A DNA stretch of 63,375 bases, filler included, from Globobulimina sp. (GCA_003354225.1; 53 parts of 53 records of this genome joined end to end with filler, not necessarily neighbours in it); one strand, 5' to 3'; counted from the whole stretch's first letter, positions 1 to 63,375 are shown. Made by a program: numbers and translations. Notes: generated from the letters alone by a model not told the origin.

Positions 1-40
1 ATTTCGCGCTGTTATGTTCATATATATTATGTAGCAATTA

Positions 41-1099
41 TCACTTATATATATACAGTAAATTACATACAAACGCTCGCGTCATGTTGGTCGCAGCAAC
101 ACTTTGACCCAAATAACTGTCCAACAGCGTGACTCTGATGGACGTAGCACGGAAAAATACCCTTTTCATACACAGCCATATTAAACTGCAGCAACCCACA
201 GTAAATATTAAGCATACCACTGTTCCTAATAACTGTACGCCAAAATGCGCAAATCCACCAAATATCAAACCGGGATGACCTGCAGAATCATTTGCAAATA
301 TTCCCTGCATAATGCATGCATATAAGCCACATCCTAAATGAATGCCAATTACATTCAACGGATCTATGCAATAAAACATATGCATAACATATATAATTAA
401 GTAACAAATTAAATACCATCTAAACCAAATTTCCATCGAACTACATGTCCAACACCGAAACAAATCCATGCGGCAAAAAAACCAATAATTGACGCAGCCC
501 AAATGTCCTATAAGTATAAAATTTTTGTAATGTCAAAATTACAGAGCGATCATGCGACCATTAATATATTTATGTAAGATACCAAAGTATAACAGGAGGC
601 TGTGACCGATACCAAACCTGCCAACATCGCAGAGAGTGAATTCTCAATTCTTAAATCAATGCGTCTCCGCAACATTAAACTGTAAACAATTCAAGAAATA
701 TATTAAACTTCAATGAAAAACGAGTAAATTACTTACATCATTGCAGAGAAAGTCGACGCAGTGGCTCCCATCATAGTGACTAAACCGACAGTATCCAGAA
801 TCTCCGGTGTTACCACATCGTGTTGTACAGCAGAAGCAATATTAAATGCTAAATCGCACAAACATGAATATTCAGCAGTATTTATTCCAAATATAAGAAA
901 CATACCGAACCAGCCATACCATCTGCATATACATGTATGTATTATATGATATTTCCATCAATTTAAGAACGAAAAGAATTACATACAAAATAAACGCGCC
1001 GATGGTTACGATAATTGGCGAAAAGGCATCTGGCACTTTCTTTAATTGTCCATTGGCGCCAATCGACTCATTTCTTGGACCCACGTTGTAAATAGCAAT
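41..1099 (-). CDS. amt: Ammonium transporter (Amt/MEP), partial, multi-exon
   Basis: Spliced reading gives GPR...GAFIL|WYGWF|AFN (Amt LWxGWFxFN) and IGIHLGCG...GIFA...GLIFGG...QLLG; GT-AG introns; 17-nt exon at 906-922. Confidence 0.85.
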
Positions 1100-1199
1100 N
1101 NNNNNNNNNNNNNNNNNNNNNNNNNNNNNNNNNNNNNNNNNNNTTAATTAATTAANNNNNNNNNNNNNNNNNNNNNNNNNNNNNNNNNNNNNNNNNNNN
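1100..1199. other. Artificial contig-joining spacer (first of 52)
   Basis: N44-TTAATTAATTAA-N44 recurs about every 1.2 kb; the 12-mer has stops in all six frames. Confidence 0.99.
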
Positions 1200-1214
1200 C
1201 AACATATCCTGACA

Positions 1215-1852
1215 TCAGAGATTATTCAATATGTACTCTCGCTTTTTACCAGGTCGCATATTCTTGGTATCTACACATTTAGACAAATTCTTGATCTTAT
1301 ATCCCGAGGACAGTTCCGCATTTTGCCATTCCTCACTCAATTTCTTGTATGAATCAGTCACTTTGACAGTGTTACCGATCGCAACCCCGTCATCCTCCAC
1401 GGTTTCAAAATATTTCACAAATTTCTGCCGACCCAAATATATCTCAGTGCAATCCTTCCCTGCTCGATCCTGCACCGATATTAATTCTGATGCAAAGTCG
1501 ACAGTTAATTTATCGAAATTTTTAATATTTCGTTTCCGCGCACAGCCGTTGCGGTCTGATTTTTCGTCAAAATCCTTTGTATTTTCATGATTCATACCAA
1601 TTTCAGGTATTTTAAAATTAAATTTGATTTTGACAGATTCGATATTTGGTGGCTTTGATTTCAAATTACAAAACACAGTTATTTTCCCTGTCTTTGCTGT
1701 GGTGTACCCATTGGGATAAATATCCAAAAACCATTGCATTCCATGCATAGAAAATACATCACTCTCAAACCCTTGGCTAGGTTTAGCAGATTTCATTTTG
1801 TTCATCAATGTATCTGATATTTTCCATAAATATTCGCCGTGGACCAATCCCT
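1215..1852 (-). CDS. MATH/TRAF domain protein exon
   Basis: YLWKI...FESDVFSMHGMQWFLDIYPNG...VFCNL is a MATH signature; preceded by a T-rich AG acceptor. Confidence 0.8.
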
Positions 1853-1884
1853 TTTAAATAAAAACAAAAACACCCTTTAATATA

Positions 1885-2160
1885 AACCGCAAGAAGCGGC
1901 CGCCATTGTTTTGGGAGAACCAGGACGGTGGACGGTCGTTGAAGTCGCAGAATAGAATCCGGAAAGTATTGGGCATGCCATTGGAAAGGGGCCAGGAGCA
2001 GAATTACGACGCAACAGACATTCAACGGTACGGCTTGGGCACACAGAGGGATTTTAGCAAATATTTGTCGGTGTTTGGCATCAATTTGGAGACAAACGAG
2101 ATTTATAATCACTGCGCGGAAGCATTTGCGGTGAATAAGAGGGGGATATTTAATAATCAT
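1885..2160 (+). CDS. C-terminal fragment of a Gnt1-like GlcNAc transferase
   Basis: RKKRPPLFWE...RYGLGTQRDFSKYLSVFGINL resembles the YGLGxxR C-terminus of this family; upstream part missing. Confidence 0.5.
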
Positions 2161-2683
2161 TCGCATATTCGCATGCAACGACAAATATATATACAAACTT
2201 TTGAATTTGTTTCTGCATTTTCCGGAGCATCGCCAATCAAAATAAATGTATTATTGCCACCCACTTCAATCTGTAATATACTGCGAGGATCGTTATCTNN
2301 NNNNNNNNNNNNNNNNNNNNNNNNNNNNNNNNNNNNNNNNNNTTAATTAATTAANNNNNNNNNNNNNNNNNNNNNNNNNNNNNNNNNNNNNNNNNNNNAT
2401 ATATAATATACCTTCTGTTGGATAAAAGCCTCCAGTCGCTCTATCAATAAAACCTACTTTTCTCATAAGAGTTGCTTTAGGCCATGTCGTGCATGTTATT
2501 GTCTCATCCTTTATTACCTTTATTACACCAAACATTCGTAAACGATTCATGTTATCAAAGGGTTATTTTTAATTGAATAATCTATCGATATACCACTTTC
2601 TAAATGCTGGGATGGCGAGTCTGTTGAATCAATTTTTTTGTGAAAAAAACCCAAAAAATCTTCACTAGCTGGACTGAGGTTGC

Positions 2684-3497
2684 ATGACATTTACGTTTGC
2701 TAAGAAACAGCAAAAATCCACGTACAAACATGTATTGGTGTTTGTAAAGCCTAAATTTAGCAGAGATAAAGGCCTGATTAGATTATGTAGAAATGATCCT
2801 AAACATCGGTTTAAATTCAAGACAATCCAATCCGTTGATCATTATATAAACACAGAACAATATGAATATGAAAAGAAAAAAGATAAAACAGATAAAAAAC
2901 AAAGCATCTATCATGGAATTATACCAATAATGTATTTGTCAGAATGGAAATCATCAACAAAAGAATATAGAAAGTTGTTTCGTCAAAGTTTATGTCGCGG
3001 CTTCCCGCGATTACAAATAATTTCACATAAAGGCAATTTAGCAAACTTATTGAATAAATATTTCATAATAAACGCTAAAGACAAAATGATTAAAAATGAA
3101 TTATTTTATCCTCGGACATGGGTACTACCAACAGATATTAATAAATTTATAACCAGCAACAAGAGCTTTTGTGATCCTTCAAATTTCACCGAAAATGAAG
3201 AAAATGAAAATGTAAAATTCATCATAAAACCGCAAGGAAAATCCAAAGGGAATGGAATCTCATTAGTTACAAAGAAATCAGACATAAATTTTGAAGAATT
3301 TGTAATTATCCAAACCTATATCACCAATCCATTATTAATAAATAATCACAAATTTGATTTACGATTATATGTATTCATTGCATCTATAAATCCATTGCAA
3401 ATATACCTTTACGACAAAGGATTGGTTCGATTTGCATCGAGTGAATATTCGCAAACAATTCCGGTAAGAAACACATTTGAGCAACGATCCACTGATC
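2684..3497 (+). CDS. Tubulin-tyrosine ligase-like (TTLL) protein, partial
   Basis: FYPRTWVLP, FIIKPQGKSKGNGI, QTYITNPLLINNHKFDLRLYV, GLVRFASSEY. Confidence 0.93.
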
Positions 3498-3931
3498 NNN
3501 NNNNNNNNNNNNNNNNNNNNNNNNNNNNNNNNNNNNNNNNNTTAATTAATTAANNNNNNNNNNNNNNNNNNNNNNNNNNNNNNNNNNNNNNNNNNNNGTC
3601 GTAGATACTTTTAGACGAAATTCATGAATGAGATTCATATTTAGGATCGCCAATCTAAAAGACAAGTGTAGACATTGGAGACATGAAATGTAACGGTCTC
3701 GAAAATCACTTAGTTGAGCATGAGCAAAATCAAGGTCAAATAGGAAAACTCTTATCTACACTAAAACAACAATGATATATACCACTTCATCTTCAACGCA
3801 CAGGTCTAATAAATCATGCCCAACAATAATTCGATTATTTGCCATAGGTTAAGTTTAAATTTGTTCTAAATCCATAAACAAAAACGACATGACATAATGT
3901 ATATACTACATAAGGTGTTGTTGGTGGCAAT

Positions 3932-4696
3932 ATGTTCTTTTTACTATATTACATGCTGGATTTGCCCCCAATCATTTCACCAGAGCTCCCACACATTCCT
4001 TCAAATGCATTATACATTATACGCGATCCCATCCTGGATATACCAGACCTGAACCAATTGCAACCTTCACACAAAAACAACACCACAATAACTCTTCAAA
4101 ATAGATTCATCCGACGACCACCTTCAAAAAACTGTACTTTACCACCAGGATTTCCTGAGGGTGCACCTGGCTGGAAACGTTTGATCCGAGTTTGTAACAA
4201 CTTGGACAAGTTCAGTGTTCCCTGCCTGGCCAACCAAACTTGCATCGAATGCATCCCACCGTGGGGTCATACATTGGCGCCATGGATCACAGAATTCACT
4301 ACAAAATTCATCAAAGGCGAATATGAAACGCGCACACAGCGCAGAGCTGAGTTACAAAACATAGTTACAAATAATCTGCACCTGGAACATGATGAGTCTT
4401 CTATATTATTAATAACATTAAACAGTGGTTACATTTATATGTTTTCCAATTGGTTGTGTGGCTTACATTTGTTAGGCATTGCAGAAAATATCCGCTCCAC
4501 TACAATTATTATAGCAACTGATGAGAAAACAGAAAAGTTTGCGCAAACTGCGGGCTTTCAGTCTGTTCGCGGCGACTGGTTTGATGTTAAAATTGATGAA
4601 GCTGCCGCCAAATCTTTTGCTTTGGGCGCTCATCGATGGGCGGTTAGTTTGCAGATTGTGTATGCTTCGGATTTGATACATTTGGGTTACAATGTA
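3932..4696 (+). CDS. Nucleotide-diphospho-sugar transferase (GT77-like), partial
   Basis: ITLNSGYIYMFSNWLC...IIIATD...LIHLGYNV, truncated just before the expected DxD. Confidence 0.7.
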
Positions 4697-4796
4697 NNNN
4701 NNNNNNNNNNNNNNNNNNNNNNNNNNNNNNNNNNNNNNNNTTAATTAATTAANNNNNNNNNNNNNNNNNNNNNNNNNNNNNNNNNNNNNNNNNNNN

Positions 4797-5895
4797 TACA
4801 GATACAAAATACGATTCCTTTTGTATTTATGGTGGTGTCGGTGGTGATCAATTTGATTTATTAGTTGGTATTTATGAGCCTGACTCCTGTGTAGAATTAA
4901 TGAATTCATACAACCACACCCAATATGATGATTATTATACAGATGATTTAGCTCATGGCGGCAATCTAACTCTGCACTATTATTGTTATGGTAATTCCTG
5001 GCGTATTGATGTGGATTATGATAGGAATGTAACCTTTGCGGTATGTGACGAGATTGATGATCTTATGGAGTGCTCAGGAAATTGGACAATTTATGATCCA
5101 GTGGCTGGAGCAAACAATGTGGAACAAAGCATTCAAAGTGGTTCTTGTGATATTATTTATCAACAATGTTTGGACGACGTAGATGAGGAATATTTATGTA
5201 TTACAGAAGCGGATAATGATGCGTCGGTATTAGAGAATGATAATTATTATACATACATTGCCGGGGAATTTAAATATTTAGAATGTGACGACGAAGGATT
5301 TCCAATTTATGTGCGACATCGCGATAATAATGGTAATTATTTAAATGAAGAATGGTATAATTCTTCTATGATTTCATTTGATTCAAGTGCAAATATTTTC
5401 AGTTTGCATAAATATAATAAAACACTCACAGCCTCACAGGATGGTCATTGGTTATATTGCCGTGCTTTATTAGTTGAATTATGCGACACTTTTATGCATA
5501 TATACGATGTTTCTAGTGATGAATGGGTAGTTTCACCGTCGATAAGACTCAGTAAACAGAGATGCAATTATGGCGGTGAGGAAGCTTCATTTTTAGATAC
5601 AATTACACAAAATTGGATATATTTTGTGATTGGATTGGGCCTACTTTTGTTGTGTTGTATTTGCGCTTTATATTTTATATGCAGACCACAAAAGGACCCA
5701 ATCTCAGTTAAATATGACAATGTACGGCCGTCCAACCCACCAATACCAAAAGAACAATATGGAGCAAATAATAATTACAATAATTATAATTATAATCGGA
5801 GGAGCCATAATGCCAATGTAGTTAAACCAGCACAGACATCTACTTATACTGAAATAGTTCGTCCTGTTGCAACACCTCAATACCCAACAAAACAA
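4797..5895 (+). CDS. Single-pass membrane protein with Cys/Asp-rich ectodomain, partial
   Basis: Long ORF; TM segment WIYFVIGLGLLLLCCICALYFIC followed by a polar tail. Confidence 0.65.
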
Positions 5896-5995
5896 NNNNN
5901 NNNNNNNNNNNNNNNNNNNNNNNNNNNNNNNNNNNNNNNTTAATTAATTAANNNNNNNNNNNNNNNNNNNNNNNNNNNNNNNNNNNNNNNNNNNN

Positions 5996-6702
5996 TATTT
6001 CTGATTGCGATCCAGTTCGAATTTGTTTTTCTCTTTTAACATTTGTTGGAAACGTTTCTCTAAATTTTGTATTTCAGTTTCAAAGTTCTGTCGGGTTTCT
6101 GATAAAATGAGATCTGTTGCATGTTTATTTATTTCCGATGTTTTAATTAATTGTAGGTATTTTGCGTGCATTCTGTCATAATCTTCTTTCAATTCGTCAT
6201 GTAATCTTTTACTGTTTTCCTCATTTGTTTGTGCTTCGATTATTTTATCCTCTGACTATAGTTATATGTAAATGTTATATCAATATGTATGCACTGATCA
6301 CAACAACAAGAAAACATTCGAACGATCGATTTGTTGGAATTATTGGCTCTTTTCATAAAAACGTTACCTAAAGATAACGTTTTTACGAAAAGAGGCAATT
6401 TAAGTACACACATTCGAATCGAAAGAACGCATCAAATAAAAGAGTCATTGTGATAGCTTCTGATACTTAACTGATTCTAATTGAATTTGAAGCTGTTCTT
6501 GATGTTGTTGTAGATTGATGCATTGAGGACATGCATTGTATAAAGAGAGAGAGGGAGAGTCTTCTAGTTGAGGTTGAGGAGAGTCTTCATCAATATCATC
6601 ATCTGTTGACTCCGTAACAGAATTTATAGGCGTAAAATGCTTTGTTGATGGCGATGGCGGTGTTGATTGAAAAGACTGAAAACACCAACAAAAGGCATCC
6701 AT
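5996..6702 (-). CDS. Coiled-coil protein, probably spliced, partial
   Basis: ORF from MDAFCWCF; Q/E/K heptad segments at 6445-6560 and 5996-6192. Confidence 0.45.
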
Positions 6703-6772
6703 TGCTGTGAGTCTGTGACTGTCTTCAAAAAGTAAAAAACTTAAAAAAGAAAAAAATACCACACACTCCACC

Positions 6773-7094
6773 ATGGCAGCATTATATTTATTATTGTTCA
6801 TTCTATGCACCAATATTAGTACAATGTGTGGATGGTCTCCAATCCAAAGAACACTAATCCCACTCAATCCGCTCAATAACGCAGATTCATTATTTCAACT
6901 TTCCGATTCCTTTGCAATTAATGTCTTAAACTACGGGGCAAACGGTAATGATTCATCCTTTGATAACACAGAACCGTTTCAAAAAGCATTAAATGCATCC
7001 TTTGCAATGGGTGGAACATTGGTATATGTCCCGTCAGGTCATTACTATTTTAATGGCATTATTACAATTCCAGCGGGAGTGTCTTTGCTAGGAA
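6773..7094 (+). CDS. Secreted pectate-lyase-3/GH28-like beta-helix protein, N-terminus
   Basis: Signal peptide, then INVLNYGANGND...DNTEPFQKAL...GGTLVYVPSGHY. Confidence 0.85.
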
Positions 7095-8483
7095 NNNNNN
7101 NNNNNNNNNNNNNNNNNNNNNNNNNNNNNNNNNNNNNNTTAATTAATTAANNNNNNNNNNNNNNNNNNNNNNNNNNNNNNNNNNNNNNNNNNNNTTCACC
7201 AGAAATTGAAGTTATGGATGAGTAGATGGCTACGACTTGATTTGCAGTTTAATATGTTGTTGTCTATCACTCTGTAATTAATATTGATTCGTAATTTTTG
7301 ATTTGAATGATGCTTTATTTTACTATTTCTTGATCTGGAGCTGTTTAGTGGCTTTATTCTCTTGCCTCATAACTCATTTTGCATTTTGTTGTTTTTGTTG
7401 TTTTCTTTAAATTTTTTTGTAGTGTAATGGTGTCGGCTTTTACTGTGCCTTGGAACAGTGACTTGTTGTGAGTGTTTCTCTGTGTATTATTATGATACTG
7501 TTTATTCTGTTTCGAGTATATTTGCTTATTGACATGGTTACACCCCCACAGACGCAGGGAACTTTTGTCAGAAACATGATACAGTACACGGGTGAACCCC
7601 ACACTTATGCACATTTTTCCTTGTTTAGCGGATGTTTAGATAGTTTTGGAGTTTGGTGGTTCTATAAGTCCAAGCTGGTGATTCTGTCTAATGGTCTTCC
7701 TCTGTCCAGCGTTAGATGGTTGGTTGGGTGTAGTTGGTCATGAGGCCCATGCAATCGTAGCGAAAATAACAGGAAAAATCGTAGGTTTTGTGGCTGGAAC
7801 CCTATGTTTGCTTAGTATTTTCTTGTTTGTTGCATTTCATTATATTTTGTTTCTTTTAGTTTTCACCATTTACAAGACACTTAACTTTCTTTTTTTGTTT
7901 CTTTCTATTCATCATTTACGGGTACCGTACCCTTTGCTAAAATTTTCGTGCTAAAACTTTGCTAAATTTGTTTGTTTGGCCGTCTATAGCTACGTGTGGT
8001 ATCGCAACTGGACAGTATTCGATCCCTGTTGAATACATTGTGCTAGCCCCACGATGTGTACAATTGGTGTGCCGACGAAGTCTTGTCACTCCCTATAGTC
8101 ACTTGTTTCCTGTGACAACTGAATGATCGGTTTGTTTTGTAGTGTATTTTCGGTAACATTTTTTTCTTTATTACATAATATACAACGAACATCATATACA
8201 TCAGTAAACAATAGGACAATGGTTATTTTAAGTTACAATTTTCATAGTATCCCAACTGGTATTGCCTTCACATCACATGTCCCCCATTAGAGTNNNNNNN
8301 NNNNNNNNNNNNNNNNNNNNNNNNNNNNNNNNNNNNNTTAATTAATTAANNNNNNNNNNNNNNNNNNNNNNNNNNNNNNNNNNNNNNNNNNNNATTTATA
8401 TTATACCTATCTATCTTGCTATATTGAATTGTTTTAAAATGTTTATAAAGTTTTTATTAGTAGTGTTATTAGTCACAGTCTGT

Positions 8484-8710
8484 ATATACCTACCAAACAC
8501 ATTTTAGAAAAGACAATAATTTTTCACTCCTCTCGACTTTTTGAAACTTATTTTGTGCTCCAGTATAGTTATGCTATATTTTACAAAAAAACGTAGTGGC
8601 CCGTTAGACATATTTACCAAACAAATTTTTAGAAAAGAAAATAACTTTTCAGTCCTATCGACTTTTTGCAATTTATTTTGTGTTCTGGTATAGGTATACT
8701 ATTTGCCAAG
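8484..8710. repeat. Degenerate tandem duplication (about 100-nt unit, period about 125)
   Basis: TACCAAACA..TTTTAGAAAAGA.AATAA.TTTTCA.TCCT.TCGACTTTTTG...TTATTTTGTG occurs twice. Confidence 0.8.
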
Positions 8711-8730
8711 ACAATATTTTATTGATGCAC

Positions 8731-8770
8731 ACATACATACTTACATACATACATACATACATACACACAT
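8731..8770. repeat. (CATA)n microsatellite
   Basis: acatacatacttacatacatacatacatacatac, directly 3' of the polymerase stop. Confidence 0.85.
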
Positions 8771-8785
8771 AGCACATCAAAGTGA

Positions 8786-9491
8786 TCACATATTATCACT
8801 CTTATCACATTCTTCTTCTTCTACTTCGAATGCATCCTCCCGATATAACAATGGCTCAGTGCGTAAACCATAGCATCGACGTTTTGCATAAAAAGTTGTT
8901 AATGCAGATCGCTTCAGTTCATAACGAAGCATAGTTTGTTCTCGCATCATAAATCCGCGATTTACTCCAGAAATTACTTCACCCTTCATAAGAGAACGAA
9001 AATAATCTTCTTTCGTAAACGCGTTGTTCTTTTTCTGTAATCCCTTCTGTGAATTTTTACTGTTGGTAGGCCCAAGTTTCGGGTCATCATTCCAAGCAAC
9101 ATAACATTTTGGAGCCAAACTAAAACTCAAACAAGTAAATTCATTTCACTGAATCAAAGACAATCAAAATTACCATATCATTCCTGTGCCCGCATATTCT
9201 AATTTCATTCGACCAGGCATATTGGAAACATTCCTGGGTATCATGTACAAGTCTCTTTTTTCTTCAAACTCAGATCTTCGCTCTGGTATTACAAGTGATT
9301 CAAATTCGTCAAGTGTCTCCTTGGAACATGCGAAATACTAAAACAAGTGATGGATACACAATATAATCAATTAAACAGATAGTTACATACCATACTGTCT
9401 GTATCCATCTCCATAAGTTCCCAATCTGATCTCTCAAAGAAGTAATCAAGATATTCGTAATAGGCCTTAAGCATGGTTAGTTTGGCCATTC
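8786..9491 (-). CDS. Polinton/adintovirus-type DNA polymerase B, C-terminal part, with two spliceosomal introns
   Basis: Exons 9491-9391, 9337-9174, 9119-8786 join in frame: AKLTMLKAYYEYLDYFFERSDWELMEMDTDSM|YFACS...PGRMKLEYAGTGMIC|LAPKCY...KNSQKG...GVNRGF...FYAKRRC. Confidence 0.85.
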
Positions 9492-9591
9492 NNNNNNNNN
9501 NNNNNNNNNNNNNNNNNNNNNNNNNNNNNNNNNNNTTAATTAATTAANNNNNNNNNNNNNNNNNNNNNNNNNNNNNNNNNNNNNNNNNNNN

Positions 9592-9831
9592 TGCATTGGC
9601 TTCATTATATTGTGTGTGTAAGAGTTGCATGTTTGATTTCAATTGTTTTATTAAGTTGTTATCATTTGCTGCAGAGTCAAACAGGATAATGTCTCGAATA
9701 TTAATATATTTTTGTTGCTGCAGTTTGACGTCGTCGATTGTGGATCGTAGGTGAAAATGGAGGAATAGAATTATAAGTAACACAAACAACGCTAATATCA
9801 ATAGGTAATTACTTTTGTTGCGAGTAGACAT
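9592..9831 (-). CDS. Type II membrane protein N-terminus
   Basis: Basic N-terminus, single TM LLILALFVLLIILFL, then a coiled stem. Confidence 0.5.
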
Positions 9832-9896
9832 GTTCACACTGTCTGCTACTGCTCAAACAAATTTTGATAATATTACTACAAATATATAGTGTGACA

Positions 9897-10689
9897 ATGA
9901 CACAATCAGCTACACCAATTTTCGCAAAGCCGCCACAAAGCGATGCGGAATTCAAATTGCATATTGCAATTGATTTTGGAACAGACGGATTGGGTATGAA
10001 AAAAATTCAGATATGATGAGAGTATGTCGGGATTCGTGACTGATTTTTTATGAAAACATGTGACACCCTCGGTGTGTCTTAACTGTCTTTATCGATGAAT
10101 ATTTATCCAAATGAAGCAGGAACAACGCCAAAAAAATCCACATATACGTTCTAAGCATATTCATTACAATGTTTATTTGTAGTAATATTAGCTACTATGC
10201 CTCAAAAATGGCTGTTTCAATACAGAAATTGGTAACGAATCCCGACAATGCTGTGATTATACTTTTTTTTATACGTTCCGTTATTGTATTGATAGAGTTT
10301 TATAAAGTCATGAACTATGAAAAATTGTGCATACAATATAGGTCTGGCATATGCTATTGACGATAAAGTATTTGTTCACAGTAAATGGAATTCTGAGAAA
10401 TATAGAGATGTTATAAAACCGAAAACAATCATCTTATTGGATAAAGAGGGAAATGTTGATGCATTTGGTTTAGATGCAAAGGAAATGTTTAGTATATGAT
10501 TTTGTTTTGTACGTTATCAACAAATTTAATATAATATTGTTTCTCAGATATATGAAATTGAAATCAAAAAAAGATCATATGCTATTTGAGAGATTTAAAA
10601 TGATGTTATATGGTTTCGTTCTTTTCATATTTTTTAACATCAATTAATGATAATATCTAAATATATAAAATAGATGGACACATACAAAA
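9897..10689 (+). CDS. HSPA12-like Hsp70-superfamily protein, N-terminus, multi-exon
   Basis: IAIDFGTDGL|GLAYA...KPKTIILLD...AFGLDAKEM|Y...LFERFKMMLY joined across GT-AG introns. Confidence 0.8.
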
Positions 10690-10789
10690 NNNNNNNNNNN
10701 NNNNNNNNNNNNNNNNNNNNNNNNNNNNNNNNNTTAATTAATTAANNNNNNNNNNNNNNNNNNNNNNNNNNNNNNNNNNNNNNNNNNNN

Positions 10790-11887
10790 TTATTTTTGCT
10801 ACAACATCCATACCCTGTCACTCTGTATGTCCCTGTATACTTGCCACTAGCTCAATTGGTAGTACCCACACAATTCCTTCATACATTTGAAACTTCTTGC
10901 AACAAAGGCACTGATACCCCCACAAATATACCATCCATGCCACCAACGTATAATCCATCATCATCCCCTACAAATATCCCATCCATAGCACCGACGCGTG
11001 ATCCAATTGTAAACGCAGGCACATCTTTTCCGAGCCGGCTACCATCGGTAGCACCATCCATAGATTGTGCTGTATTGAAAATAAATATTCCGCATGATTT
11101 GATAATTAATAATAATCCAAATTGTGATATTGATTTGGAGAAAGTGTTTAGTTGGTATTGGCTGAAACAGGTATCCCGCTCACATCGGCCTTCATGGACT
11201 CTGGATTGCGATGATGGGAATGAGCGGTATACCCAAGCATGTCGAGAGGGTTACAGTGGTTCTGTATTTTTTATAGCGTCTCAATGGGAGATACAAGTGC
11301 ATAGCAAAAGAGATGATTGTTTTGAAAGGTTTATTGTGGAGAATACTGCTGCTTTTTTTCTACCGGCGGATGGAAATTGGATTGATGAGGCAACTATGAA
11401 TGCATATTCATTTACTATTCTATGTCTGGATAAAATAGAGATTACGCCACAGGTTACGGGCGAGACCTTTGTGAAGAAGAATGTGGTGTATATTTATGAT
11501 GAGTTATGGTTTTGGATTGCATTGATATTAATATTATTGATATGTTGCTTATTATGTTTTGCCGCATATTATTGGAAGAAAGCAAAAAAACCAGTGGTGG
11601 TCTATCAAGCCGCAGCAATGAAATCAGTATCAAATAGTATGCAGCAGTTAGAATTGCAGGATGTGCCAAAACAGGCATATATTGATGAGAATGTGGTGCC
11701 GGAACATGTACAAGTAATGCGACCTATAAATGATAATGATGGGGATGAGGAGGATGAGGATGATTTGAAAAGTAATTCAGTGTATGATGGAGTACAAAAT
11801 ACAGATACAATTACCACTATTGGTTCGACGTTAAGTGATCCGAATATCAATCCAAATTTAAAGAAGAATGTAAATGTCACTGCTATG
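10790..11887 (+). CDS. Single-pass membrane protein with P-T/S stalk repeats, partial
   Basis: TPTNIPSMPPTYNPSSSPTNIPSIAPT repeats; TM WFWIALILILLICCLLCFAAYYW followed by KKAKK. Confidence 0.7.
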
Positions 11888-12643
11888 NNNNNNNNNNNNN
11901 NNNNNNNNNNNNNNNNNNNNNNNNNNNNNNNTTAATTAATTAANNNNNNNNNNNNNNNNNNNNNNNNNNNNNNNNNNNNNNNNNNNNATAATCCTATATA
12001 AGCCTATCTGAAAGAGCAATTCATTTACTATATGTTACATAAAAAAATCTTACAAATTGAACACATAATAATGAAAAAAATGTGCGCCGAAAAAAAATCA
12101 ATTTTTCTAAAAAAATTCTATATGAAAAATTCGGCCATAAATTGAGCAAGTAACAGCACAGGATGCCAGTACCTACTGAATGTTTAGTAAGGATTAAGGA
12201 AGGTTACCAGAAAACCCTATTTTCCCATTTTTACTAATAATTTTTAATTTGAAAAGTGACATAAAACTGTTTCATTAGCCTAACAATTTTACTTTTGGAA
12301 AGTCTACGTGGCTCATTCTCTATCATGGCTTGCGCGACAGCGCAAGGCCATAATATGGTTAAGATCGGCCAATGCACATTTTTCGTGATTATTTCTTTTC
12401 TCTTGAACATGCTAAGCGTTGAGATGAAATGATATGTTGTTGTAGTTATTGGTCATGGCCCATTACCTAAGCATACCAAGTTTCATCGCGATCGAAGCAT
12501 TCGTTCGAAAGTTAGATTCAATAAAGACTCCTTGAAATTTTCATCTACTTGTTTCCTCCGATCGAGATCACATGTTTCTAGTGGTCGGACGGCTCTGAAA
12601 GTTAGTCCTACCCTAGGGTTTTCGGGTATAACTAAGGGAACCA

Positions 12644-13085
12644 TGGAATTAGTTTTTTTCGATTTCCGACCGGAAGTGACGTCATCGTTGATTTTTTGTC
12701 TATAACTCGATCAATAGAAGCCGTTTTGTCTGAAATTTTTTTAAAGCGGTTTTCGGGTACGGAGAATTTATTGTGGGTATTTTAGATTTACTAATCGATG
12801 CGATGATGGCAAATTACGCCCCATGACGCCAGTTAATCGTTTCTCACCCAATTTTTTCGGTTGAAATCGATTGCTCTTTAGGTGAATAGACCGAATTTGA
12901 TCTCTAAAATTGTTGGAATTCGTTTTTCCGAAATCCGACCGGAAGTGACGTCTTCATTGGATTTTTGTCTGTAACTCGATCAATAAGAAGTCGTTTTGTC
13001 TGAAATTTTTTATTACAGGTTTTCGGCTGGGGAAATTTTATTGCGGGTATTTTAGTTTTACTATTCGAGGCGTTGACGGCAAATT
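12644..13085. repeat. Tandem repeat units (period about 270 bp) in a non-coding, transposon-like contig
   Basis: 12644-12815 and 12914-13085 share TCCGACCGGAAGTGACGTC...TAACTCGATCAATA...GTTTTGTCTGAAATTTTTT...GGCAAATT. Confidence 0.85.
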
Positions 13086-13185
13086 NNNNNNNNNNNNNNN
13101 NNNNNNNNNNNNNNNNNNNNNNNNNNNNNTTAATTAATTAANNNNNNNNNNNNNNNNNNNNNNNNNNNNNNNNNNNNNNNNNNNN

Positions 13186-14283
13186 GTCATAAATTACAAA
13201 AAGAAATTGAAACATTAACAAATGATAATAATTTAAAAGATAATCAAATCAAAGAAATTGAAACAAAACAGAACGAAGAAAAAGAATCGTTTCAGCGTTT
13301 ATTGTGTGAGAAACAAAACGGAAATCAAGATTTAATAGAAACTGTCACAAAGTTAAGAGATGAAAAAGACAATATTCAACAAAATAAATTTGCAGATAAC
13401 TCGAAAGCGCATGCCATAGAATACGATCTTCGACAAAATATCGAAGCACTTACGTATGAATTAGAAAAAAGGGAGAAAGAATACGTAGCAATAAAATCAA
13501 AACTAGAGCAGCAACACTCAAATAATAGAAAAACCGAAAACTTTAACTGGAGATATCAAGAAAAATTAAATTTGGTTCGTGAATTTTGTAAAAATATTCG
13601 ACGAGAAATGAGAAACAATAAAAATGAAATTGAATATATGAAATCGTCTGTTTCTATGCATTTTGAACGCTTGTTTCACGAAATACAAATATCATTAAAT
13701 GAGATTCAATCAAAATCAGCAAAATCTGTTTTAAAAAAAGAACACGGCTTAAAACATAAATTGACAAAAAGCATGAAACAACTTAAAAAAATGCAAGATT
13801 TCAAATTGCAATCAATGGAAAAAAAATATAAATATGAATTAATTAATACAAATAAAATAAATAATAAAGCATTTTCTGACAATGCTAATATGAAAGAATT
13901 AAATGTGTCGTCATTACAAAATGAAGTAAATATAATTAAAAATGAACTGTTGCAGGCACAAAATGTGTTATCTCCGAAGAAAATTACATTTAAAAAAATA
14001 TCAATGCCTTCATCTATCACGTCATCAATGTTGGTATCCCGTGCGCCATCGGTACATATTTCTGATAAATCATCAAATAAACTGTCTGTTAAAAAATTAA
14101 AGAAAGGAAAAATAAATAATAATAAATCTGTCCATAGAGACTCGTTTGATACTGCAACAATTCGTAAACTCCGCAATGATTTACAATCCTTGGAATCAAA
14201 TTATAAATATTCACAAAAAATAACTAGAAAAAACTATTCCGCTCACTCAGATTGCTTACATTCGTCAAGTATTGCATTGCAAT
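13186..14283 (+). CDS. Long coiled-coil protein, partial
   Basis: Open frame across the contig, K/E/Q/N-rich heptads. Confidence 0.65.
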
Positions 14284-15318
14284 NNNNNNNNNNNNNNNNN
14301 NNNNNNNNNNNNNNNNNNNNNNNNNNNTTAATTAATTAANNNNNNNNNNNNNNNNNNNNNNNNNNNNNNNNNNNNNNNNNNNNAATATCGCCCTAAACTC
14401 ATCCACGCGAATCATTCACACACAAAGTCAGCGATAATTCTGACCATTTTTAATAATTATGGGATATCACTGTTTGATACATTAATCTGTCGGTCTATTT
14501 TTTAATTTTATGTCGTTGTCGTGTTTTTTATGTAGGAAGTGTTGTGTGTTTGGGTTTATGGCAATCAATATTCTCTGTTATTGTTTGTTTGTATTTTCTA
14601 GTGTGTCTACAAACAATTTATAGCTTTACGAGGCATCATATTTGAGACGGTATATATTTTTGATGTAATTTATTTGATTTATTAAATGATGTAATTAATT
14701 GTGTTTGGTTTGTACTTTGTAATTGTGATTTGTGACTCGCTATATTTTAATTTGCTTGTCTTATTTGTCGTTACGTTGTGATTTGTATGATGTAACGAGA
14801 ACAATTGCGATAGTTTCCATTCATCCATTGGCAATTAATGGACATATTCAGTCAACTTATTGCCACTAATCAGTAATCAGTGCTTCATTCGTGGTCTCTA
14901 AATTATGATAAATATCCCAATGAATAGGCTGACTATGAATATGATGTTGACTATGTTGTGCATATGTATGTGCTGCTGTTGATGTGTATGCTGTGCTTGT
15001 TGTTGGTGTTTCTTGCTTACAATCATCATAGTACCAATGTAATAATCCTAAATACAACGCATATGAATTAAACTCAAAACAGAACAAACATAATTATAAA
15101 AAATAAATGCATACAATTTGTGTGTTGTACGTGTTCGGACTAAAGAATGGTGCTTGCACCGAGAGTTTGTTTTTGGAAAAGTTTTTGTTTATAATTGTTT
15201 ACTTTTTGTATACGTTTGTTATAGGTTTATGAGTAGAGACGAATTCAAAAAAAATCCAAAATCCACAAACTTTTTACTTTTAATCTTCTTTAACCTGTTT
15301 GAAACTCTGCGTTTTAGA

Positions 15319-15469
15319 AAAAGAGCATCCGGTCTTCAGCGTCAGATTTTTATTGGGGCAAGGTAAACGCAAACCGTTTCTGGTGACTGATTAAGGTAAA
15401 AATAATATAGGTTTGTCTTCGTTTCTCAGAAACAATAAAAATCTGACGCTGTAAACCGGATGCTCTTTT
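15319..15469. mobile_element. MITE-like element with 37-bp inverted repeats
   Basis: 15319-15355 AAAAGAGCATCCGGTCTTCAGCGTCAGATTTTTATTG matches the reverse complement of 15433-15469 at 35/37. Confidence 0.75.
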
Positions 15470-15581
15470 AAAACCTATGGANNNNNNNNNNNNNNNNNNN
15501 NNNNNNNNNNNNNNNNNNNNNNNNNTTAATTAATTAANNNNNNNNNNNNNNNNNNNNNNNNNNNNNNNNNNNNNNNNNNNN

Positions 15582-16446
15582 AGATAATGCTGATATTATT
15601 AATGCAGATTTAAGTGACTTGCCAGTTGAGAAAGATGCAGAGAATTTAATTCAATTATTTACGTTGTTAAATTATAAGATTATTCCGATGGAATTGCAAT
15701 TAAATTGGACTGCGAAACAAATAATAAACTTTTTTCGTGAGGATATTGGGAATGAATTATTTGATAACCAACAGAGTTTGAGATATGATGCGCTTTTGGT
15801 GTTTTTTAGCTGTCACGGCAAAGAGAGTCAAATCATAACCAGCGACCATATAACCATCGATAAGGCAGTGCTGCATCGAATTTTGTCGTGCAAATATCCG
15901 GCGTTAAGGGACATTCCGCGCATTTTTCTGTGGGATTCATGCGAAGGATCCCAAAAAAGAGAGCATAACAGACCATCATCCTCAATTATTCGCGATCGGT
16001 TACCAACAATAAATTTGGAAGAGTATGGATTGGATGATATTTTAATACGGGATATCGATATTGATGAAAAGCAAGATTTGCAAAAAGATGTATCTGGAAT
16101 TCGAGCAGAAATGAATAAAGGAATAGAATTAACTGCGTTGAACGTAGCAAATAATAATTTATGGACGAATGAAACAAAAAATCCGGATTACAATTTGGCT
16201 CAAATACATGCAGCGAATATAGGATTTCAAGCAAAATGTCATTTGCGGTTTGGTTCGTATTTAATTTATTATTTTGTGGAAAAAATGAGGAGAAATATAC
16301 AAAATAAGGAGAACAAATCACTGCAAACAATATGTCAGGAAATACAGACAGAATTACATGATTCGGGAAAACAACAAACTATACATACATTTAATAACAA
16401 TACAGGACATTTACATTTTAAAACAAATTCAATTTCAAATCATTGA
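15582..16446 (+). CDS. Caspase-like peptidase (C14), C-terminal part
   Basis: D..NL..LF..LNY; catalytic His in FFSCHG and Cys in PRIFLWDSCEG; p10-like GSYLI...KQQ. Confidence 0.85.
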
Positions 16447-16779
16447 CGTACAAAAACTATAATTATAAGAATCATTCATCAGTCATCACACTGTTATTGA
16501 ATGTGTGATCCGTTTTGTTTTTGAATTGTTTGTGCATTTTTTTGTTGCTTTGTAGTACCTTTTTTTTTTACATTTTAATAATAAGTAATACTGTATATGT
16601 AAATATTTCTCATGATCAATGATTTGGTTATTAATTAATTTGATTGTATGTGTTGTTTTGCATGTTTTTTTTTCTGTGANNNNNNNNNNNNNNNNNNNNN
16701 NNNNNNNNNNNNNNNNNNNNNNNTTAATTAATTAANNNNNNNNNNNNNNNNNNNNNNNNNNNNNNNNNNNNNNNNNNNN

Positions 16780-17877
16780 TGTAAAACCAATCTGTTGATA
16801 GCATGCTCGAGCACAGAAGTTATACTTTGAAGTTGGACGCAATCCTTTAACTACAACCTTATGATCACCATCATTCCCATCCAACTCTACTACTTTTGAC
16901 TCAAAGCCATCCTTCCAATTCACATCAATCTTTTTCTCGTCATCCTCAACCAAACTATATTTAATCTCATATCGCTCCAATTTAATCCCAGCAATATTCT
17001 CTTGACACGCTTTTATTGTTACTTTGCATTCATTGGACTTAATGTCAACAACAGATATTTTCGGTGCTTTGATTGAGCCGATAATGGAACCAAATGTTGT
17101 CAGATGATTCAACACCGCACGATGTTCATCTTTATATTCAAACAAAATGTGATCAGAAAGGAGAGGATCAGTCATATCATATTTAAATTTGCTGTTAATT
17201 GCTTTATCAATGTCGGTTACGTTTTTTTCACTTCGTTGGGAATCTTTTAATGATTGGTTTTGTAATGTACTCTGATACTCATTTTTGGCCTGAATATGAA
17301 AGCAATTTAAAGCAGCACAGAACAACAATAAAGTGATTAATTATGAAATAGGCACAAAACACATAACTGATTGTAACTCGTTTCTATATTTTGTTAATTT
17401 CTGTAATTGTTGCTTTAACACAGTTTGCTTTCGTTTTGCAATCTCATTTGTTTGCTTTGTTAATTCTCTTTTTCTTTTTTCTAAATCTTTGTGTAAGACA
17501 TTGAATGTTGTCTCGATGCATTTCAATGTATTTTGCCGGTTCAACTCAATATTTTTGATGGCTGTTTGAATATTATTGCTTCCATCCGATGTAACTTTAT
17601 ATGCTTTGGATAATTTGTCAAATGCTTTCGTTTCTTGTGCTGATATATAAATTTTAACAAATTTTGTATTTTTATTGTCTCGAAATACTGTGGATTCCAT
17701 CTGCTTTGTTTTCAAATATTTAATAATTCTGGCAATAAATAATAATTTGATGTTTAGAGCAGATAGAATATCGCGAAGATCCTTTTCTGAAAATCCAATC
17801 ATATCATCATACGATACATCCTCTTCCACCAATTTCTGTTCCACTTCGACTACTTTCTCATTTTGTGTCTTTAGACA
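16780..17877 (-). CDS. SAM-like + coiled-coil + fibronectin III protein, spliced, partial
   Basis: SEKDLRDILSALNIK (SAM-like), TRIM-like coil, VKGLRPTSKYNFCARA (FN3); intron at about 17292-17367. Confidence 0.6.
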
Positions 17878-17977
17878 NNNNNNNNNNNNNNNNNNNNNNN
17901 NNNNNNNNNNNNNNNNNNNNNTTAATTAATTAANNNNNNNNNNNNNNNNNNNNNNNNNNNNNNNNNNNNNNNNNNNN

Positions 17978-18810
17978 TCAGCAATCGTGGTCTACCAATC
18001 CTGCGTTGACTGCGTTGATTAAATATGTCAGAAAAAGGCATCCGGGCAAAGGTAGTAACACTTTGCCGGTCACCGCAAGTGTTCTCATACAAATTGTGCA
18101 GTATATACTTACATTTAAGGTATATTATGGCTGTCTTTTCGGGCCATCTGGCTCGATAAAACCAGGTTGAAATGGTATCTCTTTGCCATGTCCATTTTGT
18201 TTGTTGGTGTCTTAGGCCTTCGGGGTGCTGAGTGCTATGAGAATAGCAACAAAGCCTATACGGGATATGGCATTTATTTGCGTGATTTGATGGTGTATTG
18301 GAAGGATGCTGTCACCGGCACTGTATATCAGTAATCGGTATTCGCGCGCGTATAATGATTTGCATCATATCCGAGTCCGTTTGCGCCATTCCAAATCGGC
18401 GCGCGTTGGCAGTGATGTCTATCTCCGTTTGGGCCGTACCAATCGCGCCATTGAGCCAATGCTGTTAATATATCATGTGTATCATTTGCAGAAAAGAGAA
18501 TTACAGCGTATGTACAAGTTCTCTGTGCGCAGTAGATATTTGTTTGAGGTGCCAGGGTGTAACAGCACTCTGACGCAGGTAAAAAAGACGTGGACTGCCA
18601 TCATTCGTGAGATGGGCTTTCTGGAGGCCGACAGGTATCGTTTTCATGGCATTCGCAAAGGTTTTGCCACCACGTTACTGCAAAATGGCGTGCCAACGAG
18701 TTTGATTGCATACGCAGGACGGTGGAAGCTGACGGCGGCTATCTATCAGTATATCATTCATACACAGAATGAGTTGATAGGGCTTGCGTTCATGTATCTG
18801 TATGGTTCAC
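17978..18810 (+). pseudogene. DIRS/Crypton-type tyrosine recombinase, frameshifted
   Basis: LGLRGAE (R), HSKS (K), FHGIRKGFAT (HxxR), GRWKLTAAIYQY (W, Y); frame changes near 18150 and 18325. Confidence 0.85.
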
Positions 18811-18819
18811 CGTTGTATT

Positions 18820-19075
18820 ATCGAGAGATGAACAATAAAAATCATGGACACCTACAATTCATGCGCTGTACCAGCACTTGCTGTGAAAAAATAAACTCGG
18901 GACGATGTGATTGTGGTGACTGTCTTGAGGATTGTGAACATTTTATTATGAATTGCCCGTCACATGACACACAAAGACTTGATTTGATGGATACAATACG
19001 TTATTATTATGATATGTACAACGTTGCTATCACCTATCAATATATTTTGTTTCCACCTATTTGTATGCGATGGAG
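18820..19075 (+). mobile_element. C-terminal zinc finger of a non-LTR retrotransposon ORF2
   Basis: GHL...CDCGDCLEDCEHFIMNCP...R fits the CxC...ExxxHF..CP LINE tail. Confidence 0.6.
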
Positions 19076-19414
19076 NNNNNNNNNNNNNNNNNNNNNNNNN
19101 NNNNNNNNNNNNNNNNNNNTTAATTAATTAANNNNNNNNNNNNNNNNNNNNNNNNNNNNNNNNNNNNNNNNNNNNTAGTTTTCATCAAAAAAAAAATATA
19201 TATTTAAAATTGAGGAAGAGGCCAGTTATAAAACTATTTATATATTATATAATCACAAACAATATAAAATTTTAATTTAAAAAATTGCAATGATTAAACG
19301 AATTAAGGAAAAAGAAAAAACAAACAACGAACAATATACAATTAAAATGTGCGTATATTCCATTCATTCAACTCATTGAAAACGAATCAATGGAATACAA
19401 AATTAAAATAAAAG

Positions 19415-20250
19415 TTAATCAAATAAATCTGTAAATAAATCATTTGCTTTATTTGATTGTTTTGCTTGAGTTTGATTATGCGATTTATTATTATATGCAT
19501 TTTGCATCAATGCTTTCACCGATTTCCTTCCATTATTATCGTCGTTATTAACATTACCATTCAAATTACTGTCATTCTTATCCTTATCCTGATTAGTGCT
19601 GAAATCACCAAATAAATCCCCGAAAGTATCTGTATTTGTATGCTGTGTCTGTTTTTGTGTCTGTTTTGTATTAACATCGCCGTCTTGCGTAAAATCAAAA
19701 TCATCAAACAAAGAAGCAGCGCGACTACTATTCGCATCTGCTTTATGTATATTATTGTGTCTTGCCTTTGTGTTAAACCGCAAAGCATCAAAATCTTTAC
19801 TTTTATTATTATTATTATTATCAATCGGTAACACATTATCAATGCCAAATAATTCATTACTATCCTCATTAAAATCGGCCTTATTCGAATTCCTATTTAT
19901 ATTTGTCACTTTATTCAACACTCGGAATAGTTTCGACGATCTTTTTTTCTTTTTCTTGCCTTTATTCACATTGACACCAGAAAATAATATATCATCCAAT
20001 GCACTTTGCTGTGTCTCAAAGCCGTTATTATCAGTAATATTATCATCAAACTGCTTGAATGGATCACTATGTGCAAGCACTGGCTGCATATCTCTATCCG
20101 ATGCATTATCATCGACATCAAAATTCACCCAATCCTTATTAAAATCGCGCATACTGTCTCGCATATGATCACGTTTTGTATCCGTCCGTGATAAAAACCC
20201 ATCTGCTGCGCTATCATAATCATCCTTTTCTTCATCACCACCTTGAGCTA
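19415..20250 (-). CDS. Endocytic accessory protein, disordered last exon
   Basis: Low-complexity tail with WVNF, DPF, FGDLF and terminal FTDLF motifs. Confidence 0.55.
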
Positions 20251-20698
20251 AAAAAACAAATATCAACAAACAANNNNNNNNNNNNNNNNNNNNNNNNNNN
20301 NNNNNNNNNNNNNNNNNTTAATTAATTAANNNNNNNNNNNNNNNNNNNNNNNNNNNNNNNNNNNNNNNNNNNNACGAATAAAATTGTACTGAATTAGTGA
20401 CTTTGCTTTCGATTCAGTTAAATGCACCAATTCTATTGACAACATACCATCGAAATCGTTGTCACAATCCCAGCCAAACAATATGTCATCATCTAGATCT
20501 TTTGGGGTTTCCATGGTGTGTACTAGTAACACTGTAACTTTGTTCAGTTTGCTGTGATATGCGAATAAAAAAAAGAATAGCAACATGCATTTTACATTTT
20601 CAACCAAAAAAAAATGCAAATAATAAGTTAAATAATGCATTAATTAAAAGTTACAAATATATGATGAATTATCCATGACCGTACTAAATGATTACGTA

Positions 20699-21471
20699 CT
20701 AAATGGAAGAATATTCATCAATACCTTTTAATTTATTATCCTCATTATGTACAATATTGTTATTACTTTCAATATCATTATTCAGTAAACCTTCTGTTTC
20801 TGATACACTAATCACAATTTCCTCGGATTTTTTTTTTTTATTTTTTTTTATTTCCAATAAACTCAGATCATCAATGATAGATTTTGAAAATGAATCCAAT
20901 TTTATAATCACATTAGTTTGTGGTCGTGGTGGACTCTCACTTTTTTGTATAGTGTCAATATTACTGTTATATGCTCTCGGTGTCGCACTTTGCGCTCTCT
21001 CCTTTTGTTGAATTCTTCTCTTTTTCTTTTTCTTTATTTTCGGTCGTACACTTTTTATTCCTTTACTTACTTTATTCATTTTCACTTTTTTCATGCCTTT
21101 AAATCCGCCAACTTTTTTGCCACCGACACCAGAAACACCTCTTTTTTTACTGCCATAATTGCCTCCCGCTGTATTACCATAATCTGAGTCATCATCATCT
21201 TGTGCCCATTCCTCAGAGTCTGGATAGTGTTCATCATGCTCTTCTGATGAATTATTCCCTGCAAATAAATCACTCCCATCGCTGTTCAATTTAGTTTCTG
21301 TTTCTTCATTTATAATATTTTCAAAATAATTTTTTATCGGTTTATTGTTGTTAAATGTTGGTATTATTTCATCAATTCCTTTCATTTCCCTTTTGTGTCT
21401 CTCTCGCATCATTTTCCATTTCAATCTCTTTTCATATTTGATTCGATAACGTTTGTTTTTCGCATGTTTCG
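20699..21471 (-). CDS. Lys/Asp-rich disordered protein, C-terminal part
   Basis: More than 240 open codons with basic and acidic tracts. Confidence 0.5.
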
Positions 21472-21571
21472 NNNNNNNNNNNNNNNNNNNNNNNNNNNNN
21501 NNNNNNNNNNNNNNNTTAATTAATTAANNNNNNNNNNNNNNNNNNNNNNNNNNNNNNNNNNNNNNNNNNNN

Positions 21572-22669
21572 AGAGCAGTGGTGGCTAAAAAACAAATTCA
21601 AACATATGTAAATAAATTAATCAAAGCTATGAATGTAAGTGATGATTTTAATCCGGAAACTGACCAAGGTAAAAAAATGAAAGTCTCTTACAAACCTCAT
21701 CCGTGTAGTATTAGGTTTTGTGATATTAACCCGACAATGAAAGATTATGAGGAACATTATGCAGAATTACAAATGACTGTTCAAAGGCACGACTGCATAC
21801 CTCCTCCTAATGGCTGTTTAAGAAGAAAAAAAGGTAAAAAAGAGTTGGAATGTCGATTTCATTTCCCTAAGACAGTAACTGACCCGCCAACAACAATAAT
21901 TAGATTTGAGAAAAATAAAGATGGTTTTATTAGAGCAAAGATTGAGGTAAAAACAAATGATTCTCAATTAAATCAATGTGAGAAATGTCAGATTATGGGA
22001 CACGCAGCCAATGTGGATATGCAAATAATGTTAGATTTTCATGTCGCAGTTAATTATGCAGCCAAATATTCCGCGAAGGGTGAGAAAACAACAACGGATG
22101 TACAGGAAACATTAGAAAGTATTCAAAAATATAGTAATTTGGCAGAACCTGGCAGTAAAGCGTTGCAAAAATTAATGATGAAATTCGGTCAACAACGTAA
22201 TTATTCTGCACAAGAAGTTATGTTTCATAACTTGGGAATACCATTAGTGGAACATCCAAATTTAAAGTTTGAAGATGTAAATTTATATTCGTCTGTGACA
22301 TGTTTTATTGATCCAAACTCCAAAACATGGAAAACATCGAAAAATTCTATGATCATTTTATAGCTCACGCAGAAAAATTAAGTCCAGCCGCTAAGAACGC
22401 TTCTGATATGTTGGAGGTTGAAATTGAAGAAATTGAACTGATGGAATTAGAGGAAGAAGAAATGGAAGACGAAGATGGAATATTTGAATTTTCGAGAGGC
22501 CCAAATTATGAAACAACAGATATGGATGAATATCCGATTATTGATGAAAATAGTTTACGTTATGATTGGATTAAACATTCTGAGAAATATTCACTCGATG
22601 AAATTAAATCGCTGCAAACATGGTTAGATTTCCAAAAGAAAATAACCAAAGTTCCACGTAAAAGTAAAA
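21572..22669 (+). mobile_element. Helitron/Helentron Rep-helicase fragment, frameshift near 22330
   Basis: QRHDC...CRFHFPK, ND..LN, ANVDMQ, NYAAKYSAKGE (Rep motif 3 YxxKY), RNYSAQEV...LGIPL. Confidence 0.88.
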
Positions 22670-23967
22670 NNNNNNNNNNNNNNNNNNNNNNNNNNNNNNN
22701 NNNNNNNNNNNNNTTAATTAATTAANNNNNNNNNNNNNNNNNNNNNNNNNNNNNNNNNNNNNNNNNNNNTTGATTGCGAAATTGAAGGACAATTTGAAAA
22801 AATATGGGAATGAGTTTGCAAATCAGACAATTGTTTGTTTGTTTGTTTAACTGAGGAAATGATATTTTATTTGTGCAAGGATAAGATCTGACTGTCAGAT
22901 CAACAACAAAATAAAAACGGACAAACAAACAAAAATTAAGATATGTTTGTCATTTTGTGTCTTTGTTTGTGATGGTGATGATGGCCACGCAATACGCCAT
23001 CATCAAAACCATCAAACATATTTCATTTTCATCATCCTATTCTATTCATATGGTGCTCCAATCATCAATGGATGTACCTGTGGCTCCTTTTGATAGTCTG
23101 CGACTTTTCGAACAGCATGTACTGAGTAGGGTGGTGTTCAAAAAGTTTTTGACATTTGCAGTACATATCGGGAAGCCCTATTGAAATCAATTTTGAAAAC
23201 GCTATTACAGTTCTATTCAATATTAGTACATTCACCTCAATCTGCCAGCAATTTTGAATTTATATCCTACACCAAACCATCCATTGGATAGCGGGCGATG
23301 TGGATATTCCGAGATGTACTTTTAAACAATGAGCAATCCATACCCATGGAACAGATAACGGAGCCAGTATTGTACCAATACGAATATCGCTGGCTACTGC
23401 TGATATTGACAAAGTATATGATTTTTATACTTAATTTACTGCTGATGATGTACTTGAGCACACTTAATTTACTATGCTCATTCTCGCCATTCTCAAACCA
23501 GGACAAATCGAACTACAATTTGTGGAACATGTCCTTTTAGGAGTTTAAAAACACCAACAACTGCTTCAACAGTACCATGTCAATCAATTAGCATACGAGT
23601 ATCAGATAGTTGGTGTGCTGTCAATTGTTATACTCCTGGTACAAGTGAATTACACTCAACATGTGATCCAAATAGTAGAGAAGATGAACAACTAGGCAGT
23701 TATTAAATTTAGTAATTGCGAGTTTGTTTTTGATTGGTGATGTCACAGCTGTTATATGTTGCAAGAATTACTGAATTGTATCAATGTTATTGTGATATTA
23801 TTCATCTAATAAAATAGGTTATTAAGGACAATTAAAATTAAAAACACCAGAGGACAATTGTCATACANNNNNNNNNNNNNNNNNNNNNNNNNNNNNNNNN
23901 NNNNNNNNNNNTTAATTAATTAANNNNNNNNNNNNNNNNNNNNNNNNNNNNNNNNNNNNNNNNNNNN

Positions 23968-25065
23968 GGTCCGTCAGGGAGCGGCAAGTCGACCATCATA
24001 AACTTATTGGAGAGATATTATGATCCATCGGATGGTGAGGTATTAGTCGATGATGAGATGATTCATAACTTTGATATCGAATATTTACGTGGCCATATCG
24101 GCTATGTGTCGCAGACACCGCTATTATTCGCAGAGTCTATTAAGGAGAATATCCGCGGCGGGAATCCAAATATAAGCGATGATGACATTATAAAAGCTGC
24201 GAAAACCGCAGATGCGCATGATTTTATCATGAAATTAACCGATAAGTACGAGACCAATGTGGGTGAAATGGGCAATAAACTGAGTGGCGGGGAGAAACAA
24301 AGGGTGTCCATCGCGAGGGCAGTTGTCAGCAATCCGTCCATATTATTATTCGATGAGGCAACATCCGCTTTGGATACCAAATCAGAGCGAGAAGTGCAGA
24401 AAGCCATAGATAATATATCTGGGTCGCACAGCCAAACCATTGTGGTGATCGCGCACAGACTGTCTACGATAAAGAACGCAGATAAAATATTGGTCATTGT
24501 CGACGGCGAAGTGGCTGAGGAAGGAAACCATGAATCATTGATTGAATCGAATGGCGTTTATGCTGCATTGGTGCGAGAACAACAAGTCACCGATTTAAAC
24601 GACGAAATTGTAGGCAATAACGAGGAGATTGTGGAAGAGAAAGAGGCTGAAAAAACGGAACAAGGTAAAACCGAGATTGCTGATGCTATGGATAGAGAGG
24701 TTAAAGTCGCATTTATTGGGAAAAGTGATGACGAGAAAAAGGAAGAAAAAGAAAAGGAAGACGAAAAGGTGCCAGATATGGGTGGCACGAAGCGATTAAG
24801 TGTGGAGTATGCAAACGCATTACGCTGCTTATTTTATAACGGCATAATATTCGCAGTGTGTACCGGTGCTTTGTGGCCCGTCGCTTACGGTTGGTTTTTC
24901 CCAGAGATTATCACTATTTTCACGGAAGAAATCAAGTGCGACGCAACCGCACTATCCGTAGATGACTGTGACACCAATTTCGAAGAAGCGAGCATCAATC
25001 TCGTGTACAGTTGGTGTGCCATTGGCATCTATGCCTTGGTTGTCCAGGTAATGCAAACCTATTTA
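23968..25065 (+). CDS. ABCB (P-glycoprotein-like) full transporter: NBD1, linker, start of TMD2
   Basis: GPSGSGKST, VSQTPLLF, LSGGEKQR, LLFDEATSALD, IAHRLST, charged linker, then TM helices. Confidence 0.95.
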
Positions 25066-25165
25066 NNNNNNNNNNNNNNNNNNNNNNNNNNNNNNNNNNN
25101 NNNNNNNNNTTAATTAATTAANNNNNNNNNNNNNNNNNNNNNNNNNNNNNNNNNNNNNNNNNNNN

Positions 25166-25900
25166 GTCGAACATATGATAAAAAGTGATACGACGTTAAT
25201 GCGATAAGTCCGGTTATTGATGAATAGCAATAATTAGAAGATGCCAATAAATATATTGCGATAATGAAGCATAACAAACCAATGAATAATTGCAGTCTTG
25301 CTAATAATTGTGTATTTGCAAATATTTTATTGATATTTGAAAAGACATTGAGTATTTGAATTAGATTAATGAGACAATAATATCTGTTCAAAGAAAAGGT
25401 AAAGGATAAAAATAAAAATAAAAATAAAAACACATCATGCATTTAACTGTAAAATGCCATTTGTAATTAAACCATACATAAGACACAAAAAGGAGAGCGA
25501 ATATAACATTGCTTGAAATAAAATGATTGGTATTCTTTTTGGATTAATATTTAAATATGACAAATATTTCCAGCTTTTTTGTTGAATAATCGATATGATG
25601 CAAGTCAATGTAAATGAAATAAATAAAAACTGTGTAGCTGATACATTATTATATAAAATATAATCTTTTGTCAATAATAAAGTAGAACATTGAAAAAATA
25701 TGAGAATGCTAAATACGACTAATAATTTAAGAATATTTGACGAGGTTATTTTTCCACGGCGACTAAATTTGTATTCATCAACAATTGCTAGTACTTACAG
25801 ACTGAATCATTTTCATATATGTGGACGTTTTAACTTTGTTAATAGCTTTTCAATGTTAAAGGATCTCTCTTTTTGCTGCAGCATGGTCTTAAAACAGTGC
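25166..25900 (-). CDS. Multi-pass membrane protein, spliced (possibly ZnT5/DMT-like N-terminal region)
   Basis: Hydrophobic exons; YGLITNGIL|RYYCL across an intron at about 25391-25450. Confidence 0.4.
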
Positions 25901-26184
25901 CTTTTAGCCAAGAAGTTTTTGTTTTGGTAACATTTTTTGTTAACCTTTAGATTGGCTAAAGAACGTGTTGTGATTTTGTCCAAATGTTGTACAAGCTAAT
26001 TGGTGCAGATTGTGTATCCCTGTGACCAGGAAAGACCTCCCTCACAGTTGTGAAAAACAGCATATTTTGAGCATCTACTTTGAACATACTAGCAATGCGT
26101 TTTTAGCACCTTTTTACGACAAAAAATGGAAATATCAAAAAATGGTTCACACTTCTAAACACTTCTTTTGTGTTTGGCAAGGTT

Positions 26185-26231
26185 TTCGAATACTAGGATT
26201 CGAATACTAGGTCAACTTCGAATACTAGGTT
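26185..26231. repeat. Three copies of TTCGAATACTAGG
   Basis: Direct reading of 26185-26231. Confidence 0.8.
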
Positions 26232-27243
26232 GAAAACCACTCTAGCTAACCCAAAAACCTTGCNNNNNNNNNNNNNNNNNNNNNNNNNNNNNNNNNNNNN
26301 NNNNNNNTTAATTAATTAANNNNNNNNNNNNNNNNNNNNNNNNNNNNNNNNNNNNNNNNNNNNATTGGATTTGGCCAAGGTTTACATGATACACTCACTG
26401 CATTCGACGCTTTTTTTGTGCAGAAACCTTGGATTGGAATACTGACATTTTTGTGTTGTTATTTGAGTCTGATTATCGTAATCATTGTCATGTATCACAC
26501 GCGATATTTAAAGGCTTTATATTATGATATATCAAAAAAATAAATGTTGTATGACAGAATTAATTTTATTTAAGATGTACTGCGTGATACATTGCAAATA
26601 AATTGTTTTCTGCACTCTTCAATTGTTTCCAAATATCCTTTGCAAAGAAACTATATATAATTGATAATGTTTAGAGATAGGGAACTTTATACAGTGTCGT
26701 AACCAGTCCACGTCCCATGAAAACATAGGTATTACTAGTATGTGAGCGAGGGCTTCGACATAAAGTTCAATGACAGTTAATCATCGGATATTTCTTTTAT
26801 TGATTGATGTCCGTAATATTTATACTATGCACCAACCGAATTATTTGTTCGTTATAAATATCAATGCCGACCATATTGAACAGATTAAATATATTCAGTT
26901 TGTTACGTTTGTGTTGTGTGCCTGTAATGCGTGGATTTGTGACTGCAATATTTTATTTTAATTCTTCTCGTGTTGACTACATACAATGTCTGCCAATCTG
27001 AACAACATCGCCACCACAACTTCCTTCACATATTCATTAATACATTCCTCAATATATTCATTATACTGTATGTTTCTTTGATAATTCAATATGACCACAT
27101 GAATGACTCTACTTGTTCGTTTCAATGGTCTCTGTGGTCTCTGTGATGTCAATTGACTATCGAGCTTTACAGGATTGAAGCATGGTCAGTAAAAAGCAGC
27201 TTGAAATATAAATAAATCTTTTTGTTTTCAACTGCTTTCCGTC

Positions 27244-27461
27244 ATGTTCGACGAGTCACACCTGAAGGTAACATCGGCTTACATTGTGCTGTCATTATTA
27301 GTTTCAGCCGCAATTATTTTACTATGCATTATTATTCATTTAATGGTTAAAGCCAAACAAGTTACAAAAAAGATTCCTGTGATTATCACAGTGATTGGAA
27401 TTGTATCTTTTCTAATTGCAATATTGTTAATTATTTTCGTTGTCATTCAAGTCATATTGAT
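27244..27461 (+). CDS. Multi-pass membrane protein N-terminus
   Basis: Two long hydrophobic helices after the ATG. Confidence 0.5.
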
Positions 27462-27561
27462 NNNNNNNNNNNNNNNNNNNNNNNNNNNNNNNNNNNNNNN
27501 NNNNNTTAATTAATTAANNNNNNNNNNNNNNNNNNNNNNNNNNNNNNNNNNNNNNNNNNNN

Positions 27562-28659
27562 TTGGGTCGATATAATTTGAGTATTTTTGTTAGTTTTGGA
27601 TGGGTGGAATAAATTTTGTTGTTGTTGCATGATTTGGGGGATGTTTAATATCGGACTCATATTTCGTATGTCGCCGATTTCGATGCCTTGGATCCAAATG
27701 GCACAGCTAATGTGGGCGAATCCGCCTTGTTTGGTTCTGGCCAATGCACCGCCAACAATCGGACACAAACAACATTGCGGCGATGGCAGCGTTGGTTCAT
27801 TATCCTTGCTATCAATCATATGCTTACATGCGATGCATAGCCATTCACTGTTTTCATTTGGTATTTTCCGCAAACCGTAGCAATAGCGGTGGATGCCGAT
27901 ATTGCAGTGATCGCAAAAGATTATTGGGTTTTTGTCGACAAAGGTTCCATCAAAACAGACACAACAGACAGACACATCATTTTCATCATATTCGCCGGAG
28001 ATGTTATGAGTATTGGTGGCAAAACTATGTCTTCGCGAGGATGGCAATGGCGAATTGTCAAAAATGCCACATTTGTCACTAAAACCTTTGATGAAATGGC
28101 CACGGATTTGTTGCCAAATGCAAACGTGACGCATGCCATGACTTACTACTTCAGAATGCTGTGATACAAAGTAAGCATCATTTATTTTACTAAGAAAAAC
28201 TTAAAAACTTTTGACTTAACTAATGTTTGAAGCATGACAGCTTCTTTAAGTTGCACGCTCTCTCTTAACTGCGTCCGCATCATATGCTTGCGATCATCAT
28301 TTAACCGCATCACACTGTATAATGACATTACATTTTGATACAATTCCTGTGTGATTTCATTGTTTAAATCATTTGCCAGATTTGCATCCAAAACACGAAA
28401 ACTATCCAATGACATATTACTTTCTTGCTCGCTCTCATCATTCTTACGGCGTCGCTTATTTTTTAATGGAGAAGAATAGCCGTTACATTCTTGATTATTA
28501 TTACTTCGTTTTCGTTTTCTGCCTCTTTTCGGCTTTGGTTTATTTAATTTTTTATCAGCCTTATTATTATTATCCATATCTTCATCAATATGATAAATAG
28601 AGGCTGCCTCATCTTTATATACTTTGTTATTATTATCAATATTTGATCCGCGCGAAGTT
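27562..28659 (-). CDS. PHD-Zn knuckle-PHD (PZP; BRPF/JADE/AF10-like) protein, partial
   Basis: CCVC...NPIIFCDHCNIGIHRYCYG...WLCIAC...CCLCPIVGGAL...AHISCAIWI; upstream exon with NLS-like basic stretch. Confidence 0.92.
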
Positions 28660-28759
28660 NNNNNNNNNNNNNNNNNNNNNNNNNNNNNNNNNNNNNNNNN
28701 NNNTTAATTAATTAANNNNNNNNNNNNNNNNNNNNNNNNNNNNNNNNNNNNNNNNNNNN

Positions 28760-29293
28760 AATAACAATTCAAATCAAAAAATCACAGTATTTATGGATGA
28801 TATATTTGCATTTTGCACCAATATTAAAAAAGCATGTTTTTTCAAACGTTTATCGTTTTGTAGAGCTGGTATTACTGACAATTGTGTGGTTAAATGGTGC
28901 CAAACTATGATGGATAGGGATAAAAAAGATGAATATTTTGGCATTCAAGCATTGGATTTGAGTTTTAACGAACATATAAGTGACAAATGTATGGGCATAT
29001 TATTTGAATGTATCGCATATTCAATGCCAAAATTAGAGATAATAAATTTATCATCAACCTCAATATCTGATAAAACTTGTAATATTATTTATGATTTTTA
29101 TCAAACATATTACGGTGAGAAAGATAAATTTGGTTTGTCGTTATATTCAATAAATATAATGCGTTGTGATAAGATTACTAAAAATGGAGAAAACATACTG
29201 AGCACAATATTTATGGAGGAGTGGTGTCCGAATAATTTCTATATTCATAGTGTTATTCAATCACACACAAAACTCATTGACGTTAATGTTTAA
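28760..29293 (+). CDS. RNI-like leucine-rich repeat protein, C-terminus
   Basis: LSFCRAGITD, LDLSFNEHISD, INLSSTSISD, INIMRCDKIT repeats. Confidence 0.75.
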   Translation, partial: NNNSNQKITVFMDDIFAFCTNIKKACFFKRLSFCRAGITDNCVVKWCQTMMDRDKKDEYFGIQALDLSFNEHISDKCMGILFECIAYSMPKLEIINLSSTSISDKTCNIIYDFYQTYYGEKDKFGLSLYSINIMRCDKITKNGENILSTIFMEEWCPNNFYIHSVIQSHTKLIDVNV

Positions 29294-30168
29294 AAGTGTT
29301 AATTTGCAGTTTGTTGTTTATAAAGTTCAAAATTAGAACAAATTAATGTTAAACGAATATTACCGTTTCCAAAGTTCCAAACATTACGCTTTCGAAAATG
29401 GGAATGGCAAAGTAGTCATCAAAAAAACTAACTTCACAAAATTTACTCAACAATGTGAAATACAATATAAAAAAATAAAATAAAACATATATATTTGATT
29501 GTACTTCATATATATGGTCAGTATATTAAACATGACCTACGCATCCGCATCAACCAGACTTATCATATCACTCGATCCAAAATCTAAATGCATGTCGATT
29601 GATGGTACAGTAGTGTCGCTATCATACCCTAAATCTTCCGGTATTAACAAGTTCTTATATTCATTAACATTTGGTACTAAATTTCCTCCATTTGTTGTAT
29701 CTGTTGTATTTGTTGTATTTTCAGCAACCGTATGACTTTTTATTTCTTGAAAAACGTTATTTTCATATAAAATACCACCAAACAAAACGCACATTGCTGT
29801 TAAATTTATTATATTATACAACAAAATAAAATTTATATTATTTGCAGCATAAGATCGNNNNNNNNNNNNNNNNNNNNNNNNNNNNNNNNNNNNNNNNNNN
29901 NTTAATTAATTAANNNNNNNNNNNNNNNNNNNNNNNNNNNNNNNNNNNNNNNNNNNNTATTGAAAAATGCATATCCCAATTTCTTCCATTTACAACAAAA
30001 AACAAGTTGCCCAAATTATTTTTTCTTTTAAGACTCTATCTGAAACTTCCATTATTGTGGAAGATATTTGGGCAACAAGCTTTTATTATAGCAAGAAAAT
30101 AACAAAATATTCGATTTGAATTATAATTAATTTATTATCGTGAGAATATTATCACAAGAGGTATTTCG

Positions 30169-31055
30169 ATGGGAGTTGTAATTATAACGGGTTCGGCAGG
30201 TTTGATTGGAAGTGAGGCATCTAAGTTTTTTCATGATAAGGGGCTGGATATTTATGGAATTGATAACAACTTACGGAATTACTTTTTCGGTAAAGATGGA
30301 TCCACTGAGAGGAAACGAGAAGAGCTCGAATCATCATTAAACAGGTACACACACTTAACAATTGATGTGAGGGATCATGCGGCAATTAACCAAATTTTTA
30401 AAGACCTTGGAAAAAATATCGAACTTGTTATCCACGCAGCAGCCCAACCATCACACGATTGGGCTGCAAAAGAACCCATTACAGATTTTATGATAAATGC
30501 CAGTAGTACCCTGTATCTTCTTGAGGCTGTAAGGAATTACTGTAGAGATGCAGCATTTATTTTTACAAGCACAAACAAGGTTTATGGTGACACGCCTAAT
30601 AATCTACCATTGATTGAACTTGAGACACGTTGGGAAGTTGACCCATCTCATGCGTATGCTGAGCATGGAATTGATGAGTCTATGACGATTGATCAGTCTA
30701 AACATAGTGTGTTCGGGGCCTCAAAGGTGGCTGCGGATATTATGGTTCAGGAATACGGCCGTTACTTTGAAATGAGTACCGGAATATTCAGGGGTGGGTG
30801 TCTTACTGGGCCGGCTCATGCCGGTGCAGAACTGCATGGATTTTTAGCATATCTTGTAAAGTGTGCGATGTCAGGTAGAAAATATACTATATTCGGCTAT
30901 AAAGGAAAGCAGGTAAGGGATAACATCCACAGCTATGATCTAATAACATCTTTCTGGCATTTTTTCCAGAATCCGAATTCGGGCGCTGTGTATAATATTG
31001 GCGGAAGCCGTTACAGTAATTGTTCCGTACTTGAGGCGATTAAAATGGTTCAGGA
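30169..31055 (+). CDS. Bacterial NAD-dependent epimerase/dehydratase (CDP-paratose 2-epimerase/RfbE-like)
   Basis: [40 protein letters not shown]; intronless; AGAGG ribosome-binding site upstream. Confidence 0.92.
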
Positions 31056-31269
31056 NNNNNNNNNNNNNNNNNNNNNNNNNNNNNNNNNNNNNNNNNNNNT
31101 TAATTAATTAANNNNNNNNNNNNNNNNNNNNNNNNNNNNNNNNNNNNNNNNNNNNCATTTAAAAAACCTGCAGAAATCGATCAGTCTTTCCCAACAATAA
31201 CCAAATAAATAAAGACAAAAAACATGGTCATTCATAGTTACCATCAAATCAAATGATCACTATTTCAGC

Positions 31270-32109
31270 AATTTCATTTTCTTCCGATATGCATTGGTAT
31301 GTTGTAAGCACATTGAAAATATTACATCTGCGCTCTTTGTGTTCGTTCTATACTCAAAATACGCCTGAATATCATTTTTAATTTATTATCTTTCTCCGTT
31401 TGATAATATATGACTGAACTTTTTTTTTCATAGCACAAACAACATGATATTTTTTATTACAATGTGCTTGGCAACAGTCCAAAGTCGCTCCTTTATTTCC
31501 AAAACAAAAACAACATTCTTTACCAAACCGTGATTTGGGTATTTTCAAAATGTCAATACATTCATTGCTATCTGGACAACGAAAAAATGCTTCAGGAATC
31601 CACATAGCACATTGCAAATGACACCATCTTTTTGTTTGGAATCAGATTATATGATAAAAGAATAAATTAATGTAATAGAATTGCAAAAAAATACCTCCAA
31701 CATGTTGTCCTTTTCATTGCTCCGGTTGACATTGAACATAATACACATTTCTATATTTATATATGTAATATAATATATATAACCGAATGCAAATAGTAAA
31801 CAACTGAACTGGTTCAACATTGTCAGATTGGCATACATTGCAAATCCATTCATCTTTAGGCACATTGGGTACTAATGGATAACCATAACAACTTTGATGA
31901 ACTCCAACATTACATTTATCACAATAAACCATTAAATTTAACGGACATTCAACAGTACTCTCCGTAAAAAATGCGCTGCAAACAGCACAACAATATCCTG
32001 TCATAGATTCAATACTTGATTCTCGCGACATTTTACCATTATTACCAGCAACTTCTATTTGGTGATTTACTTGTTTGGTCCGCAAGATTTTCGCTTCTGT
32101 CATTTCCAA
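31270..32109 (-). CDS. Second PZP (PHD finger) protein, multi-exon
   Basis: CAVC...MVYCDKCNVGVHQSCYG...WICNVC; HLQCAMWIPE; CCFC...GATLDC...C...YHVVCA. Confidence 0.85.
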
Positions 32110-32353
32110 GTTTTTTTTAATTAATTTGTTTTTTTTAGTATTTTATTAAACTCATACTAACCATCCTTCCGTTCAGAATGCTTCAGAGAACGCGTCAATT
32201 GTCCATGCGTCGCATCCAACACACATTGAAGCAAAATAAACCATCACTAAACANNNNNNNNNNNNNNNNNNNNNNNNNNNNNNNNNNNNNNNNNNNNTTA
32301 ATTAATTAANNNNNNNNNNNNNNNNNNNNNNNNNNNNNNNNNNNNNNNNNNNN

Positions 32354-33450
32354 TGGCCTCTCGCAATGAGATAACTTTTGTAATTAATAAATTGCTTATT
32401 AATAAACTGTTGATCACAAATACTACGTATTCTTAATGCTGTTGATGATATTATGGCTCTTTTTTGATGATTTCCGTGGCACGAATCGTTTTGTAGTGTG
32501 CACTGCGTAGCGGCATCTTTTGAATGCCCATCCACCGCAATGTCCCATCCCCAAAATTGTAACTCATCAAATATTTTAAGTTTGCGCTGTACCAAAAATT
32601 TCGTGTCTAATATTTCTAAGTACTTTCCATTTAAATCTGTGTCTCTATTCACGCAGTCATAGTCCAGCGTAAATTGTAGTGCCTTATTTAGCGAATTCAT
32701 GCCATATAATAAGCATTTTAAATCAAAAGTGTCTCCACATCCCGCCCCAAAATAATCATCTCTGAACCTACCACCCATTAAAACTTCCAACGCCGATCTC
32801 TGTCCAATCCAATTTATATCACTTAATAGATTGTCATAACACACTATGGCTAAATCTGCATAGCGACACGCCCAACATCTGCCCATTCCGCATCCTCTTC
32901 TTTTGATATATAACTTTTCATTCCATCCAAAGACGCCTCTTCGTAATGCTATATTCAATAAATCTAAAATGCACTCCATCGATGGGTGAGATGCTAATAA
33001 ATTGTTATTTTCCTCAAATCGTAATTTTAATTGTTTCAATCCGTATTCATGCAATATAGACGGATATAATTTTACCACATCAAATGACCAGACAATGAAA
33101 TCCGGTCTATTTCTGATTCTCCATTGAATGTCTAAATCTTCGTTGAAATTAATGATTCTTATTAATAAATCTTTGGTGTCCTTTAACAGGAAACCTTTCG
33201 CTAATTCGGCTTTCCAGATTGGTTCAATCAAATAATCAATGAATTTATCCGTCGGCTCCCAAAAAGTACCGACAAATGATGAGATTAAACGCAATGAAGG
33301 CTCGGCTTTATGCGTTTTCCACAAAGGGTATAAATTTGCGTTTCTATAATGGTATCTCGCCGGAAATTGGGGGGCCAGCGCCTTAAACCATTCTTCTTTT
33401 ATTTCTCCTTTGTCGACCCATTTTGACAGTGCTTTTGTCAAAATCTCTAC
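32354..33450 (-). mobile_element. Penelope-like element reverse transcriptase, open frame
   Basis: LWKTHK...LRLISS, LKDTKDLL, SFDVVKLYPSI, GCGMG, RFRDD, LQFT, DSCHGNHQK, LIARG. Confidence 0.9.
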
Positions 33451-33550
33451 NNNNNNNNNNNNNNNNNNNNNNNNNNNNNNNNNNNNNNNNNNNNTTAATT
33501 AATTAANNNNNNNNNNNNNNNNNNNNNNNNNNNNNNNNNNNNNNNNNNNN

Positions 33551-34647
33551 AAGAAACCAGACATTTTTTTGCTGCAAGAATCATATAAATTTTATGAAGA
33601 AAAAGAAGCGAATTTAACAGTGAAAGTTAAGAATTACCAAACATTTACAAATAAGAAAGATGGATACGGCAAAGTCATTATTTTGTCATTCACCACGAAC
33701 GCGTTAACATTAATTTTAAACATAACACAAAGATCAATCGAGAAATTGCGAGATTAGACATGAAAATCAATGAAAACAAAAACAGAAAGACAGCGCTGTT
33801 AATGTCAAAACTGTACGTATTGACATTGAAGGTTTATGATAGAGACATGGGACAAGCTTTTATTGTTAATAACTATTATCGCCCTCAAAATGGCAAACCA
33901 GGGTCAAAAATCGAACTATTATTGGATTATTTAGATCTTTTGATTGCGACAAAGAACTACAAATCGTTTCCGATCCTGGTTGGAGGCGATATGAATTCTC
34001 ATAATAATGCATGGTTTGAAGGAGAAGTTAGACCGTCAAAGGCAGAAAAAAGCGGAGCAATTTTGGCAGATTGGATATATAATAATAAATACATGATATT
34101 AAACGACAAGAAAGCAACGAGAGTGAGGAAACAACAGAGGACGTCTCCTGACGTAATGTTTATTAACGACAAATACTGGACAGAGGACTTTAGACATTCA
34201 AACATTAATAAATATTATTCAGATCACTTGGCGCTGTTTGCATATTACAGCAAAGGTGAATTGTATGAAAAAGATCCAAGACTTTTTTAAACACAGAATT
34301 GTTGACACTTCGATTGATATTTTAGGATTACGGAAAAAAACGATCGGAAACGACAAACCGTGGCTGACGATAAAAATGAAGAACGCCATAAAAGATTATA
34401 TTTGTTATAAAGAGCGATTTAAATTATTCAGCAAAAGAAAAAAAACAGCAATGAAGCACGTATTGATTGAAAAAAAGAGAATTAGCGATGAACTCTGTGA
34501 CAACGGAAGAAAAGCATGGATCAAAGATGAAATCAGAAACATTAATAACAACGGTACAATGCCATGGAAACAGATAAATAATATAATCAAATATGATAAC
34601 AATGCCACAAAAAGTATCCCAGTGTGGTATAATGAGAATGGTACGAT
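33551..34647 (+). pseudogene. AP-endonuclease region of a non-LTR retrotransposon ORF2, disrupted
   Basis: PDIFLLQES, NNYYRP, GGDMNSH, SPDVMF, SDH, then KPWLT; stop at about 33757 and a frameshift near 34290. Confidence 0.85.
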
Positions 34648-34985
34648 NNNNNNNNNNNNNNNNNNNNNNNNNNNNNNNNNNNNNNNNNNNNTTAATTAAT
34701 TAANNNNNNNNNNNNNNNNNNNNNNNNNNNNNNNNNNNNNNNNNNNNTGACCATACAATTTTTTATATCATCATAATAATAAAAAATAATATATGCTTTC
34801 TGCTTTTTTGATTGAGTTTATGGGAAAAAATTGAAATACAAACATCCATCCATCTATCAATTCTCTATAATCCATCCATCCATCCAACGAGACACAAACG
34901 ATCGATGACATTACGCTCAAAGCAAAACTTTTTTCAGTTTTTTGTCTTCGCAGCATCAAAAACAATGGATGCTCCGTAGGATATC

Positions 34986-35047
34986 GCGAGCGAAGCTCGC
35001 CAATTTATTATGGTATTTATGGCGGCGGCGAAGCCGCCGCATCTTGT
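34986..35047. repeat. Two GC-rich GAA-loop hairpins, Helitron-terminus-like
   Basis: GCGAGC-GAA-GCTCGC (34986-35000) and GCGGCGGC-GAA-GCCGCCGC (35022-35040) followed by ATCTTGT. Confidence 0.55.
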
Positions 35048-35619
35048 TTATATGGTATTAATCTCAATCATCACATATTTAATTTTTGTTTTTTTGTTTC
35101 TATTTATAAATAAATAGGTTTTTGGATAGTCTAATAAAAGTAAAATAAAGTTACTTTTACTGGCGTTTTTGGGAATAAAAGTGGAATTACTCCACTCCTT
35201 TTGACCCGTTTACTCCACTTAGTGGAGTAAAATAGAAACAAAAAACACAAAACTATATAAAACAAAAAGATGTGATGAATTATGGGATGAAAATGTTAAG
35301 ATGCTGGACCCAACTCTTCCTTAATATCACAACAATAAATAGAGCGACTTCGTCGTTCACCACCTTAAACAAAGTCGCTCGCCACCTACACATCCACCTA
35401 CACAGCCGCCTCAACCACGATATCTCATCCGCCTCCACCACGACATCCAAACGCCAGCCAAATCCATAATACCATATGATACTATAAAAGTATAACAAAT
35501 AAATCCATAAATAGAACATAAAATACATACTTAATTGGTCACAACACACCGAGCATCATGGCACTATTTTTGCGGAACATAGTTGCAGAGTTTTATGGAA
35601 CAATTGTATCAAAAAAAAA

Positions 35620-35844
35620 CAATTAGCAATATGGGGTCGCGTATATGGTACAGGTGGTGCAATTTCATTTGATTTAAGTGGTCCAACTAAGATTACTGGA
35701 GCTCGTATATGGGTGACCTACGTAATTTGCTTATCAATACAATTTAGAGTAAATTCTTCATGGTCAATTAATTTGGGTGAAAATGAATCTACCTCTTCCA
35801 AAAAAAAAGAATTAATTTGCGTCAAGAATGAATATTTTCATTCT
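35620..35844 (+). CDS. Possible jacalin-like lectin fragment
   Basis: YGTGGAISFD...ITGARIW...SIQFRVNSSWS; the ATG at 35558 is out of frame across an A9 run. Confidence 0.35.
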
Positions 35845-35944
35845 NNNNNNNNNNNNNNNNNNNNNNNNNNNNNNNNNNNNNNNNNNNNTTAATTAATTAA
35901 NNNNNNNNNNNNNNNNNNNNNNNNNNNNNNNNNNNNNNNNNNNN

Positions 35945-37041
35945 ACCAATAACAATGCAGAGACATTAAGTGACGATTCAATTAATGACCATTTATGGTT
36001 TGCGGACCTGACAAATGAAATTAATTCGCAATATATTAATATCCTAAAATTAATTCAAAAATATGCAGTGAAACCTGACGATGTTATTATAACCAATATA
36101 ATTAAGAATAGACGGTGGTGCAGAAACACTTTATTTCAAATGAACAATGAAACGGGACGCGATTTGGAATCACCATCGTGGATAAAAGAGGATAGTTGTA
36201 AGAGAATGGTTGATTTTATTGTGGCGGATGACTGCATTCAAAGCATTGGCAAACAGTTTAAATCGAATTTAATGTATGATGAGAATTATGTTTTTATTAC
36301 GCCGGTGACCGTCAATGGAATTAACCCAAAATTAATTGTTGGTGATGAGGCGTTAGATTTCCCCTCAATGAAATTTCGATGCGGCGCGAACTGTAAATAT
36401 ATGTTATTATTGCGGAGTAATTTATATTATGACTTCCTCGCAACTGCGCCAACCTGTGTCTGTGGAAAGAAATTTGTGCCACATTCCGCGTGTCCAGAAT
36501 TAGCAAAATATGTCAAAAAAAGAATTAATGAGATTAAACAGCGATGCAAAAAAGGGAAAATTACGCAGAAACAGGCGGAGATTGAGATAAATAAAATTAA
36601 ATCAATTAAATGCATTAAATGTGGCCATTGGGGACATGTTATTAATGGATGTAAATGCGATGAGCCGTCGTGTATTTGTTGCCATAAATCACGGCATATT
36701 CGGACTTTAAATATTTTAATTTGCTCAGATTCATTCAATTTGGTTAAATTATTTGAGAATTTGCATAATATTATTTCGAATTGGAATGATATTAATTTAG
36801 CAAATATTGATCATTATAAATTAATACATTGCCAAGTTAACAGTTCATTGAAGCTATCGGAGTTATTTAAAGTCATTGATTCCAATTCAATCAATCAAAC
36901 AATATTAAATACAAATAATCAAAGCGAAGAGAAAAAACAAGAGACTTTCTGCGAAGCGGCCCTCCAAAATAATACCAATAACAAAAATAATAATTCCCAA
37001 CGAGATAATAACCCAAATCCCTCCAATAATAATAACTCCGC
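35945..37041 (+). mobile_element. Gag/ORF1-like protein with CCHC zinc knuckle
   Basis: CIKCGHWGHVINGC (C-x2-C-x4-H-x4-C) then CICCHKSRH; intronless; homologous to the ORF at 38339-38883. Confidence 0.6.
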
Positions 37042-37141
37042 NNNNNNNNNNNNNNNNNNNNNNNNNNNNNNNNNNNNNNNNNNNNTTAATTAATTAANNN
37101 NNNNNNNNNNNNNNNNNNNNNNNNNNNNNNNNNNNNNNNNN

Positions 37142-37254
37142 GATTTGTGGGTTATGAAAAACGTGCTTTCGGTCACAAACCAGTTTGTTGATAACCGACC
37201 CGCCACAAATCAGCAGAGCCGAAAACAAATTCCATGTTCATTGCATTGTTAGAA
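37142..37254 (-). mobile_element. Integron attC site (truncated by contig end)
   Basis: Minus strand TTCTAAC-AATGC-AATGAAC...; R'' is complementary to the cassette start GTTAGAATT. Confidence 0.7.
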
Positions 37255-37482
37255 TTCGTGCCGCACAGACGAAAGATTGTGCCCACAAAACTTTCAATTC
37301 GCAAACGACAAATTAAGCTTTTGTTTTTATTCGGCCCGATTCGGAAAAGAACCGAATTTTCGATTAATCATCGTGCTTTCGAAAAACGGGCGAAATAAAG
37401 TTCGAAAGACGACAACTTTTCGACTTTCAAAGTAGTTTGAAAGTCGGGACTGAAATTCCAACCCAATATTTCAATTTCAAAA

Positions 37483-37600
37483 TTCTAACGGTTCATGATA
37501 ACCGGCGGCGACGCGAAGTTTTGGTCACCACCGCAATTTAGATTTTGTTTTTTGGCCAAAAACAGAAGCGTTTTCCGTCCGGTTGATTATCTTGTTAGGA
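37483..37600 (-). mobile_element. Integron attC site (118 bp)
   Basis: Minus strand TCCTAAC-AAGAT-AATCAACCGGACG...CGCCGGTTATCATGAACC-GTTAGAA, a canonical R''/L''/L'/R' layout. Confidence 0.9.
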
Positions 37601-37612
37601 GGCTTTTCTGTT

Positions 37613-38089
37613 TTAGTTGCCTAGCCATATATTTGGCGTAAGTTTCGAGTGATATTCTTTGCCTTTTTCTGAAATGTTGCTTATGTAAATTTTCCCCATA
37701 CTGTTCACCAAATGTATTTTTGGTTCATTTTCATTTCTGAAGTCAATTGTGCCGATAATTAAATTGCTACCATACGGGTCATTGACACTCTTGCATTTTA
37801 TTTTGTGATAATTTTCAGAAATAATTTCACTTTCAAATATTTCAAAAACATATGGTTCGCAAAAAACTTGATCACCCATTCTGACAAAGGAAACAAGCTG
37901 GATTGGAAACTGAGGGGTTCGATTTGAATATTCCAGTTTGCCGTAAATGTTGTCGTTTTCGTTTATTGTTACCGCAATCTTTAAGCTGTAGCTTTCATCT
38001 GTGTTTAAGATGTTTTTAGAGTAAACGTTTCCGGAAAGTAATAAAGAGGCCGCAAGGAATATGGATGTAATTGAAATGCTTATTTTCAT
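37613..38089 (-). CDS. Integron cassette gene, 158-aa exported protein of unknown function
   Basis: Lies between two attC sites; AGGAGG within the core site just before ATG; Sec-type signal peptide MKISISITSIFLAASLLLSGNVYS. Confidence 0.85.
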   Translation of the reverse strand: MKISISITSIFLAASLLLSGNVYSKNILNTDESYSLKIAVTINENDNIYGKLEYSNRTPQFPIQLVSFVRMGDQVFCEPYVFEIFESEIISENYHKIKCKSVNDPYGSNLIIGTIDFRNENEPKIHLVNSMGKIYISNISEKGKEYHSKLTPNIWLGN

Positions 38090-38096
38090 TCTTGCC

Positions 38097-38214
38097 TCCT
38101 AACGGTTATGATAAGCGGCGGCGACGAAATGTTTCGGCTTACTACCGCAATTTAGATTTTGCTTTTCGTGAACCACACCTGCGTATTCCGTCCGACTTGA
38201 TTGCATTGTTAGCT
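38097..38214 (-). mobile_element. Integron attC site (118 bp)
   Basis: Minus strand AGCTAAC-AATGC-AATCAAGTCGGACG...CGCCGCTTATCATAACC-GTTAGGA; the upstream cassette ORF (...KINS*) stops inside R''. Confidence 0.9.
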
Positions 38215-38338
38215 GTTGATTTTTGATACTTCAATGTCNNNNNNNNNNNNNNNNNNNNNNNNNNNNNNNNNNNNNNNNNNNNTTAATTAATTAANNNNNN
38301 NNNNNNNNNNNNNNNNNNNNNNNNNNNNNNNNNNNNNN

Positions 38339-39358
38339 AACCAACTTTCAGATGTCAGCCAGGGTGGGATTGGGAGGTCACATCCCGTCTCATTCGATAA
38401 ATGGAAAAGCGTCGCTCTGCAGTACCGTCTCACCGCAATTTTATTTGTATCAATAATGTCGTCGTTTGTAACCATCGATTTTTCCATCAATTGCAACATT
38501 TTTGCGAATTTTAATTCGATTTCATTCACTTTACTGTCATACCACGCATCTTCATCCAACTCGCTTTCTGTACTTCCAATGCTCGGACTTTTGCTTCGAT
38601 CTTCATCCATCGGTGCCGGGGACGATTTTAATTTGAATAATTCCGCTTTAATCGCTCTCATTCGCTCTAATTTGATCTCATAAGGTTTGATTAATTGGGC
38701 CAGTAATAATTTATAATTAATTCGCCGTACATCATAATCGTTTTTCATTACATTGACGACGACATACAATAAGCAGGTCGTGTTAATCTTATTTAATATT
38801 TGATTATTTAATATTCTTTGCAGTGTGCCATTATTTAATATGCCAATTGGTACGTTGAAGAGGCACATATTTACGGGCTCCATTCAAGTTTCTTTCCAAT
38901 GTAATCGATCTGGATCTCATTATATTTAAATTTCGGATAAGGCGTATTCCAGTTTAGATCCATTAAAATTGATTCCGTCGTCGATCCACTTATCGGAGTT
39001 AGCCGTAATATGGATTTGCTGTCAATTATTTCTGTCGTCGGGATTAGTTCATGTATTCTTAAGCGATGAATTGGATGAGTCATCATTGTCGATTTATAAA
39101 TAATTGCAATGGCTTCGGCATAATCAGGATATTGCCCATTGATCAAATCTTGGAATTTGCTGACTCGCGAATAAATATATAATGAGTTTGCCGATACATC
39201 GACTTTGCTAATCTTGCATTCGTTAATTGCATTCCATGTCAATTTAAATTCTTTTAAGTCCTCAGCCGCTGCCTTTAAATTGATTTTTTCGTGTCGTTTG
39301 TCCCAGAAATCTCCATTTTTTTTAATTTCATAGTCAACGCAAGCACCCGTTTTCTTAA
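38339..39358 (-). pseudogene. Gag/ORF1-like paralogue, frameshifted near 38880 and 5'-interrupted by a transposon end
   Basis: RRYCRATLFHLSNETGCDLPIPPWL aligns with RRWCRNTLFQMNNETGRDLESPSWI of the 35945 ORF. Confidence 0.55.
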
Positions 39359-39360
39359 TA

Positions 39361-39435
39361 CAGTAGTGTTCCCGATAAGAGGTACGCATATTAGTACTAA
39401 TATATATATATTAGTTACTAATATATTTATATTCT
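39361..39435 (+). mobile_element. Tc1/pogo-like transposon or MITE terminus, copy 1
   Basis: TA|CAGTAGTGTTCCCGATAAGAGGTACGCATATTAGTACTAATATATATA; second copy at 47961-48031 in reverse. Confidence 0.75.
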
Positions 39436-39675
39436 NNNNNNNNNNNNNNNNNNNNNNNNNNNNNNNNNNNNNNNNNNNNTTAATTAATTAANNNNNNNNN
39501 NNNNNNNNNNNNNNNNNNNNNNNNNNNNNNNNNNNATTCGAGCAAAAATCGCTCTTCGTTAAGTGGTGATTATTCAAAATGTGTAGAAATTCATCAGGAA
39601 ATTATTGAATTATTAGAAACTGCCGAGAAAGAAACAAAAAACCAATGTGTTGATGAGAAAGATGAAAATCAGAAA

Positions 39676-40200
39676 ATGAAATCGCGATCGAACGATAATG
39701 AGACGAATACAGCAAAATCTTTATCGTCGAGAAGTAAGAACAGATACAAACCACCAAAAACAGCGCATAAATACGACACTGATTATAAGATAAAAAATAA
39801 TTATAATAACCAACGTAATGAACGTGATAATAATTATGGACTGAATAGGAATAGAACACAAACTGCAAATGGATGTCAGGGTGTTGTTAAAAGAAAAACA
39901 TTGAAAGGATTTGGTTTTATCACTCCAAATGATGGGAGCAAAGACATATTTTTTCATCAAACAGAAGTAAAATCGAATGGTGGTTTTGCATCATTGATGC
40001 CACAGCAAAATGTACAATTTGATATTATCGGCACTGATGATGGCAGAAGAAAAGCAGTAAATGTTCAAACCAACAATGATGAAAATGTTAAAACACAGAA
40101 ATACCAATACAATGGCACAAGAGATGGAAATGGTGGAAACAGCAGATTTGGAGGATTTGGTGGACGTAGGCGCTATTCACAGAACAATAATTATGATTAA
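39676..40200 (+). CDS. Cold-shock domain protein with Gly/Arg-rich tail
   Basis: [22 protein letters not shown] (RNP1/RNP2), VQFDI...[15 protein letters not shown]. Confidence 0.9.
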
Positions 40201-40732
40201 TACTATCCTATACTAATACTAATACTATCCTATTATTCCTATACTATCCTAACTAATTAATACATCCAAGCTGTTGTTTTTTGTTCTTACTTAAATTTAT
40301 GTATATAATGGCATCCATAAGTGCATGGAGACAGATATCACATTACAAACAGTGGCACCATTCTGTGATGCGTTGCACCTCAACACCTACAGCAGGCACA
40401 ATAAACGAATCGAGGCTATCGAGCAAATACCATTGGCGAAGACAAGTAGGACAACTCTGGAGATCCATTGGTATGACCAACAAAGACGCAGAACAAATGG
40501 TACAACGCGGCGAACATAAGCCATTATTCCGCAAATATAACGTACTCTCGGTCCGTATCTCCGAACTGCGGGAATTATTTCCAAACGCAAACATCGTCCG
40601 AATGATAAAACTGATGCCATCCTTATTGGCCGNNNNNNNNNNNNNNNNNNNNNNNNNNNNNNNNNNNNNNNNNNNNTTAATTAATTAANNNNNNNNNNNN
40701 NNNNNNNNNNNNNNNNNNNNNNNNNNNNNNNN

Positions 40733-41002
40733 GTGTATCCATGGTCCAGACACCATCAACATTTAAATGCGGGCGGATTTATGGGCAAAATTGAGAGTAT
40801 GATTCCTTATTTGAAATGGATGGAGGCAGATTATAATAATTTTACAATTGAAAGAGCGCAAGAAATAAAAGAAAGAGGACGCAATTTTTGGAGAGATCAA
40901 ACGGTTTGGAGAACGATGCATAGATTGTTTTATCCTGATATAAAAATTGACTCTTTTGCTAAACTGTGGAGTAGAACTGATGTTTATATGTATGATTTGT
41001 GA
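40733..41002 (+). CDS. PLOD-type glycosyltransferase domain, C-terminal fragment
   Basis: LNAGGFMG...RDQ...IKIDSFAKLW. Confidence 0.55.
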   Translation: MYPWSRHHQHLNAGGFMGKIESMIPYLKWMEADYNNFTIERAQEIKERGRNFWRDQTVWRTMHRLFYPDIKIDSFAKLWSRTDVYMYDL

Positions 41003-41191
41003 ACAAGAAACAAAAACTTTTCACATTTAACTTGTACTGGGTTTGTTATAACTTTGTCTTGGGTTTGCAAATCCAGCACAAAGTCAAACCAAACATGTCG
41101 TTCAGGGTGGGGTTATCTTTTGAGAGTGTTTTTGTAGTCTAACAGCGTTGAATCATGGACACATTCGATGATTATCATGATTTAGATTAAG

Positions 41192-41829
41192 ATGTTCCTC
41201 TATTATAATCCGACAGTGAATGTTGTTGTATTGGGTTCAAATTTAGAAGACTCAGCATCTGATTTGTTTGACGATAACTTAGGCACAGTGGAATGGCTCA
41301 GTAAGGAACAAGTTGCAGAAGATATATCAATACAAGAGTATTGTACCAAAAATGATTTGGAAATATTCCATATACAGAACCAAACAGTTATTGCTTATAC
41401 AGATGAAAAAAAGTATAAAGAATACCCAGAGATTGAACAGAAAACATGGATTCTTATACAATGGATAATATTTAAAACGGCAGAACTTCTTAATCTATCA
41501 TTTAATGGTAAAGTAAAAACACACACAGTTGATAACAATGCAAATTTTGCAAAAATACCAAGCATTATTCCAAATGATTTAGTGCATCATCTATGTCATA
41601 TTCATGTACGATTATTTATTACATCATGTTATTTTGAGAATATTGATACTATTTATAAGAAATGGTTAGCATCTGGAGAATCAGGCATCAATATATTAAC
41701 CAGATATAGCGTGAGCATGCGCACGAGATGTGTTATTCAATCAAAAAAAGAGATATTCTATGAATATATGGTTACAAATAAGTGTTTGAAACCGTTTGAA
41801 TCATTAACAGTTTCTGGATACATTCGAAT
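41192..41829 (+). CDS. Hypothetical protein, partial
   Basis: More than 210 open codons; no motif recognised. Confidence 0.4.
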
Positions 41830-41929
41830 NNNNNNNNNNNNNNNNNNNNNNNNNNNNNNNNNNNNNNNNNNNNTTAATTAATTAANNNNNNNNNNNNNNN
41901 NNNNNNNNNNNNNNNNNNNNNNNNNNNNN

Positions 41930-43026
41930 GATGAAAGGATCGATGATGATTGTTGTTTGGATGCCACTGCAAATGTTCGTGAATCACATGGGGACGCCCA
42001 TCCGCCGGTATTGGGACAAGATTGCCCGATGACCACAGGGACAAATAGCGAACACGGGTACAATGGAGAACTTCAAGGTAGAAATCGACTAACTTATCCA
42101 AGGACTGGCGATGATCTGTATTGTAATGAACTTATGATGACAGCCCCAGGACACCAAAGATTAATTGATGTGGAAAGACAATTAGCTGATTTTGAAATGG
42201 GAAATATGTCTTTGTGTTCGGAGAGATTAGATGAACAGAGAAACACTGAAATGAAAAGGCCATATGGTGAATCAACAGAGGAGAGTGCAGTATCAGAGGA
42301 AGCAAGAAGACCATCATATGAATTGAATGCTTTTGATCATCCCAGAGTTGTCAGACATGGTGACCTTTTGTCATCCATGGTCAGACGACCTATGGATGAG
42401 TGGGAAAGGCAACATCAAAGGAATGCTGAACTTGAGCCAGTGACAAGTCAAGCTGATCATTCGAGAGAGGATATTTCGAGAATTCAATCAGAAACCGGTG
42501 ATGACATGGAGAGTCAGTGCAGAGAAGCCCTTCGAAGTCAAAGTGAAATGTATCATGGTAGAAGAAGGGGGAATGATGATTATGATTCAGAAACTTCATT
42601 ACAATCAAGTGAAGGAGATGATACTTATCAGTCAAGCACATCTGTGCCAGGTAGACTACATCATCAGAGATGTCATTACAATAGAACTCCAAGATATGCT
42701 GAACGAAGGAGAGAAGGGGAGCAAGAGGAAAATCAAAACAATAGAGAAAGGGATAGAAGGAGAAGAAATGGAAATCAATCAGGGTGTTATCCTAACCAAG
42801 GTGGCAGAGGAGGTGACCCCGGTGACAGCAGTGGCTCCAGTGATGATGACAGGGGAAATGATCGACGAGGTGATGAACGAGGAAGGAGATGGAGCGATGA
42901 AGGCAGAGGAAGAAGAGATCAAGGGCCTCCAGGGGATCAACAGCCTAGACCGGCAGATGATCCATATGGAGAGCAACCTCAACAGGCTTGTGACGATGTA
43001 CTGAATGCTCTACAGGAACAAGTGAA
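41930..43026 (+). CDS. R/D/E/G-rich disordered protein, possibly retroelement gag N-terminus
   Basis: Intronless open frame over the whole contig; purine-rich and higher GC than neighbours; GGDPGDSSGSSDDD linker. Confidence 0.4.
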
Positions 43027-43389
43027 NNNNNNNNNNNNNNNNNNNNNNNNNNNNNNNNNNNNNNNNNNNNTTAATTAATTAANNNNNNNNNNNNNNNNNN
43101 NNNNNNNNNNNNNNNNNNNNNNNNNNATGCAAAAACATCCTCGTTTCTTTCCGCATGCTTCCTTATTTTGCAATCGTAGTTTCGACGTAGACCAGATTTG
43201 TATCGTATCAATTAAACACCGATAAATCATTGCGTGGTTAATTTGCACTTGTTACCGGATTAAGTCATGAACAACAAAATGACCAAGAAGCAAATAATGA
43301 AATTATGGGGTATGTTGCACTCGATTTTATTCGTTTGAAACGTCATTATATAATTTAATAAACTAATTCTAATCATTACTAAAAATTAG

Positions 43390-44159
43390 GTGTTAAAAAA
43401 AAATTCATCATCGCAAAAATAAAACACGTAAATTCCATCATTGAAAGCGGTTTGAGCGACTTATATATATTAAATAAATTGAATGAACACGGCATGGACG
43501 TTGGAAATGTCATTGTTGATATTCTCGAAACAAAAGACATTGACAACAATGATAATAACCGCCATAATCATAATCATAATAATAACAATAGTCATGAAAG
43601 TGAATCGGATGAGGCGCATACACAAAGCCCAGAAAATATCGAGAACAATAAAAATAAGAAGAAAAATCGCCGCCGACCAAAGAGACCAAAACCAATGACA
43701 ACAAACCAAAATGTGAATAATTCGAAACCAAATAGAAATAGAAAGAGAAAACGAGAGAATAATAATGAAACTGTCGATGGCGAGCCAGTTAGCAAAAAGC
43801 GAAGAATCGAAGATAATAATAATAATGAACAAGAATTGGCCATGTCATTGATATTAAATGTATTAAATCAACAAAATGATAAACAATTGCCTTTCTATGA
43901 CTTATCAACAAAAGTAAATGAAAAAATAAAAGGTAATGGTGGACAAAGTTGGTACAGAGCGTATCGGCCAACATTGGGGACATTTGATGAATTTGTAAAG
44001 AACAATGACCGATTTAATATTGAGTTAACTTCGCGGAGCAATTTTATCGTGAAACTAAATGAGATTGGAACTATTGACTATGATTCTGAGCAAACAATGG
44101 ATTTAGATGAAGAGCTCGAGAATAAGGATATTGAATTAGTGGATAATATTAATGTTTAG
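43390..44159 (+). CDS. Nuclear protein last exon with possible winged-helix (LOTUS-like) domain
   Basis: Basic NLS-like tracts; LILNVL...LSTKV...LGTFDEFVKNNDRF. Confidence 0.4.
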
Positions 44160-44323
44160 TTGTAATCATTTTTATTGTTTTTACCGTTTTCTTATTTGAT
44201 ATATACATATATATACGGTATATNNNNNNNNNNNNNNNNNNNNNNNNNNNNNNNNNNNNNNNNNNNNTTAATTAATTAANNNNNNNNNNNNNNNNNNNNN
44301 NNNNNNNNNNNNNNNNNNNNNNN

Positions 44324-45420
44324 ATGTCCAATGTATCTAAATTTATATAATTTAGGCCGATTTTGTTGGTCCATTTATGATAATAAAACCGGATTGAATC
44401 CTTCCACACCGCTTTGAATATCTGAGATGAGTAAAAGACAGATAAACTCTCCAAGAATAGTTTATATTCATTGTACCACGACCACTCCTCATTTACTGTC
44501 TGCTTTAATTGTATCCTATCAACGTGCAATTTCCTTTGATGCAACTCATTGATGCTTTGGTCCCACGTCGTATCATCTGATGGCGCGAAATGAGTGAAAA
44601 ATATCTCTAATGAGTTTTTAATTTGTTTCTGCGTCTTATATTTGAATATAACACCATCCACTTTCACGTCGATATTGGTATCAATGGCACCGCCAACACG
44701 TCGATACAACTTATTTAATGAGGAATATATTTTACCCATCAATACTTCAATTATTTTCTCATGCAATTTTGCAGCGGCAATGGAATTGCGAACTTTTTGC
44801 CACCAATCGATAAAATTCGCAATTAAATCTTTGCAATATGTGATTTTTGAGCCATTTTCATGTTGACATAATCGATGACAATATTTCACGCAAAAATTAC
44901 CATAACCTGCAGTATAAAAATAATACAACATTTCGACATTGTTAATATCCTCATCGTGACAGTTGAAATGTTCGTTATCCACAGCCAAGAATCGCTTCAA
45001 AATGTTATGGCAAATATGCGATTTATAATAAGACATTAATGGTTTCTGTGTACCCGATTTATATTCATCCATATCAGCGGTCAACAAAGTTTCTTCCAAT
45101 AAGTCTAATTTTGATATTTTAGAATTAAATTTATCGCCACGAGGATCAATCACATATTCAGAGGATTCGCCATTTAATATCTCTCGATATGTACAGGGCG
45201 GATTATCGGCAATCAATAATTTTATATTATCTTTAATTTGTTTATCGATGATAACATCCAACCACTCATCAAATCGCATCTTATTTATCCTATCTTTATA
45301 GGTTTTAATCGTATCTATGAATGGGTCAATGGGTAACTTATAATCACCGATCAAAATATATAATGTCTGCCGCAAACCATAATGTTGCCAAAATAAATCA
45401 TATATTACACCTAATCGCGT
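44324..45420 (-). CDS. Internal fragment of a large helical protein
   Basis: Open frame across the contig; no motif recognised. Confidence 0.5.
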
Positions 45421-45723
45421 NNNNNNNNNNNNNNNNNNNNNNNNNNNNNNNNNNNNNNNNNNNNTTAATTAATTAANNNNNNNNNNNNNNNNNNNNNNNN
45501 NNNNNNNNNNNNNNNNNNNNATACAATCTTTTGATATCATGTACCCTCATTTTGTATTTATTGTACAAATTGTTTTCTTTTTGGAATGCGTTTTTGGTTC
45601 AAAAAAAACAGGCAAACAAAAACAAATTAAAATTAACGACAAAGAAACTTACGAAATAAAGCAACCAAAGAAAACAAAAAAGAAACAAAAAGTGCCACAT
45701 AAATGTCTGTGCGATATTTTATT

Positions 45724-46617
45724 TTATTGTTGAGTTTTAATGGTGATGGGCGGTCCAAATTTTTTCTCATTTTGTTTATGTGTTTGTGATTTCAAATGTC
45801 GCGTATAAGACGACCTTTGTCCAAATCGCTTATGACAAACCGTACATTCATGTGGCTTCTCCCCCGTATGAGTCAAATGATGATTAATTCGGGCCCGCGA
45901 ATCCTTAAATCGTTTGGGACAATATTTACATTTAAATGGTCTCTCGCCAGTATGTACACGAATATGTACTTTTAAATTCTGTTTCAATGTAAATCTCTTG
46001 CCACAATACGTGCATCCAAATCTTTTCAGGGCCTCGGCACCCGATTTCTTCTTATCTTTGCCCTCATGGTTGCCACTGTTGCTATTACTGTCTATTAATG
46101 CATTTTGCGCTGTTTTCAATGATGGAATTCCTAAATCATTATTCAATATATTTACTAATGAATTCTGATTTGCATCTGGACACTGTATAATTATACAAAG
46201 GTATCAAGACACAGCAAACAGTCAAAGACAAACCTGTGTCAACTCAAATGCAGTGACGTTTGGAAACTGTGCAACCATATTACTAAAATTTAAATTATGC
46301 GGTAAAGTGGGTACTGTTAAGTTCGTGTTGTTGGAGATTGGTTGTATGGATATATTGGTGGCATTGGCGTGTTGTATGGAGGTCGGTGAGCTGCCACTTT
46401 GCGAGGAAGTCGATGTGGTGGAGGTTGTGCTGTGATTGATTTGCATGGAGGGAGGACACGGCATAGTGGTCATATTAAATGCATTGTTATTCGCATGGTT
46501 GTTATTATTATTACTGGTGGTCATGAACGAATTTTTTGTATTTGTTGCATTGTTTACCGTCGGTGCAGTATCATGCGAGGTGGTGATGGGAAATATGTTG
46601 GCCGTGTGAGGGTTAAC
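45724..46617 (-). CDS. C2H2 zinc-finger transcription factor, spliced, partial
   Basis: Three C2H2 fingers with HTGERPF/HTGEKPH linkers; upstream N/S/T-rich exon; intron at about 46183-46233. Confidence 0.93.
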
Positions 46618-46717
46618 NNNNNNNNNNNNNNNNNNNNNNNNNNNNNNNNNNNNNNNNNNNNTTAATTAATTAANNNNNNNNNNNNNNNNNNNNNNNNNNN
46701 NNNNNNNNNNNNNNNNN

Positions 46718-47090
46718 CCATCTCCATATAATAACACTGAATGATTTTCTCCTGAATTATAGCTTTTCGTTTTTGTTGCTGGTTTCATGAATTCAGGTGT
46801 CATAAACCCTGTTGCTGTACGAATTGGTTCAGTATCAATAAAATGTATTTCACATGGATAAAATCCCCAAATCTTACTGTGACATATGCATTTGGACGTT
46901 TCTTCATTGTCAATCCATTGTTACTGATTTCAATGCCACAAATTCCTATTTGATCAAATGTGAATGGTAATGGATAGTTTTGCGCAATAATAATTTTAAT
47001 GCAATCAGGTATATTGTGTGTTGATTGCAACATGTTCTCTATTCCTCGAATGTAACCATATATTAACAGTGCTCTATATTTCTTGTTCAT
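46718..47090 (-). CDS. Protein with LxxxGYIR...IPxxI N-terminal box followed by a SPRY-like start
   Basis: LLIYGYIRGIE...NIPDCIKIIIAQNY...IEISNNGLTM; from recollection, a family expanded in foraminifera. Confidence 0.5.
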
Positions 47091-47375
47091 GATTACCTCA
47101 AAAACCTTTGATTTACTATTTATGACTTTTCATCGCGAGCTTAAAACAGTAGAAACCCGAAATAATTCTCAGCCGTATTTATGGTAGAAACAGTACATAT
47201 TTATGGTAGAAACGAAAGAAACGAAACAAATAAAAAACCCCCCAACAAGTCCGATATAACAACAAATCAAATGTGACACTGATCAGTCATAGTATTTTCT
47301 CATTGAAATGAGACTTAATCAAAAACAATTTAGTTAAAAAAAAAACCAAACCAAACCAACAACAAATTAAAAAAA

Positions 47376-47814
47376 TCATTCATCTTCGTCAACATTCTGT
47401 TGATCGACATTCATTTGCAACGTAGCCGTAGTCGTAGTCGTAACCGGAATCGCCTCATCCAAATTATTCTGATCATGACTCTGATCGCCGGCACTCGCAT
47501 CGCCATCCACCGCACCGCCGCCACCTCCATTATTATTCTGACTATCATCACTCCGCAAAGCGGTCTGTCTCTTCCTCGATCGATGTCTATCCCGCTCCCG
47601 ATACTCCCTATCACTGCGACTATGGTTATGTCGATGTCTCCGTTTATGTCTCCTTTTCTCTCTATCCCTCTCCCGCTCGCCTTCAGGCACAACGCCATGC
47701 CGTCTCTCATCCCGATCCCTATGCTCATGCCGTCGTTTCTTGCGCGAATTGCCATGCCTCCGTCTCCGCGAATGCTTCGATCGCGATCTACTTCGACTCC
47801 TCGACCGGCTGCCG
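47376..47814 (-). CDS. RS/RE-rich protein C-terminus (splicing-factor-like)
   Basis: SRSRSR and RDRE repeats in one open frame. Confidence 0.55.
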
Positions 47815-47960
47815 NNNNNNNNNNNNNNNNNNNNNNNNNNNNNNNNNNNNNNNNNNNNTTAATTAATTAANNNNNNNNNNNNNNNNNNNNNNNNNNNNNN
47901 NNNNNNNNNNNNNNTATATATTATATATTAGTAAAAAAATGCGTGACATGTGCTCCATTC

Positions 47961-48031
47961 TATAAATATATTAGTGCAACTAATATATATATTAGTACTA
48001 ATATGCGTACCTCTTATCGGGAACACTACTG
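47961..48031 (-). mobile_element. Tc1/pogo-like transposon or MITE terminus, copy 2
   Basis: ...ATTAGTACTAATATGCGTACCTCTTATCGGGAACACTACTG|TA; reverse complement of the 39361 copy. Confidence 0.75.
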
Positions 48032-48285
48032 TAATTGGATTTAACTCGATGAGATTATGATGTCCTAGATTGCTATGGTTCCCACGATGTAAAATACTAG
48101 AAGAGGAAAATAAGACAGACAGGAATTTATGGTTGCGATGATTGCGGTTTTATACAACCATTCTCTGCGCATCACCCAGCAAAGGTGCATGGCTGTGAGT
48201 TGTCTGAATGAGAGAGTCTCGAAATTGAAACAAATGCGCTGCGGTAAATAGTATAATATCAGTATGCATGTTATTGAATTGTTCA

Positions 48286-48817
48286 TCAATCCCAAAGAAA
48301 AAACATCTTTCTATATAATTTACCTTTAAATTTGCATTCAATAAACAACCGATAATGTCTGACACTAACATTATTCCGAAAAAAACATAATTTGCCACTC
48401 ACAACGTCACCTTTTACCACTTTTATCTGCTCACTCAATGGAAACAACGTTTGACTCCAATGGGTTCGCGTCGCGTTCGGCGAAGTATCCAATATCACCA
48501 CATCCTTATCATTCTTCTCTTTATCCAATGGATTAAATATAACATCAAACCATCCCGCAAAACCACAAAATAATCCATTTTTATTAAACACAAATTCAAA
48601 TTCAGTCTCCAATGTCTCTAAATCGTCCTTTTCTGTGCATTGATACATATCATAATGTTTGACAATCATTCCTTTGTCGCATAATAAGTTTTTGCCATCA
48701 ATCTCTATTTCATAGGTCGCGTGAGCTAAAAATAATTCTCTCGCGTCCTCTCGCAATGGCTTCATATTAACACCATACACATCATCAAAATAATTGATCT
48801 TTTCATCAATATGACCA
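48286..48817 (-). CDS. Protein arginine methyltransferase, C-terminal beta-barrel exon
   Basis: FDDVYGVNM, GFAGWFDVIF, LDTSP...THWSQT (THW loop); AG acceptor at 48818. Confidence 0.9.
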
Positions 48818-48885
48818 CTGCAAAAATGCAAAATGTACAAAGATTATCGCAGTATATATATGTTTTTACTTTTTATATATATGAT

Positions 48886-49011
48886 ATACCTCAAATCAAT
48901 GGGACCAAAGTACAAGTTACAATGACTAAAACGAGCGATGGCGAAGAGAAAATTGATTTAACTGCATTGTTAAAGTTACTCGCTAAACGAGGTTTAAATG
49001 ATGTTTATATT
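48886..49011 (+). CDS. RibD reductase-domain-like fragment
   Basis: KIDLTALLKLLAKRGLNDVYI resembles the RibD segment before the E-x-G motif. Confidence 0.45.
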
Positions 49012-50023
49012 NNNNNNNNNNNNNNNNNNNNNNNNNNNNNNNNNNNNNNNNNNNNTTAATTAATTAANNNNNNNNNNNNNNNNNNNNNNNNNNNNNNNNN
49101 NNNNNNNNNNNATCTTTTGAAACATCATGGGATCTCGTTCTCATACTAAAATTTTCTTTTAGAGTTCAATTTCGAGAAAATGGGTGTTGTGTATGCAAAA
49201 TTTACTACAATGGAGGGGAATCTGGCCGAAGGCCAGAAATTTTGAGAAAATTGCTGTTTTAGAAGCAAAATGTTCCATTGTTCGAGTCAACATCCCAGAG
49301 TACACACCGAATCCCCTGGTGCAAATTCCCCTGAGTTTCCATAAAACAATCGCATAATCTGGTCAAGTCCGAAATCTGGGGGTTAATTTTTGCGTTTCCT
49401 GAAGGATAAAAAATTGACAATCAACAACGTAGCCAGAAACGGCCATTGTTACACATTCTCTTGACAATTTCCAAGAATTTAAATATTTTCACCAAAATTT
49501 AAACTAAGTGACTGTTTCTTGCATTCTAAATTATATCATACCTTTGGCAATCTCTGATTAGGAAGTACTTGTCCATCTTTAAACTTTAGCATATCAAATG
49601 CTTTATCATTAACTTTGAGAAGTCGATGTCATTCTCTCATCATTGGGTGTGACTGCCTTTCTACGTTCACTGTTGCATTTTTCATTTTACATGCCCATAA
49701 AAAACATCGATTGGGGTTACCTTCATTTGGTGGCGCCAAGACAATAATAATTGAAAACAACTAATTTGTAATCATAATAAACACCAATTACTTTGGTTAG
49801 GGTTAGGGAATTGGCGAAAAAGGGGAGGAAATGATTGCAAAGATAAAGTTCACAAAATCTTGAAAACAAATCTGATACCGCACTTTAACCACTGATTACG
49901 TTTGCGATAATGATAAATATAGGTTGTGTAAATGGTTAATTTGCTATTCTGCGGAGTGCGTGCTTTATCGCGTAAAAGTTATGCCACAAAAAAATTAATA
50001 TTTTCAATTTTGTCGACTACGAA

Positions 50024-50182
50024 AATACCCAATACCCTATACCCGATTCGGGTACAAAAAGGCCGAAATCGGGTATGGGTATAACATTTTATACCTGATC
50101 GGGTATTGGGTATGGGTGGGTAGAATACTCCGAAAATACCCGATTTCGGGTATTGGGTATGGGTATACCCGGACAACAGTAG
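50024..50182. mobile_element. MITE-like element built from ATACCC/GGGTAT repeats
   Basis: AATACCCAATACCCTATACCCGATTCGGGTA, multiple CGGGTAT(T)GGGTAT, ending CCCGGACAACAGTA. Confidence 0.65.
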
Positions 50183-50485
50183 GGCTTACAAGTGGACGTG
50201 ATACTTGCNNNNNNNNNNNNNNNNNNNNNNNNNNNNNNNNNNNNNNNNNNNNTTAATTAATTAANNNNNNNNNNNNNNNNNNNNNNNNNNNNNNNNNNNN
50301 NNNNNNNNTTATTATATTAATATTTTGTTTAAGTTACGCCTTTGAGCTTCACTAAATAATACAATTTGCGTGTTTATACATCAGACAAATTCTAGCTCTC
50401 GTAATGTCACCGGTTTGAACTATTAACTTATAATCAAAAACTAATAATAACTTATAATTTAATTTCATTACCAAAGATTCTCGCA

Positions 50486-51347
50486 ATGTCACCATTAACA
50501 TTATTTCTTAGCATTTCACTATTCGTGTCATGTAACAGCGAAACAAGGAACACAGCTCTGGACAAACCCAACATAGTGTTCATAATGGCAGATGACTTGG
50601 GTTGGGGCAACGTAGGTTTGTACAGTATTTTCCGTCGTTACAAATGATGAAAAACCAAACAACAAAAACAGGATATCACAACAAAGAAAATCCAGAAGTA
50701 AAAACGCCAAATATTGATTATTTAGCAAAACATGGTTTACAACTGGACCGACATTATGTTGACGCCGAATGTTCGCCCACACGAACCTCATTCCAATCTG
50801 GTACGTAACCCATAATTTGCATACTATATACCTACTTATCTCTGAATATAAACATTAGGCCGTTTACCAGTGCACGTAAACACAAACAACAACGACGGCA
50901 TCACAGACTCAACAATGGGTATACCGCCAGATATGACCTGCATAGCCTCCAAATTAAAAACCGCCGGATACTCTACACATATGGTACGTATATGATTAGT
51001 TTGCATTCCATGTAGCATTTATATACATTGTCTGTATGAATGAATAGGTTGGTAAATGGGACGTAGGTTTCGCCAGTTTTAAACAAATACCAATATCGCG
51101 TGGCTATGACACGAGTTTTGGATATTTGGGCAAAAGCATTGAGTATTTCACTAAAGCGGGAGACAGTGTGTGTTCACAGAAATATATCGATTTGTGGGAG
51201 AATGATGGCCCGGCAAAGGAACGGCCGGAAGCTATCGAAAAGGACGAATATGCAGAATACGTTTTCGCTAAAAAAGTACTCACAAAAATTGACGAAATGG
51301 GTGCGAGGACAGTGGAGCATGACAAGTATCCGTTTTTTATCTTTTAG
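50486..51347 (+). CDS. Arylsulfatase B-like secreted sulfatase, four exons visible
   Basis: Signal peptide; KPNIVFIMADDLGWGNV|GYHN...TPNIDYLA...CSPTR (CxPxR)...SG|RLP...GYSTHM|VGKWD...RGYDTSFGY. Confidence 0.92.
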
Positions 51348-51643
51348 GCGTATTCCAAGTGCCTAGACTGCTACACCTTTCAAGCAGGCCTCAACACAAG
51401 AGTCGNNNNNNNNNNNNNNNNNNNNNNNNNNNNNNNNNNNNNNNNNNNNTTAATTAATTAANNNNNNNNNNNNNNNNNNNNNNNNNNNNNNNNNNNNNNN
51501 NNNNNGCAAGGCAACACCATATTTTATTTAAGTACAGTAAGAGCATTAAGAATTTTTATATAAGAATATGAGTGAGAAAGTAAGAATTATATAAGTATAT
51601 TTATATCATTATATAGCATAGTATTATAGAATTATATAGCATT

Positions 51644-52520
51644 TTAATGGCAGTACTGGGCATAGAAATGCCTTTTAAAAATTTCAGATTCGATTAAATA
51701 AGCAATGTTCTTAGTCCAGTCTCCAAGATTTAGCATGCTTTCCACATGGTATAAGCAGCTTATTCCATAGTCACTAAGACTATGGTAACAGTTAAGCACA
51801 TTATTCCTGGCTAAACAGAATTTCCTGTGCAAGGATAAGGCAGTTTCGACATCTGCCATATTGCTTCGAAATCTGGTCAGGGCTTGGAAGTTATTTCTGA
51901 CCCAAGTAGCCAAAATCGATAAACTACCCAAGCAAGAACGTTGGAATTCCTTTATATGGTCAGTTTTGCAGGCCACCTGTGGGGCGGAAAATGCTATAGA
52001 AAGGGGCTGTCGGATGAAATATGGGTCAGACTTCATACAAAATTCTTCAGGAACTTTCACATAGTCACAAATCCGTTCACACCGTTTGACACAATCTTTA
52101 TAGCGCTGCATGATATTGTTGGCTTCAATTGCCCGAGATTGTAGGCTATGATATCTGTGTTCATTTTGTTCAGAAAAGCCCGAAATAAAGTCTTCTGTCA
52201 CTGTCATAGTGCATTCTTTGTAGCATCTTCGCGTTGCATCCCCTTCTTTCTTTGCCTCATTTCGTTCTTCACTGCGGTCAGTTGTTTCAAAGATAAATGC
52301 AGTGCTTTCAACACTTGAATTACCGAATGGTGGAAATTCTGCAATAGTTTCCATGGTTGGTTCAGAATCTGTGGTTGCAGCTTTCTGCATATCGTTTGTC
52401 AGCACTCTTGCTGTTGCTTTAGTTCTAGTTGGTTCTGTTGTTGATGCAGTTGTACTTGGTTGCATTTTTGTTGTTGTTGTTGTTGGTTACGTTGTGGTTG
52501 TTGTCAGTTCTGTTGTGGTT
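51644..52520 (-). CDS. Thr-rich stalk plus Cys-containing domain, unknown protein
   Basis: More than 270 open codons with TTEPT repeats. Confidence 0.45.
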
Positions 52521-53036
52521 GTTGTCGGTTCTGTTGTGGCTGTTCAGTCAATGATTGATGATCAAGTTCTTTAATGATGTTTGACCATAGCATAGACTAT
52601 CGNNNNNNNNNNNNNNNNNNNNNNNNNNNNNNNNNNNNNNNNNNNNTTAATTAATTAANNNNNNNNNNNNNNNNNNNNNNNNNNNNNNNNNNNNNNNNNN
52701 NNCATGATCTGATATTCTCAAAGTGTGCATGGAAAAGGTATTCATACATAGGTTCCTGCCATCAATTCGTTTAAATGCTCATCGTTAGTTCCCGCAAATG
52801 CTACTGCTGCCAATGCAGTAAGTCCTAATAATGATTTCATACTTTATGTTTATACTAATATATTTGCAAAAGGGTATCGGGAAAGGAATGAGGAAGTGAG
52901 TTGCGAATTAAATGTAGGTTTTTTATTCAAATATTTAATTTTAAGCTAGTACTTCGAATTCGATAATCCTGTCAAATGCAAACACAACAACAACTCATAA
53001 TGAACAAAACCAATCAATCGTTTACCATCTCTGATC

Positions 53037-53799
53037 ATGATTGTTTCAAATAAAACTAAACAGCTCTTTATAGTGCTCACCTTTCTATCAGCTGCAGTAC
53101 GCCTCGCCAGAGCTGATAGCAAAGCACAAGTACAGAGCAACAATTGTGACCATGCTCTGCAAGACTACAAATTCGGCGGCGAGAATATGGGCTGGAAATC
53201 CAGTTTGATAACAGAAACGAAGCCAGTAATCTTCCCTTGCACGTATGAGTCTGGTGGAGCCAAATGGGTTCGACTTATGGTCAACAAAAAAGAAGGTCCG
53301 TTAGATATGGAAGACCAAATATTAGTTCTCATGCAAACAGGAATGTATTGCAAAGAAGGTTCGCGTGTCAATACCAACAAACTCAATGTCAAAGAAATAT
53401 TATGCGATCTAAAAGAGAAAGACACAACGTGCCCTGTTCAAAATCTTCGTGTTTCCGACACAGTTTCTGATCCATTTGGTTTGTACTTACTTTTTTTTCT
53501 ACAGTTTTTGCGATATTTTTCGTTTTTGTGCACAACGTACAGTTCAGACAGTGTGTGTTATTGCATACTGCCGCAACGAAAACACGGCGTGCAACGCTGA
53601 AATCCAAGTCGAATTTTATGACCAATTCGCTAGGCCATCGCAAATAAGTCGCATCTTTTTAGGGATGACACTCTTCGACTTGTTTGCGTGGCTTGTGTTC
53701 ATTATTTTGAGTTCAGTCACTTTTGGCATTTTTTACGGATTATTTGGAAAATATTATGAAATGTATAAAGAGAAACGTGCTTTGCGACGAAAAGAAAAT
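53037..53799 (+). CDS. Signal-peptide, Cys-containing single-pass membrane protein, two exons
   Basis: Signal peptide; intron GTTTGT...TACAG at about 53479-53542 joins to VQTVCVIAYC...; TM near the C-terminus. Confidence 0.55.
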
Positions 53800-54292
53800 N
53801 NNNNNNNNNNNNNNNNNNNNNNNNNNNNNNNNNNNNNNNNNNNTTAATTAATTAANNNNNNNNNNNNNNNNNNNNNNNNNNNNNNNNNNNNNNNNNNNNA
53901 TTAATATTGTACCATTATTATTTGATATTTATTCATTTTATAAATATAAACATATAAACAATAAAAAAGTGGCAAGCATTACGCACTCACAATTTTGTCA
54001 GAAGTCAAAGGTATTACGGTCGCTCACAAAAAAAGAAACTACCAAAAAAATCTATTCTTCGTTGGTGCAAACTTTATCGTCATTCGAGTATAGAATCATA
54101 CCCAAATTCAATGTTTATCACTATAACAAGATCGATGATGATATCAATGTATATATTAAATATACGCTATTTGTGTCCAATATGTTAAATTCAGTCATTT
54201 CAAAGAATCCATCATGTTTACCATTATTAGTTTAGCTTTTTATTACCATTTATGCGCACATTCGCATATTATACATATTCTAAATATAAATA

Positions 54293-54996
54293 GGTTGATT
54301 TCTGGATAATACCACCTAAAATTAAAGAAGTGTTACATTCAAACGTCGATGATGATGATGATGAGGACGGTGACGAGGATGAGGATGAAGAAGATGATGA
54401 TGATGACAGTGATGACAGTGAAGCGGAGGAGGCTAAACATGATACATTGACACTTGATTTGGATGGAAATTTAAGGAAATTTGAAGGGACAAAATTATGT
54501 AAAGACAGTATAGACTGCGACGAAGACGCAAAGTGTATGCGTATTTTGAAGAAAGTGTTTGAAAAAATATTAAAAAACTCGCGCAGATCGGTGAAAATAT
54601 GTATCATTATTGATAGGAGAGTGAAGAAGGACAATTTATTAATTTATCAGTTACCACTTAAATATAGCGCCATTCCACGCAATTATTGCAATGAGACATT
54701 AATATATTCCTCCTCCGAACACTTAATGTATGACATCGATAATTCGATATTGAAGCAATCGAGAAAGAAAATGGATGAAAATAAGGAGAAAGAACCGATA
54801 TTTGGCGCTCGATATGATTGTGATGGCAAAATGTTTTGTTTATCGTTTAGTTTGCATGAAACCAATCGGACTCGAATACAATTTTGGAGGCACGGCGGCG
54901 GCATCAGGTTCTGGCCGAATTATATGAAAACCATTTGGCCGAAATTGTTTATAAATCCTAACATTAAGAAGAAATATTTAGAAAATGATTATATTA
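54293..54996 (+). CDS. Hypothetical protein with poly-acidic tract, internal exon
   Basis: Open frame with a D/E run. Confidence 0.45.
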
Positions 54997-55096
54997 NNNN
55001 NNNNNNNNNNNNNNNNNNNNNNNNNNNNNNNNNNNNNNNNTTAATTAATTAANNNNNNNNNNNNNNNNNNNNNNNNNNNNNNNNNNNNNNNNNNNN

Positions 55097-56193
55097 ACAA
55101 ATATATTGTTACTTAATTAACTAAAATAGATACAATTTATACTCGAACTGCTCAAGAAATTCAACACAAAAATAAGATCATCAAAATTAATGTACATATT
55201 AAAGGGGATGAAATTTGGTCTGATGATATCTCTCACATAAATGATAAATTAGTCCTCAAGGCGGTATATTTGAATGATGAGAAATTGGAAAATATATTCA
55301 ACGCAATCACGACACATTTAAATAAAAAATATTATCCATTACAATTCAAAGTGCACGAAATTCACAATCAATCATTTATTAGACGGGTCGTGGGAGATCA
55401 TGTCATTGAATGGCGCCATAAGGAACCAATTACAAAGTATAAGAAACATGCAATCAGAAATCAAGGATTGAATGTTGTTGTTTGTGTGGAATATGAGCAC
55501 CAAATTACTGGACAAACTATTTCGTGCCGAATGATGATGAAAAAAAGAAGTGTAGATCCATCACAATGTCCCATTTATTATGCTATGAAAGCAGAATATA
55601 AATGGAATCAAGAAAATTTAAATCATTTACATGAATTCATACATTTTAAGAATGAAAATAAAGAAAAACCAAGATGTAAATTTAATGAGCAATGTCGTTC
55701 CTATCTTCGTCTCGAAAACGGAGGGAATGACATTAAAGATCGTTGTCATATTAAATTATATCGACATCCTCCAAGACAACGTAACATCAAATTGGCTCAA
55801 AACATACATTCATTCATTGTTAATAAAACAAAAAATAAAAATCATCCAATATATGAGTCTACAGAGGATGATATGAAACAATATGATTTTAATAAATCTG
55901 ATGGGTTTTTAAAGGCTCTGATTGATGAAGTAATTGTGAATGGGTATAAATATGATTTATGTCTGGAATGTGGACTAAATGAGGAATGTAATCACGATGT
56001 ATATGAACATAGTGCGTCAATTTTACAAATTGTGGAGGAAAAATTGAAACATCCTCGACATCGGACAATGGGGAAACCACTGAATAAGGGAGAAATGCTA
56101 TCGCTTGTTTTATATACAGGTTTTTTTTTAATATATTTATATATTTGATCATTTGTTCTACATTTTTACGTTATATTTTAGGCTGCGAATGTA
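55097..56193 (+). CDS. Protein with PBZ-like zinc fingers preceding a possible ADP-ribosyltransferase domain
   Basis: C...NHLHEFIH and CKFNEQC...CHIKLYRHP; PLNKGEMLSLVLYT then intron, then GCEC. Confidence 0.45.
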
Positions 56194-56293
56194 NNNNNNN
56201 NNNNNNNNNNNNNNNNNNNNNNNNNNNNNNNNNNNNNTTAATTAATTAANNNNNNNNNNNNNNNNNNNNNNNNNNNNNNNNNNNNNNNNNNNN

Positions 56294-56461
<168 letters not shown>

Positions 56462-56609
56462 TCAACAATCAATAAATATAAATTATTAAATTAAAGCGAA
56501 TTAAGGTTTGTTGTGGGTTTGGTGAAGGTTTGATAGTTTGTTTAATTGTTGTTTCAAAGCTAAAAAATCGATTCAGTTTTCCTTTTCACGCAGATATTCT
56601 CCATTAAAA

Positions 56610-56745
56610 ATTATTGGCTATTCACAATACATTAAATTCACAATATGCACAGAAAAATAATATGTTTAAAATTTACAAATTAATGTTAATTGAATGACGT
56701 CATTTTATTTTATTTTATTTTATTTTATTTTATTCTATTCTATTC
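56610..56745 (-). promoter_or_regulatory. Candidate H3 promoter elements
   Basis: CCAAT box (56613-56617, minus strand), TGACGTCA (56695-56702), adjacent (TTTTA)n tract. Confidence 0.35.
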
Positions 56746-57121
56746 ATGTCAGCGATGAATATAAATTTGGATTAGCGTTTATCCGATCCATTTATCGCTG
56801 ACTCATGCCTTGTTTTGTGATTGTTTCTGATGTTTGAAGTGTGACTTAAGTGAAAACCTAGAAACTGATTATTACATTTTCCTGGATTGGATCCACGACA
56901 TTTTTGATGGTCTAATAATATTTGCCTTTGACCATTGATATGATTATTGGTGATGCATTGCATTCAATATTAATATTATTACGCATAATGCAAACGGGAA
57001 TATTATATGTTTGTCTCCCCATCGACTGAATATTATAAGAATGCATCTGCACAACCTATTATTCATTGAGTAATGATATTAAATGGGTGGCATTTTTGAT
57101 TGATTAATAATTTATTAATAT

Positions 57122-57141
57122 TGGTGGTGTTGAAAAACACC
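57122..57141 (-). promoter_or_regulatory. Histone mRNA 3' stem-loop
   Basis: Minus strand GGTGTT-TTTC-AACACC-ACCA, about 60 nt after the H2B stop; 6-bp stem, 4-nt loop, ACCA tail. Confidence 0.85.
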
Positions 57142-57203
57142 TGGTAAAAAATAAAGAATTAATTAAATAATTGTCAGATCTGATTGATTAAGAAATAATT
57201 AAT

Positions 57204-57390
57204 TTATTGTGCATATTTGTTGACTGCTTTGCTTGCCTCAGTTTCAGCATGTTTTGAGAGCTCGCCTGGTAATACTAATTTGCAGGCACATTGAACTGCT
57301 CTTGCGTCCATTGTGGCTTTTTTATTATATTTGACAATATTGGCTGCTTCGGCTGCGATCCGATCAAATGTGTCATGCACAAATCCATTC
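57204..57390 (-). CDS. H2B: Histone H2B, C-terminal part (not in the ORF track)
   Basis: NGFVHDTFDRIAAEAANIVKYNKKATMDARAVQCACKLVLPGELSKHAETEASKAVNKYAQ*. Confidence 0.92.
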
Positions 57391-57490
57391 NNNNNNNNNN
57401 NNNNNNNNNNNNNNNNNNNNNNNNNNNNNNNNNNTTAATTAATTAANNNNNNNNNNNNNNNNNNNNNNNNNNNNNNNNNNNNNNNNNNNN

Positions 57491-58186
57491 ATAAAAGCTG
57501 ATAAGTATTGATTTCTATATTATTTGAGTTGTTTATTGGTTTTCAAATACAAATTATTATAGATATACCAGTGAAATTCGGTGGGAAATGATCAGGTCGG
57601 CCCCAGGCTGCATATCGAGTGAATAGTTCCTGTCCATTACAAAAATCAATTTCATTGCAACAACACGATATTCTTTTTGATGTCACACTGTGTGGTCATA
57701 TATTAAATTAATTGTATATTGAAATGTATATAAAAAATATACTCAACAGACAGCCAGTGATGCCGACACCATTTGCATCCTTAAGTGGACATAGTGAGTC
57801 ATGCCAACACTTGAATGTCCATGATTTTTCCGCATCGATTTGAGCGAGAAATATTACATTAAAATAGCACATGTTTGGGACATTGTTTTGTATGTTATGT
57901 TCTGAAATAGATAGAAATGTTAAATTAATTTGTAGAATTATACCAAATATGCAACTTAACGGCAAACATCCCCATTGCCAGGGTTTGCTCCTTGTGTTTG
58001 ATAATTGGAACAGAGGTCGGGGAAGTTTCTGCATTGCTCGCTTGTGCTATTGGTCCATGCCGGATCCTTGAAACCTGTGGGACTCTCCTTATTTTGCTCC
58101 CAACATGTGAGATATGCGCCCATATTGTATTGCGATAATGTATGATAAAATAGGCAAAGTATTACAATTAACAATTTCATTTTCAT
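57491..58186 (-). CDS. Secreted Cys-rich protein with three-finger-like Cys box, multi-exon
   Basis: Exons 58186-57961, 57901-57748, 57687-57569 join in frame; signal peptide, LTCW start, CCCNEIDFCN end. Confidence 0.65.
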
Positions 58187-58304
58187 TTCAAAGGGTGCTT
58201 AGCAATATGCAATATCAATAAGTTGACATGATAAAGATTTAAGAAGAGTTTTGCTCATATATCCCAAGAAAAACTTTTCAAATCCTGCATGGAACAGTGA
58301 GCAA

Positions 58305-58587
58305 ATGTCTTTACAACTTCCGAATACTAAGAATATATCTGATCGCTTTAAATTGCAAACAATAGCAGATATCTGTTGGGTGGTTGGATCGTTTTTGGCA
58401 TTATGCTTATTACTATTTTCATTATACATATTTGCCCTTATTCTGCAACAGCTTTTTTATGCAAAAGATATCCAAAAAGCAAGGGTGTATATTGAGCCAT
58501 ATGTAGTTAAATACTCGTCCGTTTTATGTGGTATATTTGGTATAATTTGTTCTGTTGCAGGATTTTCCACATTTCCTGTCTGTACAT
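58305..58587 (+). CDS. Multi-pass membrane protein N-terminus
   Basis: Two hydrophobic helices. Confidence 0.45.
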
Positions 58588-58687
58588 NNNNNNNNNNNNN
58601 NNNNNNNNNNNNNNNNNNNNNNNNNNNNNNNTTAATTAATTAANNNNNNNNNNNNNNNNNNNNNNNNNNNNNNNNNNNNNNNNNNNN

Positions 58688-59784
58688 GCCTTCGCCACGC
58701 CCATCACTGTTTTTGCCTCCTCGATCACGGATTTTTCCCCAATCAAATGCAACAAAAAATTGTACATTTCCCAATATATTTTTAACTATTTGCGATTTAG
58801 TTTCATAAGGAATTGCAAAAGATAATTCATTCCGTAAGTAAACTCCACTATCGCCTAGAACGGATTCATCCTTTAAGCCTCGGACTGTATAGATGTCTCC
58901 CATGCTAATTTTTTCAGAAGAATAAACTGGATCAACAGTATACTGAGCCTCAGTTTGGTTACATAAATTAAATGGTAATTTTTTCAAAGCAAAGACATAA
59001 CATGCTCCGCCTCCAAATGTGAATTTCTCAAATTGTGCATGAGGAACCGTGAAATCAATATTTTCTTCATCTTTTTTTGCATCTAAAATATCTAGACCTT
59101 TTTCATAATTCAAACGAGCATGAAATATTCCTTTATCATATCGATCGCTATACTCAGCACCGATTTTAGCGATAGATAATTTGCGACTTTGTGTGTCTAA
59201 TTTTACATTTTCTAGATAGCTATCCGTGTCTTTATATGTGAATCCTGAAGAAATTTTAGCAATGGCAGTTTGATCTCTGTAAATTGTTCGGGATAGATCA
59301 AAGCTTTTGCTACTAGTCTGTCCAGAAGATTCAAAGACAGAATTTGTGCCTTGGATAGGAGAAATATAATCTGATTTATTATAACTAAAACGAGTGAACC
59401 AATTTCCAAATGGCATCAAAAAACTACCAGAAATATTATCATTTTCTTTTGCTGAATCTTGCGTATTCTCTTGGTTATAAGAAATTATTAATTGATCATT
59501 TAATGATAATAAATTGTCTTGTTCAAATCTTGCAAAATTTTTCCAGCGACCAGTAGCCTTCTGTCCATAATTATTTGCTCCAACCCAAAACCTAGTCTGG
59601 TCATCACTTTCATTAGTTATATGGACGATGCTTGCAGCTTCTTTTTCTGCTGGCAGCAAATTAATTTTTGCATTATTCGAAGGCAAGCGATTCATATTAT
59701 CAATGCCTTGTTCGATGTCTCGAATGTTTAAAATTTTGTCTTTTTTTGTAGGAAATGCCATCCAGATTTGTAGTTTTTCTTTCC
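58688..59784 (-). CDS. Bacterial two-partner secretion outer-membrane transporter (ShlB/FhaC/HecB/CdiB family), partial
   Basis: POTRA LNIRDIEQGIDNMNRLPS, NNYGQKATG, DNLLSLND, YTVRGL...GDSGVYLRNEL, FDWG; intronless. Confidence 0.93.
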
Positions 59785-59884
59785 NNNNNNNNNNNNNNNN
59801 NNNNNNNNNNNNNNNNNNNNNNNNNNNNTTAATTAATTAANNNNNNNNNNNNNNNNNNNNNNNNNNNNNNNNNNNNNNNNNNNN

Positions 59885-60484
59885 TTTTTGGTTCGTCGCT
59901 CAAATAAAATGGTCATTAATAATACGAGCGGATTTAATAAAGGGGCGAAAGACGCTGAATATAAAATGATATTTATTATAGGCGTATTAACATTGTTTTT
60001 TATTATTCAGTCTGGATTAACCATTTATTTTGCACATTATACTTCAAATTTAAATATTTATTGGCGATCTTTTGATGTGACCACTCATTTCATTTGTTTG
60101 TTAGCATTATGTATTATATATAGACAAAATATATTACGCGTAAGTGGAAATGTATCGTTTTTATCAAAAACATCAAAAACAACAATTAGTTCATTAAATA
60201 GAATAAATAGTCAAAGTTCAACGATGACCGTGTTAAATAGTACCAGGACCGGTACTGATGGATTACAAATGATACAACGACGAACTCAAATGTCGAGTGA
60301 GAGTGGATGTGCTGTATATGATGGCATTGATAATGAATTTTCTGCAAATACGCCAAAGAATATAACTGATTTGGAGACACAAAGCAATGGCCATGGCACA
60401 GATATTCTTGAACCACAAAAAACTAATATTAATGATGAAACACAGGATAAAATGTATGACGTCATTATGAAAAATACAAATTAA
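59885..60484 (+). CDS. 7TM/GPCR-like protein, last helices and S/T-rich tail
   Basis: Two TM helices, then a Ser/Thr-rich cytoplasmic tail. Confidence 0.45.
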   Translation, partial: FLVRRSNKMVINNTSGFNKGAKDAEYKMIFIIGVLTLFFIIQSGLTIYFAHYTSNLNIYWRSFDVTTHFICLLALCIIYRQNILRVSGNVSFLSKTSKTTISSLNRINSQSSTMTVLNSTRTGTDGLQMIQRRTQMSSESGCAVYDGIDNEFSANTPKNITDLETQSNGHGTDILEPQKTNINDETQDKMYDVIMKNTN

Positions 60485-61081
60485 ATGACAATAAATGTAC
60501 ATACTAATAATTCATACATATTTCATGCATAATAAATACTGAAATAATTCATACACATTAATTAGTGTTCATTAATTCTGGTGTGTTACCATTTTATTCG
60601 AACTTGAAGTTCCAGAACAGCTGTGAAACTCGTTTGATTCTTAAAGTTTAGAAGATGTGTCTGATGTGATGACTAGCGGAATTTCGTCCAGTTCGATCGT
60701 CGAAAAACACGAGTTTCTATGTGTTGGCATGTGCTCAGAAATCATTTATTAATAAAAATAAAAAGAAATATGCACACAGACATTACAATATAAATGCAAA
60801 TCCTTATATATGATTTACGTATATTGTAAAACAGTGTTATTATGCATTTGCAGCAACAATTTTAACAGATCCAGTGGTCCATAAGGGCGACTACAGGAGA
60901 GTGATTCCCCCACAACTGGCTGCAAGTCGTCAAATTATTTAGGTTAAATTCCTTGTTTTTGGTTATTTTTCCAAATGTGCTNNNNNNNNNNNNNNNNNNN
61001 NNNNNNNNNNNNNNNNNNNNNNNNNTTAATTAATTAANNNNNNNNNNNNNNNNNNNNNNNNNNNNNNNNNNNNNNNNNNNN

Positions 61082-62090
61082 GCATTAAATTCATATGTAT
61101 TATATGTAAATATTTCATCCCAATACATATAGTGTCTGGATGACAATGTATTACATTCAATTTTCCTGCTCCTAATCATACTGTCTATCTTCTCCTTAAT
61201 TTTCTCATTCTCATTCTCCAGAAACACACCACAAATATACTGCTCATAAAATGTTTTATTTATAAACTTTAATATTTGCAATGTTAAATAATGCGGATTG
61301 TACTGCGACGAAATAATTTGAAACTTTATAATCGGAATATTTGCCACAGTTTCATAGCTTACACTCACTTCATATCCCAACTGTTGTTTTGTTCTCAATG
61401 AATCATAAAAAGGTTCACATAAAAGACTGCGCATCAAAGCGCATAAAATACCCATTCCAGAGTCGCTATCAACTGATTTATTATCCATTGCAAATACAAC
61501 CAATACGCCTTCATTATCTTCGTCTGATGAGATACATATTTCTTTATAAACAGTTATGTCATTATCTGCAAAGTCTATACATTGAATCTTACAGTTAGAA
61601 AATAATAATTTTATGTCTCGCTGATCTGAGTCGCATAAAAACTTATTTTCATTCAATAATGTTATATATTTATCATACAGCGCAATATTGATATTGTTAT
61701 CTCGTTTGATATTACATAAATCTAACAAATATTCATGGCAATCATCCACAACTTGCGGCTGCAGATTGCCTGTAAACAAACCATATATTCTTAACTTATT
61801 GGCATGATTTTTGAATAATAAATCTCGAACACTTTCAATCTGATTTATATTTAAATTATTTGTTGCAATTAACAGTTGATCAATGGTCATTGCTTCGAAT
61901 ATCATACATTTCCTCGCAATGTATGGCAAATGATCCTCACATTCAATAATCTCATTCTTCAAACTCCGAATCGATGCATTCTTCTGTGTTACAAACAGTG
62001 GTTCAGCCAATTTAAATGTTTTTATTTCATGTAATAACTGTTTAAAATATGGGTATAATTTCTCACAATAACCATATACTTTTAATATTA
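61082..62090 (-). CDS. M16A insulinase-family peptidase, C-terminal region
   Basis: EPFYDSLRTKQQLGYEV...FQIISSQYNPHYL...YWDEI. Confidence 0.85.
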
Positions 62091-62278
62091 ATCCTCGATT
62101 TCGGCGCGAAAATTCAAATGATAGCCCTGCTAATGTTGGTTGGTATTCAGGGAGCGTTTTTGGTGGTACTGACGCTGCNNNNNNNNNNNNNNNNNNNNNN
62201 NNNNNNNNNNNNNNNNNNNNNNTTAATTAATTAANNNNNNNNNNNNNNNNNNNNNNNNNNNNNNNNNNNNNNNNNNNN

Positions 62279-63052
62279 TTTCAGAAATCAGATTGTTATA
62301 AGTATCGTCCCAGGCGACGTCTTTGCTGATGGCTGGATTGGGCGGCACCCATAATGACGCACCGTTGTCGTGGTTGATTTGGATTTGCTTTGGCGGCGCT
62401 TGCGGCTCTTCGTCGGGCGCTTCTTCTTCGTCTGCCTCGCATACGATTTTCAACATAATTTGGGGAGCACTGGCATCGGCGCATAATGTTTGCAGTTCGG
62501 AGGCGTCACTCACTTCACATTCATCTGCGTCTTGGATCTCAAAGTCTTTATTCTGTAACGAAGCAAACAGAGACTGGACGGCATTGTGAAGTATTTGGAA
62601 ATTGTCGTTCCAATCTTTTTCGTCGTCGGAGGCAAGATTGAATTGAGCACCGTCTACCATTTCGATTTGGGAATTATACTCGATTTGAAATTGGATTTGC
62701 GGCTGTTTTGTTGGTGTGTGTTTTGTGTGTATATGTGCGGGATTTGAGTAGTATGCAACCAAACTCCTTTCGGTTTTGGGGTCAATATGATCTGAATGGG
62801 CGTGGCGCCTTTGTCTGGAGGTTTGATGGATGATAATGTTTCACCAAACGAGACTGGGTTGCTTTTATCAAGAAATTGTTCGGCTGTCACCATAATCCAT
62901 TCTTCTTCTTGCATTTTGGCTAAAAATTTAAATTTGGCGCGGATTTTTTTAAAAATAGCATTTAAATTTTTATTCCAATCGTCCGTTGAGGGCAATTTCA
63001 TTTTTACTGGTTTCTGCGTGGAGGAGTCGATGAAGCATTGGAGCTCCAACAT
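62279..63052 (-). CDS. Protein with repeated ubiquitin/PB1-like modules, spliced, partial
   Basis: Repeated DDWNKNL / KDWNDNF / AWDDTYNNL units; probable intron at about 62703-62762. Confidence 0.4.
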
Positions 63053-63375
63053 TTTGTGAGTATAACCTTTTGCGGTTTGGTTATGTTAATTACACAGTGG
63101 AAATAAGCAAGCAAGCGGCATACCTGAAGCCATACTTTGCAGAGCTAGTTGGGATGTTTTGTTCGACTGTTTTCAGTGTTTTTGTTCGAAGAATGTCAAA
63201 TCAGAAAATATGAAAAAACCTTCAAGACATGCCGCGAAAACATACAGTACTACAGTAGTAAGAGAAGATAATGAAAATGAAAAAGTACTTTGGAAAAATA
63301 ACAACGAGCATTGGCTGATTCTTCACAGAAATGTCATCGCTTGATTTATTTTCTGGTCATTGTACTCAAATGTTG

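Follow-up and report, generated by a model that had tools for sequence, protein, structure and literature searches.

The locus examined here raises the question of what a gene for a virus-type, protein-primed DNA polymerase B (PolB) is doing with two short introns, and of the kind of genetic entity to which such a gene belongs. The question has a practical side. Gene finders for Polintons, Mavericks, and related endogenous viruses rely on intronless core genes, and prokaryote-style ORF calling misses intron-bearing copies; in the stop-to-stop ORF list for this gene, the last exon was the sole long ORF, as the earlier note had remarked.

The window, that is, the whole stretch of DNA that was analyzed (positions 1–63375), is an artificial chain of 53 unrelated contigs, each 1099, 1098, or 1097 bp long and arranged in order of length, with 52 identical 100-bp linkers between them (N44, a 12-base spacer with stops in all six frames, and again N44). 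The PolB gene lies on the 1098-bp contig at 8394–9491, and its truncation at 9491 is due to the contig end, not to biology. Because the contigs are unrelated and artificially joined, neighboring genes in the window give no genomic context for this PolB copy.

Eukaryotic domains were recognized elsewhere in the window (TTL, caspase, ABC transporter, and M16 peptidase), along with transposon fragments. The latter were found among four regions, 33655–34287 (plus strand), 18291–19073 (plus), 32356–33450 (minus), and 21572–22360 (plus), where one match was to an endonuclease-reverse transcriptase (E = 7e-13) and another to a tyrosine recombinase (Phage_integrase, E = 9e-8), while two contig-spanning ORFs among these four regions were without a Pfam match. 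One contig (58688–59784) encodes a bacterial ShlB/FhaC two-partner-secretion transporter (58688–59782, minus strand; Pfam ShlB E = 1.5e-77, POTRA_3 E = 3.8e-21). The assembly is therefore mixed, and the PolB contig may come from an organism other than the main one. The transporter contig is AT-rich, and its bacterial DNA stems either from a symbiont or from contamination. Scans of the whole window for Rfam families and tRNAs found no RNA marker of the host.

Structure of the interrupted gene

On the minus strand between 8786 and 9489, removal of two GT–AG segments (53 and 54 nt) restored one open frame (Table 1), and the exons were free of stops and frameshifts across 594 coding bases. The first intron starts one codon past the DTDS motif, exon 1 ending in ...EMDTDSM. 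In all these points the gene model of the earlier note was borne out. Exon 3 contains the KxY motif (PKCY) and a conserved C-terminal domain (K..KG, N, SG.NRGF, FYAKR). Intron 1 shifts the frame, and reading through it leads to a stop after 7 codons (ORF 9367..9543); reading through intron 2 leads to a stop two codons in (ORF 9170..9337).

Table 1. Features of the PolB-bearing contig and of its boundary, in window coordinates
Feature	Position	Strand	Basis or remark
Exon 1 (P0001), 33 codons to contig end, Pol motif C (DTDS)	9391..9489	minus	BLASTP, hhalign, tblastn
Intron 1, 53 nt, GT...AG, phase 0, 26% GC	9338..9390	minus	read-through stop, clustered indels
Exon 2 (P0002), 54 codons + 2 bases, motif C-to-KxY region	9174..9337	minus	hhalign
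Intron 2, 54 nt, GT...AG, phase 2 (splits TG/T), 26% GC	9120..9173	minus	read-through stop, kept in copy
Exon 3, terminal (P0003), 110 aa + TGA at 8788-8786	8786..9119	minus	HMMER, hhalign
AATAAA hexamer, 63 nt past stop, possible poly(A) signal	8718..8723	minus	weak; 229 occurrences in the window, may be chance
(ACAT)n microsatellite, 3' flank	8731..8771		sequence
Two 88-nt direct repeats (8491-8577, 8615-8702), 85% alike, 3' flank	8491..8702		sequence
Artificial linker (N44, 12-base spacer, N44)	9492..9591		closes the PolB contig; unrelated contig beyond

The junctions were located by comparing each exon separately, by hhalign, with a family profile (A3) made from an alignment of 12 full-length relatives. 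Exon 1 matched profile positions 1032–1064 (E = 1.4e-12), exon 2 positions 1065–1145 (E = 4.9e-7), and exon 3 positions 1147–1237 (E = 5.1e-21), the single unmatched position, 1146, being the split codon. BLASTP to one relative (P0007, 1386 aa) returned the three exons in the same order, at residues 1183–1213 (E = 3e-7), 1221–1297, and 1299–1384. At the DNA level, exon 1 gave tblastn matches in 75 of 80 relatives' loci; in one of the intronless loci (L031) the match of exon 1 ends at base 6606 and that of exon 2 begins at base 6607. Since the hhalign positions are colinear and adjoining, and the two matches in L031 abut, both junctions are exact to the codon.

The possibility that the two introns are copies of each other was ruled out, their similarity being at the level of shuffled controls (score 5 versus 5.6 ± 3.2). 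Neither intron recurs elsewhere in the 63,375-base window. Judged from their sequence, the two interruptions carry all the properties of spliceosomal (U2-type) introns, and they would presumably be removed by splicing.

The earlier note had also held that the intron sizes resemble those of other genes in the window. What remains of this comparison is a single neighboring contig, read by eye, within a set of unrelated contigs from a mixed assembly: there, an Hsp70-like gene (IAIDFGT... motif; 9994–10673, plus strand) has three putative introns of about 348, 61, and 61 nt. Two of these three putative introns have weak GTTT.G 5' ends, again by eye.

In the 392 nt past the stop there was neither an ORF nor any likeness to the protease gene located after PolB in the relatives. 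In place of terminal inverted repeats, the 1098 bp of the contig showed only the two direct repeats listed in Table 1; a portion of this flank is also present, in altered form, in one of the public runs described below (X1). Genes for a double-jelly-roll capsid, a packaging ATPase, or an adenain-like protease were not found in the whole window, and the 1.1-kb PolB contig ties no integrase to this copy.

The encoded polymerase and its relatives

A HMMER search with exon 3 against 1.84 billion representatives retrieved 87 proteins at E ≤ 1e-3, two at E ≤ 1e-10, and one at E ≤ 1e-30, and the matches sit at the C-termini of long relatives (864–1388 aa). The Pfam family DNA_pol_B_2 (PF03175; cutoff 25.8 bits) was passed by three of nine long relatives, namely, P0073 (51.6 bits), P0007 (30.0 bits), and P0034 (28.7 bits), in each case over a stretch lying upstream of the part present in the contig. 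Among the single exon peptides, none of the three matched Pfam, the PF03175 threshold not being reached, and a PDB sequence search with single exons found nothing. Because the exons do not reach PF03175 and the region matched in the relatives is upstream, membership of this family rests on homology to those relatives.

The polymerase motifs DxxxLY, KxxxNSxYG, DTDS, and KxY are present in the family consensus (A3), together with exonuclease-like motifs. The EMDTDS of exon 1 (Pol motif C) falls on the family's invariant D-T-D-S columns, and the P-K-C-Y at the start of exon 3 (KxY motif) on its invariant K and Y. The DTDS of palm motif C provides the metal-binding aspartates. Of the columns conserved in at least 95% of 94 relatives, 25 of 29 are kept in the contig's peptide, with DTDS and both named residues of KxY among them; the corresponding figure for columns conserved at 80–95% is 13 of 21. 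Exon 2 is without a Cys/His-rich stretch of about 30 columns that is present in the relatives between motif C and KxY. The assignment to PolB proposed in the earlier note was supported: the peptide consists of motif C, KxY, and the C-terminal part of a protein-primed PolB whose relatives are found in Polinton/Maverick/adintovirus-type elements.

The Atlas clusters nearest to P0007 are eukaryotic, with 95–100% of members carrying PF03175 and Nematoda as the commonest recorded phylum. A Helitron_like_N assignment for exon 3, suggested by Atlas clusters at 0.87–0.88 (below the 0.9 lead level), was contradicted by the HMMER results and discarded. Exon 3 had no tblastn match among phage records. 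No relative was found in IMG/VR by scans with exon 3, with a two-row alignment (A2), or with the family alignment A3, nor in metagenomes and genome contigs by scans with A2. The other contigs of the window yielded no further PolB sequence.

Full-length relatives have an inserted segment with a ...HGC.WHGH... motif (at about 870–900 in P0007, and also in the A3 consensus), for which Pfam gave no match at E ≤ 0.001. By eye, the segment recalls the Vsr-type endonuclease domain of mollusc and marine-nematode Polinton pPolB2, which is described in 10.1101/2023.08.22.554363.

A metagenome-contig scan with A3 yielded relatives in 499 of 596 candidate stretches; 80 loci were kept, only 31 of which are at least 9 kb long. 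Iterated searches over all ORFs of the 80 loci detected an integrase in 25 and an ATPase-like ORF in 19, and in 27 loci a capsid candidate occurs together with a protease-like ORF. In the two loci tested for this (L004 and L045), the integrase, of 384–385 aa, has rve and Chromo domains and adjoins PolB; these loci also contain ORFs whose weak likeness to Peptidase_C5 (E = 0.008) or to Pox_A32 (E = 0.007) falls short of the Pfam cutoffs.

The capsid candidates are ORFs of 424–487 aa. One of 452 aa, folded with 16 aligned homologues, gave a model with a pLDDT of 84.5 and a pTM of 0.85, and this predicted fold matched the double-jelly-roll capsid proteins from PBCV-1, an iridovirus, mavirus, and Sputnik (Foldseek E of about 1e-16 to 1e-14). 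Its matches in BFVD were a bracovirus-borne protein and the capsid proteins of MELD virus, adomaviruses, and virophages. The best of them, R9XLG5, is uncharacterized and recorded under Cotesia bracovirus (E = 2.8e-26, 25% identity).

Inverted repeats were detected in two of four loci examined, at the very contig ends in L009 (108 nt, 97%) and within 70 nt of the ends in L011 (104 nt, 93%). In both L009 (1–16771) and L011 (1–17959), PolB has a C2H2 zinc finger at its N-terminus and is accompanied by an rve-chromo integrase, a double-jelly-roll capsid, and protease-like and ATPase-like ORFs; the two contigs look like complete Polinton/adintovirus-like genomes. Given the rve-chromodomain integrase, the double-jelly-roll capsid, and, in some, the inverted repeats, the relatives are Polinton/Maverick/adintovirus-type elements of about 16–18 kb.

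A second possible Polinton fragment in the window, the contig at 45521–46617, was rejected, as it showed a generic C2H2 zinc-finger likeness only. Its zinc-finger ORF (45724–46203, minus strand) is 40% identical over 83 aa to the N-terminal zinc-finger part of the PolB ORF of one locus (L018).

The PolB genes of the relatives are uninterrupted. A single ORF of 1177–1840 aa was present in 17 of the 20 largest loci, and the C-terminal PolB region was unbroken in 68 of the 80. This agrees with the statement, made in the earlier note and in print (see below), that the core genes of Polinton-type elements are mostly intronless. The gene on our contig departs from this usual trait, having two introns in its last 704 bases.

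Copies of the gene and its place in the family

Two public runs, both in the form of contigs, contain parts of the PolB contig: X1, with 0.43 of the words sampled, and X2, which is a marine sediment metagenome, with 0.12. RNA runs were absent from the list of runs with a match, and the alignments gave no joints. Thirteen contigs aligned in X1, three at 99% identity or more, one at 95–99%, six at 90–95%, and three under 90%; six aligned in X2, none at 99% or more, three at 95–99%, two at 90–95%, and one under 90%. Two of the three runs of the X1 sample had no trace of the PolB contig. The gene therefore exists in multiple copies; those within a single run could represent different strains or species instead of paralogues. 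One X1 record (record 7; 448 nt, 88% alike, with 54 differences and 2 gaps) spans intron 2, and another (record 8; 913 nt) spans both introns.

Differences between copies were counted from the best-supported rows listed, beyond which there are 32 further substitutions and 9 further indels. Among the differences listed, all eight indels inside the gene fall at 9349–9369, within intron 1, an intron in which the X2 copies have a (TA)n run. Intron 1 also has 9 listed substitutions in its 53 nt, a density of 0.17 per nt, compared to 0.02–0.06 in the exons; intron 2, at 0.056, is not above exon 3. On the listed indels and the substitution density of intron 1, evolution of the kind seen in noncoding DNA, as expected of a spliceosomal intron, was observed. 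In the exons, 21 of the 27 differences listed are at third codon positions (binomial p = 3e-6), including 14 of the 20 in exon 3. On this sequence record, the PolB gene family looks alive.

Two loose ends of X1 contigs were read by hand. Beyond 9489, the frame stays open for ten more codons and includes P-x-x-V-G, against P-x-x-I-G in the family. At 9123, the 27 letters directly 5' of exon 3 can be read, in frame, as the last part of exon 2; in a hand alignment with the spliced junction of our contig, 22 of 32 letters are identical, with several residue changes. This X1 contig, which appears to lack intron 2, may be an intronless DNA paralogue or the spliced RNA of a paralogue.

Outside these runs, a homologue search with exon 3 found none among longer proteins and, among proteins of near length, only P0004. 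This only close relative (111 aa, 65–67% identical, from one 7.2-kb contig of JGI source) starts precisely with exon 3's first whole codon, a start that an ORF caller would be expected to give if noncoding sequence stood upstream there too.

A tree was built from 95 C-terminal sequences over 204 columns; in it, the contig's PolB fell inside a clade of 60 rows (SH-aLRT 96), at the end of a long branch (1.49 changes per column, versus a median of 0.25). Its identity to any row of the tree is at most 43.5%. Because of the long branch and the low identity, its place inside the 60-row clade is unsure. Such fast evolution could mean a changed function.

Origin of the gene and comparison with known systems

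In our view, the contig at 8394–9491 probably holds the last ~198 codons of a Polinton/Maverick-type protein-primed PolB from an intron-bearing lineage of endogenous elements, or from a recent derivative of one. The gene, with its two short introns of spliceosomal type, would then be part of the nuclear genome of an AT-rich eukaryote, and the enzyme, presumably still active as a polymerase, would be produced by nuclear transcription followed by splicing by the host. The several diverged copies would form a family with introns in common, kept under purifying selection. The contig's copy would itself belong to an endogenous Polinton-like lineage (or a recent derivative) in which introns entered the polymerase gene before it was copied, introns included, at the DNA level.

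A more ambitious version of this proposal is that a Polinton-type pPolB lineage with spliceosomal introns in the palm/thumb region has multiplied with its introns in place and under purifying selection, representing either a virus-like element that depends on splicing or a domesticated polymerase. We offer this tentatively, as something possible rather than probable. If true, a replicase with conserved introns under selection would mean that the element has settled into host-style nuclear expression, or that a host has kept a protein-primed polymerase.

A different reading is domestication: a Polinton PolB was captured by a host and is now an ordinary nuclear gene with introns, single or one of a small family, that serves the host outside any mobile element. 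The introns found here, as opposed to the uninterrupted PolB of the relatives, point in this direction, given that introns in viral genes have been read in print as marking domestication or host genes (PMC10675990, for transcripts of viral regions); the long branch, the missing Cys/His-rich insert, and the purifying-selection signature in the exons would also suit it. The same can be said of the lack of a converging protease gene past the stop, unlike in the relatives, but the flank is only 392 nt, so absent neighbors weigh little. Retention of most catalytic and family-conserved residues (25 of 29) is expected under either reading, whereas several diverged copies, 88–99% alike, in one run are more in keeping with a repeat family than with one host gene. 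On balance, we consider capture by a host unlikely.

The source of the contig is a separate matter, as DNA from another eukaryote in the sample (prey, a co-cultured organism, or a small animal) would be compatible with any other reading; the introns would then be uninformative about the assembly's main organism. The mixed nature of the assembly, evident from the bacterial ShlB/FhaC contig (E = 1.5e-77), makes such an origin conceivable. It would also agree with the pieces 94–97% alike in the marine sediment metagenome, the eukaryotic Atlas clusters near P0007 with Nematoda as their commonest recorded phylum, and the lack of the PolB contig in two of the three runs of the X1 sample. Yet the base composition of the PolB coding sequence (GC 0.384, GC3 0.338) is inside the spread seen among 27 further long ORFs in the window (0.355 ± 0.047 and 0.316 ± 0.072, respectively), the introns and flank having 26–28% GC, and one neighboring contig seems by eye to have introns of about 61 nt. 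Neither point is strong, and we regard a foreign contig as a rather improbable source.

That the gene is instead a decaying pseudogene, a dead Polinton PolB with two insertions that start with GT and end with AG by chance, is very improbable: splicing of both interruptions is read from sequence here, and most endogenous Mavericks are degraded, with short insertions that gene finders call "introns" (as stated in PMC8097293), but both interruptions fall exactly between homologous columns and are common to copies 88–96% alike, the 594 coding bases have neither stop nor frameshift, 21 of the 27 listed copy differences are at third positions, and P0004, at 65–67% identity, keeps an open exon 3 with the same start.

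Published accounts of related elements repeatedly describe intronless core genes. According to PMC8097293, the ORFs of intact vertebrate Mavericks are free of introns, as Kapitonov and Jurka 2006 had also stated, and Maverick core genes are likewise given as intronless, with introns only in cargo genes, in 10.1101/2022.07.12.499685. Endogenous viruses of protists are stated to contain no introns (PMC10120064), none were found in Cafeteria virophage-like elements (PMC8547959), and GT–AG boundaries were looked for in Oxyrrhis elements and not found (PMC12721341). Polinton/Maverick elements as such have been described in nematodes, molluscs, and protists (10.1101/2023.08.22.554363). Our literature search, which covered main texts and few subscription papers, returned no conserved short introns inside a Polinton PolB and no domesticated pPolB.

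Compared with the Polinton/Maverick pPolB (PF03175), the contig's gene shares DTDS, KxY, the C-terminal domain, and 25 of 29 conserved columns and is nested in the 60-row clade; it differs in having two short introns, a long branch, and an identity of 43.5% at most, and in being without the Cys/His-rich stretch. The adenovirus DNA polymerase offers a parallel, being the protein-primed PolB of a Polinton-related nuclear dsDNA virus that is expressed from host-spliced mRNA. In that case, however, splicing connects the main ORF with a short exon upstream of it and is not known to fall within the palm/thumb, whereas the introns on our contig cut the palm/thumb region.

The closest published precedent for the introns themselves comes from dinoflagellates, where introners lie inside Maverick-Polinton-like proviruses, about a quarter of the viral introners being in coding regions (PMC11957031 and PMC12166617). 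As spliceosomal-type introns inside endogenous Polinton-like elements have already been published in this form, the novelty of the present case is reduced. The dinoflagellate introners are described there as repeated transposon families, whereas the introns of our contig (53–54 nt) are mutually unlike and do not recur in the window. Finally, the nematode Mavericks of 10.1101/2022.07.12.499685 resemble our proposal in that intron-bearing genes travel inside them as DNA; in that account, however, those genes are host-derived cargo, and the core genes, including PolB, are intronless.
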